A stretch of DNA of 63,534 nucleotides, filler included, from Trichosphaerium sp. ATCC 40318 (lineage: Eukaryota > Protista > Tubulinea): assembly GCA_038496445.1 (NCBI GenBank). It is 4 parts of 4 records of this genome, joined end to end, with 100 filler letters (N's around TTAATTAATTAA, not from the genome) between each part and the next. Parts side by side here need not be neighbours in the genome. Positions count along the whole stretch, not along the records: positions 41,619 to 61,834 come from JALMLS010000010.1; 3 more parts are not named here. One strand, written 5' to 3'. Below, in pieces: positions 1-63,534 of this stretch (positions within the stretch are counted from its first letter, which is position 1; every line of letters starts with the position of its first letter). A program made the position numbers and the translations under genes. The notes below the pieces were generated by a model, which was not told where the DNA came from, ran no database searches, and was given only the letters and a program-made list of their open reading frames with translations.

Positions 1-444
1 TCATCTGTTTGGATACATTGGAAGGGTACAGTGTTCTTTTTTTGGTTTCTTTCTTTTTATTATTAACGTGGTGTTTGTTTAGTTGTGGAAAACGTGTCGT
101 TGCTTTGGCTTCTGATGCTGGTAAGTTTACTTTTTAAACATCAGAAAATAATAAGAATGCCTTTTCGTGGCAGTTTCCGCCTTGGATTACCAACAGAACT
201 CAGTTGTAACCTTTTTTTAGGTGTAGCACTCACCAAAGCTGGCGCTGTGTACCCACACTTCCATGATCCTAGGTACAGATATTTAGTTCTTTTTTTTCTT
301 TATTTGGCTCATTTTTCTTGTTGTAGAGATCAAACATTGCGTATTGCTCCTTCTTTGCCTCCTGTTGCAGATTTGAAATTGGCAGCTAAAGGGCTTACCA
401 TATGCATTCAACTTGCTTCATTGGAGAAGCTTTTAGCTAATTAG
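1..444 (+). CDS. 3' end of a PLP-dependent aminotransferase, bacterial Rv3722c/AspT-type aspartate aminotransferase family; 5' truncated
   Basis: Splicing 3 GT-AG introns gives ICLDTLEGCGKRVVALASDAGVALTKAGAVYPHFHDPRDQTLRIAPSLPPVADLKLAAKGLTICIQLASLEKLLAN*. This resembles the family C-terminus as recalled (KRVVALA..AG..LT.AG..FP...DP....RIAPS.P). Confidence 0.75.
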
Positions 445-1060
445 TATTACCAAAACGAATGCGAAGACGCTGACGTTTCTGCAATTTTTTTTCGAGATAA
501 GCCTAAATAAATGTTATGTTTTAGTGCATCGTTCTACCTACTGAAGTAATTTATTCTCAAAAAAACATAGCTAGTACATTAACAAGAACCTTATAGAGCA
601 ATATCGCGTTTTTATTGCGTATTTACAAAATACCAGTTTGGCTGTCAAACTTGTACCATTCAGTGAATATTTTTTATTGTAAGATTGAAACGGTTTATGT
701 AAATTATTCAAAATTCTGATTTTATCACGAAGTTGACAACTGCTCCTATTACTTACCTTTTGGCCGACAGTAAACATGGACGGAGAAGTAATAACAGCGA
801 ATATTGAACCAAGTTCCACTATACCCAACGAGCTATGGTTTATGATGTTTAACGTGCGTTTGACACGCGTAATACAAAACCGTTTACAAGATAGCGATTT
901 CGCAGCGCTTTCAATCAGTTCCAACTAAACCATCACTAGGAGGTTCCTGATACCTGCTTACGCAATATAGCATGTGTTTGCGTACGTTTACCTAATTCTA
1001 CAAGTTTAACAACTTACAATCGGTTTAGCGCCAGTGGTACCACATTAGTCGCTATTTTAA

Positions 1061-3453
1061 ATGGTACAAAGAGCGTTACAATATTGTTTGAGCCTTTTCT
1101 GTCCTGCTATGTCCCGTTTTTTCACCAAGTACTTTAGGGTCGTTTTGACTACTTATGTCTTACGTCAGTACTCAAAACAAAGCATTGCATACTTCTTGAA
1201 GCTCAAAACCGAGCGGGTTTTCAAGCATGTTAAAATAAGTGAGAATTCAGATGCACACAAAATTCTTGAAGCAATGCGTATGCATCCGGAACTTCTCAAG
1301 TATTCTCTTAAGAAAACTAAGAGTGAAGACCTGGGTATTGTTTTTCATATTAACAGGAAGCTGTACGTTTTTTAGTTATGAGTTTGAACAAAGACAATCA
1401 AAAACTCCGAACTGGTGTCTTTCAGAAAACTAATTGTTTTCGTTTTTTTTCTTAGGTTGGAACAGATGATTTATGATGGAGAACCTTCTGTACCATTTCT
1501 TGTTCAAGTACTTCATAAATACCTTACGGCTGATTTGAAATACTTCTACGACCTTAAATACACAGAGGTAAGCGAGAAATTTTCTTCAAAAACACTGACT
1601 AGTTTGATTAAAGGTTGTTGATGTTCACTCAACTTTCTGGTCACAGTACAATCAAGACCTTAAAAAAAAAGTATCACAGGACTACTATTTGCCAACGGTA
1701 CAGTTACATAGCTTACTACATATATGATGACATAGATCTTAGGTGGCTTCTAGTACATTAGAGAAACCGGCTGCATTAAAATTGAATCTTCACAAGCATC
1801 AATATGATGCTATTTCTTGGATGGCGCATGGTGAAGATAACTTTCATAAGGGTAAGACGAATTTACTTTTGATTTGATTTAACGTTGTTCATTTTGATGT
1901 AGAGTTTTCGTATTGTACTCTTGCTCAATGGCCTAAACTTCGGTTGAATGCTTTCTATGACCTTGGTAAAAAACAGTTTGTTCCAGAACCAGAAAAGATG
2001 TACAAAGTCTCATTTGAAGGTACAACAAATCAACTATGTTGACAACCTCAAACAAATATTGTAGGTGGTGTTCTGGCAGCTAAAGATGCGCTTGGTACAA
2101 AAATGAAAGGTAAACAGATGCGCTGATAAATGAAACTAACTTGTGTCTACACTAGTGCTGGGTTTGATTCTTTCTAAGCCAGCACCTAAATGGGAAGATG
2201 ATTATTTCAAGCTAGATAATAAAAAGTTGGAGCCTCTTTGGAAGACAAAAGCAACTCTTATAATAACACAAAGTCATTCGTCTTGTTACTGGTTTGAAGT
2301 ATTTAATAGTCACATAAAGGAGGACTATGGACTAAAAATTGTACTTGTGACAACAGCAAAACAGTACAAGAATTACACACAAAAAGATATTTTGGATGCA
2401 GGTATGAAAAGCAAGCTTGGAAGATTGTTAGTTTTCTGATTTTATTCCAGATGTTGTGATCATATCCCACACGTTTTTGCGTAACCCAAGTTACATAAAT
2501 GTTGGTATGACAAGTGTTGCAACTTGTATTGCTACAAAGAAGCCGTTTGTAAGAATAAGAAGGATGCTCACAAATCGTCAACGTATGTCTAGAACAAGTA
2601 AACTGAGCAACATGAGGAAGGTAAGTGGGTTTAAATGAATTCAAAAAGTCATGCCTTCAAGCCATTTTATCTATCATTTTAACATTGTTGTTAAGGAAGC
2701 AAATGAACGTGAAGATGGAGGATCTTGTTTCCCTTTTGTCTTGAATAATTTTTACTGGCATCGTATCATCCTTGATGAAGGACATAACGTCCTTGAGAAA
2801 CAAGACCATTTCTACTTTGAAGAATTGTGTTCGTTTGAAGGAAGATCAAGGTGGGTTGCAAACGAAACACGTTTTCCAAACTGGTACGGTATCATTTCTA
2901 TCTGTTCTTTCTTCTACTTTCGTTTTAGGTGAACCAGACCCTATTTACTCTTCTTTTTAGGCTTACGATCAGTGGTACAATGAAATTCTTACGAGTCAAA
3001 TCTGATGATCCGAAGTTTAAAATCTATAACAGTCCAAACACACAAGAACAAGCATACTCAAAGTTCGTCTTTTTTTTTTCTACGGTTTTTTTTTTGTAAA
3101 ATCAAATGTTGTATTGACTAACTTATTACTGTAGCTATGTTATTGCTGATAAGCTATTCTCTAACCTCTATTGGTAAGAAACTACTTATTTTATACTCAA
3201 GTGTGAACTTACCAGTTAATGTTTCTGTAGGAGATGTAACACAAAACTAAGTACTAAAAACGAAATCCGTCTTGTAAATTTCAACATCAAGGAGCGCTCA
3301 ACCACTGGACGTAGAATCCTTCGTCCAAAGACTCGCCGGAGATCAATGGCAAGTAATGGAGACAAGATGATGGCAAATAATTTTGCAGCCATGAATATTA
3401 TGAAGGCCTATAGGTATACTGTTGATCGTAGTAAAAAGCACTTTGAACATTAA
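1061..3453 (+). CDS. Degenerate SNF2 (Rad5/Rad16-like) N-terminal ATPase-lobe protein, multi-exon
   Basis: Exons encode LNLHKHQYDAISWM (Q motif), GGVLAAKDALGTKM (eroded Walker A), WHRIILDEGH (Walker B) and RSRWVANETRFPN (eroded motif III). Start codon uncertain. Confidence 0.6.
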
Positions 3454-3505
3454 AACCACGTGATACGTTAAAGTCTCAAAAATAAAAAAATAAGTTGAAA
3501 GCAAA

Positions 3506-3616
3506 ATGAAAGTCCAAGTTGCTTTTCTTCTCTTCTCCTCTCTTATGGTGTTAGCTGCATATCAGTGCGCTTACCAAACACTACCGAAAATAAGAAACAA
3601 TACTGTACATCAATGA
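3506..3616 (+). pseudogene. 5' fragment (signal-peptide exon) of the secreted JAB-like family
   Basis: MKVQVAFLLFSSLMVLAAYQCAYQT closely matches MKVQAAFLLFSSFIVLSASQCAWQT at 7447, including the upstream AAAAATAAGTTGAAA; stops after 36 codons. Confidence 0.6.
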
Positions 3617-3679
3617 AAAACCAAGGCCTTAAGACAATGTCATTTCCACCTAGAGCACGCTTCCGTACTATCACTGTAG

Positions 3680-3830
3680 TTTTTCCACTGTACAAATTCC
3701 TACCTAGTACTCGGTAAAACTGCAGTATACACTTGAGATACAAATCGTTGCTCGCTGAGAAATGTTAAAACCGCCGAAATCCAGCAGCTATGTACTCTAG
3801 CGCTGGTTTTAGATGTCAATGTTGGCTGTA
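3680..3830. repeat. Dispersed non-coding repeat, copy 1 (other copy ~15280-15480, partial ~30288-30320)
   Basis: Shared blocks TTTCCACTGT..CCTAGTACT.GGTAAAAC..GTATAC.CTTGAGATACA..CGCCGAA..GCAGCTAT..GGTTTT.GAT.TCAATGTTG. Confidence 0.6.
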
Positions 3831-3981
3831 AACACTGGAAAACTTGTTTGGTGGACTCAGTATTGTGGTCATCGATGTTTTCGTTTACAGCGTCCAAGAA
3901 TCCTTTCATATGTCTTACAAGTAAAAAATTAATGAGAGGCCGTTAAGAAAACAACAAACGTAATACAAAAACGACAAATAT

Positions 3982-6867
3982 TTATTGGAGAAAACAGAAC
4001 AAACCAAGAAGAATTAACATATTGAACAGTATGTAGAGTTTTGTTGTTGTAGAACTTGATGTTACTGACACGAATGTTGGGGTTGTTGTAGGGTTTGAAG
4101 GCTGTGTTGGTATTCCAGCTGTAGGTGTTGTAGTAGTTGGCGGTAGCGTTGTTGGTATTGATGTAGTTGTTGGACTTTGTGGAACTGTCGGTGGAGGTGT
4201 ATTTGCTAAGGCTGTTGGTGATGCTGTTGAGGGAGTACTTGTAGTTGGTGCAATACTTGTAGGTGGTAGGGTTGTTGGAGTCTCTCTGGTAGGTGATTCC
4301 GTTGTCGGTGGGAGTGTGCCTGGTTGTAGCGTAGTTGGTGGCATAGTCGTTGGAGCAAGAGCTGGTGCTGCTGTTGTTGGTGGTAGCGTTGTTGGATTCG
4401 TTGTGGTGGGCGATGCTGTTGTTGGAGATAATGTTGTTGGATTCGCTGTGGTAGGCGATGCTGTTGTTGGAGGTAGAGTCGTTGGAGGCAGAGTCGTTGG
4501 AGGTAGTGTTGTTGGAGGTAGAGTAGTTGGAGGCAGTGTTGTTGGGGTCTCTGTGGTAGGCGATGCCGTTGTTGGAGGTAGAGTTGTTGGAGGTAGAGTT
4601 GTTGGAGGTAGAGTCGTTGGAGGTAGTGTTGTTGGAGGTAGTGTTGTTGGAGGCAAAGTTGTAGGTGGTGGCTGAGTAGTTGGCGGTGGAGGAGGGTTGT
4701 ATTTGAAAGCAGAGATTCCCAAACTGACAGTAACATTCTCTTCTGTTTTGATGACAGACAGTGTTGTAGCGTTGATGTGTACTAAGTTGCCATTTCTACA
4801 AGAGCCAACAAGAACATCACTTGATATTGGTGTGATACCTTTTAAGGTAATTGTAAGTTTGAGAACGTAAAAAAAAATGATTGATTGACGTACCTGCCAT
4901 TTCACAATTGGGGATTGATGCTGAAGTATTGGGCAAACATGAACCAGCCATAAAATTAGTTGCTTGAGTTACTTGGTTAGTACCAGCAATATACAGAACG
5001 TCACCGATAATTGTACCTAACACAATTTAGCAAAAAAAGCTTTTTGTAACTAATAGTTGTAGTGTACCACCAGACGCTAGTGTTGTTTGGTCGTTGCAAT
5101 GATGAGAATATTCACAGGTCTCCATATCAATTTCTAGGATGACAGGGCCTAAACTCTCACCAAAAATCCTTCCACTTTCTGCATCTACCATCAAACCAAA
5201 TGTATTAGCGACAACAGTGCAAGTCCTATCCTATTCAAGGAAGTTAATACATAAACAATTTTTCACTGATCAACAAAATGTTTGCAAAAAAGCAACGTAC
5301 GATTTCACATGTGTAAGGATCAACCGTGAATATCCTACTATTTAAATTGATGTATATGACTTTATCGATAGCACTGCTATATGCTAGCGCACTTGGAATA
5401 CTACCCAGACCTGGTGTAGAACAACCTGGTAGAAGGATTAATAAATAAGGTAGAAAACAACAGTAACTTACCACCAGCAATAACATTTGTGTTTGAAATC
5501 ATTCGATAATCAAATCCTGGTTGGTCTTGTACTGTATCTCCTCTTCCAGTGATAAATACATCTATTACACCTCCATCTGGAGCTATTGTAGGTTGTAGAG
5601 TGGGTGCTTCAGTACTAGGTGATGCAGTAGTAAAAGGAGCGATTGTTGTTGACACATCATAGAACATTGATGTGATTATACGTCCATTTGATATACTTGT
5701 GGAGTAGGCTGATATTGCTCCTGTGTTGATATTAAATTTGCTGAAGCCGAAAATAGACGATGTAACCACTTCATCATCTGAAATAAAAGCGAGTGCTAAG
5801 AAGAGTAAATCAGAAAAAAAGGAACTTAAGACATTACAAACACATACCAGCAGGGGGAAAAGGTATTGCGAGAGTGCCTGTTGTAGAAGATGCAATACAA
5901 TTTGGTGCATTAAAAGAAGGAATAACTGATATTAATCCATTAATACTACTTGCTACCAGTGTTGAATCGCTAAACACGACTATAGATTGAAAGCAATTAG
6001 TAGTGGAACATAAAAGTACAAATACGTTTAACTCTTTTGTAAAGTACGAAAATAAACGAACGAAAAAAAACGTAGCCGGCAGTTTTCCAACCTGTAGTCT
6101 TTCCAAAAAAGGAGATGAGGAATTTCAGAAAATAAAAAATATTGTTTTGCGAAATACTCGTTTTGTAACGTAGCAAATGTAATCGAGACGCACGCGCTGA
6201 TCCTGAGGCAGTTAAATTAGCTTCACAGGCAAGGGAAAAAGTGATATCAGTCGTATTGCAGGTTGAGTAGTCTATTTCGGTAAAAAACGTAGTTCCGATT
6301 TCATTTGCTGCACTACTAATGGCGTAAAGTATCTCAGTGTTTGGATCTACGCTTATTGAAGAGAACCCGAAGCTTAAATTGCATTCCTCCTATAGTTAGT
6401 TTTAATATTGTGTTTGCTTGAAACTGAGGTTAAATAGACCAAGGCTATCGCTCTCGGGTAGAATTAGAAAATAAAACACAAATGTAGGAGCGATAGCCGA
6501 CTTTGAGTATTTGAACGTTGCAATTCTCTTGAAAGACGTGCGTACTTGTATTTGACATGTATAAGGGTCCATAATAAGGAGGGTTGAGGCTATTGGGTTT
6601 TGTTGAGGTGTTGCAACAAAAAGCAAGTTTTTAGAAGGCAAGTATGTCATTGTTCTTACCCCTGGGATTGAGCATGCTACGATAATTTGTTAAAAAAATA
6701 TAAATACTTTTTTTGTGATACGTACAGTGTACAACTATGTTATCGTTTGCAATCATGCGTATTTGGATTCCACTGGGATCAGAATTTATAAAGGCGTTAG
6801 GGGTTTGTGTTGCGGCCAACCCGATAATGATGGCGACGAGAACAAATGCATGTCCACTGTAATTCAT
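3982..6867 (-). CDS. Mucin-like, probably GPI-anchored surface glycoprotein: two globular modules plus PTTLP stalk
   Basis: Signal peptide MNYSGHAFVLVAIIIGLAATQ; multiple short introns; (PPTTL)n stalk; hydrophobic C-terminus KLYILFNMLILLGLFCFLQ* with no cytosolic tail. Confidence 0.75.
4340..4700 (-). repeat. 15-bp coding tandem repeat (PPTTL/PTTAS)
   Basis: GGAGGTAGAGTTGTT-like units on the + strand. Confidence 0.9.
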
Positions 6868-7440
6868 TGCAAGTTATGCTTTGCTTGTTATGTTGGTACA
6901 ATTTTGTTTTTGGTTAGCTAAAACCGGGTCCAAAAATAGAGTGTGTTCCTAATTATTCTATTATTCAGAAAAAAATTCCACTTCCGTTTTTTTGCATTTA
7001 GTTATCATCTGATATCCTGCACAGCATCAATCATCAATTTGACAACAAACTTTCTTGGATAAAAGTGACTAGGCCTCATACGCTTATTTACGCGTAGAAT
7101 AGCGGACCTAGAGTATGTACAAGGTCGTTTGTGGAGTTTTACCAGAAAGGAGATTTTATAACTTCTTACACGAGTTGCTCCCTTAACATCAATGACAACA
7201 GCGACAAAGAGATTTCATATGAATAACAAGGTAGTGAAATGAAACAATTCCGGAAAATAAGATTCCGTCTGAGTTTGTGTTGCGTACTAACCACTATGCT
7301 ATACCAAACGTATTAACGCTCACTCTGGAGTATGGTGGAACCTGATACGACATTTAGGCCGTGGGTTCTTCAAAAGGCACGTGAAGTAAAGTACCTAAAA
7401 AGTCTTTGTTTGGTCAAAAATAAAAAAAATTAAGTTGAAA

Positions 7441-8438
7441 ATGAAAATGAAAGTTCAAGCCGCTTTTCTTCTCTTCTCCTCTTTCATCGTTTTATCTGCA
7501 TCTCAATGCGCTTGGCAAACACAACCAACAGTATGGAACACTGTTGGTAAATTCGTTCTTTACAAAATAGATCAACCAAACACGCACGTGATCCTCTGTT
7601 ACCACCTGTTCACTCTTTGTGTCTAATGCTTGTTTTTCTCCTTTTTTAAACGACTTGTTTACATTTCTGTAGTCCTACTCTTCTCGCAACACAGTTGAGT
7701 CCTCCAGCAACACCAACATCATACAATAACTGGAAGAGTTGGGTATTGAAGACTTTTTCATCTGCAGTTGACCCTCTTGACCAACGAGCACTTCTCGAAG
7801 TACGTAAACGCACCAAACGTACAAAGAAAGTAAAACACTAACTTGAAAAAAAAGAGACAACGTAAAATCTTCGCTGGTGCTGGATTGTCAACCAAAAATT
7901 GGGATGTTATGTTGGACGGAAAAGTAGGAACAATATCAAACATCACATGCCTGGAATATCTGTTGTACAACCTCCAAAATGAAAGATTTCCATTAGATAA
8001 GAATCCATCTGAGTTCGGCACATGGGTTCTTCAAAAGGCACGTGACAAAATAAAAAAGTGCCTGGAAAACTTAGCACAATTTGACTTGCGTAATGTTTAG
8101 GGAATGATTGGCGCCTTTATGTACAACTAGGACCTGATGCCAGCGTTTCTCCAACATCACAAATCACAAGTGCTGTAAGCGCAGATATCAGATCAGGATA
8201 CACTTTTGTTTCATTCCTTCACCTTCACCCTTTCTTTCCAAATTTACCAGGTGACATCGCTGGAACATGTGTGCCAAGCGATCCTGACTTGAATACATTC
8301 AAGTACTTCATGCAAAACGAGAACATGAAAAACGCATGGATCTGTAACGGTGTTTCAAGCTTCAAGTTTCCAATGACTCAATGTCTTCCTATCCGGTTCT
8401 TTGACGGGAGTAAAGAATACCACCAATGGATGTCTTGA
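7441..8438 (+). pseudogene. Secreted JAB/MPN-like metalloprotein, disrupted by stops and a frameshift
   Basis: Signal peptide; later exons give NPSEFGTWVLQK and FLHLHPFFPNLPGDIAGTCVPSDPDL (E...HxH...PSxxD). In-frame stops near 7736-7770 and a 1-nt deletion near 8101 relative to the copy at 13240. Confidence 0.5.
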
Positions 8439-8538
8439 TTGTTTCCCAGACGATCAAAACATTGTAGATCTCACAGCAAGTAACGGCCATGTACACCTAT
8501 TGTAATAAAACAAATACTCGTTGCTGGACTTTTATATC

Positions 8539-10349
8539 TTATTTCGAACCTTGAGCCATGATGTCTGCGTCTGACAGACCAAGTACCACCTTTGGGAACG
8601 TAACTTACATATGTTCAGAGTATGGCCTGACATAGTTTCAAGCTGAAATATACACACGATACTGTTTCAGGCAAGTCAAAATAATATCTAGTACTAGTAC
8701 ATTTGTGTATCTGAATCGGTATCAATCGAAAGCCCGTTTTCGTTGATAACCTTTGAGACGAAATGGTTTCAATTAAGCAACAATATCCATCCAGCTCCGA
8801 ATTCTTTTCAAGAACACATGACTGCTTTCCAATCAAAAGAGTAGCTACATTGATATTGCCCCGTATGGTGATTTTTTAATAATTATTTATTGAAATACAT
8901 GTTCCTTTTGCGATTAGAGTACTCTCGCAAGGATATCTTTTTTTGAAAAAACTAAAGTCTAAACATCTTGATTACATCAAGATAGTTACCATATTTTATG
9001 ACCTTCCTGTTGTGATAACACAAGGTGAATTTTTCACGTGTTCTCCACCTATCATAATACGTATTTCGTATTCAGAATTTTGTTCTGTAGGTGTGAAAGA
9101 AACTGAGCAATTGCCTTGTTTGTAAGGATTAACATTACTGCTTGGGTCAACTTCATTCTATCGTACCATCTTGATGATCTCTCAGTTTAACACCTTTGAG
9201 TTTATTTCCTTGGCCATCAACATCAAGACTAGCACCACCTGAGGTTAAACAAATTGTGAGCTATTGCATAGATTGTTGTGTAATTTGTTCCAAACTGTAC
9301 CATTCAATACAGAAGCTCCGTTCATATCCTTTACTTGGATAGTTATAGTTACTTGTTCATTTGCTTTTGCGTGCTTAGAATAGAAAGCTTCGGAATGTGT
9401 AGCATGTGCGTGTTTAACTGAAATCATGTCAGCAAATTGTTGTACATTTGTTCTCAATAGAAGTGACGTACTCTCGGAGCAGCTGACCTCAACATTTTGA
9501 AAATATGTATCTGTACCAACAAGCAAAGAGAATATGTGCTTTACCGGCTTTGTTGGCATAAATTCAAAAGAGTAAGAACAATCCTACACGGGAATTAGAA
9601 TATCTTATAGCAAAAAACAGTTGTTGGATAAAGCGGACGGCCGTACTCTATTATCTGAAGGTGTTATACGCATACGTGATGGTTCACTAAAAATCCAATT
9701 TATTTCATCTACTGGTAGCCTTCGAGACCTTCCCTATCAATGGTTATGATCCAGTTTGCAGAAAAAGTTGCTTTGATTTTAAACCGTTTTTTTTTGGGAT
9801 ATCTCACCGTCTCATCCTTTGACAGTACAACCCATCTTGCTTTTTGACCAACGAACATCTCAGTAGGTCCCATTAAGGACAAATGACGTTCCTTTATAGA
9901 CTTTAGAGAAACAATTGCCGTTTCTTAAAAAACCAGTAAAACCAAAAGCGTACGCCTCTAAAATCGCTGAGAGGCGATTCAATACGGTATTTTGCCATTT
10001 CTTCTTCGTCTCTGGCGCTAAGAGCTCCAGATATATCGGATAGAAGCTTAGATAGATCATTTCCTACACTGGCGCTATCACCTGTACTTTTGGGTACTAA
10101 ACGAGGCACAATAGGTGTAACAACGCGTGGAGATGCCTGTGGAGTGATACTACCACCATAAGTACTTATTTCTGCAACGAGTTGCGCTAGTTCGTTTTCT
10201 ATCATGTCGCTATCATCTTAGGCGCATGATTAGAAATAGAAAGCAAAAGTATAATAAACCGAACCAGCTTTTACAACAGGAGCAGCCTTTTCTTGCTTCT
10301 CTACGCGAGGAGATTCCAATTGTGATATTAGTGAGTCAATATCGTCCAT
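8539..10349 (-). CDS. Multi-exon protein with N-terminal paxillin-type LD-like motifs and a possible filamin/Ig-like region
   Basis: Starts MDDIDSLISQLES; later ELAQLVAEIS and DLSKLLSDIS; segment AHATHSEAFYSKHAKANEQVTITIQVKDMNG resembles a filamin-type Ig repeat. Confidence 0.5.
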
Positions 10350-10576
10350 TTCAGTTTTGTTCTAATTGCAAAAATAAGAATGCAGCGAGGCTTGCGAATA
10401 AAAAAAGTCCAACGAAGTCCAACACAATCAAAATGTCACCCTAGCACAAAAACACCACAAAACGATTCACTTTTTCGGCACTTGTCGTTAGCGAGTCTAC
10501 ACAGCTAAGTACATTAAACGACGCAATAGTATAAGGCTTAATTATAAAAGTTGCACACGTGCTTTGTTTTTAGTTT

Positions 10577-11355
10577 TTAGTATCTAATGCCTTGTCCATC
10601 CCAAAACCTGTGCTCACCTGCTTGTACACCTTGTATATAATAACAGCGCTGCCATATTTGTCCATTAGTATGCCAATATCTTAGTACACCGTGAACTCTA
10701 CCGTTAACGTAGTTGCATTGTTCTTTTAATTTACCATTTTCATGCCAATGTTTGTATTCTCCTTCAGTCTTACCATTTATTAGACAATACTTCTTTGCCA
10801 AGTTGCCATTTTCATGCCATTGCTTGTATTCACCTTCTATTTTACCCTCTACATAATAATATAGGGCTGCTATTTTACCGTTTTCATGCCACTCCTTGTA
10901 CTCTCCTTCTCTTTTATCATTTGCAAACTCACACTTCACCCTTACTTTGCCATCAATGTACCACCTCTTGTATTCTCCATGTAGTTTACCCTCTTTGTAT
11001 TTGCACTGCTTCTTCAGTTTCTCGGAATAAGTACCAGTATGCCACTCCTTGCTTGTTCCGTGCAGTAGACCATGATTGAAGTACTGTTGACAAGCCAGTA
11101 CTCCGTCTATTCTCTTCAACCACTTACCATTTTTGTTCAAGTCCTTATCAAACCTTGTTGTAGACGCCGCATATTTTGACATTAGAGGCCATTTAAGATA
11201 TATCTCATTGTCCAAATCAATAATATCAAGTTGCAGCTCCACAGGAAGGTGTAAAACGCTGTAGTGCTCAGCAAGCTTGACGGTACTAGTCTATTTGAGG
11301 TGATTTAGTTACGTAAAGTTAGCTAGTAATGCAGTACCTTTTTATAGTGTGCCAT
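10577..11355 (-). CDS. F-box-like + MORN-variant (MORN_2/YwqK-like) repeat protein
   Basis: ATG 11355, one 47-nt intron (11291-11337), LHLPVELQLDIIDLDNEIYLKWPLMSK, then ~24-aa repeats GK.EGEYK.WHENG. Confidence 0.75.
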
Positions 11356-11937
11356 CCTTTATTTATGATGGACACAGCCGTTGTGAAACGATAGTGTGCC
11401 ATAGTGGTGAACTAACCAAAACCCTTTAACACAACAATCAAGTCCCTTTCTTTTTTAAATATATTAAGGCTCCTGCGTAGGAAATACCATTAAAAGAATA
11501 TCCAATACCTAGAATGTATTAGTAAAATTTTCTTAGAATTGTTAATGTCTAGATTTCGTTGCATAAACCTCAAGCATCTAAAATATAGCGCAGGTACACT
11601 TTGGTTGTAACCAAAACATCCAATTTAACAAAAACAATACAACCACCCAAACAATCAATCCTACACTGAAAGCCAAAGGATAATACTTGAAACGTGTGAC
11701 AAAGACAACTGTTGCTCGATTATGTCATGGTAAAGGAGGCCGATGCTATTCACAATGTGATGAGCACTTAAAGCGTACACGAAAGTATCGTAAACAGTTG
11801 TGTAGAAGTGAAGGTATCAAAGCACTCAAGGGCGTTTATAGTATTTATCTCAAAGAGTGTAAGAACCGTGGTACAACAAAACTGGGGTCAGACAACACAA
11901 TGTCACTAGCATCTTTAGTTAACTTGCAATTTGTACT

Positions 11938-12780
11938 TTATTTAGGATTCCATGTAATGCCTAACGCTTCAACAGCTTCCTTTGTAATTGCTGTGTTTTC
12001 TCCATTGATGTCTATTGATTTGAGAAACTTCAAGTGTGGAAGACAATCACTTGTTATTCCTGGACAATTGAAAAGTGTAAGATGCTCCAGATGTACTAAC
12101 TGCTTTAACCCTTCATCTGTTATAAAAGAAAAACTTATGTCAAGATGTTTGACCTTAGTCAAACATTTAATGCCGTCATCTGTAACATAGGCACCCACAT
12201 AAATATGAACTATAGGTACATTACCAAGATGTCTAAGCCATGCGTCACATGTTCGACCAAGCACTATTGTATGTACATCTTTAAGAGCTTTTATCCCTTC
12301 AACAGTAATGTTATCACAGTTGTAAACATCTATTGTGTGTACACCACTGAGCGCTTTCAATGAAGTGTCTGTTACATTTGTTGAGCTCAAGCTAATACTA
12401 TGAATATTATGCTTTCCTCCTTGTGTCAGTAAGACGATATCTCTATCTGTAACCTTTGTATACCCAAAATCTATGGTATGAACGCCAAAAAGGCATGATA
12501 TGTCACTTTTTGATAGCTTCAAACCCCAAACAACATTAATTTTAGTGTTTTTAAGTAAAGGACTGCCTTTGAGAACAGAGAAATCAGGTATCCATTTCAA
12601 TTTAATACTTTTGAAGCCGATATTGTAGCGGATGATGTTATTGAATAGATGAGAGACTATAGAAGCTCTAATACGCTGTTTTTTATCCAAGTAGGTTAAA
12701 ATATGTGTTAACGTCTCTGGCGGAAGCTGCTGAAGCGGCTTGATTTGTTTTATTTCATGTAAGTGACGTTTTGATGACAT
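11938..12780 (-). CDS. F-box + leucine-rich repeat protein, intronless
   Basis: LQQLPPETLTHILTYLDKKQRIRASIVSHLF F-box; repeats VHTID...ITDEGIKAL. Confidence 0.85.
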   Translation of the reverse strand: MSSKRHLHEIKQIKPLQQLPPETLTHILTYLDKKQRIRASIVSHLFNNIIRYNIGFKSIKLKWIPDFSVLKGSPLLKNTKINVVWGLKLSKSDISCLFGVHTIDFGYTKVTDRDIVLLTQGGKHNIHSISLSSTNVTDTSLKALSGVHTIDVYNCDNITVEGIKALKDVHTIVLGRTCDAWLRHLGNVPIVHIYVGAYVTDDGIKCLTKVKHLDISFSFITDEGLKQLVHLEHLTLFNCPGITSDCLPHLKFLKSIDINGENTAITKEAVEALGITWNPK

Positions 12781-12949
12781 AAGGTCAGCTATCGTTTTTT
12801 ACTATTGACCAAGGTTGAGAACTTTTCATGTTCCGACATTTTAATGGTCTATTGCGGAAGGGTAGCGACATTAGTGTTACTAGTCATGTCGACAATAGAT
12901 TTCCGTCAGGAAAACAAGCAAAACAACCATTGGTGGTATTAGTTTCTCC

Positions 12950-13345
12950 GATAAAAAGTACGTATGGCCGATTTGGACGATTTTCAAAGAGTCATGAAAC
13001 CTTGGCGGAAACGCCGTTACAGATCCATGCGTTACGTTCTCGGTTTGCACGTATATATTGAATACACCCAGATCGCCACCACTTGGGCTACATGTTCCAG
13101 CAATGGCACCTGGTAAATTTGGAAAGAAAGGGTGAAGGTGAAGGAATGAAACAAAAGTGTATCCTTATCTGCGCTTACAGCACTGATGTTGGAGAAACGC
13201 TGGCATCAGGTCCTAGTTGTACATAAAAGCGCCAATCATTCCCCTAAACATTACGTAAGTTAGATCTAATATGTCAACCAGACTTTCTCTTTCGAAACTG
13301 TTACAGAGCACGTGCTGCGTCAAATTGTGCTACGTTTTCCAAACA
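12950..13345 (-). pseudogene. Inverted 3' fragment of the JAB-like gene (paralog of 8060-8438)
   Basis: Reverse complement closely matches 8060-8370 and translates GNDWRFYVQLGPD...FLHLHPFFPNLPGAIAGTCSPSGGDL. Confidence 0.65.
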
Positions 13346-13382
13346 CTGTATTTACGTTTTTACAATTGATGCAATTTATTGT

Positions 13383-15243
13383 TTATATGATAAGGCAGAC
13401 TAACAAGTATCCACAAAGCAGACCAATGCTACTTTCTAATACAACTGCACTAGATATTTGAGTACTATTGTACGGAGGTGTGAATGAATCAGGGCTACTG
13501 GTTGTTGGCTCTTCGATAGGAACACCTGCTTGAGCAGGTGAGTTCGAACTACTGGGTCCTGCAGTTGACGGAGTATGTATTGGATTTGGTGATGGCGTAG
13601 TCACTGGATTAGCAATAGATGTTTTCGTTGGCGGTCGTGTAGAAGGGGGAATTGTAGTGGGTGGATCTGATGGTGGCGCTGTGGGTGGAGGTGGGCATAA
13701 GTAAGTTTCATCCGCAAAAAAAATTGACACAGTCGTTGATCCTTGGGTTACAACCTTATTTATTATTAGAATTAATATGAGTATGGATAACACGTACCAC
13801 ACCTAAACCGCATCTAGTTCCACTCTCGGCTATCCAAGCTACGTCCTGAGTTACAGGTTGATAAGGTTCATTTGGTAAGATGTTTGTAATGTGATTGTTT
13901 TCACTTGTGATGGAGAACAGAAGTGTCTGTCTACGCCCACTTGTTCTTATTACAGATGCTAAAAATGCTTTACTATCATTTGCAGCCGGAGCTATGACTA
14001 CGTTGTTAGATTTTGAATCAATTTCTATGTTTGTTGCAATAACATCTTCGTGAACTTTTTTAGGGACTTGTCGCGAATCAAAACAGTCTAGCGTAAGCTG
14101 TGTCAGTCGCACTGTATCTAAAAATAAATATGACAACACAGCAGCTTGTTTTGAAACAGGGTCATAAGCGACATCACGAAAGAAGTGAGTTGTGACACCT
14201 CTATTAGATGTAAGGTCCATCATCTAATCACGTGTAAACAAACGAGCTTTTTTGTTATTTACCTCTGTGTATGGAGAAGTGATCGTCCTTGTTTCGATGT
14301 TACTACCCCTGTGAAATAGGAAAAGAAAGCACTCATCCATAGCAACAGCTGTTGTGTCTCTGACTGGTAAAGTCATGGAGGGAATAACTAAGTGTTCATT
14401 AGTTCAAAGTACCTTAGTCAGTTGTTGTAATGTACAGTTAGTGTTCAGTTTTTTAACTTGCTTGTCCGCATTTACAAAAATAGGAAAATATGATTCTCTC
14501 ACAATCAAGTAAGTACTCGTAGCTAAAGCACACGTGTTTAGTACTAATAACTTAACAAGTTAAGTCACGTACGTCTTGCAAATGTGAAGCCGAGCTGTGC
14601 ATCATACACTGTTGTCCCAGTATGTAGTTCAAGAGGATCCGACACCGTCAAATCCTATGTAAAATTAACACTATGGAAGCTCTTCAGCACGTACTCCTCC
14701 AGTATAGCTAACAAAGCGGAGAAACATTGTATACCTTGAAGTTGCAACTGTATCTCGACTCAAAATCGCAAATTCATCCTTGCCATAAATAACTTGTACA
14801 AAAGCTGATCTCGCTGTTATTCTAACCACACTTGCTGTTCCACCAGATATTTCTACAAATTACTTGTTTATTAATAGCGCAAAGAGCGAGAAAAAAGCAG
14901 CAAATAAAACACGTGTTCTTGCCTTGTCTTGTTCCCATCATTACAGCGAACCCAGAAATTGCCAGGGATCCATCTACAGTACTAGCGATACGCACTGCTA
15001 TGCATACAACATCCCCTTTACCTGTTACTGAACCAGTTGCGATAACTGGATCACGTATGTCTTGATCAGTATCCTCAAGCACACTTTCAAAGCCTAGAGC
15101 ACGCAAATCACCCCACTCATTCAACTCCAAACCAGATGCTACTGCGTACATTTATTAGCTGGCTATACCGTATTTATAGTTGAAGGTAACATACTTCTAA
15201 ATGACAGCAATACAACAACAAACACAAGGTGCTTAGTGTTCAT
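13383..15243 (-). CDS. Secreted or GPI-type surface protein with P/T/S-rich stalk
   Basis: Signal peptide MNTKHLVFVVVLLSFR; multi-exon; stalk CPPPPTAPPSDPPTTIPP; hydrophobic C-terminus LLCGYLLVCLII*. Confidence 0.65.
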
Positions 15244-15279
15244 TATGATCGATACTGGGTGCGAAAAAATCAGTATGTT

Positions 15280-15480
15280 TAAGTGCACATTGCTTCGCGT
15301 GCTGTTGTTTTCCACTGTGTACAAGAGTCCCTGCCTAGTACTAGGTAAAACAGTGTATACGCTTGAGATACATGATAGAGCAACTTGTTGCTAATGGAGA
15401 AATTATAACGCCGAATGTCCGGCAGCTATACCACAGTGGGTCACTCTCGCTATGTTGGTTTTGGATTTCAATGTTGAAAG
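15280..15480. repeat. Dispersed non-coding repeat, copy 2
   Basis: Similar to 3680-3830. Confidence 0.6.
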
Positions 15481-15689
15481 TTGCCTGCAAAACGGTAAAC
15501 GCAAGGTATCTATTTTAAGAGAGCAACGTGGTATAAGTATAATATTTGAACTAGCATTCAAATACTCGTATGCACTTGAAAATTTGACAAGCAACTCAAC
15601 AGCATAAATTGTAAATGTTGTATTTTAATTGTTGTGTACAAGGAAAAATAATTGAACTTCCTTTTCTTTTTAGAATTAAGGGTGTTGGA

Positions 15690-16517
15690 TTATTTAAGCC
15701 ACTTTATACCCAGCGCCTCAACTGCTTCTCTTGTGATATGACAGCTTTTACTGGTTGTAACGGATCTAAGAGATTTCATGTGTTTTAAACATGAGTTTGT
15801 GATATTTCTGGAATGCACTATATTAAGACGCTCTAGATTAACCAAATGCTGTAAACCTCCATCTGTTATGGTGTCACAAAAACAAAGTGTTAGATGTTTG
15901 ACATTACTCAAGGCTTTAATTCCATCATCAGTAGTCACTTGTCCTTCATAAATATCAACAGTATGAACATTAATAAGATGTTCGAGCCATGAGTCTTGTG
16001 GATTACTAAGAACGATTTTGTGAACATTCTTAAGTGCTTCTACTCCTTCAACAGTAATGTTTGGACAACGAAAAACGTCAATAGTATGTACACCAGCACC
16101 AAGAGCTTTTAAAGAAATATCTGTTACAGTTGTATTTGACAGGTTTATCGTATGAACTTGATTTGTTTGCAAAGCAAGTATAGCTTTATCACTTACTTTG
16201 GCTTGTCGTAGATCTATTTTGCGAACACCGTACAGGCAAGCCATGTTGCCAGCAGATATTTCCAAATAACTACAATCAATTAAAGTGTTTTTAAGCAACG
16301 GACTGCTCCTGAGAACGCAACAATCTGATGCTTGTTTCAAAAAAATGCGATCAAACCCAATATTGTTCCGAATGATGTCGTTAAACAAGTGAGATACTGC
16401 AGACGCTCTAATACGCTCTTTCCTTTGTAAATACCGCAAAATAAGCGTTAATACCTCTGGTGGTATCCATTGGAGACCCAGGATTTGTTTTATTGATGAT
16501 AGCTGTTTAGATGACAT
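15690..16517 (-). CDS. F-box + LRR protein, intronless; paralog of 11938-12780
   Basis: MSSK...IPPEVLTLILRYLQRKERIRASAVSHLF plus LRRs; colinear with the 11938 ORF. Confidence 0.85.
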   Translation of the reverse strand: MSSKQLSSIKQILGLQWIPPEVLTLILRYLQRKERIRASAVSHLFNDIIRNNIGFDRIFLKQASDCCVLRSSPLLKNTLIDCSYLEISAGNMACLYGVRKIDLRQAKVSDKAILALQTNQVHTINLSNTTVTDISLKALGAGVHTIDVFRCPNITVEGVEALKNVHKIVLSNPQDSWLEHLINVHTVDIYEGQVTTDDGIKALSNVKHLTLCFCDTITDGGLQHLVNLERLNIVHSRNITNSCLKHMKSLRSVTTSKSCHITREAVEALGIKWLK

Positions 16518-17176
16518 TGTACATGTAACGTACTTGCTTACGCCGGTCAGTTGTAATCAAACGGTTAAAAACGTTTTGTTTAGCCTCATGTATTTCTCAT
16601 TGAACTTTCTTACAGAAAAATGAGACGAATGTCCAGAGTTATAGGTTTTGTGGTTTATTTTATCACGTGATATTTTCGGTTTTTGAAACGATGGATTTTT
16701 ACATTTCGGCAGGTTCCTGAATAGGAACCATCTTTATTTTTTGCTATAATCACCTAAGCAAGCTTTTCACTAGGTTGTCGCTCGCCGATATGAGAAAAAG
16801 ACTCCTACATTATTCCTTGCAGCATCTTTTCATAGACAACATTTACATGAATGCTACTGCATAGATTTTAAGATTTGCTCTTATTGGTGTTTATAAAGGT
16901 ACTAATACGTGCTGTGCGTATTGCGAATCAAACTCCTTTGCGTAATCATAAAAAATCCCGAAAAATTCCTATTACGAGTTAAGTTTAAAGAAGGAGACAC
17001 GCTAAAACAAGACCAAAGATCAAGTTCCTGTGTTAAATAACACTTGACAAAAAGTTCACAAATAACTGACTTTGTTGCCTTAAGATTAACGACAAAGTGA
17101 ACAACACTTGATCAATTAAAAAGCATACTAGCGTTGTTAAAATTAAAGGCTATACTACTGTAGCTGATCAAAACCC

Positions 17177-19059
17177 ATGATGACCTCTACACTAATTGCC
17201 TTTGTATTTATTTGTTTGATCCTACCTGGTTTATGCACGTACCTCACATCATTGACATTCTTTCTTGGTGTATTTGAAAGCTGTTATTTTTGATTTAATT
17301 CCGTCTAAACAAAAACTAAATTATCACCAAGGTCGTCCTTCAGGAATGTCTGTATTGTTTAATGGTAGAGCAGATGAATCTATAAATAATGGTGGGATAC
17401 GCATTAACAATGAAAACTTTCGTGATTACGACGAGATATCTGTTGGGGCATGGGTGAAGCTTAACGACACTGACAAGTAAGCTGCTAGATTTACTTTTGT
17501 TTTTGGTATTCAGCTGTGGTTAAAATGGTACTGACCTATCATAAGGGAATGTGACGACAATAATTATTGTCGTCTCTTTATGGTATTCGCTAATTCTCCT
17601 CCTGGACTTGAAATACCTTGGGGCTTTTTCTTCGGTGTTGGTGATTACGACAAGAGCCTTTCAAAGAGGCAACTAACGTTTGAGAGAGGGCCTAGGGGAC
17701 CTTGTTTTACGAAAATACCCATCCATTTTTTGCCCAATGCACACCCAGCTGTAAAGAGTGGAAACTGGGTAACACATGAATGGCTTTAACAAATATCACT
17801 TATTGTTTTTTTTAGAGTTTTGTTTTCTTCTCTTACCGGGTAAGTGACAACTCGGTAACTTTGGAAACTATCGATGGTGATCAGTCACACCATCTACAAA
17901 GCGGAGTAAGTTGTCCAATACAGAGCTCCGAGCAGGTACAATTCCAAATTACTACCCAATAACTAACTTTGGCAGAATTTTTTTAGCATTGGATACTCGT
18001 ATCCATCAAACGACGAAGAAATTGCTCAATATGGATTCCGAGTAAGTTTCATAATACCGCAACACCTTCAATAATGTCTATCAAGGGCGAAATTGATGAA
18101 TACACAATATGGAACAGGTGATGGCGAAGAATCTCTTCTAGTTTTTTTTTCTTATTTTCAGCTAGGACGTTAAGCCGAGCTGAAGTAGCTCAACTTGCAA
18201 ACAATGTTGACGTCAATGATCCAAGCTTACTTTACTACTTTAATTTCGAAAACACTTTTGATCCAGTTGTGAAAGCCAAGGATGTTACAGTAGATCTTAT
18301 AGGGACACGACCTCCTCAATTGTTGTTGGATGGGTAAGGAATACAAACAAGAAAAAGCAATACTAACATATTTTGTAACAAGGCGAATAATTGAGCCATT
18401 ACCGATAGCACCACAAACAAATGCGCCATCTTCTTCTATTGTGATTGTTACAGAATTACCTGACATTGCCTTGATAGATACAAACGTTATCTTTTCGGGT
18501 GACTATACTCTTCAAAGCAATCAAACACTTCGATTTAGCAACGATGGTAGCTTAAACATTACAGGTACTTGTAACTAATCCAACATCAACCTTTAATACT
18601 GTGTCAGGATGTTTTAATCCATCAGGGAAGCTCATTATTGTTACTGATGATACAAATGATAGTGAAAGAACTTTGTTGACGTTTAACTGTATGAATGATA
18701 CCGAACGTTTCTCAGAGATACAAGTTATACACTCTGATAACTGCAAGAAAGCAGAGTTTGAAGAACAATGGAAACAATCTCAATTTTCAGTTGCTTTAAC
18801 AATCAAAGACACATGTCTCAAGTGGTGGGCATATTTGCTAATCGCTATTGTCATTATCATCGTTATAGCTGTTGCCGTTATAGCAATACTCGTGTATTAT
18901 GTACCAGTACGTTCTTGTCGATTTTGTGAGAATATTTTAAGATATTTATCACTATCATGATTTTGATGTTGTATGTAGAGTGTAAAAGATGTAGTACAAC
19001 CATTTAACTCTGACAAGCGACGTAGAACTTTGGAATTAAGATCAACAATAGAAAAGTAG
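17177..19059 (+). CDS. Type-I membrane protein with LamG/concanavalin-like domain
   Basis: Signal peptide MMTSTLIAFVFICLILPGLC; ISVGAWVK and GEIDEYTIWN..LSRAEVAQL LamG-like motifs; TM helix WWAYLLIAIVIIIVIAVAVIAILVYY. Confidence 0.7.
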
Positions 19060-19375
19060 TTATTGGAAATGAATAAAGTTTGTTTTGTAACTCTTTTTGT
19101 GTATTTTGAATTTTGCCCTACGATTGTTCAAATATTTGTTCTAAATTATTCGATTTTTATTAGATTCAAGTATTGGTGGTAGGTAGGAACAGATATTGAG
19201 GTTTGAACCCCAACGGGAGATGGCGGTAACAATAGGGATGTTGTTTTAATTTCAAAGATGAGCTTACACATTATCCTTAGCTGTATCTTTTCCTTAAAGG
19301 TGGGTATGTCTTACCAAAACAAATAAGAGCCAGTTTTGTAAGCTACAAAATACGTAATAAGAATACCAACAATAT

Positions 19376-20132
19376 TTATTGGAGAAAACAGAACAAACCA
19401 AGAAGAATTAACATATTGAACAGTATGTAGAGTTTTGTTGTTGTAGAACTTGATGTTACTGACACGAATGTTGGGGTTGTTGTAGGGTTTGAAGGCTGTG
19501 TTGGTATTCCAGCTGTAGGTGTTATAGTAATTGGCGGCAGGGTTGTTGGTGCCTCTGTGGTAGGTGACGCCGTTGTTGGAGAAAGTGTAGTTGGGGGTAA
19601 TGTCGTTGGAGGTAGAGTTGTTGTAGGAAGTGTAGTTGGGGGTAATGTCGTTGGAGGCAAAGTTGTTGTAGGAAGTGCAGTTGGGGATAATGTCGTTGGA
19701 GGCAAAGTTGTTGTAGGAAGTGTAGTTGGGGGTAATGTCGTTGGAGGTAGAGTTGTTGTAGGAAGTGTAGTTGGGGGTAATGTAGTTGGAGGTAGAGTTG
19801 TAGGAAGTGCAGTTGGGGGTAATGTCGTTGGAGGCAAAGTTGTAGGTGGTGGAGGAGGGTTGTATTTGAAAGAAGAGATTCCCAAACTGACACCAACATT
19901 CACATCTGTTTTTATAAGAGAAAGAGTTGTTGCATTGATGTGTATTAAGTTGCCATTTCTACAAGACCCAACAAGAACTTCACTCGATATTGCAGTCAGA
20001 CCTGTGCGCATTTGTCAGTTTGAGAAGTAAAATAATGAGTGAATGATTAATGGACATACCAGCAATGTCACAAAGGCCTCCAGCTGTTATGTTTGGAGCA
20101 CATGATCCCTCCATAAAATAAACGATTTACTT
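19376..20132 (-). CDS. 3' part of a PTTLP mucin-like surface protein, paralog of 3982-6867; truncated by contig end
   Basis: VLVGSCRNGNLIHINATTLS...KYNPPPPPTTLPP; C-terminus identical to the 3982 gene. Confidence 0.8.
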
Positions 20133-20232
20133 NNNNNNNNNNNNNNNNNNNNNNNNNNNNNNNNNNNNNNNNNNNNTTAATTAATTAANNNNNNNNNNNN
20201 NNNNNNNNNNNNNNNNNNNNNNNNNNNNNNNN
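20133..20232. other. Artificial contig spacer
   Basis: N44-TTAATTAATTAA-N44, a six-frame stop linker. Confidence 0.97.
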
Positions 20233-20536
20233 AAAATGACATTCGAAAGTCACATTAAAGTCAAACATCTTGTGTTAACGTAATGACCTATCATGCTTGT
20301 ATAATATGATGGTATAAATACGTGGTTTATCTAAATCCGAAATCATAAGAACAAACCGTCAACATGTTAACCTGTTTTCAAACCACATGTACCTTGTTGT
20401 TGATTTTTGTAAAGTTCGAAAAAATTCAGATAAGACAATACAACCAGAAAACAGAAGTTATCGCTTGGTAGCATGTTTTGCAAACCAAAACATCACTGGT
20501 TCGGCTTCCACGTATGTAAATAGCTATCACAAGCAT

Positions 20537-20772
20537 TTGTGAGCATTTTGAAATGTGCGTTATCTATATTTGAGTATTTTAAGTGGATAATTCAGTGAAG
20601 TGTATGAACGTAGACTGAAAACGGAAGATATCGGTTAGTGTCACGTTTTTTGAACAAAAACATCGCTGCTAAGGTTTCTATGTATGTGAATAATTACCAC
20701 GCGCCTTTGAGAGCGCTTTGAAATGTGCATTATCCATATTTGAGTAATTGCAATAGAATTTTCAGTGAAGTG
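20537..20772. repeat. Imperfect ~65-bp direct repeat, 2 copies
   Basis: TTTGAAATGTGC.TTATC.ATATTTGAGTA...TTCAGTGAAGTG at ~20537-20603 and ~20706-20772. Confidence 0.7.
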
Positions 20773-21527
20773 CGCTCTGTATCCCACAATTTATTTCTGG
20801 GAAGAATTACGCTCTATAAAACAAAACAAATTGCAACTTCTAGTAGCCTGCGATTCATCACGTATAGAGCCTGTTACTATTAATTCAAGAGCAGGCAGGA
20901 CACTTCCAGCAGCTTCGGTTTGATGCCCGAGGCAGCCCTCATAGCAGCTGTTACCTTCGTTACGGTACTTGATCTGGTCATCTAAAAGTAATTCCAGATA
21001 CAGCACTTTCTAGTAGTAGAAAGAAAAGCATGAGACGCCTAGTTAGTATGGACTCTCGTAACAAAGGGGTACACTTGCACCGTGCTAATGACTTTTTTTT
21101 GAAACTTGTAGAAAATGTAATTCTTGTGTCAGTTAGCATATTGTAGTAAACGGTAGCGAAAACCAGCGTCAGTGCTAAAAAGCATGTTACAAAAAAAACT
21201 GGAATACAATTTTAACGGTCAAATAGTTTTACTACCATGGCGTTCAAGCCTTTTACTTTTTATTACGAAGTCCTTAGCCTTTATGTTTGTTGTTTTTGTT
21301 TCTCTTTGGAGAGCTAAAGTTCTCGCTCTTTTTCCAGTTCCCTTCCTTCTTAACATTACTTTCTTCTTCGCGATAACGTTTCATCCATTGTATGGATTGT
21401 TTTCGATCGGCTTCTAGGATCTCCAGCATGAACGAAGACTCAACAACAACTCCAAGAGTGAACGTAAAGTGACCTTCCCTCCTGAAGAAAAAAGGCATTA
21501 TATTTGGATCACGTCCTGAGTGTTTGA

Positions 21528-21974
21528 TTACGACTTTTCAAGCTTTAGCAATGCCTTGAACATATGTTGAATTTCTACATCCTGCTTGAACAATGCGATT
21601 CTACCAATACCAAGCATAGACTCGAAATCAGAAACCAAGAAATCGCCTTTTTTAGTAAGCGTAGGAGCTTTTGACAAGGCACGGGCCTGAGGTAAAAAAC
21701 ACCATTTGTTGTAAGAAGCTGTCAGCTCAGTTTCATCATCTGAAACTTCAATCTGTATATCCAAGTATCACCTAGTTTTACGCCTATAGAAAGGTTTAAG
21801 CCACGTACGATTATAGAGCACAGCAGGTACAATGGCATTTAGTCTGAAGCCGTTGACATCTAGGAATTGCGGTAACTGCCAATAGAACCAGCAGTCATCG
21901 CTGGTAGGTATCGTTAACATCAGCCTGGTGATAAATATTCGATGAACTATGGAGGTACTTGAGAAATTGAACAA
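21528..21974 (-). pseudogene. Unknown coding remnant with an in-frame TGA
   Basis: ORFs 21768-21974 and 21528-21764 are in the same frame, separated by one TGA. Confidence 0.3.
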
Positions 21975-22273
21975 ATAAGTAAGTGTCCTAAAATAGAATT
22001 ATCGGCATATTCGTTCTTCTAGCAAAAAAGAAAAGTTTGTACGTACTCACAGGCCAGCAATGAGCAGGTATGGTTGTGTCACCGGTACCCCAGATTCGAG
22101 CACGAATACCTACATTGCAGTGATTAGCTAGCGTTCTCGCAGTAGAGCAACAAAGTTCTTAGGGTCATGCCTAGAGATGGGTTCTCTTCTAATCTGTTCT
22201 TGTTGTATTTGTCGGATTAATACTAGTAGCTTTGAACAATGCAATTTTGTTTGGTATTGAAATTGCTGCTTTG

Positions 22274-22994
22274 TTAGAAAATTAATACACGTGCTCTGTA
22301 CATTAAAGAAGATAACATATATTTCCTCCCCATTTTATAAATACCCTTTTCACATTGAAGACCATCATGGTTCCATGATATGAACTGCCCATGCCTCATG
22401 CCATCTACGTAATAGTACAATTCAGATAATTGTACCATTGTCATACCACTTCTTGTGCTCTCCTTCAAGTGAATCATCAATGTAGTAACACAATATGCTC
22501 AACTTGCCATTAAAATACCACCTCTTACACTCTCCTTCCCGTTTGCCATTGATGTAAGTCCACTGAGACCTCAACTGACCATTATCATACCAATCTTTGT
22601 AAACTCCTTCCCGCTGATTATTAAGATAGTAGCACAGCTGCTTCAATTGGCCATTATCATACCATATCTTGCTCTCTCCTTCTTGGTTACCATGTACAAA
22701 AGTGGTTAGTTCAGCCAATTGCCCATTTATGTACGTTATGTACCCTCCATGAAGTCTACCATGTTCCCAATGTGAAATAAAGAATCTGTTGTACTTTCTT
22801 CTTTTTGTCTTCAATTTACCATGTTTATTTAACTCACTATCAAATCTTGTTGTAAATGCTGAACGTTTACACAATAGTGGCCACTTTATAAATATTTCCA
22901 AGTCTAGATCCATAGTATCAAGTTGTATCTCCATAGGAAGATGTAAAACGTTAAAACAGCTATACACATCTATCATCGATCTGTTTTGTTCCAT
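22274..22994 (-). pseudogene. F-box-like + MORN-variant repeat gene with a frameshift near 22430
   Basis: VLHLPMEIQLDTMDLDLEIFIKWPLLCKR plus EG..K.WYDNGQL repeats; the last repeats continue in another frame. Confidence 0.75.
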
Positions 22995-23308
22995 TGAACA
23001 GGCGTATCAAAAATTAGAGAGCTGTTTGGTAGTCCACACAGTATCGCTTTTTTTGAAACTAAGTAACAAAGCAATTAAGTCAACAAAGTTCTACACTAAC
23101 TGTATTGTACTGAACGACCAATTTAAGACAAGCATATACATCGATGATAACCAAGGGTTTACACTGGAGTTGCACCTGCCGCTCTCAATGTAGTACCTTA
23201 TAAAGCTCAAAGTGTAGTAGCACCTATTTTCAACCCTGGAGAAATGAATTCAATTTAACTGAATGCTACTAAAAGTAACTCCTGATTAGTAGCAAGTAAG
23301 TGACTTTT

Positions 23309-24503
23309 TCATCTTAACCCATGAAGATGCACTAATAGGATAGCTTCGGTAGATTGGGGTAAAAAACGATAACCTAAACGTTCCAACCTTTCTTGTATGT
23401 TCCTATTTTATTACTATAGCTATGTTTGCTACACTATGATACAACTCTCTAAGAAAACAGCGTTGTTGCCTTTATCTACTGATACTTTTACGCGAATGCT
23501 TCTCGTGCTTCCGTTAGGCAATTCCGCCGTTAGAACCAAAAAGAACCCTTTATCCGTTGATCCTTGCTTCTTTAAACCGGGTTGATGCTCCCCAGGTTTA
23601 ACATCATGAAAAATCTTTGTTTTAGGTCCTAGCTTGCGTAATCGCTCCATTTGATCAACACTACACCTGTAGTAGTTTATCATATTTGCTGTTCCATTAA
23701 TAACGTCCTCTCCCCTTGTATACTTATCTTCTCGTCCTAGCTACGGATTAAATAGGAACTAAACGAAGATCTGGACACCTCAAAAGAAATGTAGAGTTGA
23801 GAAAAAGACAAGAAATCCTGTTCTTCTAGAGCGCGTAGCCAGAGTTCCAAAAAAAAACCGAAAAAAAGACAAAAACGACATACCTTGCACTATGCACTGA
23901 ACCATGTCGTGTGCGCAGTTTCCAATAAGAATAAACGCCTGTGGGGGAGTATACGTACTCCCAATCTTATCCTTACGTGCGTTTACGTAGAGTTTGCCTG
24001 TAATCCCTTTATCCTTGTTATTTCGTGGTAGTAAGTCCAGTTCGAAGCTAGCACGATGATCATCTGGCAGCGTAGCAACTTTAACCCTCGCCTCGCCTAA
24101 GAAATCTTTCCCTTTGTAAACCGGATCTCTGTCATATACAGTAAATATAAGCTCTTCTCTGGCACCTACAGTAACCGGCCAGTGCTCTTGCCAAACAGGG
24201 GACAACGTCTTCTTTTCAACCTGAAAAAACGAAACAAAATTAACCAATTTAACTACCAACAACCCCTCATCAACGTTAATAGTTGGATGAAGGCACTAGC
24301 GAAGGAAATAAAAAAAAAATCTTTAAACCGGCTGAGACTGTAAGAAAACAACTACTTTGTATTCTACTACGCACCTTTGTTTGGAATTTAACCTTATCAT
24401 TTCCTCTTAACGTACATTTTACAAAAGGATCTGAAGTACCATTTCTATCCATTGCCTTTAAGCCATTGGCTTTAAATATCATTACGCTAGCTACATACGC
24501 CAT
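23309..24503 (-). CDS. C2-domain protein
   Basis: KANGLKAMDRNGTSDPFVK...KKTLSPVWQE...FTVYDRD...DFLGEA, with Ca-binding aspartates present; 3' end uncertain. Confidence 0.8.
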
Positions 24504-25229
24504 TATTGTTGTAATGAATCACGTGCGTTCCTTTTTAGTCATGCCTTAACATACTTGTTAAGCTATCCAAAATACACGTGATATTTTACAAGGCGTTATT
24601 CTTCCAACACGGTATTGGCACTCAAAAACTCAGAAATCGGTTTTCTGGTCTTGCTCCAAAACTGAAGTGACTCATGTTTCGCTACTGTTTACAATGTGAC
24701 CTACACTACCCTGCCATATAACATGAGTATACTGTTTACATCACAATCATCACGCTCAACGCTGTGTTACAGTAGATGATGTACCATGCATGGAAGATCC
24801 CAAGTGGACAAGCTTCAGATACACAGGCATAGACTTGTCGCCATTCATTGATGGTAAAACACCATAATTGGGTACTTCAAACTGTGCTGCATCCATAAAT
24901 GGGTGTACCAATATCATCAGTGCTACTATAAAGTCAAAGTTGCTTCTCTTCTGCAGAGAGTGTAAGAATGTATCTCTTTGTGTTTATTGGCTTCTAAGTC
25001 CGATTTTGTAGCAACTAAAGTGTATTTGTTACTGTTAGTTGTTGGTGAACGTATGCTAAGTGACACTTTTTTACAACAAATCTATTTGTATTTGAGTCTA
25101 GTTTTCAATTCAAATATGCCAATAAGTATTGTTTTGCATAATCAAACGTCAGCCCTGATAATTATACGTTTATAAGGGTATTCAAGATAATTTTATTAAC
25201 ATACAAGTAAAGTCATGTAGTAGCAAGGC

Positions 25230-25981
25230 TTAGTTAACCCTCATCTGTTATTCTATTGCATTCTATCAAGTAGATGTACACTTCCCAATGCCTTCAAACC
25301 TTCGTCTGACACACTTGTACGTGTTAAATCAAGTTGTATGTACACCTACTAATGCTTTTGCACCTTCATCTGTCACATTGGCACACACCAAAGAGATCAT
25401 GTGTACACCTGCCAACGCCTTAATACCCGAATCCGTTATTGATTTACAATTAAACAATTTGATAGTGTGTACACCTGTTAATGCTGACAAACCGTCATCT
25501 GTTATGTTATGACAACCTGAAAAAGCGATTGTGTGTATCTCTTGCCAATGCCTTGATACCTGAATCTGTTATGTTATTGCATTGCGACAAGTCGATACTG
25601 TGTACACCAGCCAAAGCTTTCAAACCTTCATCTGTTATGTGAAAGCAACTCATCAAGTTGATAGTGTACACCAGCCAAAGCTATCAAACCTTCGTCTGTT
25701 ACTCTAGTGCCTCCTAATTTGATATTGTGTACACCGCCTAATGCTTTGATTCCATCGTCTGTTATTCTCTGACAACAAAAAAGATCAATTGAGCGCACTC
25801 CTGAAAGCAGATGTAAAGAATCATCGAAGACTGTATTGCTGATATGTACCACAACAATATTAAATTGCATGTCATATGATAAGATAAAGGTGGTAGGCAA
25901 CATGTCACCTGCATGACCACTCAAGAATTGGAAATTAGCCTGGACATCCTCCAATAGATATTGAATACTTTGAATCAACAA
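25230..25981 (-). pseudogene. LRR (F-box/LRR family) pseudogene
   Basis: GVRSIDLFCCQRITDDGIKALGGVHNIKL repeats that continue across several frameshifts. Confidence 0.7.
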
Positions 25982-26136
25982 TTTGTATTCTCCAAAAATA
26001 CAAGGTTTCCTTCAGGTTATAAGTCGAAGTTTCAAACATGAGAAAAGTACTGACCGTTTGCCTATTTCAAAGAACGAACAGTCGCGCCAACCGCTTTTCG
26101 TGTACGAACCGCTTCCACTAACCACTCCAGAACAGT

Positions 26137-27778
26137 ATGGCACTTATTCAGGCATATAGCCTCACGTTGGATACACTACATACAGTTACGCCTCAAAAGG
26201 TAATTAAAATGCTAATTAGCCCTCATAGGACATTTACGGAATGATTGTGTCCCGTTTAGACGTAAAGGATGCTTTATCGCTCTTCGCAACGAATAATACG
26301 CTAAATGAAGTACTCACTAGACTCCTACACAATTATAACTAATTCCAGATAAACAATTACGAATGGATCTGGCGATTGCTATTAAAACGCGATTATACTG
26401 ACATAATACCACTACTTGACGCGAAGAAGAGCAACATAGAAGTTTACAAGGAGCTTAGTACGTATTGAGAGTTTGTTTTATTAAAACAGCGTGAATGGCT
26501 TTAAGACAAAACTTGTTGTACCACAGGCACCACAACGTGCAAAAAACTGTTGGTGACACAAACCATTTGCCAAAAAAAAAATTTGCTCTGATGCCTATTT
26601 TTAGCCTTTAAATACCCTTCAACGTTTGGTTACAAAAGAGATGATGGGCGTGAGGCTAGCGTTATTACGAATACTAATGATGGCCGACTAAGGTTATCAA
26701 GAGCAATTGGTTACATCATTGTATGTGTCAAAACTTTGAAGGACAACATTCTCTTTTTTTTCTTACAAAAAGCTACTGTATACAGTTTTTTTGGCTGTTG
26801 CTTTCGGTTCCAAGATAGCTAGAGCTCACTTGTTATTTTAGACGGATCAATCAATCCAAAGATGGCCGTGGGTTTCTGAAATATTTGATTTAAAAGTAGC
26901 TTATTATGAAATCGAAGTCGTTGAAGGGTATGCTCAATCTTTGTTGTTGCTTTCTTTAGTTGTAAATATTAGCTAAAGAATCGTTTAGACAAGGTTGTAT
27001 TGGGTTCGGTCAGTTTAATTATACTAGAAACAATGCTGTTGGATGGAATTTACATAGTATTGGATTCCACAGTGATGATGCAGGTATGAAACAATTTTTT
27101 TGGAAATTGTTTTTCAAGTATCCTTTTTTCGTCAATTAACTGGATAATAGGAAAGTTCCATGGAAATTCAGGTTGGAAACACTCATTTACATACAAAAAT
27201 GAAGATAGAAATCTAGGTCCTGGATGCACTATTGGTGAGTTAATGTTTTTGTTTGATGAAATCTGAAAGGGTTTTTTTTTCAACTAATCTTAACTCTTTC
27301 AGGCGCAGGATTGCTTGCAAATGGCCTTGTCTTTGCTACTTTAAATGGGAAACTATGTGAACTTGGTTCAATTACTTTTTCAGAGGAAGAAAGAGATTCG
27401 GTTCATCCTACAGTTACAGTAGTTAATTCAAGCGATGTTATTAACATAAACTTTGGCAAGGTAAACTAAACTAAACTTCTTTTTTTTTTTTTTTTGACAA
27501 TCTCCTCTAAGTTAGATACTTTTATTTTCTTTTGATGTAAAACTCTTACCTGGGTATCCTTCAATCTCAAAGGAGAACAAAATTTAGTTTTGACTTTCGT
27601 TCTAACCTTTTTATTCTCACACCAAAAGGCTCGGTTTATGTTTGATGTTGGTTCTTTTTTGAAGACTCATGACTGGCTGATTAAAAAGTTGCAGGATGAT
27701 CCGGCTAAATTATTAAAAGTAAACCCTGAATGGGATCTAACAAATCCAAATGAAGAAATAGAGTTTGTACACAAATAA
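26137..27778 (+). CDS. F-box + SPRY (RanBPM-type) domain protein, multi-exon
   Basis: DIYGMIVSRLDVKDALSL...WIWRLLLKRDY, then YYEIEVVEG, AVGWNLHSIGFHSDD, GCTIG.GL, VFATLNG, INFG..FMFDV. Confidence 0.7.
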
Positions 27779-28615
27779 AAAAACACTTTACCAACTCCAT
27801 ATCGACTAACAACACATACATTAAACAAAAAAGCCTTGCCGCTTTCGTGCGAATAATAATTGTTGCAACTATCATTCGGAATGTAACAGCAACTAGATTT
27901 GTACTCGCTAAGGCAAGTTGGTAGCTAAGGACAGTGGACCATCAACACTCCAATCGTTAGGCCATAGTAGTATGCACAGCGTTTGTTTCTTCCAATTTCA
28001 TAATCGTTTTTTAAAGTATCACATGTTCTGACTTTTCACATGACAGTGATGTCTTTCACTGTAAATCGCGTTATGGTGTTTGTAAGAACAATAGTTTGCC
28101 AACCGTATATAGCTCCTAAACGAGTCTGTTACGATGTATTACTTTGCTCTCAAGGAGTCCGATACATTCTTCATTAGCGTTCTCCCAGAGTTTCCAGGCA
28201 AGCCTACATACAATGATCCTTCTACATCTGCTGCGTGTTTAAAGCGTGCCAGAAATACTGAAACCTCGCACAATGCAAGGCGACCTATCTTGCAACAACC
28301 CATACAATTGTTGCTTCTGTACACCATAAACGAGATGCCTGCGGTGCTTAAACGACTAACTTTGATAATTAGAACAGGCTACCTTGAAAATCGATAACTA
28401 CTACAATACTAAGTCTTCTCGCTAAGAGGAGTACTTCAAAGCCACGTCATTGAGTGATTAATGTGTTTGTATAAATACAAAAACGCTTTCTGTGTAGGCC
28501 GCCTACTGGACTGTATTCTCATTTCTATTGGACCGCACTGGTTATTTTGTGTAGCACATAGTCCTTTCTAGACAAACACAAGTGCAAGAACCGAAAGCTC
28601 AATAGTTCTCTGAAA

Positions 28616-29800
28616 ATGGCAAGCGCGTAAGTCAAAATCTTTCATAACTTTGTCGTATCAACTCACAATGGAGCAACAAGTGCGTAATACTTACTTTTAA
28701 TACGCCAAACCCCCGTATATGCAACTTTAAAGCGATTTTAACCCTATTGAAAGGCAAACGAAAACAAACGCATTACACTTCACGTAAGTAGTGAAAATGG
28801 AGAAGAAATATCGACTACGTATATAATACGGAAGATTAAGATATATCCATCAAAGAATATCCCATTTACTTCATTTGATATTTATTCAAACAACAAAGAA
28901 AACACAACATTCTCGCTTTACTTTGAATCAAAACACAAGCAAGACATCGTCTGTTGCAACTTCAATGGTACATACTACTATATTGAATCATCTGGATGTA
29001 ATGGAGAGAAACATTGCTATTTAGCTACATGTGATCGGGCACGTGATCTTTGAAGCTGTTTTTTTTTGATTGTTTTTTTTTAGAATGATGCTGAAAAAAT
29101 TGCGAAAGCTCTTGGTAAGGAGTTGTATTTATGTAAAGACCCTGGTATTTCATTCAAAGCACATTTCAATATTTTAAAGAAGTCCTTCAAGTCAACTGAG
29201 GACATAATCGGAACATTCCAGCTTGAGAATACACACAACGTTGCATTTAGGTGCGTTTCATTTTTGGCTTTCACATTTCTTGATTTTTTCTGGTTCAATC
29301 ACTTGTGCTGTTGTTCAAATCACGCAAACAAGTCATGTATTTCAAAGTATATGTTTTGCTATTATTGTTTATTGAAAATCTTACACAGCGTGGTAGCCAG
29401 TTTGTTTTGTTCTTCTATTTTCTAAACTAATTTTTTGTTTACAGTTACAACCATGGTGGAAACTACCGAGGAACTCACAATGGACGTTGTGAAACTTTCA
29501 CATTTGAGGCTGTAGATAGTAAAGGCGTTATACTACAACAAATACAAACAGCTGAATTCATGAGTATGAGGTATCTATGGAACACCAAATCTTAAGCCTG
29601 GAGAAAAATCAGAAGAGATACACTTCAATCTCAGAGACTGGTTCACCTTTGTTCCTGGAATATACACTATCAAGTGCCATTATTGTCTTGATGATATTAA
29701 GGAAGTTAACGACCAAAAGGGAGAGATGACAATAGCACAGCGTGTGTCAAGAAAGTGGGTATACACAGCAAGTGGTGATATTGAATTTGAGATTTGTTAA
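28616..29800 (+). CDS. Hypothetical multi-exon protein with Ig-like C-terminal segment
   Basis: Open exons bounded by GT/AG; LKPGEKSEEIHFNLRDWFTFVPGIYTIKCHY...FEIC*. Confidence 0.4.
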
Positions 29801-30524
29801 TCAAGTCAACCAAGTTTAATAAAACTGTTTATTCTCAACTTTTGTATCGACACCGAATCTTGAAATAGTTTGTGTGAGGTTGCTGCAATTTCTTGGCATT
29901 GATACGCTCCTTCAACCTGAATCCTTAAGTTCAATTAACATCTTGGTCAATGTACTACTAACTGGTATAGCTGAAGAAAATGGCGATTACTATTGAATGG
30001 TTTAAACCAATGTTCAACAATTATCATACTGTAAGTTGACCTCTAAATATTGCCACTCTGCAATATGTGTATTGTTTTTAAGTTTTTGTTGTTTGACAGG
30101 GACATCTCAACTATTTGACTTCGAAGGTTGTTATGAATATAAACTCTAGGCTGAAACTAACGTCACAGGTTTCGTACTCAAGGAGCTGTAAGTTGCAACT
30201 AACAAAAAAATCATAGACAACTACTTCTAGTTTCTCCTTTGTTTTCCCTGACGCCTTTACCTAGACTGTGCTATAATGAACATATTGCAAGTGCACATTT
30301 TGCTTCCACTGTACAGGAGCTGTTTGCACAGTTTATGAACTATAGCTTATCAACGCAAGTGCGCTAACAACATAGATACCTTGAAAATACAGTAGCAAGA
30401 AAGCACGTGGGATTTATTTATGTCACGTGAAGGTTCGGGCTCGGGGAAATTGTACAAAAAACGAACGTGACTTTTGTGGACTTTTAGATTTCTGTGCACT
30501 TGAAAGCGTTTATAGGGTGACGGA

Positions 30525-31388
30525 ATGGCATCACTTACTATTCGTGCTGCTAAACAACGCTCAAGAGCTTTGAGTTTGTACAGACAAATCCGTCGTCATG
30601 GAAAAGAGTGGGATGGTCCTGATATGGAGATAACCAAGCGCGATAAAGAGCGAGCATACATTAAAAATGAACTTCAGAGATTGTACAGGTTCGTATTTTT
30701 TAATTACCTGTATTCGTCTTTTAACGTACTAACGACCCTACAGACGCAATATAGACATTATAGACCCAGAAGTGATAGACGCGAAGTTATTTGAGGCAGA
30801 AACGGTAATTTCATAACTCAATAGTTTAAAATCACTGCAAATACGAGCCCAGGGAAATCTTTTGATCATCACTGATTTCATAACGCCGTTTTTGTCATGC
30901 TTAAAACCGTCAACAACGCATGAAGTCCATGACAGATTGCCTCAAGAAGCTTACTTTTACTTTTTTTTCAAACAAACATCGTAACATCTCTACAAACCCA
31001 GGATGCTCCACAAATCGCTTTAACCATCAAAATACAGCGTTTGCTATATTTCTCCACGTGCCTTGTAACTCACTCCATTCACAGAGGATGGAACTAGCCA
31101 TGCACTACAAAATACCATATCCAAGGTCTTGTTATGTTACAGGCGTCACAGCGGACACATTGGCTAATAAGCACCTGACATCTTTCTGTGATGCTGCTTA
31201 CATGCACAGCTACTACCACGACGAGAACGAAGGCAAATCAATGCCAAAGGGATTTGTCAAAAAGACTGTAAGATCTCAAGAAAAAACGAGGGGCAGGCAC
31301 GTAGACATACACGCTCTACGTACCACTAATTTTTTTGTGCTTATTTTGTTTAATTTTTAGAGAAGCTGCAGACGAAGGCATGTTCTAA
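30525..31388 (+). CDS. LYRM1: LYR-motif protein, LYRM1-like
   Basis: ALSLYRQIRR...ERAYIKNE...RMELAMHYKIPYPR. Confidence 0.8.
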
Positions 31389-31602
31389 TAGTCAACTTAA
31401 ACGTGTCAATGGAGCTGTATTGTAAATAATAACGGTTTTTTTTATAATAACACCGAAACGACTGAACAAGGTGTTAAACAATATGTACTGTATAGATAGA
31501 AACCTAAAACCAATTACTAATTACCTTGGCTTTTTTTTAATTTATTTACAATCACAGCGGCTGGCATCCGCGTTAACAACACCTACAACATGCTTATAGT
31601 AT

Positions 31603-32517
31603 CTAGTTGGCCTTGTTTTCCAGTTTAAAAATTTTATCTGCAAACTCGTTCTTCAGCTTGGACCAAAACAATAGTTCTGCTACAGCCGTTAAACAGTCAT
31701 CTTGGATATCACGTTTGAAAGCTCCAGAAACAACTTCTAAACAAGCCTTTTCTTTCTCTACTACTTGATCCCTTGACTCTGTAAGCTCTGTTACATCCGT
31801 AGATGATTCTAGTGTCTCTCGTAAATCAAAAACTTGCATAAGTAAATCAGGTGTCAAATTATGCTTCCCTTCTGTTTCTACATCTACGCCACGTAATTTA
31901 AGCTGCAGTTCCAGTTAGAATATCATCAACAAACAAAATTCGAACAAAAGTGGAGAAACAAGTGATAAAAAGAACGTTGATTGGCGTGACGCGCTTACGA
32001 GATACGTACCAAGTAAATGGCTCTTTCAGCTGGATCCTTTAGTGTATCATAACTTAGGTTAATATTGGACGATATTTTTGCTGCCTCTGTACGCTCTGCC
32101 TAACCACTATTAAGTGTTTGCGATTATGATCGCTATTTAGAAAATACGTAACGGAATTTTTGACGTGGTGTTGCTCAAATGACCCGTCTACGCTACGATA
32201 ATTGTTTTACGTACATTTGGAGCTTGACTGAATTTGTCAGGGTGATAAGTACGTTGGAGATCTTTAAATGATGTATGAAGCGCTGAAGTATTAATGTCAA
32301 ACTCTACAGGCCTATTTGAATGTTGTAAAAACCAGATCAAATAAGCAAAAACTTACAATGAAAAGTACTCAAAATAATTCTTCTGCGCATACGTCGCATG
32401 TTTGTTACGAACTACAGAATGTCTTGTCTGTTGAGCTCCAATCGCCCAAATACTCTTTGAAATTGTCGACGGACGCGCAATAAAGCCATTCCGGCATAGG
32501 CTGACTCTTCCCAACAT
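31603..32517 (-). CDS. HSCB: Mitochondrial Fe-S cluster co-chaperone HscB/Hsc20/Jac1
   Basis: Presequence; [11 protein letters not shown]...[13 protein letters not shown] (J domain HPD); [19 protein letters not shown]; [12 protein letters not shown]. Confidence 0.88.
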
Positions 32518-32617
32518 TTTCTGTTACCGACAAGCGTATTTGACACTAAAATCCGGAAATTTCTCTCAAGTTGCTTTTTTACCTTTTTTCAGACCAAGAA
32601 AACAACAACTCTTAAAA

Positions 32618-34388
<1,771 letters not shown>

Positions 34389-34723
34389 GTTTCCTTCTCT
34401 TCTGCGTTATAAACGCACGTGAGAGTTTCTGAGTGACGAAGACGGCTTGTAATGACACTTACAGATCAAGCAAATTGTTGCTCAATTTTTATCAAAAAAA
34501 AAAAAAGCATTAAAAAAAACTTAAAATAAACCTAAATCTCTACGGTATTATCGTCTTTTTTGCTCATAAGCAGTTGCTTCATGGACTGTTATTGGTGTAC
34601 AAGATTGTCTCAATTGGGTAACGTAAGCAGAAATGGTGTAGTTGTCCTTTTAAAAAAGACTTCTGAAGACCGTAGTTGGTAATTACCCGACCGGTACACT
34701 AGTACCTTGCGTTTTTTGTACCT

Positions 34724-37184
34724 ATGAAAGTACTATTGTTGCTTTCGGTGCTGTATACGCTTTATTGCGCAAATGCTCAAATAGTAACTTGCGCAACACT
34801 TCCTACATCTCACCCTTGCTCTTACTACAATCTTACAACACCCGTGGCTACACAAGTAGCCTTGACGGCTTCATTTCCATCAATTGACGTTCTCATTGGC
34901 AATTACGCTAACTCGTCAAACCTTGTGTCTTTGGCTTCTTTTACATCAACAGAGTAAGCGAATTTCACTTGACACGATCAAAACGTTGGATATTCTTCTC
35001 ATTCTATTGATAGATGTGGTCTAGCCATCAAAGAGTACACTTGCAAGTTTATATTTCGTACTATGACGCAGTGCCCTTCAATTCCTCAAACTCCATGCGT
35101 ATCGCTTTGCGAACGCGTGCTTAGCGCTTGTGCTTCTGTTTTCGAGACGACTCCGTCATTAAAGTTAAATTGTTCCGCTGTTGAAGGACCGTTTGCAGGT
35201 ACCATAAGTTACGCTAATATAATGTTTACAGCCTTAGGTGGATTGTTTTTACCTGCATTTGAAGAGCCACCAAGATGTAATTCGTTAACTACAAAGTTTA
35301 CGCCTGAGGATTGCGTAGCACCACTAGCCTATGATCCTATTGACGATAAATGTGGGTTACAGTGCCCATTAGTAAACTGTCGTGCAGAAAAACTTGTGCG
35401 TAAATGGACGCATCTCAACGAATAGCTAAATCCTATGCGCTTAGATTGCCAATATAGGCATACCAATATCATTTATAGTGTCAGTTATAGCATTGACACT
35501 ACATACATCCAGCCAAGACTATAAGAATAAGTCTGTTGCTTCTTTATACTTTCTACTCGAATACTGGTACAAAGACTTTTTGTTTTGACTACTTGAACTT
35601 TTTTGCTACGCGCGTAGAGATTGATTTTTTTTTCCTTCTAGGTTTTCAGTACTTACAAGTGCTGCCTTTCTTATTGTTCCTCTATGGGGATGGGACAACG
35701 TTCAATGCACTAATTCAGCTAGAGCTGTTAAAACTTTTGCTGAAAATCCAATTTGCATCATACACGGTACGCAATATTATCATTACAACATGTTTGGGTG
35801 TTTGTAATTCTTCAAGTTACTCAGTTCTGTGTAGGTGCTTTAAGCCTTTATTTCTCAACGCTGACGCTGTATTACTGGTTGTGTGGTGGTCTAGCTACCG
35901 CTTGGACATTATATAATCTGAGGGTGGCAAAAATAAAAGATCATAGCATACTGGAACGGTAAGTTAATATAAGCTCTCATTTTTTTCTTTGTTTTTTTTT
36001 CTCATTTTTTTCTTTGTTTTTTTATAGGTTGGGTTGGCTTCTCATACCAGCAATTATACCTACAATATTTATTATTACAGTTCTATCACGTGGAGAAATT
36101 GGAGGACCATCTATTATTTGTTTACCAGGATGTACAAGTACGTAAACCTTTTTTTTTTGGAAATTTCTTGATTATCTGAAAGAAACTTGCTGATTTATGT
36201 TCTTTTAGTGGTAGTACCAAATGCTGCTTTTAAGTACACATATACTGTTATTATTCTACTACCACTTCCTATTGGAACAATTGGGAGCTGTTATGTCATC
36301 TACAAGATATCTCAAGTACGTAGTGGTTCCCTTTTTTTCAACTACACGTGTTTACCTACGTGCCAATTTAGTTGAAATTTCTAAAAATATTTTTGTCTTT
36401 TTCCTCGTAGCTAGCAACATGTGCATGCTTATGCGGTTAATCAAAGGGTATAAAACAAGTTAGAAAGCTTAATGCTAGCAGAAATACAGACGAAAAGAAT
36501 TACCTTGCCGCTAAGATGCTTATGTATCATCATGTTATATCAGTCTGGGTTTTACTGCTTGGCGTTGCTTTTCTAGTGCTATCTAACGAAGCACTACATC
36601 CGCAACTGATAGCAAGGTTTCAAACTAACCTACTATGCCCTGCTCTTAACGATCCATCAACTTGTGGTACCAACGACGCAGTACAATATTTATACTGATA
36701 CGAAGCTAGAAAGCATTGACATGTGGCCTGATTACATCAACTTCATTGGTACTATTACTTGGTCTTTATTTCCTCTTCCTATTGTCCTTCTACTACTCAG
36801 TACGTTTGCGTAGTTCACAAAGTTTTACGTGCTCGAGAATAACTTCTCTGACTTTTTTGTAGTAATAAACACGAGATACTGGAATAGGCTTAAAGCTAGG
36901 GTAGTTTCTTTTGTTTTTTGTAGGAGACAGCCGAAAGAAATTATACCCGGTTCAAGTAGTTGTTCACCTACTACTCTAGATGCTTCATCGTCAAGGGGCG
37001 CTGGTATGTACTGCAACCTTCTAGGTTCAATCAATGAACGATTTTAGACCTTTTTTGTAACATTTTATTGGTAGGAAGTGTCGCCTTTTCACTTGAGAAC
37101 GAGCAGCTCACGTTAGGCTCACACCAAGAAATACAATTAGATACAATGAAAACATCAAATTTAAATCATAGATCACACACGTGA
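34724..37184 (+). CDS. Frizzled/Smoothened-like 7TM receptor with cysteine-rich domain
   Basis: Signal peptide; CRD CGLAIKEYTCK...PCVSLCERVLSAC...LNC; linker CVAPL...CGLQCP; several hydrophobic exons and GGPSIICLPG loop. Confidence 0.7.
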
Positions 37185-37662
37185 TCGCGTACATGCGTGA
37201 GAAAGAGCAGCTCAACAAAAACTAAAAAAAACTGTTGAACAAAAAAGGAGTTCTCTACAATAAACAATTCTGTATTTTTAGTTTTGGTTGTAACATTCTT
37301 CCTTACCAGACCAGGTGGTATCACCTGGAGTTTTTGTGCAACGCAAAAAGTTAGTGCCTTTTTTTCAGCTTTTACTGCAAACTTTTTCCTACGCGTTGTA
37401 AATACGCTCAGCATCGGTTACCCTGTTTCTATAGCGTAACTAAACGTTACAAGCTATTTATAATCTCCATGAAAAGAGACTCAAAGTTTTTACTTTTTTA
37501 GCATATTTTCTAACGTTAGAGTCATTGTAAGGTGTAATCTAGCGGGGTTTAAATGTAGTGATCTTAATGACGTTTTCCGTTTAAGCCTCTTTTTCAAAAA
37601 TTGATTCGCCTAAAGCGCAGTTAGGTGTAACAAATTTCAATAACAACAATAGTAACGCAGCA

Positions 37663-39050
37663 ATGCAATCAATTAAACTCGTAGTAGTCGGTGACGGAGC
37701 AGTCGGTATTGCACTTTGTAAATAAAGCGTTTGTTGTTAACTTATTTTAGGTAAAACTTGCTTGCTCATTTCCTACACCTCCAATAGGTACAAAAACGCG
37801 ATTATTCATTTTTATAACGCGATCCGCCTCTGGAGCCTTTATATGCACCAGTGGTGATTTAAAATGCAAAAACAATCAGTTTTGATTATTTTGCGCCGCT
37901 GGAGCGCAATCTCCTTTTGATTGTCTTGAATACTGACTAAGCGCCTTAGTTTCCCAAAAGAATACGTCCCAACTGTATTCGACAACTATTCAGGTACTTA
38001 GACAAGATTTTTGACGCTTCTCTTTCACAAGATGACACTTTTTGACCTTATACTCACTCGTTTGTTTAGCAAACGTACGCGTTGCTGATAAAACAGTATC
38101 CTTGGGTCTTTGGGATACGGTACGCACTTTTTAACTCGAGTTTTTATAAAAATCCTTTTACTGACGCATTACTTTAGGCCGGTACGTTATTATACAATAC
38201 AATGAATCAATTTAAGACGTTCCTCCTCAAAATAAAACCGAAAATGCGAAACGAGAGTTTACCACGCCAAAAAACATCTTTGCAATAACAATACTATTAC
38301 ACACGCTTATACACAACGCTTTGTGGTGGTCTTGACTCAATCTAATAATTTTTTTTTGAACCTTTTTGTTCTGGCGTTGTTTGTAGACTCACAGTTCAAT
38401 AGGCCAAGAAGATTACGATCGTCTCCGTCCTCTTTCCTACCCAGTAAGTTTTTTTTTTTGACTTTTTTCTTTTTCCGTCCTTCGTCTTCGCTTCGTTGCA
38501 ACTTACATGGTACTTGTAGCAAACTGATGTGTTCTTGATATGTTTCAGTGTTATCTCCCCTACTTCTTTCTCTAATGTCAGAACAAAGGTAACGTTATTG
38601 GAGCTTTATTTTTTGGTCGAACATTTTTTTAATAATATTATCGGCTTTTTTGGGGCTCACGCTTTTTTGTGTAGTGGTGGCCTGAAGTAACACATCATTG
38701 TCCTACTGCCAAGATCATTCTCGTTGGTACCAAACTCGATCTTCGTGAGGACCAAGAAAAACTTGACAGCCTAAAGGAGAAAGGTCTCTCCCCTGTCACA
38801 CCAGATCAAGTACGTTTTTTGTTTATAATTACTGTGAAATGTGGCCGTATTTGTTCTTTTTTTCTTATTTGGATTTTTAAAGGGTGAACAAATGGCTCGC
38901 GAAATTAAGGCCGTAAAATACATGGAGTGCTCAGCTTTGACACAAAAGGGCCTCAAACAAGTGTTTGACGAAGCCATCAAAGCAGTCATTCTCCCTGACC
39001 GTGCCAACAAACCAGCACGCTCTAGCCGTAGAGGTTGCACTGTCTTGTAG
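37663..39050 (+). CDS. rac: Rac-family small GTPase
   Basis: [23 protein letters not shown]...[10 protein letters not shown]...[19 protein letters not shown]...GTKLD...ECSAL...CTVL* (CaaX); includes a 4-nt exon. Confidence 0.96.
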
Positions 39051-39823
39051 ACTATGCGTTTAGCCTTCTCACTGCTCGAATATCGGCGGTTATCTCCTTT
39101 ACCCACTTATTTTGTTTGTTTATGGGGCCTGTAAAATAAACAATCCTTAGAAAGGATATTGTTAAAATATAGTACTCATATTGCGACTCCCTTGTTATCA
39201 ACCAAAGTCACTGAGAAAAACATTGTAGTTCGTGTTGTCTTATTTTCGTAATATTTTTGCATTGATGCCATTTGCAGTTTTTGAAATTGAACTAGTGTCA
39301 CAAGAGTATCCAGGTATTTTTAAAGTTTTGTCCTTACAATTGGTGTTGCACATAAGAAAAAGTTAGCCATTGGTTTTGTTTATGTATTGCTTTTATTTCT
39401 TATTGACACTATGAGACAACTGTTTTATTCGTAATTGGGTTCAAAGCTACGGAAATGTCTTCGTTAAAAACTGGTACAAACCACGTTACTGTATCAATAC
39501 CAATTTTTTCAGGGCAAGATAGAGGTCGTAATTTATCGTATCCTGGTCACCATAAATGAAGATCAATTGGAACACTCCATAGGATACACTAATGGTAAAG
39601 CTTGCAAGGGTTACCTAAGCTCACAAACTGTCCCGAACAACGAGGAAGCTATCACAAAACAAAGGTCAAATCTGTTAGAATAGAATGTGCATGTATTACA
39701 CTTACAGTACATATCTAACAACAACAAACGCTTTTTTAGCCTTCAGAGTGTAATTCGTGACCGATTTCTTTTTGTAAAGCGTGTAAACTATGTCTATCAA
39801 CTAATTTGTACGTATTAAGACGT

Positions 39824-40081
39824 TTATTGGGTCTCTCGAAGTACAAGAGTATAAACTATCATTTCTGAAGTATTTGCAACGCATAGTAGCTCATAACCTA
39901 TCGTAAAAGCTTTTTGTAGACAATCAGCGACGTTAATACCCTTCACATAGCCTGTTCTAGTTCGTTTCTTTGAACAAATCTCTGCTGCATCTTCTCCCGT
40001 TATGCGCCCTTGGGTTTCTTCTAAACGGATTAGTAGCGTCTTTTTAATTGATGTCCCTGTCTTTCCAGTTATATATGCCAT
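39824..40081 (-). CDS. Small protein, possibly GFRP-like fold
   Basis: 85-aa intronless ORF; LQKAFTIGYELLCVANTSEMIVYTLVLRE echoes the GFRP C-terminal pattern. Confidence 0.35.
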   Translation of the reverse strand: MAYITGKTGTSIKKTLLIRLEETQGRITGEDAAEICSKKRTRTGYVKGINVADCLQKAFTIGYELLCVANTSEMIVYTLVLRETQ

Positions 40082-40793
40082 TGTTTGTGTGTAGTGTTTA
40101 CGTGTGTGTTGGGTAAAGTCTTGGCCTGACTTTTTTGGGATTTTGTCGGGGTAATTCCTAAAATGGTCAGAATTATACCCAGATTTACAAAAGATTTTAA
40201 GCTTAAAATCTCTATTTTCTGTAGCATGTTGTGGCTTCACTACAACTTGTAAATTTAAATAACATTTGTGTGTACTGTGTTGAACTGATTGTATTGATAG
40301 CAACAAGGAAAGCTCATTGAAGATGATCTGCCACCTCCATCATTTGCAAGCAGCTTCAATAAATCATTGTTCTAGAGTTAAGAAGGTAGGCAGTGTTTTA
40401 TACACCGTCATAAATTATCACATTTATTGGCTGCGCCACAGTGGTATATGTGTAGCATATGCTAACTGTGCATAAACCTTAGAGGATTAGAATTTGCGTT
40501 AATTTACCAGGATGTCTAACATACTGTATCTCATTTGTTAGCAACTGTGCAAAGTGGTTTGGAAGCAATACTAGAATAACGTACAGTCCGAAACCAATTC
40601 AATCAGTTTTCTGTTTTTAGTAAACTTCGTGTTAAAAGAATAACGTTGTTTGCAGACAAACTTAGAAAGTACTTTGAACACCTTTTTGGTGGCTAAGCTA
40701 GATTTTATTGTACAACGAATATTTGGGCATTGCTCAAGAACGGTTTTATTCATTTTTTACAAGGGTGAATAAGTTCATTACAACACGTGTTTC

Positions 40794-41222
40794 TCAGCAA
40801 GTTTGACCACAAACAGCTTCATTCCAGCAACACCATTTGCTACTTCTGATACGGAAACATAATGGAGATCCAGGGTAACAGTATGCAGTTGAACCTATAA
40901 AAACGAAAAGTAAGTACCGCAAAAGTACACCAAAATAAGCACTCAAATACTCTTTTCTTTTTTCACGTACATTGACCACGTTTTTCACGACCACGTCTTC
41001 TCCATCCAGGAGGACACCATCCATTTTCATCACATGATTCACCACAAAGTAATGGACCTTGCTAAATGATAGAGTTAGTCATTTGTAGATAACACTATGG
41101 AGTAGCGTTTTTGACTTACCTCAGTTGCTCTTTTGGCTCCTTTCGCTGATATCGTTAGATTGGACCGCCAAGGCAACAGTCAATGCCATGAGGACAAAAG
41201 CGAAAAGTATAGTTATTTTCAT
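40794..41222 (-). pseudogene. Small secreted 10-Cys peptide precursor, 3 exons, +1 frameshift in exon 1
   Basis: Signal MKITILFAFVLMALTVALA; exons 2-3 give QGPLLCGESCDENGWCPPGWRRRGREKRGQCSTAYCYPGSPLCFRIRSSKWCCWNEAVCGQTC*. Confidence 0.6.
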
Positions 41223-41518
41223 TGTTATTTTAATTAGAGTTGTTGTTGTTGTTGGGATAGATTTGGTTTTATGATTTGTTTGAGAAACAAACTTAACAAC
41301 AACAGTTTACCGTAAACCATTTTTTTCTGTTAATTTTCCATTCATGGATTAACACTTTATCCTAAAGCTGGTTGTACCATTATTCGTAGAATATTTATAA
41401 CCCTTGAATTTAAGATGCTATTGTTAAACAATGTACTATATTCGCTGTAACAAAAAACTTAAAGTGTTGAAGTTCTTATTGAATAATTGCTTTCATTAAT
41501 CATTACTTTATGAAAAAA

Positions 41519-41618
41519 NNNNNNNNNNNNNNNNNNNNNNNNNNNNNNNNNNNNNNNNNNNNTTAATTAATTAANNNNNNNNNNNNNNNNNNNNNNNNNN
41601 NNNNNNNNNNNNNNNNNN
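41519..41618. other. Artificial contig spacer
   Basis: N44-TTAATTAATTAA-N44. Confidence 0.97.
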
Positions 41619-42058
41619 TGAGTCATGTACATTTACTTAATTAGGAAGTTGACGTGTAACAATATGTGGGTAGTTTTGGATGTAAAAAAACGCGTCTAGA
41701 GGATTACAATGAAGCCAACATCTTTTCCTTTCACCATAACATAACTGAACCGGCTACGAATGAATGAAGGTTTTGTTTATTAAGTCTATGTCTACTTTTA
41801 AGACCGGTAGCTGTTTTCGAGTTTGTAGTTCGTCAACCTGGCCAGTATTCAAGGAGTGGCCATCATCTAGATTGTTGATGAAAACTTTGACAGAGAAAAG
41901 GATACGATACAAATAAAAAGTGACAAACAAAAAACAATGGTGCAACACACTTTAAAATAAAAGTAGACATTTGTTGAGGTAAAACTAGACTTTTTAAAAG
42001 ATGGATATCACAAAAGTTCCACTATTGAATTATATTAAAAGTACTTACAAGTAAATGA

Positions 42059-44462
42059 TCAAAAGGTGTGTTTATTATTTGTTAATGTTTTTTGTTGTTT
42101 TGCATTCAAAGTCCAGTTTACAGGCATCCATTGCACTGACAGCAAATCCTCATAAATGTTGTCTCCTTGTTCATCATCATAATTTATTTCCCATAATCTA
42201 TATTGTGCTGAATAACATTCTACAATACCTTTATACCAACCAATGCTTTCTACATTATTGTTAAATTATTTAAATTATATGTAGTACCTAGATCTGAATC
42301 TTCTGCAGTCCAAAAAACTGTTATTAGCTCTCCAACAATATCTAGCACATCTGTATTTGGTAAGTTTTGAACAACAGAAACACGTCTTTTTTTCTTTTTT
42401 GGAGAAAGCCATGATTTGTGACGTTTTTTTGGATGAGATATGGTTATTCGATTGGTAGTATACAAATCAGTATTGCCTACAAACTGTCATACAATAAAAT
42501 AACATATGTTCATACTAGCTAAATTGCAATATTGATATTGATAACTTTTATCATTTACCCAAACCAGAAAATCATAAGTGGGATTTGCTGGTTTTCCAAA
42601 ATTGATTTCTAAAGATTGCCAATATTGTCGTACTTCTGGTTCATGTATATATGGTAAAAACCATCTAATATTGTCAATTTTGACTTCTGTTATTGCTTTG
42701 GGTTCAATAATAGTTGGTAAAGTTGTTGGTATGTTTTTCTTAAAAACTAACTCTGCAGGCCTTTGTTTTGTCTAAAATGATTGTTAACAACAAGTATGTG
42801 TGTATATGAACATACCTCCCATGGCTCTGCTGATTGTGCAAAGTTTTTACATGCTAAATACACTTTACCATCAAGTTTTTTAAACAATTTATAAGCATGA
42901 GGCAATTTATGTCCTTTCATATGTCCAACATAATCTGTCATCCAGGTTTTTATGTCCCAAATGTTTGAAAAACTTTGAACAATTGGTTTATCTTTCATAG
43001 AATACACAGTTTGTTGAAGTTGCTTTGGCCAAAACACATCTACACTTCTTATTTTTTTTTTTAAACAACCAAAAAACTGATCTATATCAGTATGAGTGTG
43101 TTCCTAAAAAGTTATTAGCATATTTTCTTCTTTTTTCACATACTTGTAATAAAAAGTAGATATGAATTTCTTTGAATATGTTTTTTGTAATCAACCATGC
43201 TAAAGTGAATACCATCCATTGATTTTTGACTTCTCTACTACAATTATCTGCCTAATACACACTTATACTTTGTTTTTGATGAAAATAAGGTACTGTTATT
43301 GTTAATATTGGAGGATGTTGTCTATTTTGACAATGGTATTGTTCAATGCTGAATTTTAAATGCCACAATAAGGTAGATACAGAAAAATTTGCATCTTTAG
43401 AATATTGAGATTCGTAACATATAAGTAAATTCTTTAAGCGCAATCCGTGATTATGAAATCCTAAAACCATCAATATACACAAATTATATAGATAATACCC
43501 ATTGAATGTATATCAAACTTAGGTATTCTACTGAATTTTTTTGGACATCTTGCAAAATGAGGTAATTGTATTCCATCAGTTCCATCCATTGCAATGCTCA
43601 TTAATTCATCAGGAGTAGTTTTAGCAATTAGTTTTCTTTTTTGATATTCTATTCTTTCTCCTTTATGTAAACGCACATGACTTTTGTAATCATCCAAAAA
43701 CATGGTGCGTTGTTCTGTAGTAGTAGACCATTTGATCAATTGTTGTAAATACTCACAAGTATCACAATGACACAATCTACATATATTAACTCACATTTGT
43801 TATTGTCCAAGTACTTGGTTCGATATCCGAATTTGACATTTGAAAAATGACAAAGTAAAGTGTTATTGAATGTTGAAAATGATGGCACATTTTCTTCTTG
43901 ATCATCTACAAACTGTGCATATAAGCTTTCTTTAGTTTCATGATTTTTTAGTAATATCTACTTTAAGTTATTTAAATTTTTTGAATAACAACATACTTTG
44001 TCTTGATTTGGCATATAATCAGCATACAGTATATAGTTGTTAATCCAAGCAATGCATCTATTTGTTTTTTCTGCTGTTTTTATACCGATGTTACCATGAG
44101 GTGCTGGAAATTCATTACATAAAGCTAACTGGGCAGCTTTTTCTAATTTATGCTTGGTGATACCATAAATTACTTGAAAAGCACTTCGACATACTGATCT
44201 TCCTCTATAAGCTATAAATCCAATTGATATTAAATAGTATTTTGTACTTGAATTTATATTGAATATGTTTTTTCCCTGGTATTGGCACCATTCCCACCAA
44301 CAAGTTTTTTAAAAATATAGTTCTAGCATATTCATTTTGAAGTAAATAAGCTTTTCTAGCACTGGCTATATGTTGTGCAGAAATATGTTGTTTACAATTG
44401 CATTGACAAGCCAAAGATGCATATGCATTTGCAATACCAGCTTGAGTATACTTTTCATTGTC
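42059..44462 (-). CDS. Intron-split DDD transposase (Sola-like/DUF7869-type) with C-terminal Tudor-like domain
   Basis: VCRSAFQVIYGI, HGN.G, CDTC, SIAMDGTD, ADNCSREVKN, HTHTDIDQFF motifs; 5' start not resolved. Confidence 0.75.
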
Positions 44463-44488
44463 CTAGTATTTTCATTAATTTATCTGGT

Positions 44489-44720
44489 TATATGATATCC
44501 AGTTTAAAAATCTAGTTTTGTGAATATATGAAAACCACATAAGTAATTATGGTAACCAAAAACTGATTATATGATATCCAGCTTAAAAATCTAGTTTTGT
44601 GAATATATGGAAACTACATAAGTAATTATATGGTAACCAAAAACTGATTATATGATATCCAGCTTAAAAATCTAGTTTTGTGAATATATGAAAACCATAT
44701 AAGTAATTATATGGTAACCG
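44489..44720. repeat. Tandem repeat, 79-81 bp x ~2.9, inside the transposon
   Basis: TATATGATATCCAG.TTAAAAATCTAGTTTTGTGAATATATG... starts at 44489, 44568 and 44649. Confidence 0.92.
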
Positions 44721-45477
44721 GAAACAAGGTTGGCCATCAATAAAATCAGTTTTGGTAAAAAGGTTGTTTTCAATTTGAATCAAGATGATTTTCACATAAA
44801 AGCCCCAATAGCTTGTACAAACTGATCTTTTATGTTGTTTTAACTACTCAATACCTTTGATAAGATGTACATCTATAAACCAAAAGTGTAACACGCTATT
44901 TCTACACAGGCAGTCAATTCAAGTAAATTGTGCTGTATTTTCAAAACAAATACCAGAGACGGCACTGTGGACCATGGAGAGTACGTACAAAACCAATGCC
45001 GTTTTAGCTAGCGCCCACTCACTACAACGGGTTTAAATTCCACTAAAATTTAAGCGGCTGGGTAAAATACAAGGAGCGCTGTGATAACAACACCACAGGC
45101 TCTATTCCGCCGTTTTTCGCCAAATCTAATTATTTTTCGTTAATCCGTGGAGATATCACTTTAAACGCCACGACGTTGCTACAGCGCCCAAAAGCGCTCT
45201 TAAACGCTGCAATTTTAAAAAACAAAACGATTTTAGCCTGAACGATTTTTCAACACAACGACGCTCAAACAAACGCATGCTACACGGAATTTTTACGTCT
45301 AGCCTAAATTTTTTGCTCCGCTGGGCTTTTTTTTCTCAGCCAAGGCTTTTTGGCTGTACTGCAAAAAATATTTCTATTACCGTGCCTTTGATGTGTTGCT
45401 TTTGCCAAGTTGTTTATATTTGAATAGAAATTCTTGATGCTCCAAGCTCTTCCGAGTCAACAAGTGAAAGAAGCTCG

Positions 45478-46818
45478 ATGAATGGCAAGTTTATGGTAGA
45501 ATCTGCTGGTTGTATAGATTGTACAAACAAGGATGCAGTTTCATTAAAAGCACTGTTACAGTATATGAAGGAATCTGCTGTTCATAGCACTTGGTGGTTA
45601 AAAGATGTTGGTAGATTTGTGTGTGGCATCACTGCAACAGGCCAAGTACATACGTTTGTATACAAATAGGAATGTTAGCTGTTAAGGTACCTTACCATAT
45701 AATTTCTACATAGTTGTTTATTTTTTGTAGCAAATGAAAGCTAGAAAACAATTTGTTGCTGAAGCATTGGAAAGTGTTGAGTCTACAACAATTGGCCAAT
45801 TTGCCAAAAGTATGCGAGATCACTTACGTATTGGTGGTGATAAAATGAAAACATGCACAAAGGAGGAGATTAAACAATGCTATATACTAGCCAAGGTAAT
45901 ATATACTTAGATTTTAAAGGCCTTATTCACCATAGGATTATGTGTATTGTCATGCAATGTCTAGTACTAACACGCACTATTTTGGAGTTTTCAACGGTAT
46001 TGGCTACAATGACGTTTCTCGTACAGCTGTAGCAGTCGTGTTAAAAGGAGCAGATGTAACAAAAATTGGAGATAAATTGACAATTAAAAATGGTGCTACT
46101 GGTACAGTACAGTTTGTACATAACAAAAGCTCTCGTATACATGTTATGTTAAAAACTCCAATGGGGATGCAATCAATTTCAATTAGTAAAACGGTACCGC
46201 CTTCACCAACTGACCAAGGAATTAAAAGAAAGAGAAGCCAGATCGATGAAGTAAACAACTGGATTAAGGTACTACTTGCAGGTTTTGTTTATAAAATTAA
46301 AGAAATGTAGGAAAAACCATCAAAAAAACCCAAACTTCAGGTAAGTACTTTCTACTTTATGAAAAATTGGTAACCATGTATTAATAGAACGTTCTTAATA
46401 CAAAATTGGCCTCTGATGTTAGTAAGTTGTTTGACTTACTTACAAATTTGACTACAAGTCACGGAGTAATTGTCAGTGAGCTAAAGACAGTTTCTTCTTC
46501 ATTATCACAAGTGATAAACAATTATGAAGCAGTAACTACATTGTTGAAAAAAGAAAATGCTTGTTTACAAAACAACTTTGCTGACTTGGCCGATGAATTA
46601 GCTGTCATTAAAAAAATGATCAAGGTATGGTTTTTTTATAACAACCACTTTAAAGTACATTGTAGAAAATACCAAATAAGGATAATTCTGTTATTGAAAT
46701 AGACTTAAATGAAGATCAATATGATCAATCAGATGATGATGAACTAAGTGAAGATGAACTAAATAACTCTGATTATTTAAAACAGTTGGCAACAAATTTT
46801 TTTGATGAAAACCAATAA
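45478..46818 (+). CDS. Second transposon-borne gene of unknown function (NLS, coiled coil, acidic tail)
   Basis: Several GT-AG-bounded open exons; KRKRS, heptad segment LLKKENACLQNNFADLADELAVIKKMI, tail EDQYDQSDDDELSEDE. Confidence 0.55.
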
Positions 46819-46934
46819 ATAATACTTTCTGCATTTGTACTGGTTTTTTGCTTATTGTAAATTTTTTATTGTATACACCACTTTTAAGGTGAAAAAGTAC
46901 ATACAAATGACTGTGTAATACCACCTTTTTATTG

Positions 46935-47519
46935 GTATATACCACTTTTATGGTATGCTTTAAGAAGGTTATTAAGGAGCTTTTTGGTAGTGGGTGAGGT
47001 TGAACAATCACAGACATCATACATTAAACAGTGTGTAGGGATCTTAGTATATCATAAAATCTAACCAAACAAATCTCATTCGAACCAAAGGATTTGATTC
47101 CAATACCACCATTAAGGAACCTATATTACAGGTATTATACAGACGTTCGTGGGTACCAGACAAAGTTTTATTTTATTGTTGGTTGATATACATTAACTAG
47201 CCTACATAGGCCTTAGTAATTGATGGATTAAGGTGAAACTACTTTCATTAGGTGCACAGCATGTTTTTATAGTAGTTACAGCAAGATCATGGAGATGAAC
47301 AAATTTTCCAAACACCCATAGTAATGTAACTGTAGTGGACATTGTTCAAAACTTGTAACTCCCAAACTGTGTATTAAATAAAGTATTTTCTGGAATTAAT
47401 ATACCAAGGTTTCTACACACTGTTTAATGTGTGTCATCTATGATTATTCAGTGTGAAAACCCACTACAAAAAGTCTTCTTAATGACTTTCTTGAAGCATA
47501 CCATAAAAGTGGTATATAC
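46935..47519. repeat. ~105-bp imperfect inverted repeat pair (46935-47038 / 47413-47519)
   Basis: GTATATACCACTTTTATGGTATGCTT...CATTAAACAGTGTGTAG and its reverse complement. Confidence 0.85.
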
Positions 47520-50500
47520 TTTGGCAATAAATATAAAAAGAGTTGCAAGTATGAGATAGTAAAGAAAAAGATATTACATAGATGTTAAAAGCTGCACACA
47601 AGAAAAAATGAAATGGTACAAGCAAACATTATGTAGTAAATCAACATGCTTATCACATTCAAAATGTATGGTTTTATTTTTACAAATGTCTACTTTTATT
47701 TTAAAAGGTGTTGTGCAATTTACATATTTGTTTAAAATTACTACTGAAATTTCTGTGTATCACGTGCATGAAAAAGTACTCTTTTGATTTCTGCTGCACA
47801 GTTTTCAGGAGTAGCTCTAGGGTACATACTAGTCCTTGTAGAGAAGTAGTCGAGCGACTGAAACATGAGTACTGAATTCTTGATAGCACAACAAGTACAA
47901 TCTTCGCTGTATCCCGTACGAAAATAAGAACGAAACAAATACAAGCCCTCAACCTCAGGAAAGCACGGTGCCTTTATCCAGCTGATATTCACGTGAGGTA
48001 ACTACCACGATACAAAATAACGACAACACCTTTTGTCTACCTACATTGCTACAGAGATCTTTTTGCAGCTGAAAGTTTGGTTTCGGGTTTAAGCCATTTC
48101 CGTAGGCTACTTAACACTGTTTCTTTCATGTTTATAAAGACAGGATTAAACTAAGCGATATAGCGAATACGGAGATATTGTTTCACGTGATAAAACCGGT
48201 TTTTCCAAATTAATAGTATCCATCAAAACTTCGTTTTAAAACTGTTATGACAACGTTACACATACCGTTGAGTACGTTGTCCGGGTGTTTCCGGATCCTT
48301 TGACTGTCCTTGAAAAGTTTTATGACACTCGTTAATAATTTACCTTTTAATCATGAAGTGGTATAGCTGTAGTGTTGTTTTTGTACATAGTTTTTGGGGA
48401 CAAACATTTTCGCATTATCTGCAAAAAACGTTTTAGGCCAATCACGTTTTCCCTTTAAAATTAATAATTTAAGGATATACACTTGCGTATGGACATGTTC
48501 TTATGTTTTTTAAAGGGATTTCAATAGTGTTAATCCCAAAACGAAACAAACACTTTTTTTTTCTTGGTTTAAACAACAGTTCTCTTTATTTTGCTGCTTT
48601 ATATACGTTACATAGAAGCGCCGAAACAGAGTACACAAACACAGTGAATCAAAAACTAAAATAATAGAGTCCTAAAAGATTAATAAGCACGACAACAATG
48701 TAAGGAATACGAACCCTTCCTCTATTATCTACTTTTTAATAATGGGGATTTATAGACAGAAGCCGATTTTAGCTGCCTTGGTTATTCATAGTGATTGTAG
48801 TGATAACCAAGGCGCTATATGACGGTCATAGGCTTCTTTTGTAAGAGGCGAGCTACTAAACATGAGATTAGAGGTTTCTTTAGGGACCGCTGTCGTTGTA
48901 TGCATACCTTATCCGTACGTTAGACCAGTTTGATTCGCCTGGTTGTCTTCAAGAGCACTTTTCTTTTTTGCTAATGTTTTTGTTGTAAAACAAAGGAAAA
49001 AGTGTAGCGTCGAGAGTGAGGTAAGTCGCCTGTAAAGATTAGGTTGTTTATTTTAGGTCATTAAGTATACGTAGTGAGATTAATTGTTTCTTTTTTGATC
49101 GCTTGGTGGCGTACATTTTTTGGGCGAATGCTAGCAAAGGGTACGGTTTTGCAAGTTGAAAAAAAAAAGATCGGAATGGAACAAATATTAAAAACGGTTC
49201 GACATCACGTGATGGTAAGTTTCAGCGAGCTAAAGTAAAAAAAAAACTTATGCTCACTTCGAATAGTTGAAAAAAATATAATGATGTATCGTGGGCGTGC
49301 AAATGGCAACGAGCTCACGGGCGAAAACGTCTTGGGAAAAGTGCTACCTTTGCTGCGTATGGTAAAAAAAACAGTGTAAATGGCGTCAACTAAAATAACG
49401 AACTAGGTTTTTAAGATATCACGTGTGCGATCTTTTTGTCGTTATACAATACACACTCAAGTTGGGGTTTTGCTATCAAATATTCAATGGGTACGAGCGA
49501 TACCATGCGTGTTTTTGAACGAAAAAAATAAAAAAAATACGGTTTTGTTGACAACTTTTACTGCCAACTAGTAATAGTGTTTTGTGGGTTTTTTGGTTTG
49601 TTTAAAAATTAGGGACTCAAAAACTAGAATTGGAAGGCACTCGTAGCCTTGTTATTACGTTTAACAAGTGGTTTCAATAATTAAACAAATTTTCATACGT
49701 CAAAGCTTTTAGTTTGTTTTATTGCAAGGACGAAAAGAAGAGCTCGAGAAGAAAAAAAAAAATTTACAAAAAGATCTTGTTGAAAAAAAACTTTTCCTCT
49801 TTCGAACCCTATCCTCTTTTTTTTCCTTTTTTATCACGAACGTCAAGCCGCTTTTATCCTTCTTAATCACAAAGAATTTGAATCCATTTGGCTACATTTT
49901 AAGCCATGAAACCATCACTTAAGCATGCGTAAGTTGTCACCAAACAAAACGTTTTGGTTTTTGTGGTCTTTTTTATGGAAGTTTGAAACTAACCTGAAAG
50001 CCAGCGTCTGCTTTAATAAACATTGCGATCCGTACGTCCTTTGTCAAGCTTCACTAGGGTCATGTTTAGACTTTTCTCGTTACATAAAATTTAAAAAAAT
50101 CACGTGATAAAAAAGATACGCTGTAGTGGTATTAAAAAAAAACAATGTCGGTGATCTAAGGGAAACTGGTACGAAAAAAAAACCTGAAAAAATATGATTT
50201 AGGCTTACTTTTCTTTTGATTAAACTCGTTGTAGGTAAATGGCATACGATGGAGGCTCCCTAGCACACTAGTAGTAAAATTTTTGTGGCGCTAAACAAAA
50301 GAAATCATAACGTTCTCCAAATCAACATGAGACACATGTGTCTTCATGCTTGACTCCATTGATGGCAAATATTTTATATCGGCGGAAGCGTCATTATTGC
50401 AGACTATGTCATTTTAACTTATCATGACAGGTAGCTGAGCGCTAGCGCACACTTGTTGTAGCAAAAAAAAGTGGACTTTTTCAGGCAAGTATTTGTGTGA

Positions 50501-51976
50501 CTTACTATTGTTATACAGCGGTCAATACGAAGTGATAGTGCTATTCACGCATGACAATGAAACATAAGAAATAATTAGATGTCTTTTCGAATCGCTCATG
50601 CCTCAATGACGCGCTGTACAATGAGGAACTGTTGATAAAAATAACGTTGTAGGTAAACTATTTTGTTAAATGAGTTGTGCAGTTTAGAAGTTCCAAAGAC
50701 GTCAACAAACAGCTGATTTAGGTAAATATCGCCGTAGGGAACTCGAGTGACCCTTTTTGTATTGACAAAAAGTTGAAAAGGTACAAAAGTAGCCTACAAC
50801 TAGCACCGAGCGTAGAGCATGTTTTTTGTTTCTTTTGTCCTTTAGTTTTTTTGAAAAGAAAGCAACAAAAAAAAATCTCGTTCATGACTTCTTTTCTAGG
50901 TTGGTAGATGAGCTACAATTCTATTGGGGTGATATGTGTCAATACTATAACTATGTGTACTATCTTGAAACGTTTCCGTTAATAAATCTATCACATGTCA
51001 CGCACACTGAAGCTTCGCAAGTTTTTTTGCTGATGTTTTTAACGTAATTTTCCATCCTTCGTTTTAAACTGACGCATCATTTATAAACTCCGCTACATGA
51101 TATATAAATACGTGTGTACCTAGGCCCCAAAAACGAAAAATGGCAAAAAGAAAAAATCAAATCTGAAAAAAAACCAGAACAAGACTTTGCTCTCTAACAC
51201 CGCGTATTCACGTGGAGTTCCCTACCCGAAGAATTCCGCTTTCTCTGTAAAAATGGATTGACAAAAATAGAAAAAACAAAAGCATCACATCGCAAGGCCA
51301 GCACAGAGTGCCATCAAAACTTAGGTTTGTTCTATCTCATTTTTTTACGAAGGATTTTTGTTTTTGCTTAGTTTGCAGTACCGTATCACAACCACCGCTT
51401 TGCTGCACCAAGTTAAATACGCACAAATCACTTGTGATCTAACGGAAATTCTTAAATCTGTAAGGAATTTGTTAGCACATCATGACGTACATGAAAACTA
51501 GCAGAATTTTTTTTTTGAACAAAAATGTTGAAGTTTCATCTTTTATGTTTCACGTTTTCGGTTTATTTCCAAAAGGTAAAATACACTTAACATTGTACTA
51601 TCTAAGCTTTTATACGGAGATTGGAGTGGGTAAACTTTTTTTTCCGGGCGTCACTTTCTAGGAGATGAATGTTTAATTTTTTGCAAAGCAGAAAAAAAAA
51701 GTTTCAAACACAACGATGAACAGGACGCTCACCTACAAAGTAAGCCTATTATTTTTTGCTTTAACGGATACGGTTTATAACAGTGAACATATCCTCGTAA
51801 GTTTCTTGTCCCTACAACTGCAACTATGCCCCTAAATACTTATAGAATTAAAAAAGACGCCAAAGAAAATAAATCAAAATGTCATGTATGTGCATTAAAA
51901 AGATTATTTTATCAAAATTATTGGCCTTTCTATCCATAAAATTCAAGCACAAACTACAGCAACAACAAGAAAGAAA

Positions 51977-52423
51977 ATGTTTACATCCCATAACCTCTCT
52001 TCTGCATCTGCACGTGCAAATCAATTCGCCATAAAAAACACTAGAACCTCGAGAGTAAAGCGCCCGTGGATATTCAAGCCAGCCGTCGAGTTTGTCCATG
52101 AGACAGAGCGCTATCAGCTCACTTACCACCGATCAGCAGGTACACAGCCCCATTTTGCTCTTTATTTTACTAATCCAAAATTGTTAGTGAGCAAAAAAAG
52201 GTACAACGTGAGGAACCCGCAAGTAATGAGATACAAGAACAGCCATTACAACGGTAGAGCCATAGGTTTGGAAACATTAACAACATTCGAGTGCGAACCA
52301 CAAAAGGAAGTCAGAACAAAGCTATTTCACAATCCAGCGCCAGCTATGGACGTTTTCGTACATTGGAGAAGGTTTGTCTTTGTATATCATAGCACAGGGG
52401 ACGTTGAAAACAACCGTTGTTAG
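51977..52423 (+). CDS. Hypothetical protein, possibly with upstream exons from ~51716
   Basis: 148-codon ORF in AT-rich context; no recognised family. Confidence 0.35.
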   Translation: MFTSHNLSSASARANQFAIKNTRTSRVKRPWIFKPAVEFVHETERYQLTYHRSAGTQPHFALYFTNPKLLVSKKRYNVRNPQVMRYKNSHYNGRAIGLETLTTFECEPQKEVRTKLFHNPAPAMDVFVHWRRFVFVYHSTGDVENNRC

Positions 52424-53515
52424 TACAATACTTTGTTTCATTAATAATAAAACAACTTTGCTTTAATGATTTTTTCCACTGTTCGTTAGTACCGCTTGGT
52501 TCACGTGACACGTGATACGCCAACAATAGGCTTTTTTATTTGTGTTGTATGGGTGTTTTTTATTTCACTACCACTGGTACACTTGTGACGCGTGGAGATG
52601 GGTTACTATCCTGTTTAAAACTCTTTTGATTATAAACTACTTCTGTCTCGGGAAAAACGGTCGCTGTCAAAGCATTCTTGGGCCCAGAATGGCTCTTTGA
52701 TCATATACAACAATTGCTATAGCATGAGAGGATATATACAAGCCAACTAGCGTATACATAGGGTGTACTTTGTAGTAAAACTGCGAAAGGAAGCTTTTTT
52801 TGTTAGGAACATCAAAAACTTGTGTACGCCGAAGTATAAACTACCTTGCTGCTGTTTATACCAACCGTTTTTAAGACTGTTTTGGCATTGGCAAAAGCGC
52901 ACAACCTGTAGTAATGTCAGCTGTAATAACTTATGCTAGAAAGTCGTTTATTCGTTTTTATACGCGTGCGTGTTTATTGTGGAGTGGGTGGTACGGGCAT
53001 AAAACGATTTGGAAGAAAACCTCCCAATGGAGAAACTCACAAAAAGCCACGAAAGACAATTCGTATTGTATAAATACGCTCGGTCGATATTTCACAGATA
53101 AAAAAAACGAGTGTTAACGGATTTGAAAAAAAAAATTGGGGAACTCGGATTTGTCGGGCAAATCTGTCGTTTATTAGTGTAGCACTCTGTTTTGAGTAGT
53201 ATTGGTATGTATTTTTGAGTCGGACGCCAATATACCGCTTATTGAGACTATCGAAAACAGATCTCGTAAATCCGGGAAAAAGAAGATAGTAAGACTGTTT
53301 TCGAGTAGGACGTAGCTGGAAGTATTTTATTTGACGGAGTTTAGGTACTAGATTTGGTTTAAAACCATTTTTATTTTAATCACGTGTAAAGATACAATAA
53401 ATGTACGTAATGCAATAGAAACATTAAAAATACCATACACAAACAAAAAAACAACAAAAACACTGATCACTTTACAAAACTGCTCTCGCCGCTTTTTTTT
53501 ATTTTTTATTCGTTC

Positions 53516-56500
53516 TTATACCCACAATCGTATTGTTGAATCAGCGCCAGCACTAAATAGCCATGGTTGTCCAGGGTAAAAAGCGATGTCTAAAATTCCT
53601 ACGAGAAAAAACCACGTTAGCCATGTCACCGTACCCGTAAGTAAATACGTACCATATCCGTCTACGCGTTGGTGACCGCGTAATATTTTCAATGGAACAA
53701 TCAAAGCATTCTTCGTTAAATCATCGTACACCATTCCATGGTATACGTGAATCTGTCCATCGTCTGCACAGGAAGCGAAAAGAGGATACATTGGGTGAAA
53801 TACAACTTTACGCAATGAGTCTTTATGATATCTAGAAACAAAAGCAATCAGCCATTCCATCCACAAAAACGGAGAAAAAAAGAAAGTGAAATGTGTCGCA
53901 TCGAGTTGTGAGCAAATTTGAAAAAAAAAACGTACTTTATTCTCTTCCAAGGAGCTTCGGACGATAGATCGTGATCATACCAGTGTAAACGCTTCTCGTA
54001 GGTACCAATGATACAATTATCTCCTGTTTTGTTTAGTTAGCGAACCACGAGTTATATAAGAAATCTTCAAACCACTAGCACGTACCCTTTGGATGAACAT
54101 CAATTGACGAAATGAATTCAAAATTACCAGTAATTTTGTATTTCAGATTACGTGTTTTTAAGTCATAAACACGACAATATTGCTTAGAGCATAGATACAA
54201 CCAAGGCTTGAATGGATGAAATTTTACAGCAGTAATGTAACCTACAAAAAGAAGAAAATGTCAATAGATTGCCTTAACAACAGGCCACACTGTGTATCGC
54301 CTGGAAGTCCCCGAAATAACAAACGTACCCTTATTTTTTTTAAATGGTGCTTGTGTTTGTCTCTTTGTTATACGATGAAACAATACGGCTGTAGCAGTAG
54401 CTAATCGGACGCGTAAGATAGCGAATACGTAAGCTAAAGATTAACATACCTTGAGGAGCTACAGTTGCCATGTAGTCACCGCGGGAGTGCCAAGTCATAT
54501 GTTTTACGCTTGCTTTCTATACATTGCATTAGTTAGAGCCTAAAACGCCAATAGAGTATCGCTGTACGTACAACGTAGGCAAAGGTGATCTTAGAAGCGA
54601 TTTTATGTTCCCTCTCCTCTTCTGTAGGGTAATGCCATTGTACCTTTGATAGCATCTTATCTTGTATAATAGTTTCTCTATCTTCACCAAATAGAGCTTT
54701 TGTGTAGGCCGTTTGTTCTTCTGAACCAATATCTGGGACAACAAAGTACACACATTTATCACTACCAACGTATCGTCAAAAACCAAGCGAGGCAGTAGAG
54801 TAAAAAATTGTTCAGAAAAAAAATAAGCAAGAAAAGAAACAAAAGACGTCAACAAAAACAATCACTTACGTAACAACACAGAAACAACAGTAGTCAGGAT
54901 TTGGATTCCAAGATACTTGATGTATAATAGAGTCAAATTGCCATTTGTTTTGACAACGACCTGTTTGTACTTCCCAAAGACGAACAGTTTTATCGTCAGA
55001 ACCTATAAAACAAATATGTCAAAAAAAAAAAAAAAAATGATTTGTTTTTGTTTTAGAAACTAACCTGAGAGCATCCATTGTCCACTTGGATAAACGCTAA
55101 TAGATCGAACACCACCTTCATGACCAATATAACGTATACGTTCTTTTTCTGGGAAAGGTCTGAGTTCTTCTGGTTTTGGCATAGGAGGAATATCATCCCT
55201 GTTTTTTCGTTTTGTTTTCTAAACAAAACACGTGTTAATTACGGTCTAGAAACTTCTTGGTTTTTTCAAAGAATGGCTTCACAATGAAGAATGTGAGAAA
55301 TAATTACCTTTGGTTTAGGTAGACGTCTACACATGTATAGATCAAGGCATCTATCCATACGCTCTTTGAAAAAGTGCTGGTATGCCGGAACATCAAGGAG
55401 TTTGCCGTATGATTTAGGCTTCCAGTATTGTTTACGTAGTTCTTTTGGTGTTTTATCATAATTATTCTCTTCTCTTTCATCCCATAGATATTCTTTAGGT
55501 GGATTGTATGACTCTTCATTCTCTAATAAAGGAATTTAGAAAAAAAACCAAAAAAATTCTGAAGTTCAAAGAACACAAGGTTGGTCAACGTCGAACCCAC
55601 TCCAAGTAAATCCCTTTTGTACTGAAACAGAATGCAAAGGGTATTTACGCTTTCGTAGGGAAAAAGAACAGCGACAAATGAAGATTTGGTGAAACAAAAG
55701 AAAACAAAACGATTAAAATTAAACGCACGTGGTGGACGCTCTTTTGGCGCCAGTAATCTGTTAAGAGGATCTTTAGTATCCTCCTCATCTCCCCACATAT
55801 CATAAAACTGTTGAGAAATAAGAGGATCTTCAAGCATGCCATCATCTGTCTTTGGTTTCAACTTTTCAGGATCAAATTTAATAAACCCTTTGCGCATCTT
55901 GACCATCAGTTCTTGTATCTAAACAAAAGTCTTAATATCTCATCGGTTTACTGAATAAGTAGTACCTTCTGTTTCTCCCATTTCGAAGGCAAGAAGCTTG
56001 ATTTTGTAGGTGGTCGGTTAGTTACAGCATGTGTATCATCTTTATGTTCTGTAAACTCAACAAACCACTAATAATACAGTCAAAAACAGAACTAAACAAA
56101 AAAAAAAAGTTCTACGCACATTCTCTGACGCATATCGTGCAGGTTCCTCTCCCTTACGTATTTGTTGTATAATTTTAAGATCTCTTGCGGATAGGACAAT
56201 CTTCTTACCAGTTTTCTCATCGAAAACAACACGCCTGAAACAAGCTGTTAGACATCTATTTTCAGAAAAAAAAAAGAAAGAAATAGAAAATGCGAGGATA
56301 TGTCATGTACCAAGATGTCGGTGTTTCGTGTCTTGTAACCCATTTATCAATTTCATCATACTGTTTAGGTTTTTTGACTGGATTACCATCAAGATCATAA
56401 CCAAGATGCTCGTAATCATCATACCACTCAAGTGGTACATTACCGATTGTAGTGAGAGTACGCTAAAGGCATTAAAATAAAACAAACGCAAAAAACAAAG

Positions 56501-57047
56501 AAAAACTCTTTCTGGCTAATTGACTTGTCAAAGTATATTCATTTCGTGTACCTCATTTTCAGAGTCCTCAGAATCGTATAGTAGATCTTCTAGCTCTGAA
56601 ATATCCTTAAAGCCCATAGCTTCAATGTCAATTTTGTTTAATTTGCCTAATTTGCGCTTCCTAATGTTTTCTAGATCATCTTCAATACCAGTGGTGGCGT
56701 TTGCTTCCTTTTGAATGGAGCTGTCAGCAGCATCGACTGAAATGTGTATTAGGCTCGTTTAGCATATATTGGAGCATACCATCGAATAAATCTACGCCTC
56801 CCATCATACTTGGGCCTTTTGTTGATTCGCTTGCGGCACTGGAGGAAGTTTCTGCCGCCACAGGGCGCTTGCGCTTTGATGGGCGCTTTCCTGTAACGCA
56901 AGCTGAGCCACAGCGAATTTGCCAAAAAACAAAAAGGTAATAAAAATTTCTCAACATTTGCACAGCGTTTCGCGAATTATACAAGCATATACAACTGTTT
57001 GCTTTGACATTGCGCGTTTTTTTCTGCGTACCTCTTCTGTGAGACAT
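53516..57047 (-). CDS. BOP1: Ribosome biogenesis WD40 protein BOP1/Erb1
   Basis: IGNVPLEWYDDYEHLGYDLDG, FLPSKWE, ESYNPPKEYL, RCLDLYMC, YHGMVYDDL.KNALIVPLKILRGH, QPWLFSAGADSTIRLW. Confidence 0.93.
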
Positions 57048-57201
57048 TTGGGCTGTATTCACTTCGTCTCTGGTTACTTAACGAGTGTTGGTGTACTTTA
57101 CAAGTTTTTTTCACAACTTCTACGCTTTGACTTGGTCAAAACGAGTCTCATCTGGCAGTAGGTCTTAAAACGCTTCATACACCGCACCTGTCCTCTCTAC
57201 T

Positions 57202-59966
57202 ATGCTTTCAAGGTCAATTTGGCACGGACAGGCAAAAATCGTGCAAAAAACAAAGGGTAAAAATGCCATTGTAGCTTCGAAACAAGTGAGTGTAGGTAAC
57301 GAAAACACTTAATTAACAAAAGATAGACTATTCGAGTGCAAACACCCACCAGAGCGTTAACCCAGCTCCAAGAAGCCAGAATTAGCAGAAATAAAAGAGA
57401 TTTTGTACGCTGGGCGGCAAACAAACAATAAAAGTTAACCAGTTCGTATAGAAGCAGATAGACTTTGAAGGAGAGCAACATGTTGTTGTCTTTCCTCAAA
57501 ATTCATTCGGAAGATATCCAGCAGTTAATTTCACAATGGCACGATACCAAGTCGCACCTTCCGCCTGTACGTAATCTAGAGTACCGAAACACACAAAAAT
57601 AGAGTGAAACAAACCTATACAACTCATTTTACTTACTTTGTCGCAAAATAGATGGTACAACGTACAGAAATCCACATTTTCGCCATTTATTGATGCTTGC
57701 AGAGGGTGTAGCTGGTAAGAAAATGGAGAACTCACGTGTAGGCTTTGTTTGGTAACGCTCAAATCTAGATAAATATAAAGCTATTCACACTGACGCTGCT
57801 GATTCACCTATTGATCATAAAGTGTAAGTTTTTAGCGTTTGATCTTCTGAAAAAAAAGAGACTGATGAAAAATCAAGGTATTTTGTTGACACAGATCAAT
57901 ACTCTGTACCTGATGGCGTTGAATCTATTGATAAGAAACAATTTCGCTTCTTGGCTAAGGCTGTACGTATTTGTGGAACCCTTAAAGCAAATTCTAACGA
58001 AAATATGTCAATAATTTGTTTATTTAACTCCATCTCGTTTGTCGGTCTAATTGTTGTCTGTAGCAAACAGACTGGATGTCGGATCAAGATATCCCTCATA
58101 AATTCATGCATGATGCAGCTGTAGGTTCAAATCGCGCTGCTGAAATGAGGACTCGTACACTAATGGAAAGCGGAAATCACGCTTTGTACTTGAGGTATAA
58201 AGTTATTTTGTTTGATAAGCGCTAAATCAACCGTAGGCATTTATTATGTTCATCAAGATTATCAGGGTACGTATTAGAGATTCATTGTGGTTGCTGTAGC
58301 GACTTTTGATTTTTCAACGCCATCGATTTGAAAGTAGTGTAATTACTTGTATCTACTCGAAAAAATTCGTCCACGCGTCTACATTGGTATTTACGCGTAC
58401 AAAGCGAGTAGCGTATAGATTCTCCAAAAAACTTTCTCGACAACATTGTTTGTGACTAACGTTTGGTTAGTTATGGTGGTGTTCAACTTTGGTCATCTGA
58501 TTGGATCGTTTACATATCTCATAACTACAAATCAGAAAACCCATTGGTTGAGCGTGACCAAACACCAGGTACATGCCCTTTACTTTGAATTTGTTCCAAC
58601 TTGCCTGTATCTTAAATTTCTTTTTTAGAGTCCATTGGTATTAAGAATGGTCCTTTCCATGTTATCAACCCTGATAAGCGTGCGTATAAACAATTTTTGT
58701 AGTCTCTATTTAGCAGGGTCTAATATCACTTAGGAATCGTTCTTCTTGGCGCTTCTCAATCTACAGCTTCAATTAAACACTGTTTGGATACTCTACAAAC
58801 TTTCCACTATTTGTACTTTGAAAAGGATGCTCTTCCTCTACACGCACATACTTTTGTGAAAAACGGTGTATCATCACTTGTTATTGATCCATCTCAAGTG
58901 ATGCTTCAACAAGTACGAGGATTTTTTGTTACGCGTTTGTGGTTGTAACTCATCAATAGGCACCAAGAGGTGATATGTACGGCGCAAGCGGTGCAATTTG
59001 GAAACACGAAGGCGTTTACCGTTCATACGCCAGTGTTACACATTCAGATGCTGAGGCTCCACGCAAACGAGGGTATGATTACCGTTTTTAGTGGCATTAC
59101 GCTTCTAACGTTTGATATAGAGATTTTGTAGAGAACAATCCTCAAGGCACTTTTATCACAACTCCTCTACCAGATGGTACTGCTCTTTTGCGTTGAAAAA
59201 TTGTACTTACTTGTTGTTTCAGGCGAAGCAAGTTTTGTAGAGCACCCTAAATCAGTTGTTATAATGTTGCGTGATACTACTGGCGCATTTCCTCTTGTAT
59301 CTAGGATCGACCAAGCTCAAGCCGAAAAGATGTTTAAGGTTTGGCTTTCGCGTAGACCGTTAACTTAACAAACTTGCTAGGTTGGATTCACTGGAAACAA
59401 AGACCCTGCTTCCAATACCCCTTACTACTATCCTTCTTCCACTGCTTATGGTGATGTTGCTGAAAGTCGTTTCAAGAGCTTACTTACAAGCTACAAACCA
59501 CAAGTCTACGTTGTAAACGTTGTTAAGTACGTTATCAAATAGCTCTTTTCTCTTTCCCGAAAAAAAGCTCGTCCGTGTCGCTCTAACGTTATGAAGGGAC
59601 AAAAAGGGAACAGAAATATCTACAGCAGACCGTAATGCGTTACTTGATGCTATACTCGATGGTTCAGCGGTACAATTCAACGAAATTTTTTATTTCGTTT
59701 TCCTCGGTTGGTACTTTTATTCTGACTTATTTTTCCCTCTTAGGCTAAAGCAACAGCTACAAAGAATGCGTCATTAAAGGCTGAAGTAATTTCAAAGCTT
59801 GGTAGTTTAGATGTGAAGTTATTTAAGTAAGCATAAACTTAAACCACCCAAGTTTTTTTTATCTTGTTTTTTTCCTCATTGCAAAAAGTCCCTAACTAAA
59901 CTTTCTTCTAGGGGATTTGGTACACCAGCTAATACCAAGTCTGTTTTATCCAAACATGGTTTGTAA
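57202..59966 (+). CDS. Mitochondrion-targeted PEPCK(ATP)-fold protein lacking catalytic motifs
   Basis: Basic presequence; LPLHAH, HPKSVVIMLRDTTGAFPLVSRI, FKVGFTG, VYVVNV, LLDAILDGS are colinear with PEPCK-ATP; no GLSGTGKT or GDDEH. Confidence 0.6.
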
Positions 59967-60600
59967 GTCCACACAATAATCGCACGTGAAACAAAACGTG
60001 AACAACAACAAAAAAACAACAAAAGAAAAAAGCCAAAATATTGAAAAATTCTTAACTACTTGACATTTATTTCTCTCTTGCTCCCCCGCTTTATGGTATT
60101 GTACAAAAGAGTAAAATAAAATACTTACCCTAGCCCCATTTTTACTCAACACCTTATTTTCTTGCGCACATCGATAGTACCCGTGAGGCTGTTTGTATAA
60201 ATATTTTTTGTTCTATCATTTACTTTTATTTCGTGTTACAGAGTTGCTTGAACAGAATTCAGTCAAGTCTCATCATTCTGGCAGCATTAAGAACCTTCTT
60301 TTACCATTTTGGAAATCTGCTGTCAACGCCTTTATTGAAGGTACTAGGGAAACAGGTCCAAACCACTCAAACAACATTTTGCGAGGGTAGAAAAGTGGTA
60401 AAACCAAAAACATTTTCCGACATATTTCACGTATTTAAAATTTCGCCTTCATTTGGACATGCACCGTGATATTATAGCAGAAAATATAGAGCTCCTTGTA
60501 TTTACTAGTAAATAAGCGAAAACCATTAAAATAAACTACAAATTATCGTCAACACCTTCCTTTTCTGGAAAGTTTTATCACCTTTGTAGTAAACGCATTA

Positions 60601-61834
60601 ATGAAAGCTACAGTGTTCTTTTTGATAGCTCTCTCTACTTTTCTCTCTGTTACGCTCTCACAAGAAGATAATGCGTATGTAATTGCAAGCAGTACCATAG
60701 GGTTTGAAATACGATCAATAGACGACGCATCAATCATACTGCAAAGTACGGACCACTTGAGTGTATAAAAACACCAAAATGCGTAATTCTGTCTGTATCA
60801 ATGCGGACTAAACACCTTTAGCATGCGACAGCCCAGAACTCATTGATACAGCCGTTTCAATGTCTTATTTACCAGCAACGAATACGCTTTTTGTAAAAAC
60901 AAATGGATTCCTGTTACAAGTTGATCCACGCACATGTGAAGTAAAGGTACAAACCCTGAGTCAATTGATAGCCTTATATTGTGTTTATACGTTTATTACC
61001 TCTTTAGCATTCTTGTATTTCGGCGGGCTTTGGTCACATTGTCGTTGATAAGGAGACACAAATATTATATGGAGTGAGGGGAGTGTCGCCAACAATAAAA
61101 GCAGTTGCTCAGATTGATCCTACGGATTGCTCTTTCGAATACTATTGTGAATTAGATTACACGCTTACTACTAGTGGATGTGCGTTATTTTTTTTTTTTT
61201 TTTCTCGAGAAAAAAGGGAAGGAAAAACTTTTCGGAGAAGAGTATGACGAACTAAAAATTTGGATTATCGTTTTTTTTTTTACAATCTATTCCACTTTGA
61301 TTTTGTTGTTTGACTAATCCAGTTGTACTTTAACAGTGGAGATAATAGGAGATACATTATACGTTGCTAACGTTGGGTCAATTGACATAGCGCCTTTAAC
61401 AGGTCCTATGGCTTGTGTTACTAATCAAACAATTATAGACGAAGATATAGACCCAAGAGGTACATAGTTTTTATATTCAAGATAGTGTTGTTTACATAGT
61501 TGTCTAGATATTACTGCAGTATCAAATAACACAATCATTGGTATGGAGTTTAATACATATATCTCTTTGGATATTGGAACATCAACAATAACTGATTTAA
61601 TAACAACGCTTCCTGTGCGACGTCCGGGAGGCTTTTCTTCCCTGGTTTTTGAAGGAACTTTGCCACCTCCAAATAATACATTACCTCCTGTTGCTCCGAT
61701 AATACCAACACTCCCACCTACAATAGCTCCACAAGGAGGTGTGATTGATACTCTAATTGTGCAAAGCGGTAATATATTTCAATATCGGTTAATTTCAAAC
61801 ATATCCGTTGTTGTAGGATGTACGAATGTCATTT
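60601..61834 (+). CDS. 5' part of a surface protein of the 3982 family; truncated by contig end
   Basis: Signal MKATVFFLIALSTFLSVTLS; MSYLPATNTLFV...VDPRTCEV; PTIAPQGGVIDT...YRLISN matches PTIAPDGGVIDV...YRMISN. Confidence 0.75.
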
Positions 61835-61934
61835 NNNNNNNNNNNNNNNNNNNNNNNNNNNNNNNNNNNNNNNNNNNNTTAATTAATTAANNNNNNNNNN
61901 NNNNNNNNNNNNNNNNNNNNNNNNNNNNNNNNNN
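61835..61934. other. Artificial contig spacer
   Basis: N44-TTAATTAATTAA-N44. Confidence 0.97.
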
Positions 61935-62081
61935 TTCTGCTTTTATACCTGTTTTTTTTGTATAAAAAAATATATTTGATCAATATACCACTTTTTTTGG
62001 TATATACCATAAAAAACTGGTTTTAAAAAGTGGTATAAAAGTGGTATATACCAAAAAAACTGGTATATTTTTTTAGACCTG
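61935..62081. mobile_element. Probable terminus of a TIR element, with subterminal TATACC/GGTATA repeats ending ...AGACCTG
   Basis: Dense palindromic GGTATATACC motifs; MORN coding sequence resumes abruptly after CCTG. Confidence 0.45.
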
Positions 62082-62245
62082 TTCACACATTATTTTTATA
62101 ATGGCAATGTGGAGTCAGAGTGTCAATATGTTAATGGCACACGCATCATGGAAAATTTAAAGAATATTATTATGATGGTAGTATACACAAAGAGGGTACT
62201 TACATTAATGGTAAGCGCAAAGGGATACAGACACAGAATTGACAA
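62082..62245 (+). pseudogene. MORN-variant repeat gene 3' remnant
   Basis: FTHYFYNGNVESECQYVNG, frameshift, HGKFKEYYYDGSIHKEGTYINGKRKG. Confidence 0.6.
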
Positions 62246-62889
62246 TTTCTTAGGCAAAAAAAACACATCATTTTTTTTCTTCAAACACATGTATAAATAA
62301 ATAAAGCAAACATTTCAATAGCTTTCCATTTATGTTTTACTCTTTGTCAATCAATGCTCATGTGTAACACAATAACTACTCACATTGGTATTTTTTAGCA
62401 CCTTTTCACTTAGAACATGTCAAAAACTACACTAAAAACAATGTACCATTAAATGACATCTATTATATGTTTCTATTTTCTTTTTCTAAATATTGTAAGC
62501 ATATACACTATAAAACATCCAACACACACTTGTGAGGCTGTTTTGGTATCTAAAACTGGACAATACACAGTTTTAAGCATTTTAAGTCTTGAGGTTTTTA
62601 TTTCTTACTAATCACTATAAGAGCATATTAAACACATAAAAGTGCTTTACACATCATGTACGTATTGTTTACAATAGGTTTCCTTCTTTTTAACACTAAA
62701 TAGGAAAGTTAAATCCATATTGTGCCAAAATAGTATGTTTTAGATAGTTTACACACCTGCTCTTTCTTTGTGCCCGTTTTGTCTTTTTTCTTTAATAAAT
62801 CTGCCAAACTAACACATTTGCTACTTTCTTGTTGATATTTACAGCCATCATTTATTTATTTGATTTGTGCACTTTTAAAACAGCCACAA

Positions 62890-63534
62890 ATATAAACCAT
62901 GTCCAGTTTGATTACGTTATATGTGAGATATGTAAGGTTGGCCATGATGCATACAAACACCTACCTGTCACTTGCAAATTGTTTGCAAGCCTTCACTTTG
63001 ATGCTAAACTTCAGCTTTATGGTGTTTGGACATTGTCAGTGTACAGTACTCCACTTTTCACACCAGAATTTCCAAGATAGGTTGCTATTCGCACATACCA
63101 GAATGGTGTAGCACAAGAACCATGTGTTACAGTGTTCAAAGGATGGGTACAAAAAGGTGTCATGATAAATGGTCTTTTGCAAAGTGACACATTTGAGTAT
63201 TATCATGATGGCAACATATAAGATGGTAAACAATCTAGCAAAAGGGTCAATAATTATACTCCACCGCAATAGAATGACACTGCTTCTGCAAGCTACATGT
63301 ATATGAAAGAGAGGTCAAAGAATATTATTCGACTGGTCAGCTTAAAACTAAGTACAAAGCCATTCATGGACTTAAAAATGAAAAAATACACCTACAAATC
63401 ACTAACATGTTGCATTTTAATTGTATTATAGGTTCAAGACTATCACCATAATGGAAAAAAAAAACAAATTCAAGAATTTCATTATGGACATCTTAAACTC
63501 ACTAAGTCCTTTGATAAAGACAGCATAATGTGTA
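62890..63534 (+). pseudogene. F-box-like + MORN-variant pseudogene
   Basis: DYVICEICKVGHDAYKHLPVTCKLF...FEYYHDGNI*...VKEYYSTGQLK...DYHHNGKKK with internal stops. Confidence 0.55.

Follow-up and report, generated by a model that had tools for sequence, protein, structure and literature searches.

A two-gene cut-and-paste DNA transposon of the DUF7869 family, probably Sola-like, in Trichosphaerium sp. ATCC 40318

A stretch of 63,534 nucleotides joined from four records of the genome of the protist Trichosphaerium sp. ATCC 40318 (GCA_038496445.1; hereafter "the window") contains, at 41940–47716, two genes enclosed by inverted repeats, which raises the questions of whether this interval is a mobile element, to which superfamily it belongs and whether the copy can still move. 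We found the interval to be a copy of a cut-and-paste DNA transposon of ~5.8 kb, with terminal inverted repeats (TIRs) and a target site duplication (TSD), that encodes a DUF7869 transposase and carries one further gene. The element proper occupies 41944–47712 (5769 bp); the wider range given by a previous, sequence-only reading takes in both TSD copies, since these lie at 41940–41943 and 47713–47716. As that reading had claimed, both borders carry 31-nt TIRs (29/31 identical), as is typical of class II elements. The left TIR (41944–41974, + strand), AACACACTTTAAAATAAAAGTAGACATTTGT, begins 5'-AACAC, and the reverse complement of the right TIR (47682–47712, − strand) is AACACCTTTTAAAATAAAAGTAGACATTTGT. 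A repeat finder followed the inverted match over 63 nt (79% identity), and an exact 24-nt core occurs twice in the window, once per strand, where none was expected from 100 shuffles. Directly outside the TIRs, the GTGC duplication that had also been noted is perfect and has the 4-bp length of Sola TSDs, a length that here rests on a single insertion; a 4/4 match between flanks would arise by chance in ~0.6% of cases at the base composition found here. The 20-kb genome piece containing the element held neither a second copy nor anything resembling it.

Gene 1 (42059–44462, − strand) encodes the transposase in 10 exons and 668 codons, located at ≤44462–44248, 44204–43997, 43957–43815, 43776–43499, 43460–43294, 43251–43144, 43103–42816, 42771–42559, 42483–42288 and 42249–42062 (TGA at 42061–42059). 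Its nine introns are all GT-AG and 38–75 nt long, and there are no internal stops, which confirms the multi-intron transposase proposed earlier. The first recognisable exon contains no in-frame ATG and no convincing exon was found upstream of it; the nearest ATG, at 44458, is in the +1 frame. Exon 4 (43499–43776) carries a CxxC and the predicted first catalytic Asp (..SIAMDGTDGIQLP..) and aligns with residues 251–343 of the amphioxus homologue XP_035680730.1 (hereafter P0009), while exon 6 (43144–43251) carries the predicted second catalytic Asp in ADNCSREVKN, aligned with P0009 residues 396–431 (MDNCWRECKN). The third motif, E-HTHTDIDQFF, lies in exon 7 (42816–43103); its H2, H4 and D8 are invariant across the family alignment, and its first residue is a Glu in place of a near-invariant Gly. 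Among 69 homologue motifs, the residue preceding HTH is Gly in 67 and Arg in the other two, Glu being seen only in gene 1. Exons 9–10 (42062–42483) encode a basic KKKKRR followed by what may be a Tudor/chromo-like barrel, as suggested by a sub-threshold Pfam match (PTM_DIR17_Tudor, E 0.04); a C-terminal FW..I....I.WY block is present in several homologues.

Two of these exons place gene 1 in the Pfam family DUF7869 (PF25273), each exceeding the 26-bit gathering threshold: 43103–42816 (41.4 bits, E 1.5e-10, profile positions 127–191) and 43251–43144 (36.1 bits, E 6.4e-9, positions 65–99). By tblastn and alignment, the exons are collinear with full-length DUF7869 homologues of animals and amoebae. 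The 73 homologues at E ≤ 1e-3, with amphioxus, brittle star, sea anemone, mussels and Thecamoeba as hosts, are every one DUF7869 or uncharacterised, and the best match in a library of 1.8 billion protein representatives is 40% identical. The fold was compared using P0009 as a family representative in place of gene 1's own spliced protein. Its AlphaFold model (pLDDT 82.6) superimposes over residues 292–471 on retroviral integrase cores (Z 9.0–9.7, rmsd 2.6–2.9 Å, 125–140 residues) and on the Mos1/Metnase catalytic domains (Z 9.2–9.6), and all of the top-ranked structural matches are RNase H-like integrases or transposases. In this model D314 ends strand β1 and the second-Asp motif sits just past strand β4. 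Together with the aligned acidic motifs, the homologue's model supports an RNase H-like DDD fold for the gene 1 product.

The divergent second gene reported by the sequence-only reading also stands. Gene 2 (45478–46818, + strand) runs from ATG to TAA (46816–46818) through six exons, at 45478–45645, 45731–45895, 45936–46268, 46311–46340, 46388–46624 and 46666–46815, separated by five GT-AG introns of 40–85 nt. It has no internal stops and keeps 361 codons open where stops make up 6.6% of codons. The 361-aa product is an orphan: no relatives were retrieved by Pfam, word search, Atlas or tblastn of 80 DUF7869 loci, and Pfam recognised no Myb/SANT, Fanzor/TnpB or other domain. By eye, its middle looks beta-rich, a KRKR motif and an exon of coiled-coil character can be made out, and 16 of the final 50 residues are D/E, giving an acidic tail. 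Because of the latter three features our guess is that it could act as an accessory nuclear protein, comparable with the second ORFs of PIF/Harbinger (a transposase paired with a Myb-like ORF) or CACTA elements; alternatively, it could be a captured passenger gene. Passenger genes have been described before in Sola2 elements (Fanzor1). Between the two genes lies an 81-bp tandem repeat (44484–44719; 2.9 copies, TRF score 423, 94% matches), and 3' of the gene 2 stop codon, outside both coding regions, inverted repeats reveal a nested MITE-like element of ~585 bp (46935–47519) with ~115-nt inverted arms and flanking TA repeats.

The interval very likely represents a single insertion of a class II TIR transposon whose transposase belongs to the DUF7869 family; we read it as Sola-like, with Sola1 as the closest group. 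Though divergent, the element is of an ordinary kind. Whether this copy still functions is a closer matter: the chance that the same element is dead, being structurally complete but with a non-functional transposase and mobilised at best in trans, seems to us somewhat short of even. Such a state would suit the first conserved exon without an in-frame ATG and the two TIR mismatches, and in particular the copy may be inactive because a Glu replaces the Gly of 67/69 homologue motifs directly before HTH..D and because another element is nested within it. However, 668 and 361 codons remain open and all splice sites are canonical, which would be unexpected in a copy long dead; the start codon may lie in a 5' exon that escaped recognition, the Glu need not be disabling, and the nested element spares both genes.

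The Sola superfamily (Sola1, Sola2 and Sola3) was reportedly described by Bao, Jurka and Kapitonov in 2009. We compared gene 1 with the Sola cores printed in published supplements by eye, a reading that yields no alignment score. The gene 1 core (MDGTD..LP / DANFSVSTLL / ADNCSREVKN / EHTHTDIDQFF) was set beside that of Sola1-1_AP (FDLEK..P / SNEIGTCLL / SDNCGGQNRN / ERGHTQS) and that of Sola2 (DFKEN / SDGAKHFKS / HGKSDVDRHF). The order of the first Asp, DNC-x4-KN and HTH-x-D-x-D is that of the Sola1, Sola2 and Sola3 cores, with nearly equal spacing, and gene 1 and the Sola cores have in common a [KR]N at +7/+8 from the second Asp and a G/S-H motif at ~+34 or +35. Motif order and spacing, along with the 4-bp TSD, thus support the Sola-like assignment made in the sequence-only reading, and the by-eye comparison points to Sola1 as the nearest relative. 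The AWWT target preference that PMC3845634 gives as a hallmark of Sola1 is not matched by GTGC, a single site that cannot define a preference; reported targets of Sola1 and Sola2 are AWWT or AT-rich tetranucleotides.

It would follow from a stricter view that DUF7869 elements are not Sola but a separate, unnamed superfamily, their likeness being generic among RNase H-like transposases. Repbase assigns superfamilies by PSI-BLAST convergence, and the likeness here is one of by-eye motifs with no computed alignment; in Pfam the family ranks as a DUF, no transposase family being linked to it at E ≤ 5, and the GTGC target and AAC termini are unlike the descriptions of Sola1 and Sola2. We nevertheless regard this as rather unlikely, since the likeness exceeds three acidic residues: it extends to an upstream CxxC, SN....LL in helix 1, D-[NG]-C-x4-[KR]-N and [GS]-H-x-x-x-x-D-x-x-F at near-identical spacing, and the 4-bp TSD.

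A related locus bears on how the ends are to be parsed. An 8.7-kb DUF7869 element bounded by TIRs (L061), found on metagenome contig Ga0209713_10004769, contains an intronless 646-aa DUF7869 ORF (E 2e-39) between 32-nt TIRs whose layout, AACA..(17 nt)..AAGTAGACA, is common to both elements. It is the sole relative with readable TIRs, and its flanks show no TSD (GCGC vs CAGG). Were the TIRs of the window element instead taken to start at CAC, the TSDs would be 8 bp long, TGGTGCAA (41938–41945) and TTGTGCAA (47711–47718), matching at 7/8 positions, and instead of being Sola the element would belong with, or behave like, a superfamily with 8-bp TSDs (hAT, P, Zisupton or Novosib type). Agreement at three of the four added positions is somewhat above chance, but the 4-bp parse is perfect where the 8-bp one is not, and the ends of L061 both begin AACAAC against unrelated flanks, which places the terminal AA inside the TIR. 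Gene 1 and its full-length relatives (the latter at E ≤ 5) match only DUF7869 and no hAT, P-element or KDZ family, so that the pairing of an 8-bp TSD with a matching Pfam transposase that marks hAT, P or Zisupton types is not found here, and the catalytic motifs of gene 1 fit the Sola layout. This parse is therefore very unlikely. The two parses delete an identical 5773 bases, so the open frame created at the empty site cannot choose between them. That frame, which the sequence-only reading had offered as support for the junction, does exist: deleting the element and one TSD leaves 148 open codons (..KQICKLH|HCFLF..). It is weak support, as 11% of positions in nearby host DNA already lie inside open frames of at least 140 codons and neither half of the fused ORF has a Pfam match. 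Lastly, that there was no mobile insertion at all, only a host gene pair or domesticated transposase flanked by a chance inverted repeat, would accord with the single copy seen and with two intact genes whose introns are small like those of the neighbouring host gene, but is scarcely credible given a 31-nt inverted repeat with an exact 24-nt core at the borders followed by a perfect 4-bp direct repeat, a TIR layout common to L061 and the continuous open frame restored by deleting the interval.

For the Sola-like transposon, general knowledge of DDE/DDD transposases suggests how it would move. The RNase H-like core of the gene 1 product would use an acidic triad formed by the Asp residues of ..MDGTD.. 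and ADNC together with one of those in HTHTDIDQ; the protein would bind the 31-nt TIRs, cut the element out and insert it via a 4-bp staggered cut, repair of which would give the GTGC duplication. Gene 2 would be transcribed divergently, from a region of ~1 kb that it shares with gene 1.

What is otherwise an ordinary transposon insertion gives the Pfam family DUF7869 an element context: a protein encoded between TIRs with a TSD, with an RNase H-like DDD core and a Sola-like layout. It follows that the many "uncharacterized protein" DUF7869 entries in animal genomes very probably represent transposases or what is left of them. With two multi-exon genes open across 14 canonical introns, the copy is unusually intact and could be a starting point for defining the ends, target and activity of the family, with orphan gene 2 as a candidate accessory factor. 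A bolder proposal, which we think quite unlikely to hold as a whole, is that DUF7869 elements form a distinct, undescribed branch of Sola or its sister, with the termini (5'-AACA..17 nt..AAGTAGACA) conserved across very distant eukaryotes (the genome of the window and a metagenome contig that is GC-rich and protist-like). On this proposal their target would not be AT-rich, accessory genes specific to each lineage, gene 2 among them, would be required for transposition or targeting, and a Tudor/chromo-like barrel would direct integration to marked chromatin.

Compared with known systems, the element resembles L061 in TIR layout, DUF7869 transposase and additional long ORFs, whereas L061 is intronless, GC-rich and without a readable TSD, and its further ORFs, of 406 and 785 aa, have no significant similarity to gene 2 (best E 0.014, 35 residues). 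The PF25273 proteins P0009, XP_072050017.1 (Amphiura, P0025) and KXJ07141.1 (Exaiptasia, P0016) have a collinear CxxC region, three catalytic motifs and downstream conserved block; gene 1 is at most 40% identical to these proteins, departs from them in the Glu before HTH, and sits between TIRs and a TSD where the database entries are uncharacterised and lack an element context. PIF/Harbinger elements and Sola2-Fanzor chimeras likewise encode a second protein next to the transposase, gene 2 differing in having no recognisable Myb/SANT or Fanzor/TnpB domain. With Sola, the element has in common TIR-bounded cut-and-paste organisation, a 4-bp TSD, an RNase H-like transposase with three (predicted catalytic) Asp and the host range, relatives of gene 1 occurring in cnidarians, amphioxus, echinoderms, molluscs and amoebozoans. 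D..P, SN....LL, D-N-C-x4-[KR]-N and G-H-T are as in the published cores, and H-x-x-x-D-x-D-x-x-F as in Sola2. It differs from Sola1 and Sola2 in its target (GTGC vs AWWT or AT-rich), from an insect Sola1 family in its termini (AAC vs GGACCG), and from Sola in GHTH-E-D-x-D in place of GHTQ, a possible C-terminal Tudor-like barrel and a second, divergently transcribed gene.

The insertion in the JALMLS010000010.1 part of the window is a genuine and structurally complete DNA transposon of the DUF7869 family, and it is of value chiefly for linking a Pfam domain of unknown function (DUF7869) with a mobile element bounded by TIRs and a TSD. Its left border was read from the sequence as ..CAATG GTGC AACACACTTTAAAATAAAAGTAGACATTTGT.. 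and its right border as ..ACAAATGTCTACTTTTATTTTAAAAGGTGTT GTGC AATTT.., and a script placed the two GTGC copies at 41940-41943 and 47713-47716, with the element proper, TSDs excluded, at 41944-47712 (5769 bp). The 31-nt arms differ at two positions, exactly as claimed by the sequence-only reading (29/31 TIRs and a GTGC duplication), whose span of 41940-47716 is correct and takes in both TSD copies. The end inverted-repeat pair detected by the repeat finder reaches 63 nt at 79%, and the window contains the exact 24-nt TIR core TTTAAAATAAAAGTAGACATTTGT at just two places, one per strand, against none in 100 shuffles. By our arithmetic, a 4/4 flank match arises by chance in ~0.6% of cases at the local base composition. 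The genome piece holding the element is AT-rich (30–40% GC) and contains no second element-like sequence.

These borders allow two parses: a 4-bp TSD with TIRs starting AAC, or an imperfect 8-bp TSD (7/8) with TIRs starting CAC. Removing the element and one TSD would leave the empty site ..CAATGGTGCAATTTAC.., and deletion of 41944-47716 opens a minus-strand frame of 148 codons that reads ..KQICKLH up to the junction and HCFLF.. beyond it. The fused frame reported from the sequence is thus there, but as support for the junction it is weak, since 11% of the positions sampled in host DNA next to the element already fall in open frames of at least 140 codons, Pfam finds no family for either half, and the 4-bp and 8-bp parses remove the identical 5773 bases. 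A clean excision footprint would look like this, but the frame neither proves one nor discriminates between the TSD parses.

Evidence on the terminus came from 80 metagenome loci encoding relatives of the transposase, which were compared all against all and each scanned for flanking TIRs and TSDs. Clear TIRs were found in one of the 80, the GC-rich locus L061 (contig Ga0209713_10004769, 8773 bp), where 32-nt repeats that are 91% identical (25-56 and 8706-8737) enclose an intronless 646-aa ORF (2798-4738) with a DUF7869 match at E 2e-39. The L061 TIR AACAACATAACTTGAAAAAGTAGACA begins AACA and carries AAGTAGACA 17 nt in, which is the exact layout of the window TIR AACACACTTTAAAATAAAAGTAGACA. The shared layout favours AAC as the true terminus, and with it the 4-bp parse. 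The L061 flanks show no TSD under either parse (GCGC vs CAGG), so the TSD length of the family is defined by one insertion; in the near-identical trio L070/L073/L076 no clean terminus was found.

L061 also encodes a 406-aa ORF (162-1382) whose C-terminal HW...D...Q..GKSCG resembles a Ulp1/C48 cysteine protease by eye (no Pfam match), and a 785-aa ORF (6228-8585) combining a KAEKAE coiled coil with an RS-rich tail. Further loci (L024, L033, L036, L038, L043, L045, L053, L058, L062-L068, L071, L077-L080) lie on long moss-associated metagenome contigs (Ga01162xx, Ga02092xx and Ga02096xx) from a single group of samples, with DUF7869 genes 65–90% identical to each other; a single eukaryote seems to harbour them as a large multi-copy family that has diverged, and palindromes resembling TGGTGGCCACCA are found repeatedly near these genes. 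A 643-aa DUF7869 protein, P0005 (MHB1800017.1), comes from a 2.7-kb contig deposited in the MAG of a Vulcanimicrobiaceae bacterium, a placement that most likely reflects eukaryotic contamination of the bin.

The minus-strand transposase gene (gene 1, 42059-44462) consists of ten exons and nine GT-AG introns (38-75 nt), and its join gives 668 codons plus TGA with no internal stops in a local frame check. The exons of both genes were searched singly, the spliced join being used only for the frame and stop count. Two exons, 43251-43144 (E 6.4e-9) and 43103-42816 (E 1.5e-10), matched DUF7869 (PF25273) above the 26-bit gathering score and cover successive parts of the profile, and the multi-intron transposase proposed earlier is upheld. 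Exhaustive HMMER searching with exon 43103-42816 returned 73 proteins at E<=1e-3, and even the top one shares just 40% identity. Full-length homologues occur in Branchiostoma, Amphiura, Exaiptasia, Mytilus and the amoeba Thecamoeba, annotated as “uncharacterized” or “DUF7869 domain-containing”, and their tblastn matches on the window are collinear with the exons, starting in the N-terminal part and continuing through the catalytic core. In the family alignment the exons align to the CxxC motif and to all three acidic motifs: IAMDGTD..LP in the window for IIDGMDQ..LP in the family, ADNCSREVKN for LQ.DNC.RE.KN, and QEHTHTDIDQFF for VGHTHEDIDQ.F. NCBIfam and permissive Pfam scans of the full-length relatives gave only DUF7869, an Atlas search with the amphioxus homologue P0009 (XP_035680730.1), DUF7869 excluded, returned unnamed clusters only, and no paper in the library searched names DUF7869.

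The last two exons of gene 1 (42062-42483, minus strand) encode a basic stretch followed by VGELITVFW..GWYKGIVECY..WEINYDDE. This segment reached only E 0.04 against Pfam PTM_DIR17_Tudor and could possibly form a Tudor/chromo-like barrel. The C-termini of six homologues (P0005, P0025, P0042, P0047, P0051 and P0063) carry a comparable FW.[GA].I....[IL].[IL].WY block, which hints at chromatin-directed targeting in the DUF7869 family.

The structure of P0009 was predicted from the family alignment, with the window exons as rows (pLDDT 82.6, pTM 0.71). In the model, residues ~292-471 form beta1-beta2-beta3-alpha-beta4-alpha-beta5-alpha, with D314 at the end of beta-1, D397 directly after beta-4, and E436/D437/D439 where the next helix begins. 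The top Foldseek rows were all RNase H-like transposases or integrases (IstA, TnsB, MuA, the foamy-virus integrase core and Mos1), with weak E-values, and VIA-align superposed the model on retroviral integrase cores (Z 9.0-9.7, rmsd 2.6-2.9 Å over 125-140 residues) and on the Mos1 and Metnase catalytic domains (Z 9.2-9.6). The RNase H-like DDD fold on which the sequence-only reading had made its case depend is thus present in the model of this family member, and the predicted fold of the DUF7869 family is RNase H-like.

The copy is structurally complete and may or may not be autonomous; that it is inactive is a serious possibility, to which we give a little less than even weight. The first recognisable exon of gene 1 (from 44462) is open only from the stop at 44465-44463 and lacks an in-frame ATG ahead of the conserved Cys motif; an ATG at 44458 lies in the +1 frame, and enumeration of ATG..GT segments splicing in frame yielded no persuasive upstream start exon. 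Of 69 homologue motifs, 67 have Gly and two have Arg immediately before HTH, where the window has Glu. A nested element of ~585 bp at 46935-47519, with inverted arms of ~115 nt (89% and 81% complementary segments) and TA repeats at its borders, resembles a Tc1/mariner-type (Stowaway-like) MITE that entered the element on the downstream side of gene 2, and would also speak for inactivity. Against this, all 14 introns of the two genes are canonical and over 1000 codons are open. A further 20-nt copy of the MITE-like terminus lies at 46871-46890.

The divergent second gene is likewise borne out. It comprises six exons on the plus strand, from an ATG at 45478 to a TAA at 46816-46818, interrupted by five GT-AG introns (40-85 nt), and is real and intact, since its 361 codons contain no internal stop (frame check) in DNA where 6.6% of codons are stops. 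By eye, the product has a two-cysteine N-terminal part, a beta-rich 111-aa exon, KRKR, a 79-aa exon and an acidic tail (16 D/E among the last 50 residues). Searched exon by exon, it matched no Pfam family, the 79-aa exon giving weak coiled-coil-type matches only. There was no match in the ESM Atlas or, by tblastn, in the 80 DUF7869 loci, and BLASTP against the two extra L061 ORFs gave nothing significant, the best match reaching E 0.014 over 35 residues. A word-index protein search with exon 3 also found no match within a length window that leaves out full-length relatives of ~360 aa, and the term “orphan” is provisional because such exon-sized queries cannot reach them; the single-sequence AlphaFold model of this exon was unusable (pLDDT 40). 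Our guess is that the product is an accessory nuclear or DNA-associated factor, the alternative being a captured passenger gene.

In the intergenic region ahead of the gene 2 start codon, 44940-45420 has a GC content of ~37% vs ~30%, contains no detected RNA family or tRNA, and may be a shared promoter region. An 81-bp tandem repeat in the same intergenic region (44484-44719; 2.9 copies at 94% matches) immediately precedes the first transposase exon that can be recognised, and each unit carries an ATGATATCCAG-like motif that also occurs in the left subterminal region (42001-42011); as a shared subterminal signal this motif was dropped, having no enrichment beyond the repeat itself. Scans of the element and its flanks found no tRNA or Rfam family. 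Minus-strand host ORFs at 53516-55906 (..FHPMYPLFASCADDGQIHVYHG.., ..GADSTIRLWV) include WD40 and N-terminal sequences and look by eye like a BOP1/Erb1-type WD40 ribosome-biogenesis gene, interrupted by very short in-frame introns as in the element.

Pfam gives the gene 1 family no name, and we therefore compared it by eye with transposase sequences printed in the supplements of PMC3985635 and PMC3627910. The GTGC target differs from the AWWT or AT-rich targets reported for Sola1 (PMC3845634) and Sola2 (PMC3627910), a point against the Sola-like assignment of the sequence-only reading; the motif series and its spacing speak for it. The window and family read hhhD-x7-P at the first Asp, [DS]-[AS]-N-x5-LL in helix 1, D-N-C-x4-K-N at the second Asp and [G]-H-T-H-x-D-x-D-Q-x-F at the third motif. 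The corresponding stretches are ..VAVFDLEKVLTTP.., ..GSNEIGTCLL.., ..FYSDNCGGQNRN.. and ..FLERGHTQS in Sola1-1_AP (Majorek et al. 2014, PMC3985635), and DFAEN, TDGCAGQYKN and SHG (first Asp, second Asp, third) in Sola2-1_HM (PMC3985635). Sola3-1_HM (PMC3985635) has KDYCQKVLP and SDNASSYHGN at the two Asp residues, and dictyostelid Sola2 (Fanzor paper, PMC3627910) has VLMDFKENI, WSDGAKHFKS and YHGKSDVDRHF or YHGKSECDQHF, together with an upstream C..C motif that recalls the CxxC of the window and family. By our count, [KR]N follows the second Asp at +7/+8 in Sola1, Sola2 and the window, the G/S-H motif lies at +34 in Sola1 and Sola2 vs +35 in the window, and the first and second Asp are 77 positions apart in Sola1-1_AP vs 86 in the window. 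To the eye, this agreement appears to go much beyond a generic D-D-D, with Sola1 the closest; we consider membership of the Sola superfamily reasonably likely, and our preferred reading of the element is a divergent Sola-like (Sola1-like) transposon with an extra orphan gene.

Follow-up and report, generated by a model that had tools for sequence, protein, structure and literature searches.

Chromatin-guided integration is well documented in LTR retroelements and retroviruses; among cut-and-paste DNA transposons, chromatin guidance is mostly represented by scattered Chromo or PHD fusions. The chromodomain of chromoviral Ty3/Gypsy integrases, for example that of MAGGY, is a royal-family reader at the C-terminus of a DDE/D enzyme and has been proposed to tether integration to marked chromatin. 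The Ectocarpus LTR element Gypsy-10_Ec32 possesses a C-terminal Tudor domain and is, to its authors' knowledge, the first transposable element reported with one (PMC12477816). The catalogue of Grau-Bove et al., compiled by screening with the PF00567 TUDOR model and with TE domains from Pfam, describes further chromatin readers captured by transposable elements, DNA transposons included: hAT with Chromo (in a sponge), Tc1/Fot1 with PHD, LINE with TUDOR, and a gene model combining Harbinger with a Tudor-knot/MRG domain. Where that catalogue shows part of its transposon-domain list, DUF7869 does not appear.

In the following we describe a locus at which a Tudor-like domain is predicted to lie at the C-terminus of a DNA transposase. 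It resembles the chromoviral arrangement in the position of the reader on a DDE/D enzyme and in the proposed tether, and differs in the fold (Tudor versus chromo), in the type of element (cut-and-paste DNA transposon versus LTR retroelement) and probably in the mark. Compared by description, Gypsy-10_Ec32 likewise has its Tudor domain at the C-terminus of an element-encoded polyprotein, the enzyme in that case being a retrotransposon integrase rather than a DNA transposase. Neither the searched parts of the Grau-Bove et al. tables nor the literature that we searched contains a bona fide element whose DDE/D transposase is joined to a Tudor domain, and the sequence-only reading of this DNA likewise knew of no description of this fusion for Sola-like transposases. 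Reader capture by transposable elements is already known, and the fusion of a Tudor domain to a DNA transposase would be a further form of it.

The window, that is, the whole stretch of DNA analysed, comprises 63,534 nucleotides (filler included) of Trichosphaerium sp. ATCC 40318, and the locus falls in the part taken from JALMLS010000010.1. It is a DNA transposon with terminal inverted repeats carrying a multi-exon transposase gene (Table 1). Inverted-repeat analysis of the window returned a pair of 63-nt arms, 79% complementary, whose perfect 24-nt core occurs exactly twice, in inverted orientation, the chance expectation being 0. The arms lie on both sides of the transposase gene, as is characteristic of cut-and-paste transposons, and 60 nt separate the transposase stop codon from the left arm. 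Next to the arms of this single copy, whose ends are approximate, no matching short direct repeat can be seen. The GC content of the element is below that of its flanks, in a genome that is itself AT-rich. An array of 81-nt units immediately precedes the modelled transposase exons. Beyond it lies a second, divergent gene, the product of which has a coiled-coil-like stretch as well as an acidic tail; no known domain was recognised in it.

Table 1. Features of the transposon and of its transposase gene (positions along the window; exons and codons of the minus strand are given in the direction of transcription where written with a hyphen)
Feature	Position	Strand	Remarks
Putative whole DNA transposon, ~5.8 kb	41936..47720	.	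Inverted repeats at both ends
Left terminal inverted repeat arm	41936..41998	+	Perfect core 41951-41974
Transposase gene, as far as modelled	42059..44462	-	10 exons plus TGA 42061-42059; 668-codon frame
Exon 10	42062..42249	-	Spliced model; remaining Tudor-like domain and 19-residue polar tail
AATAAA, poly(A)-signal-like hexamer	42071..42076	-	Just before stop codon
Tudor-like domain, model residues 589-649, 61 aa	42119..42339	-	Including intron; PDB 7de9_A match
Auxiliary Asp codon (D643 position)	42175-42173	-	Exon 10
Cage Tyr codons	42235-42233 and 42181-42179	-	Exon 10
38-nt GT-AG intron, phase 1	42250..42287	-	GTACTAC...AATGTAG; beta1-beta2 loop
Exon 9	42288..42483	-	Spliced model; linker, NLS-like stretch, first Tudor-like strand (IVGELITVFW); ends at 42288, exon 9-10 junction codon G/AA (Glu)
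Cage Trp codon	42312-42310	-	Exon 9
Basic, bipartite NLS-like stretch	42382..42435	-	HPKKRHK...PKKKKRR; exon 9
Exons 5-8	43460-43294, 43251-43144, 43103-42816, 42771-42559	-	Spliced model
Third catalytic motif QEHTHTDIDQFF	43071..43146	-	Family consensus GHTHEDIDQ; interrupted by 40-nt intron 43143-43104
Second catalytic Asp motif ITADNCSREVKNQ	43219..43299	-	Family consensus DNC.RENKN; interrupted by 42-nt intron 43293-43252
First catalytic Asp motif MSIAMDGTDGIQLP	43560..43601	-	Family consensus IIIDGMDQ.KT.LP
Exons 1-4	44462-44248, 44204-43997, 43957-43815, 43776-43499	-	Spliced model
Tandem array, three copies of 81-nt unit	44469..44709	.	Between two divergent genes
Accessory multi-exon gene of element	45478..46815	+	Opposite strand to transposase gene
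Right terminal inverted repeat arm	47658..47720	-	Perfect core 47682-47705

The nine introns of the transposase gene are all of the form GTA...AG and range from 38 to 75 nt, and the 668 open codons that they leave have a chance probability of ~5e-22 at this composition; no in-frame ATG was found in this frame. The spliced product matches homolog P0046 over residues 69-538 (phmmer E 4e-56, the best among family members), in an alignment that crosses seven exon junctions without a gap at any of them. Two upstream "introns" of 18 and 22 nt were replaced by in-frame introns of 38 and 43 nt, because the latter are consistent with the homolog alignment. On a single exon, Pfam DUF7869 (PF25273) scores 72.3 bits (E 5e-20; gathering cut-off, 26 bits). 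By these sequence matches the transposase is a member of the DUF7869 family with a DDD-type triad: the acidic columns that are invariant across aligned family members read D, D and D-x-D, all kept in this copy, while the Glu of HTHED is not invariant (T, A, K and S occur). In the third motif the D-x-D is retained and a near-invariant Gly is replaced by Glu. Since the frame has no start codon and this substitution lies next to a catalytic motif, the copy may be defective. The transposase may be Sola-like, as the sequence-only reading labelled it. Sola transposases are said, in work by Bao and colleagues from 2009, to use a DDD catalytic triad, with which the family alignment agrees; the Sola superfamily has a 4-bp target-site duplication. 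A profile of the DUF7869 family gave no match to solved structures.

Beyond this core lies a C-terminal segment of 61 residues, for which a single Tudor domain of the RDM15/PDS5C type is the most probable identity. A phmmer search of all 177,635 PDB sequences aligned it (query residues 10-70) to residues 12-64 of 7de9_A with an E value of 0.0088; PDB 7DE9 is the Tudor domain of Arabidopsis RDM15/PDS5C bound to H3K4me1. The alignment spans 53 of the 66 chain residues and crosses the splice junction. The Smith-Waterman score against 7DE9 is 79, and shuffled sequences (n=5000) gave a mean of 25, an SD of 4.9 and a maximum of 56 (z ~11). The sole Pfam match is PF21743, the PTM/DIR17-like Tudor, which reaches 14.2 bits (E 0.038) with exon 10 by itself and 12.1 bits (E 0.17) with the spliced domain, far below the gathering cut-off of 27.2 bits. 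PF21743 is the Tudor family of RDM15/PDS5C itself, and the MSH6 Tudor domains of plants, cryptomonads and SAR are related to it. With RDM15/PDS5C our segment has in common the full-length alignment of a single domain of ~60 aa, the positions of the cage and of the first auxiliary Asp, a Y-D-D motif after strand 3, and a terminal W-x-P. It differs in a beta1-beta2 loop that is six residues longer, at the site of the intron, in a Gln for the second auxiliary Asp, in its PF21743 score below the cut-off, and in being carried by a transposase, whereas this type is found on a cohesin or mismatch-repair protein. The sequence-only reading had recognised a Tudor/Agenet pattern; the Tudor half of that description is supported by the match to 7DE9 over the whole domain, and nothing specific supports Agenet.

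The residues by which RDM15 binds its ligand are W616, Y623, Y641, D643, D645 and E647 (PMC8184781), and in the alignment these map to W, Y, Y, D, Q and D, respectively. All three aromatic cage positions are therefore retained, in line with the candidate cage residues mentioned by the sequence-only reading, together with one of the two auxiliary Asp residues. In PDS5B, binding is abolished when the Trp is lost. In RDM15, D643 and D645 hold the methyl-ammonium group and confer specificity for monomethyl-lysine (PMC8184781), so that with Gln in place of D645 the mark specificity of our domain may differ. The H3R2-binding Gln of RDM15 has no clear counterpart.

The reading that we favour, with some reserve, is that of a Tudor reader of methylated lysine at the C-terminus of a DUF7869 transposase, which would tether the enzyme to marked chromatin. 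The segment would fold as a single Tudor barrel whose target is a methyl-lysine of a histone tail, possibly low-methylation H3K4 or a similar mark. The domain would then anchor the enzyme, or the transpososome, on chromatin bearing that mark, and tethering of this kind would bias the insertion sites of the element, by analogy with chromoviral integrases and their chromodomain, or with the PWWP domain of LEDGF, which HIV integrase uses as a tether.

Retroviral integrase possesses an SH3-like C-terminal domain, and small C-terminal barrels are common accessories of DDE/D enzymes. A Tudor/SH3-like barrel that does not read histone marks, and instead binds DNA, a transpososome subunit or a methyl-arginine protein, is rather unlikely here, yet it is the best placed of the alternatives: such barrels may bind DNA, and the substituted second methyl-ammonium Asp and the lack of a clear counterpart of the H3R2-binding Gln fit it. 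Against it, the three cage positions and the Asp at D643 are kept, which pure DNA binding would not need, and the nearest relative reads histones, being neither an SMN-type nor an extended Tudor.

That the Tudor likeness arose by chance, the tail being a lineage-specific extension with another fold or none, we regard as improbable. The E value of 0.0088 is modest and the Pfam score below cut-off. The Atlas language-model neighbours do not exceed a score of 0.85, in the "lead only" range, with a low "recognition" value, and AlphaFold, run on the spliced 81-aa single sequence without alignment, gave helices at very low confidence (pLDDT 41.8), too low to bear on the fold either way. But three independent methods lead to the same clan and two to the same family, nine of the top ten named neighbours in Atlas belonging to the Tudor clan; the match covers most of the solved chain, and the functional residues coincide. 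Genuine Tudor pairs within the PDB also score below this one, as the next solved relatives of 7DE9 itself (lamin-B receptor) reach E values of 0.06-0.17, weaker than the match of the window segment. No homologs were returned for the spliced 93 aa, or for the 7DE9 segment, by a protein homology search whose length filter hides long proteins, and a metagenome scan yielded one distant intronless locus with no Tudor.

A shade less probable still is that exons 9 and 10 are a captured or neighbouring host fragment, a separate transcript or a pseudo-exon, and their join to the transposase an artefact of the model. Family homology does stop at residue 538, ahead of exon 9, and the usual C-terminal module of the family is a different one. 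Of the sequencing runs searched, a single one, of DNA, contains the sequence, in four contigs of read length. The reading frame nevertheless continues past that conserved region across two more short introns, both with the size and GTA...AG ends of the rest. The 38-nt intron within the Tudor-like domain belongs to the size class of the other eight and contains a yTAAy branch-like motif (TTTAAC) 12 nt from its 3′-end, as do three other introns. The 63 open codons of this part have a chance probability of ~0.01 at this composition. Under a codon-usage log-odds model trained on exons 1-8, exons 9-10 score +32 bits in the proposed frame versus -44 and -29 in the others, in agreement with the transposase exons, and the Tudor part alone scores +16.8, the maximum of 2000 shuffles being 7.4. 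Given the open codons, the codon usage, the intron class, the branch-like motif and the Tudor alignment across the junction, the predicted spliced peptide is beyond chance. Exons 9-10, moreover, follow the core and precede the left inverted repeat, AATAAA stands at their end, and homologs have a linker and C-terminal module at the same position. Ciliate-type stop-codon reassignment instead of splicing at the Tudor junction was rejected, because the 38-nt gap changes the frame.

The spliced peptide given in the sequence-only reading (IVGELITVFW...LLSVQW, model residues 589-646) is reproduced exactly by our model, and a basic NLS-like stretch lies where it placed an NLS ahead of the domain. Its proposal that the domain is fused to the transposase C-terminus is borne out by a predicted in-frame join inside the inverted repeats. 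As an interpretation it is supported in part, by this join, the inverted repeats, the NLS-like stretch, the Tudor match and the aromatic cage.

An immobile, domesticated host gene derived from a transposase and equipped with a reader domain is very improbable: a single copy was seen, with many introns and Glu at a near-invariant Gly, but inverted repeats on both flanks, a second element-borne gene, a GC content below that of the flanks and the full set of catalytic Asp residues speak against it.

Proteins with DUF7869 (PF25273) are known from animals and amoebae, namely Branchiostoma, Exaiptasia, Mytilus, Amphiura and Thecamoeba, and an exhaustive HMMER search with the catalytic exon returned 64 matches, all at ≤40% identity. 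The relatives and the window transposase have in common the motifs IDGMDQ, DNC.RENKN and GHTH.DIDQ, N-terminal Cys motifs and a helical region after the core. They part at the C-terminus, where the relatives have either a BAH-like barrel or just a basic tail, none of them having the Tudor-like domain of the window. The C-terminal module of the relatives, present in at least 11 homologs, has a confidently predicted fold (pLDDT 82), the closest likeness of which is to BAH reader domains (Z 7.3); a homolog search with this module returned the query alone. The window domain was also considered as a diverged copy of this usual module, a reading which we rejected, as hhalign gave a probability of 0.5% and the HMM of the module gave no score against the window protein. 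Because relatives carry a BAH-like barrel or a basic tail at this place, the C-terminus of DUF7869 transposases looks like an exchangeable targeting module. The wider proposal that DUF7869 (possibly Sola) transposases choose their insertion chromatin by swappable C-terminal readers, mostly BAH-like and here an H3K4me1-type Tudor, is at this stage doubtful, as is the added idea that the BAH-like module was donated to, or is common with, the C-terminal extremity of NIPBL, the cohesin loader. If the proposal is true, systematic epigenome targeting by swappable modules would have here its first example in a DNA-transposon group.

If the Tudor domain keeps the pocket of an H3K4me1 reader, the element would offer a compact natural case of DNA transposition directed by the epigenome. 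Gene bodies or active chromatin, not heterochromatin, would then be the indicated sites of insertion, and domain and mark would form a directly testable pair. Reader modules of this type are of interest for the design of targeted transposase tools. For the family itself, the Tudor domain described here and the BAH-like modules of its relatives suggest repeated acquisition of readers by a poorly studied superfamily.

The candidate domain is encoded by the minus strand of AT-rich DNA (35% GC). Exon 9 of the transposase gene ends with ...GAT TCA GAT CTA G, the following 38-nt intron runs from GTACTAC to AATGTAG, and exon 10 opens with AA AGC ATT GGT TGG... and closes with TGA; an AATAAA sequence is found near the 3′ end of the gene. 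Joining the two exons reproduces the spliced peptide of the sequence-only reading, correct to the base, and the basic stretch placed ahead of it, like a nuclear localization signal, is present as HPKKRHK...PKKKKRR. Ten exons, spread from 44462 to 42062, emerge from frame analysis combined with motif-guided splicing. The nine introns measure 43, 39, 38, 38, 42, 40, 44, 75 and 38 nt; all begin with GTA and end with AG (TAG in seven), and in four, the one within the candidate domain among them, a branch-like yTAAy motif stands 10-13 nt before the 3′ end (background 12%, P ~0.02). Their removal leaves 668 open codons (chance P ~5e-22), where the local composition predicts one stop per ~14 codons. 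The spliced product aligns with P0046, a 750-aa Thecamoeba transcript product, over residues 69-538 (E 4e-56). This alignment crosses seven splice junctions with gaps at none, so that homology supports introns 2-8; the aligned span begins shortly after the first junction.

When all PDB sequences were searched with the spliced segment (phmmer), one match was significant, 7de9_A (E 0.0088), in which query residues 10-70 align with residues 12-64 of the 66-residue chain, spanning the splice junction. The 7DE9 structure shows the Tudor domain from Arabidopsis RDM15/PDS5C in complex with H3K4me1 (PMC8184781). For calibration, the 7DE9 segment matches the solved Tudors next closest to it (lamin-B receptor) with E values of 0.06-0.17; by this measure the window's domain is nearer to 7DE9 than is any solved Tudor. 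The sole Pfam match, to PF21743 (PTM/DIR17-like Tudor, the kind to which 7DE9 belongs), scored 12-14 bits and did not reach the cut-off of 27.2 bits. Nine of the ten best named language-model neighbours of the unmodified exon-10 translation are Tudor-clan families (Spin/Ssty, PTM/DIR17 Tudor, Tudor-knot, Agenet, MBT and Tudor_3), which we take as a lead only because the scores are at most 0.85. A Tudor-type barrel is very probable on these comparisons.

Pocket residues were taken from the description of the RDM15 structure (PMC8184781) and mapped through the 7DE9 alignment. The aromatic-cage residues W616, Y623 and Y641 correspond to the Trp of VFW, the Tyr of WYKG and the Tyr of INY, and all three cage positions are kept. 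The two residues that hold the methyl-ammonium, D643 and D645, correspond to the second Asp of YDD and to Gln, while E647, which binds H3R2, corresponds to Asp. According to a preprint on PDS5 evolution, loss of the Trp accompanies loss of H3K4me1 affinity. On these residues we lean slightly towards a working methyl-lysine pocket. The strongest alternative, a Tudor-like barrel with a non-histone role, could accommodate the Gln and has the complete cage against it. A chance resemblance to Tudor domains fares less well: the Smith-Waterman score against 7DE9 is 79, with contributions from both exon parts, and 5000 shuffles gave a mean of 25 (SD 4.9) and a maximum of 56. The single-sequence AlphaFold model of the segment reached a pLDDT of 41.8, and homologue searches and a metagenome scan found no relatives of the domain for alignment. 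The Tudor assignment holds as regards similarity to a solved Tudor and pocket residues, and is unproven at the level of structure.

The exons encoding the Tudor-like domain are, in all likelihood, fused to the transposase, as judged from the gene model. The frame is open across the two additional introns, which match the other seven in type. When codon usage was modelled on exons 1-8, exons 9-10 scored +32 bits in the proposed frame vs -44 and -29 in the others, intron scores were below zero in every frame, and the 3′ flank did not exceed +1.5 bits. Taken by itself, the Tudor part reached +16.8 bits (shuffle maximum 7.4). The homologs, like the window's transposase, have a conserved core followed by a linker and a small C-terminal module. 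The one sequencing run in which this DNA was found is a low-coverage DNA run with four contigs of read length. A separate transcript for exons 9-10 is an unlikely alternative; in-frame continuity, intron type and codon usage all speak for the fusion.

The transposase itself is assigned to DUF7869 (Pfam: 72 bits, E 5e-20, from a single exon), with a DDD-type triad. In the family alignments Asp is invariant in IIIDGMDQ, DNC.RENKN and the D-x-D of GHTHEDIDQ, and the Glu of the last motif varies (T, A, K, S), so by alignment the family pattern is of the DDD type. All these Asp residues are kept in the window's copy. Such a triad agrees with that of Sola transposases, which makes the Sola-like label a possible one; a family profile compared with solved structures found no solved relative. 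The Gly before HTH, present in 44 of 45 homolog motif hits, is replaced by Glu. The model contains no in-frame ATG, and the nearest is out of frame by one base beside an A4 run. The start must then come from an exon further upstream, unless one base has slipped in the copy or its assembly; the transposase copy may be defective, or may begin in such an exon.

The gene is flanked by a 63-nt inverted repeat (79% complementary), the 24-nt perfect core of which occurs exactly twice in the whole window, inverted, with a chance expectation of none. Only 60 nt separate the left arm from the transposase stop codon on its inner side, and both Tudor exons are therefore within the element. Its ends and any target-site duplication come from a single copy and hence are not placeable to the base. 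The 81-nt tandem repeats may be promoter or subterminal binding-site repeats. No Pfam domain was found in the divergent gene. The arms of the nested palindrome total ~115 nt (61 nt at 89% and 52 nt at 81% complementarity) around ~350 nt, and the whole resembles a MITE-like insertion or a hairpin. GC content is 0.29-0.32 over the transposase gene (0.29-0.30 in 42619-44618) vs 0.34-0.42 in the host flank (48619-61618), and 23% in the transposase introns. The flank contains the gene of a ribosome biogenesis protein, BOP1/ERB1 (E 6e-29 against human BOP1), which probably extends to about 55.9 kb; the alignment passes over ~18 codons of the host ORF, so the host has short introns too (~54 nt). The weakest alternative, a domesticated gene, could call on the single copy, the many introns and the Gly to Glu change, and has the inverted repeats against it.

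Features of the putative transposon and its flank (window positions)
Feature	Position	Strand	Remarks
Inverted repeat, left arm	41936-41998		
Transposase gene	42059-44462	-	10 exons
Stop codon (TGA)	42061-42059	-	exon 10
AATAAA	42076-42071	-	
Tudor-like domain	42119-42339	-	exons 9-10
Last intron	42287-42250	-	
End of exon 9	42288	-	
Gly to Glu codon	43103-43101	-	
A4 run and ATG	44451-44457		ATG at 44457
Three tandem 81-nt repeats	44469-44709		80-96% identical; between divergent transposase and accessory genes
Divergent multi-exon gene	45478-46815	+	coiled-coil-like segment, acidic Asp/Glu-rich tail
Nested palindrome	46935-47519		arms 46935-47052 and 47399-47519; near right end
Inverted repeat, right arm	47658-47720		
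BOP1/ERB1 gene	53516-53950	-	host flank

Exhaustive HMMER searches found 64 homologs, none sharing more than 40% identity with the window's exon, in amphioxus, sea anemone, mussels, brittle star, metagenomes and the transcriptome of an amoebozoan; they bear either no name or the label DUF7869. The Tudor-like tail is absent from all homologs found. At least 11 share another C-terminal module of ~90 aa (consensus f.iG.Il....l.I.WY....W.P), for instance homolog P0062 (residues 612-716) and nine other C-termini in alignment A3; other members have basic C-terminal tails. The predicted fold of the module is confident (pLDDT 82, pTM 0.75), and the best structural matches are the BAH domains of SHL and EBS (Z 7.3, 79 residues, 2.6 A), followed by those of ORC1 and DNMT1 and then by PWWP and chromo-barrel domains. 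The modelled likeness to BAH readers is only suggestive, since Z is below 8. A relationship of the window's domain to this module was rejected (profile comparison probability 0.5%). The module profile (alignment A2) also matches PDB chains of Nipped-B-like protein at their extreme C-terminal end (6wge_E/6wg3_E, construct residues 1553-1634; E 6e-4), a sequence match hinting that the cohesin loader tail and the BAH-like module are related. A distant transposase relative on metagenome contig Ga0187893_10089149 (L001:204-1812, 26-34% identity) is apparently intronless across the aligned part and lacks the Tudor-like tail. In this family of transposases the C-terminal position thus seems to be a variable slot that often holds a reader-like barrel, in the window's element a Tudor.

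Capture of reader domains by transposable elements is already established: chromoviral integrase chromodomains target H3K9me chromatin, and the survey of Grau-Bove et al. lists 823 gene models with chromatin and transposable-element domains, mostly PHD and Chromo, the DNA-transposon cases including hAT+Chromo and Tc1+PHD. The searched parts of that survey contain no bona fide element whose DDE/D transposase has a Tudor attached, and the impression that such a fusion is undescribed apparently stands to that extent. A 2025 Ectocarpus paper (PMC12477816) presents a Gypsy element that ends in a C-terminal Tudor, to its authors' knowledge the first transposable element with one. Since reader capture is established, the principle is not new in the present case; new are the domain type and the class of element that carries it. 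The interpretation offered in the sequence-only reading is largely supported at the sequence level, with structure, transcript and function unproven. In the proposed mechanism, the basic stretch would bring the transposase into the nucleus, and the C-terminal Tudor would dock on a methylated histone tail. With Gln in place of Asp, neither the methylation state nor even the target residue is fixed. Docking would hold the transposase near nucleosomes bearing the mark and so bias integration; because the domain resembles an H3K4me1 reader, analogy suggests that the target would be transcribed or poised chromatin, not heterochromatin.
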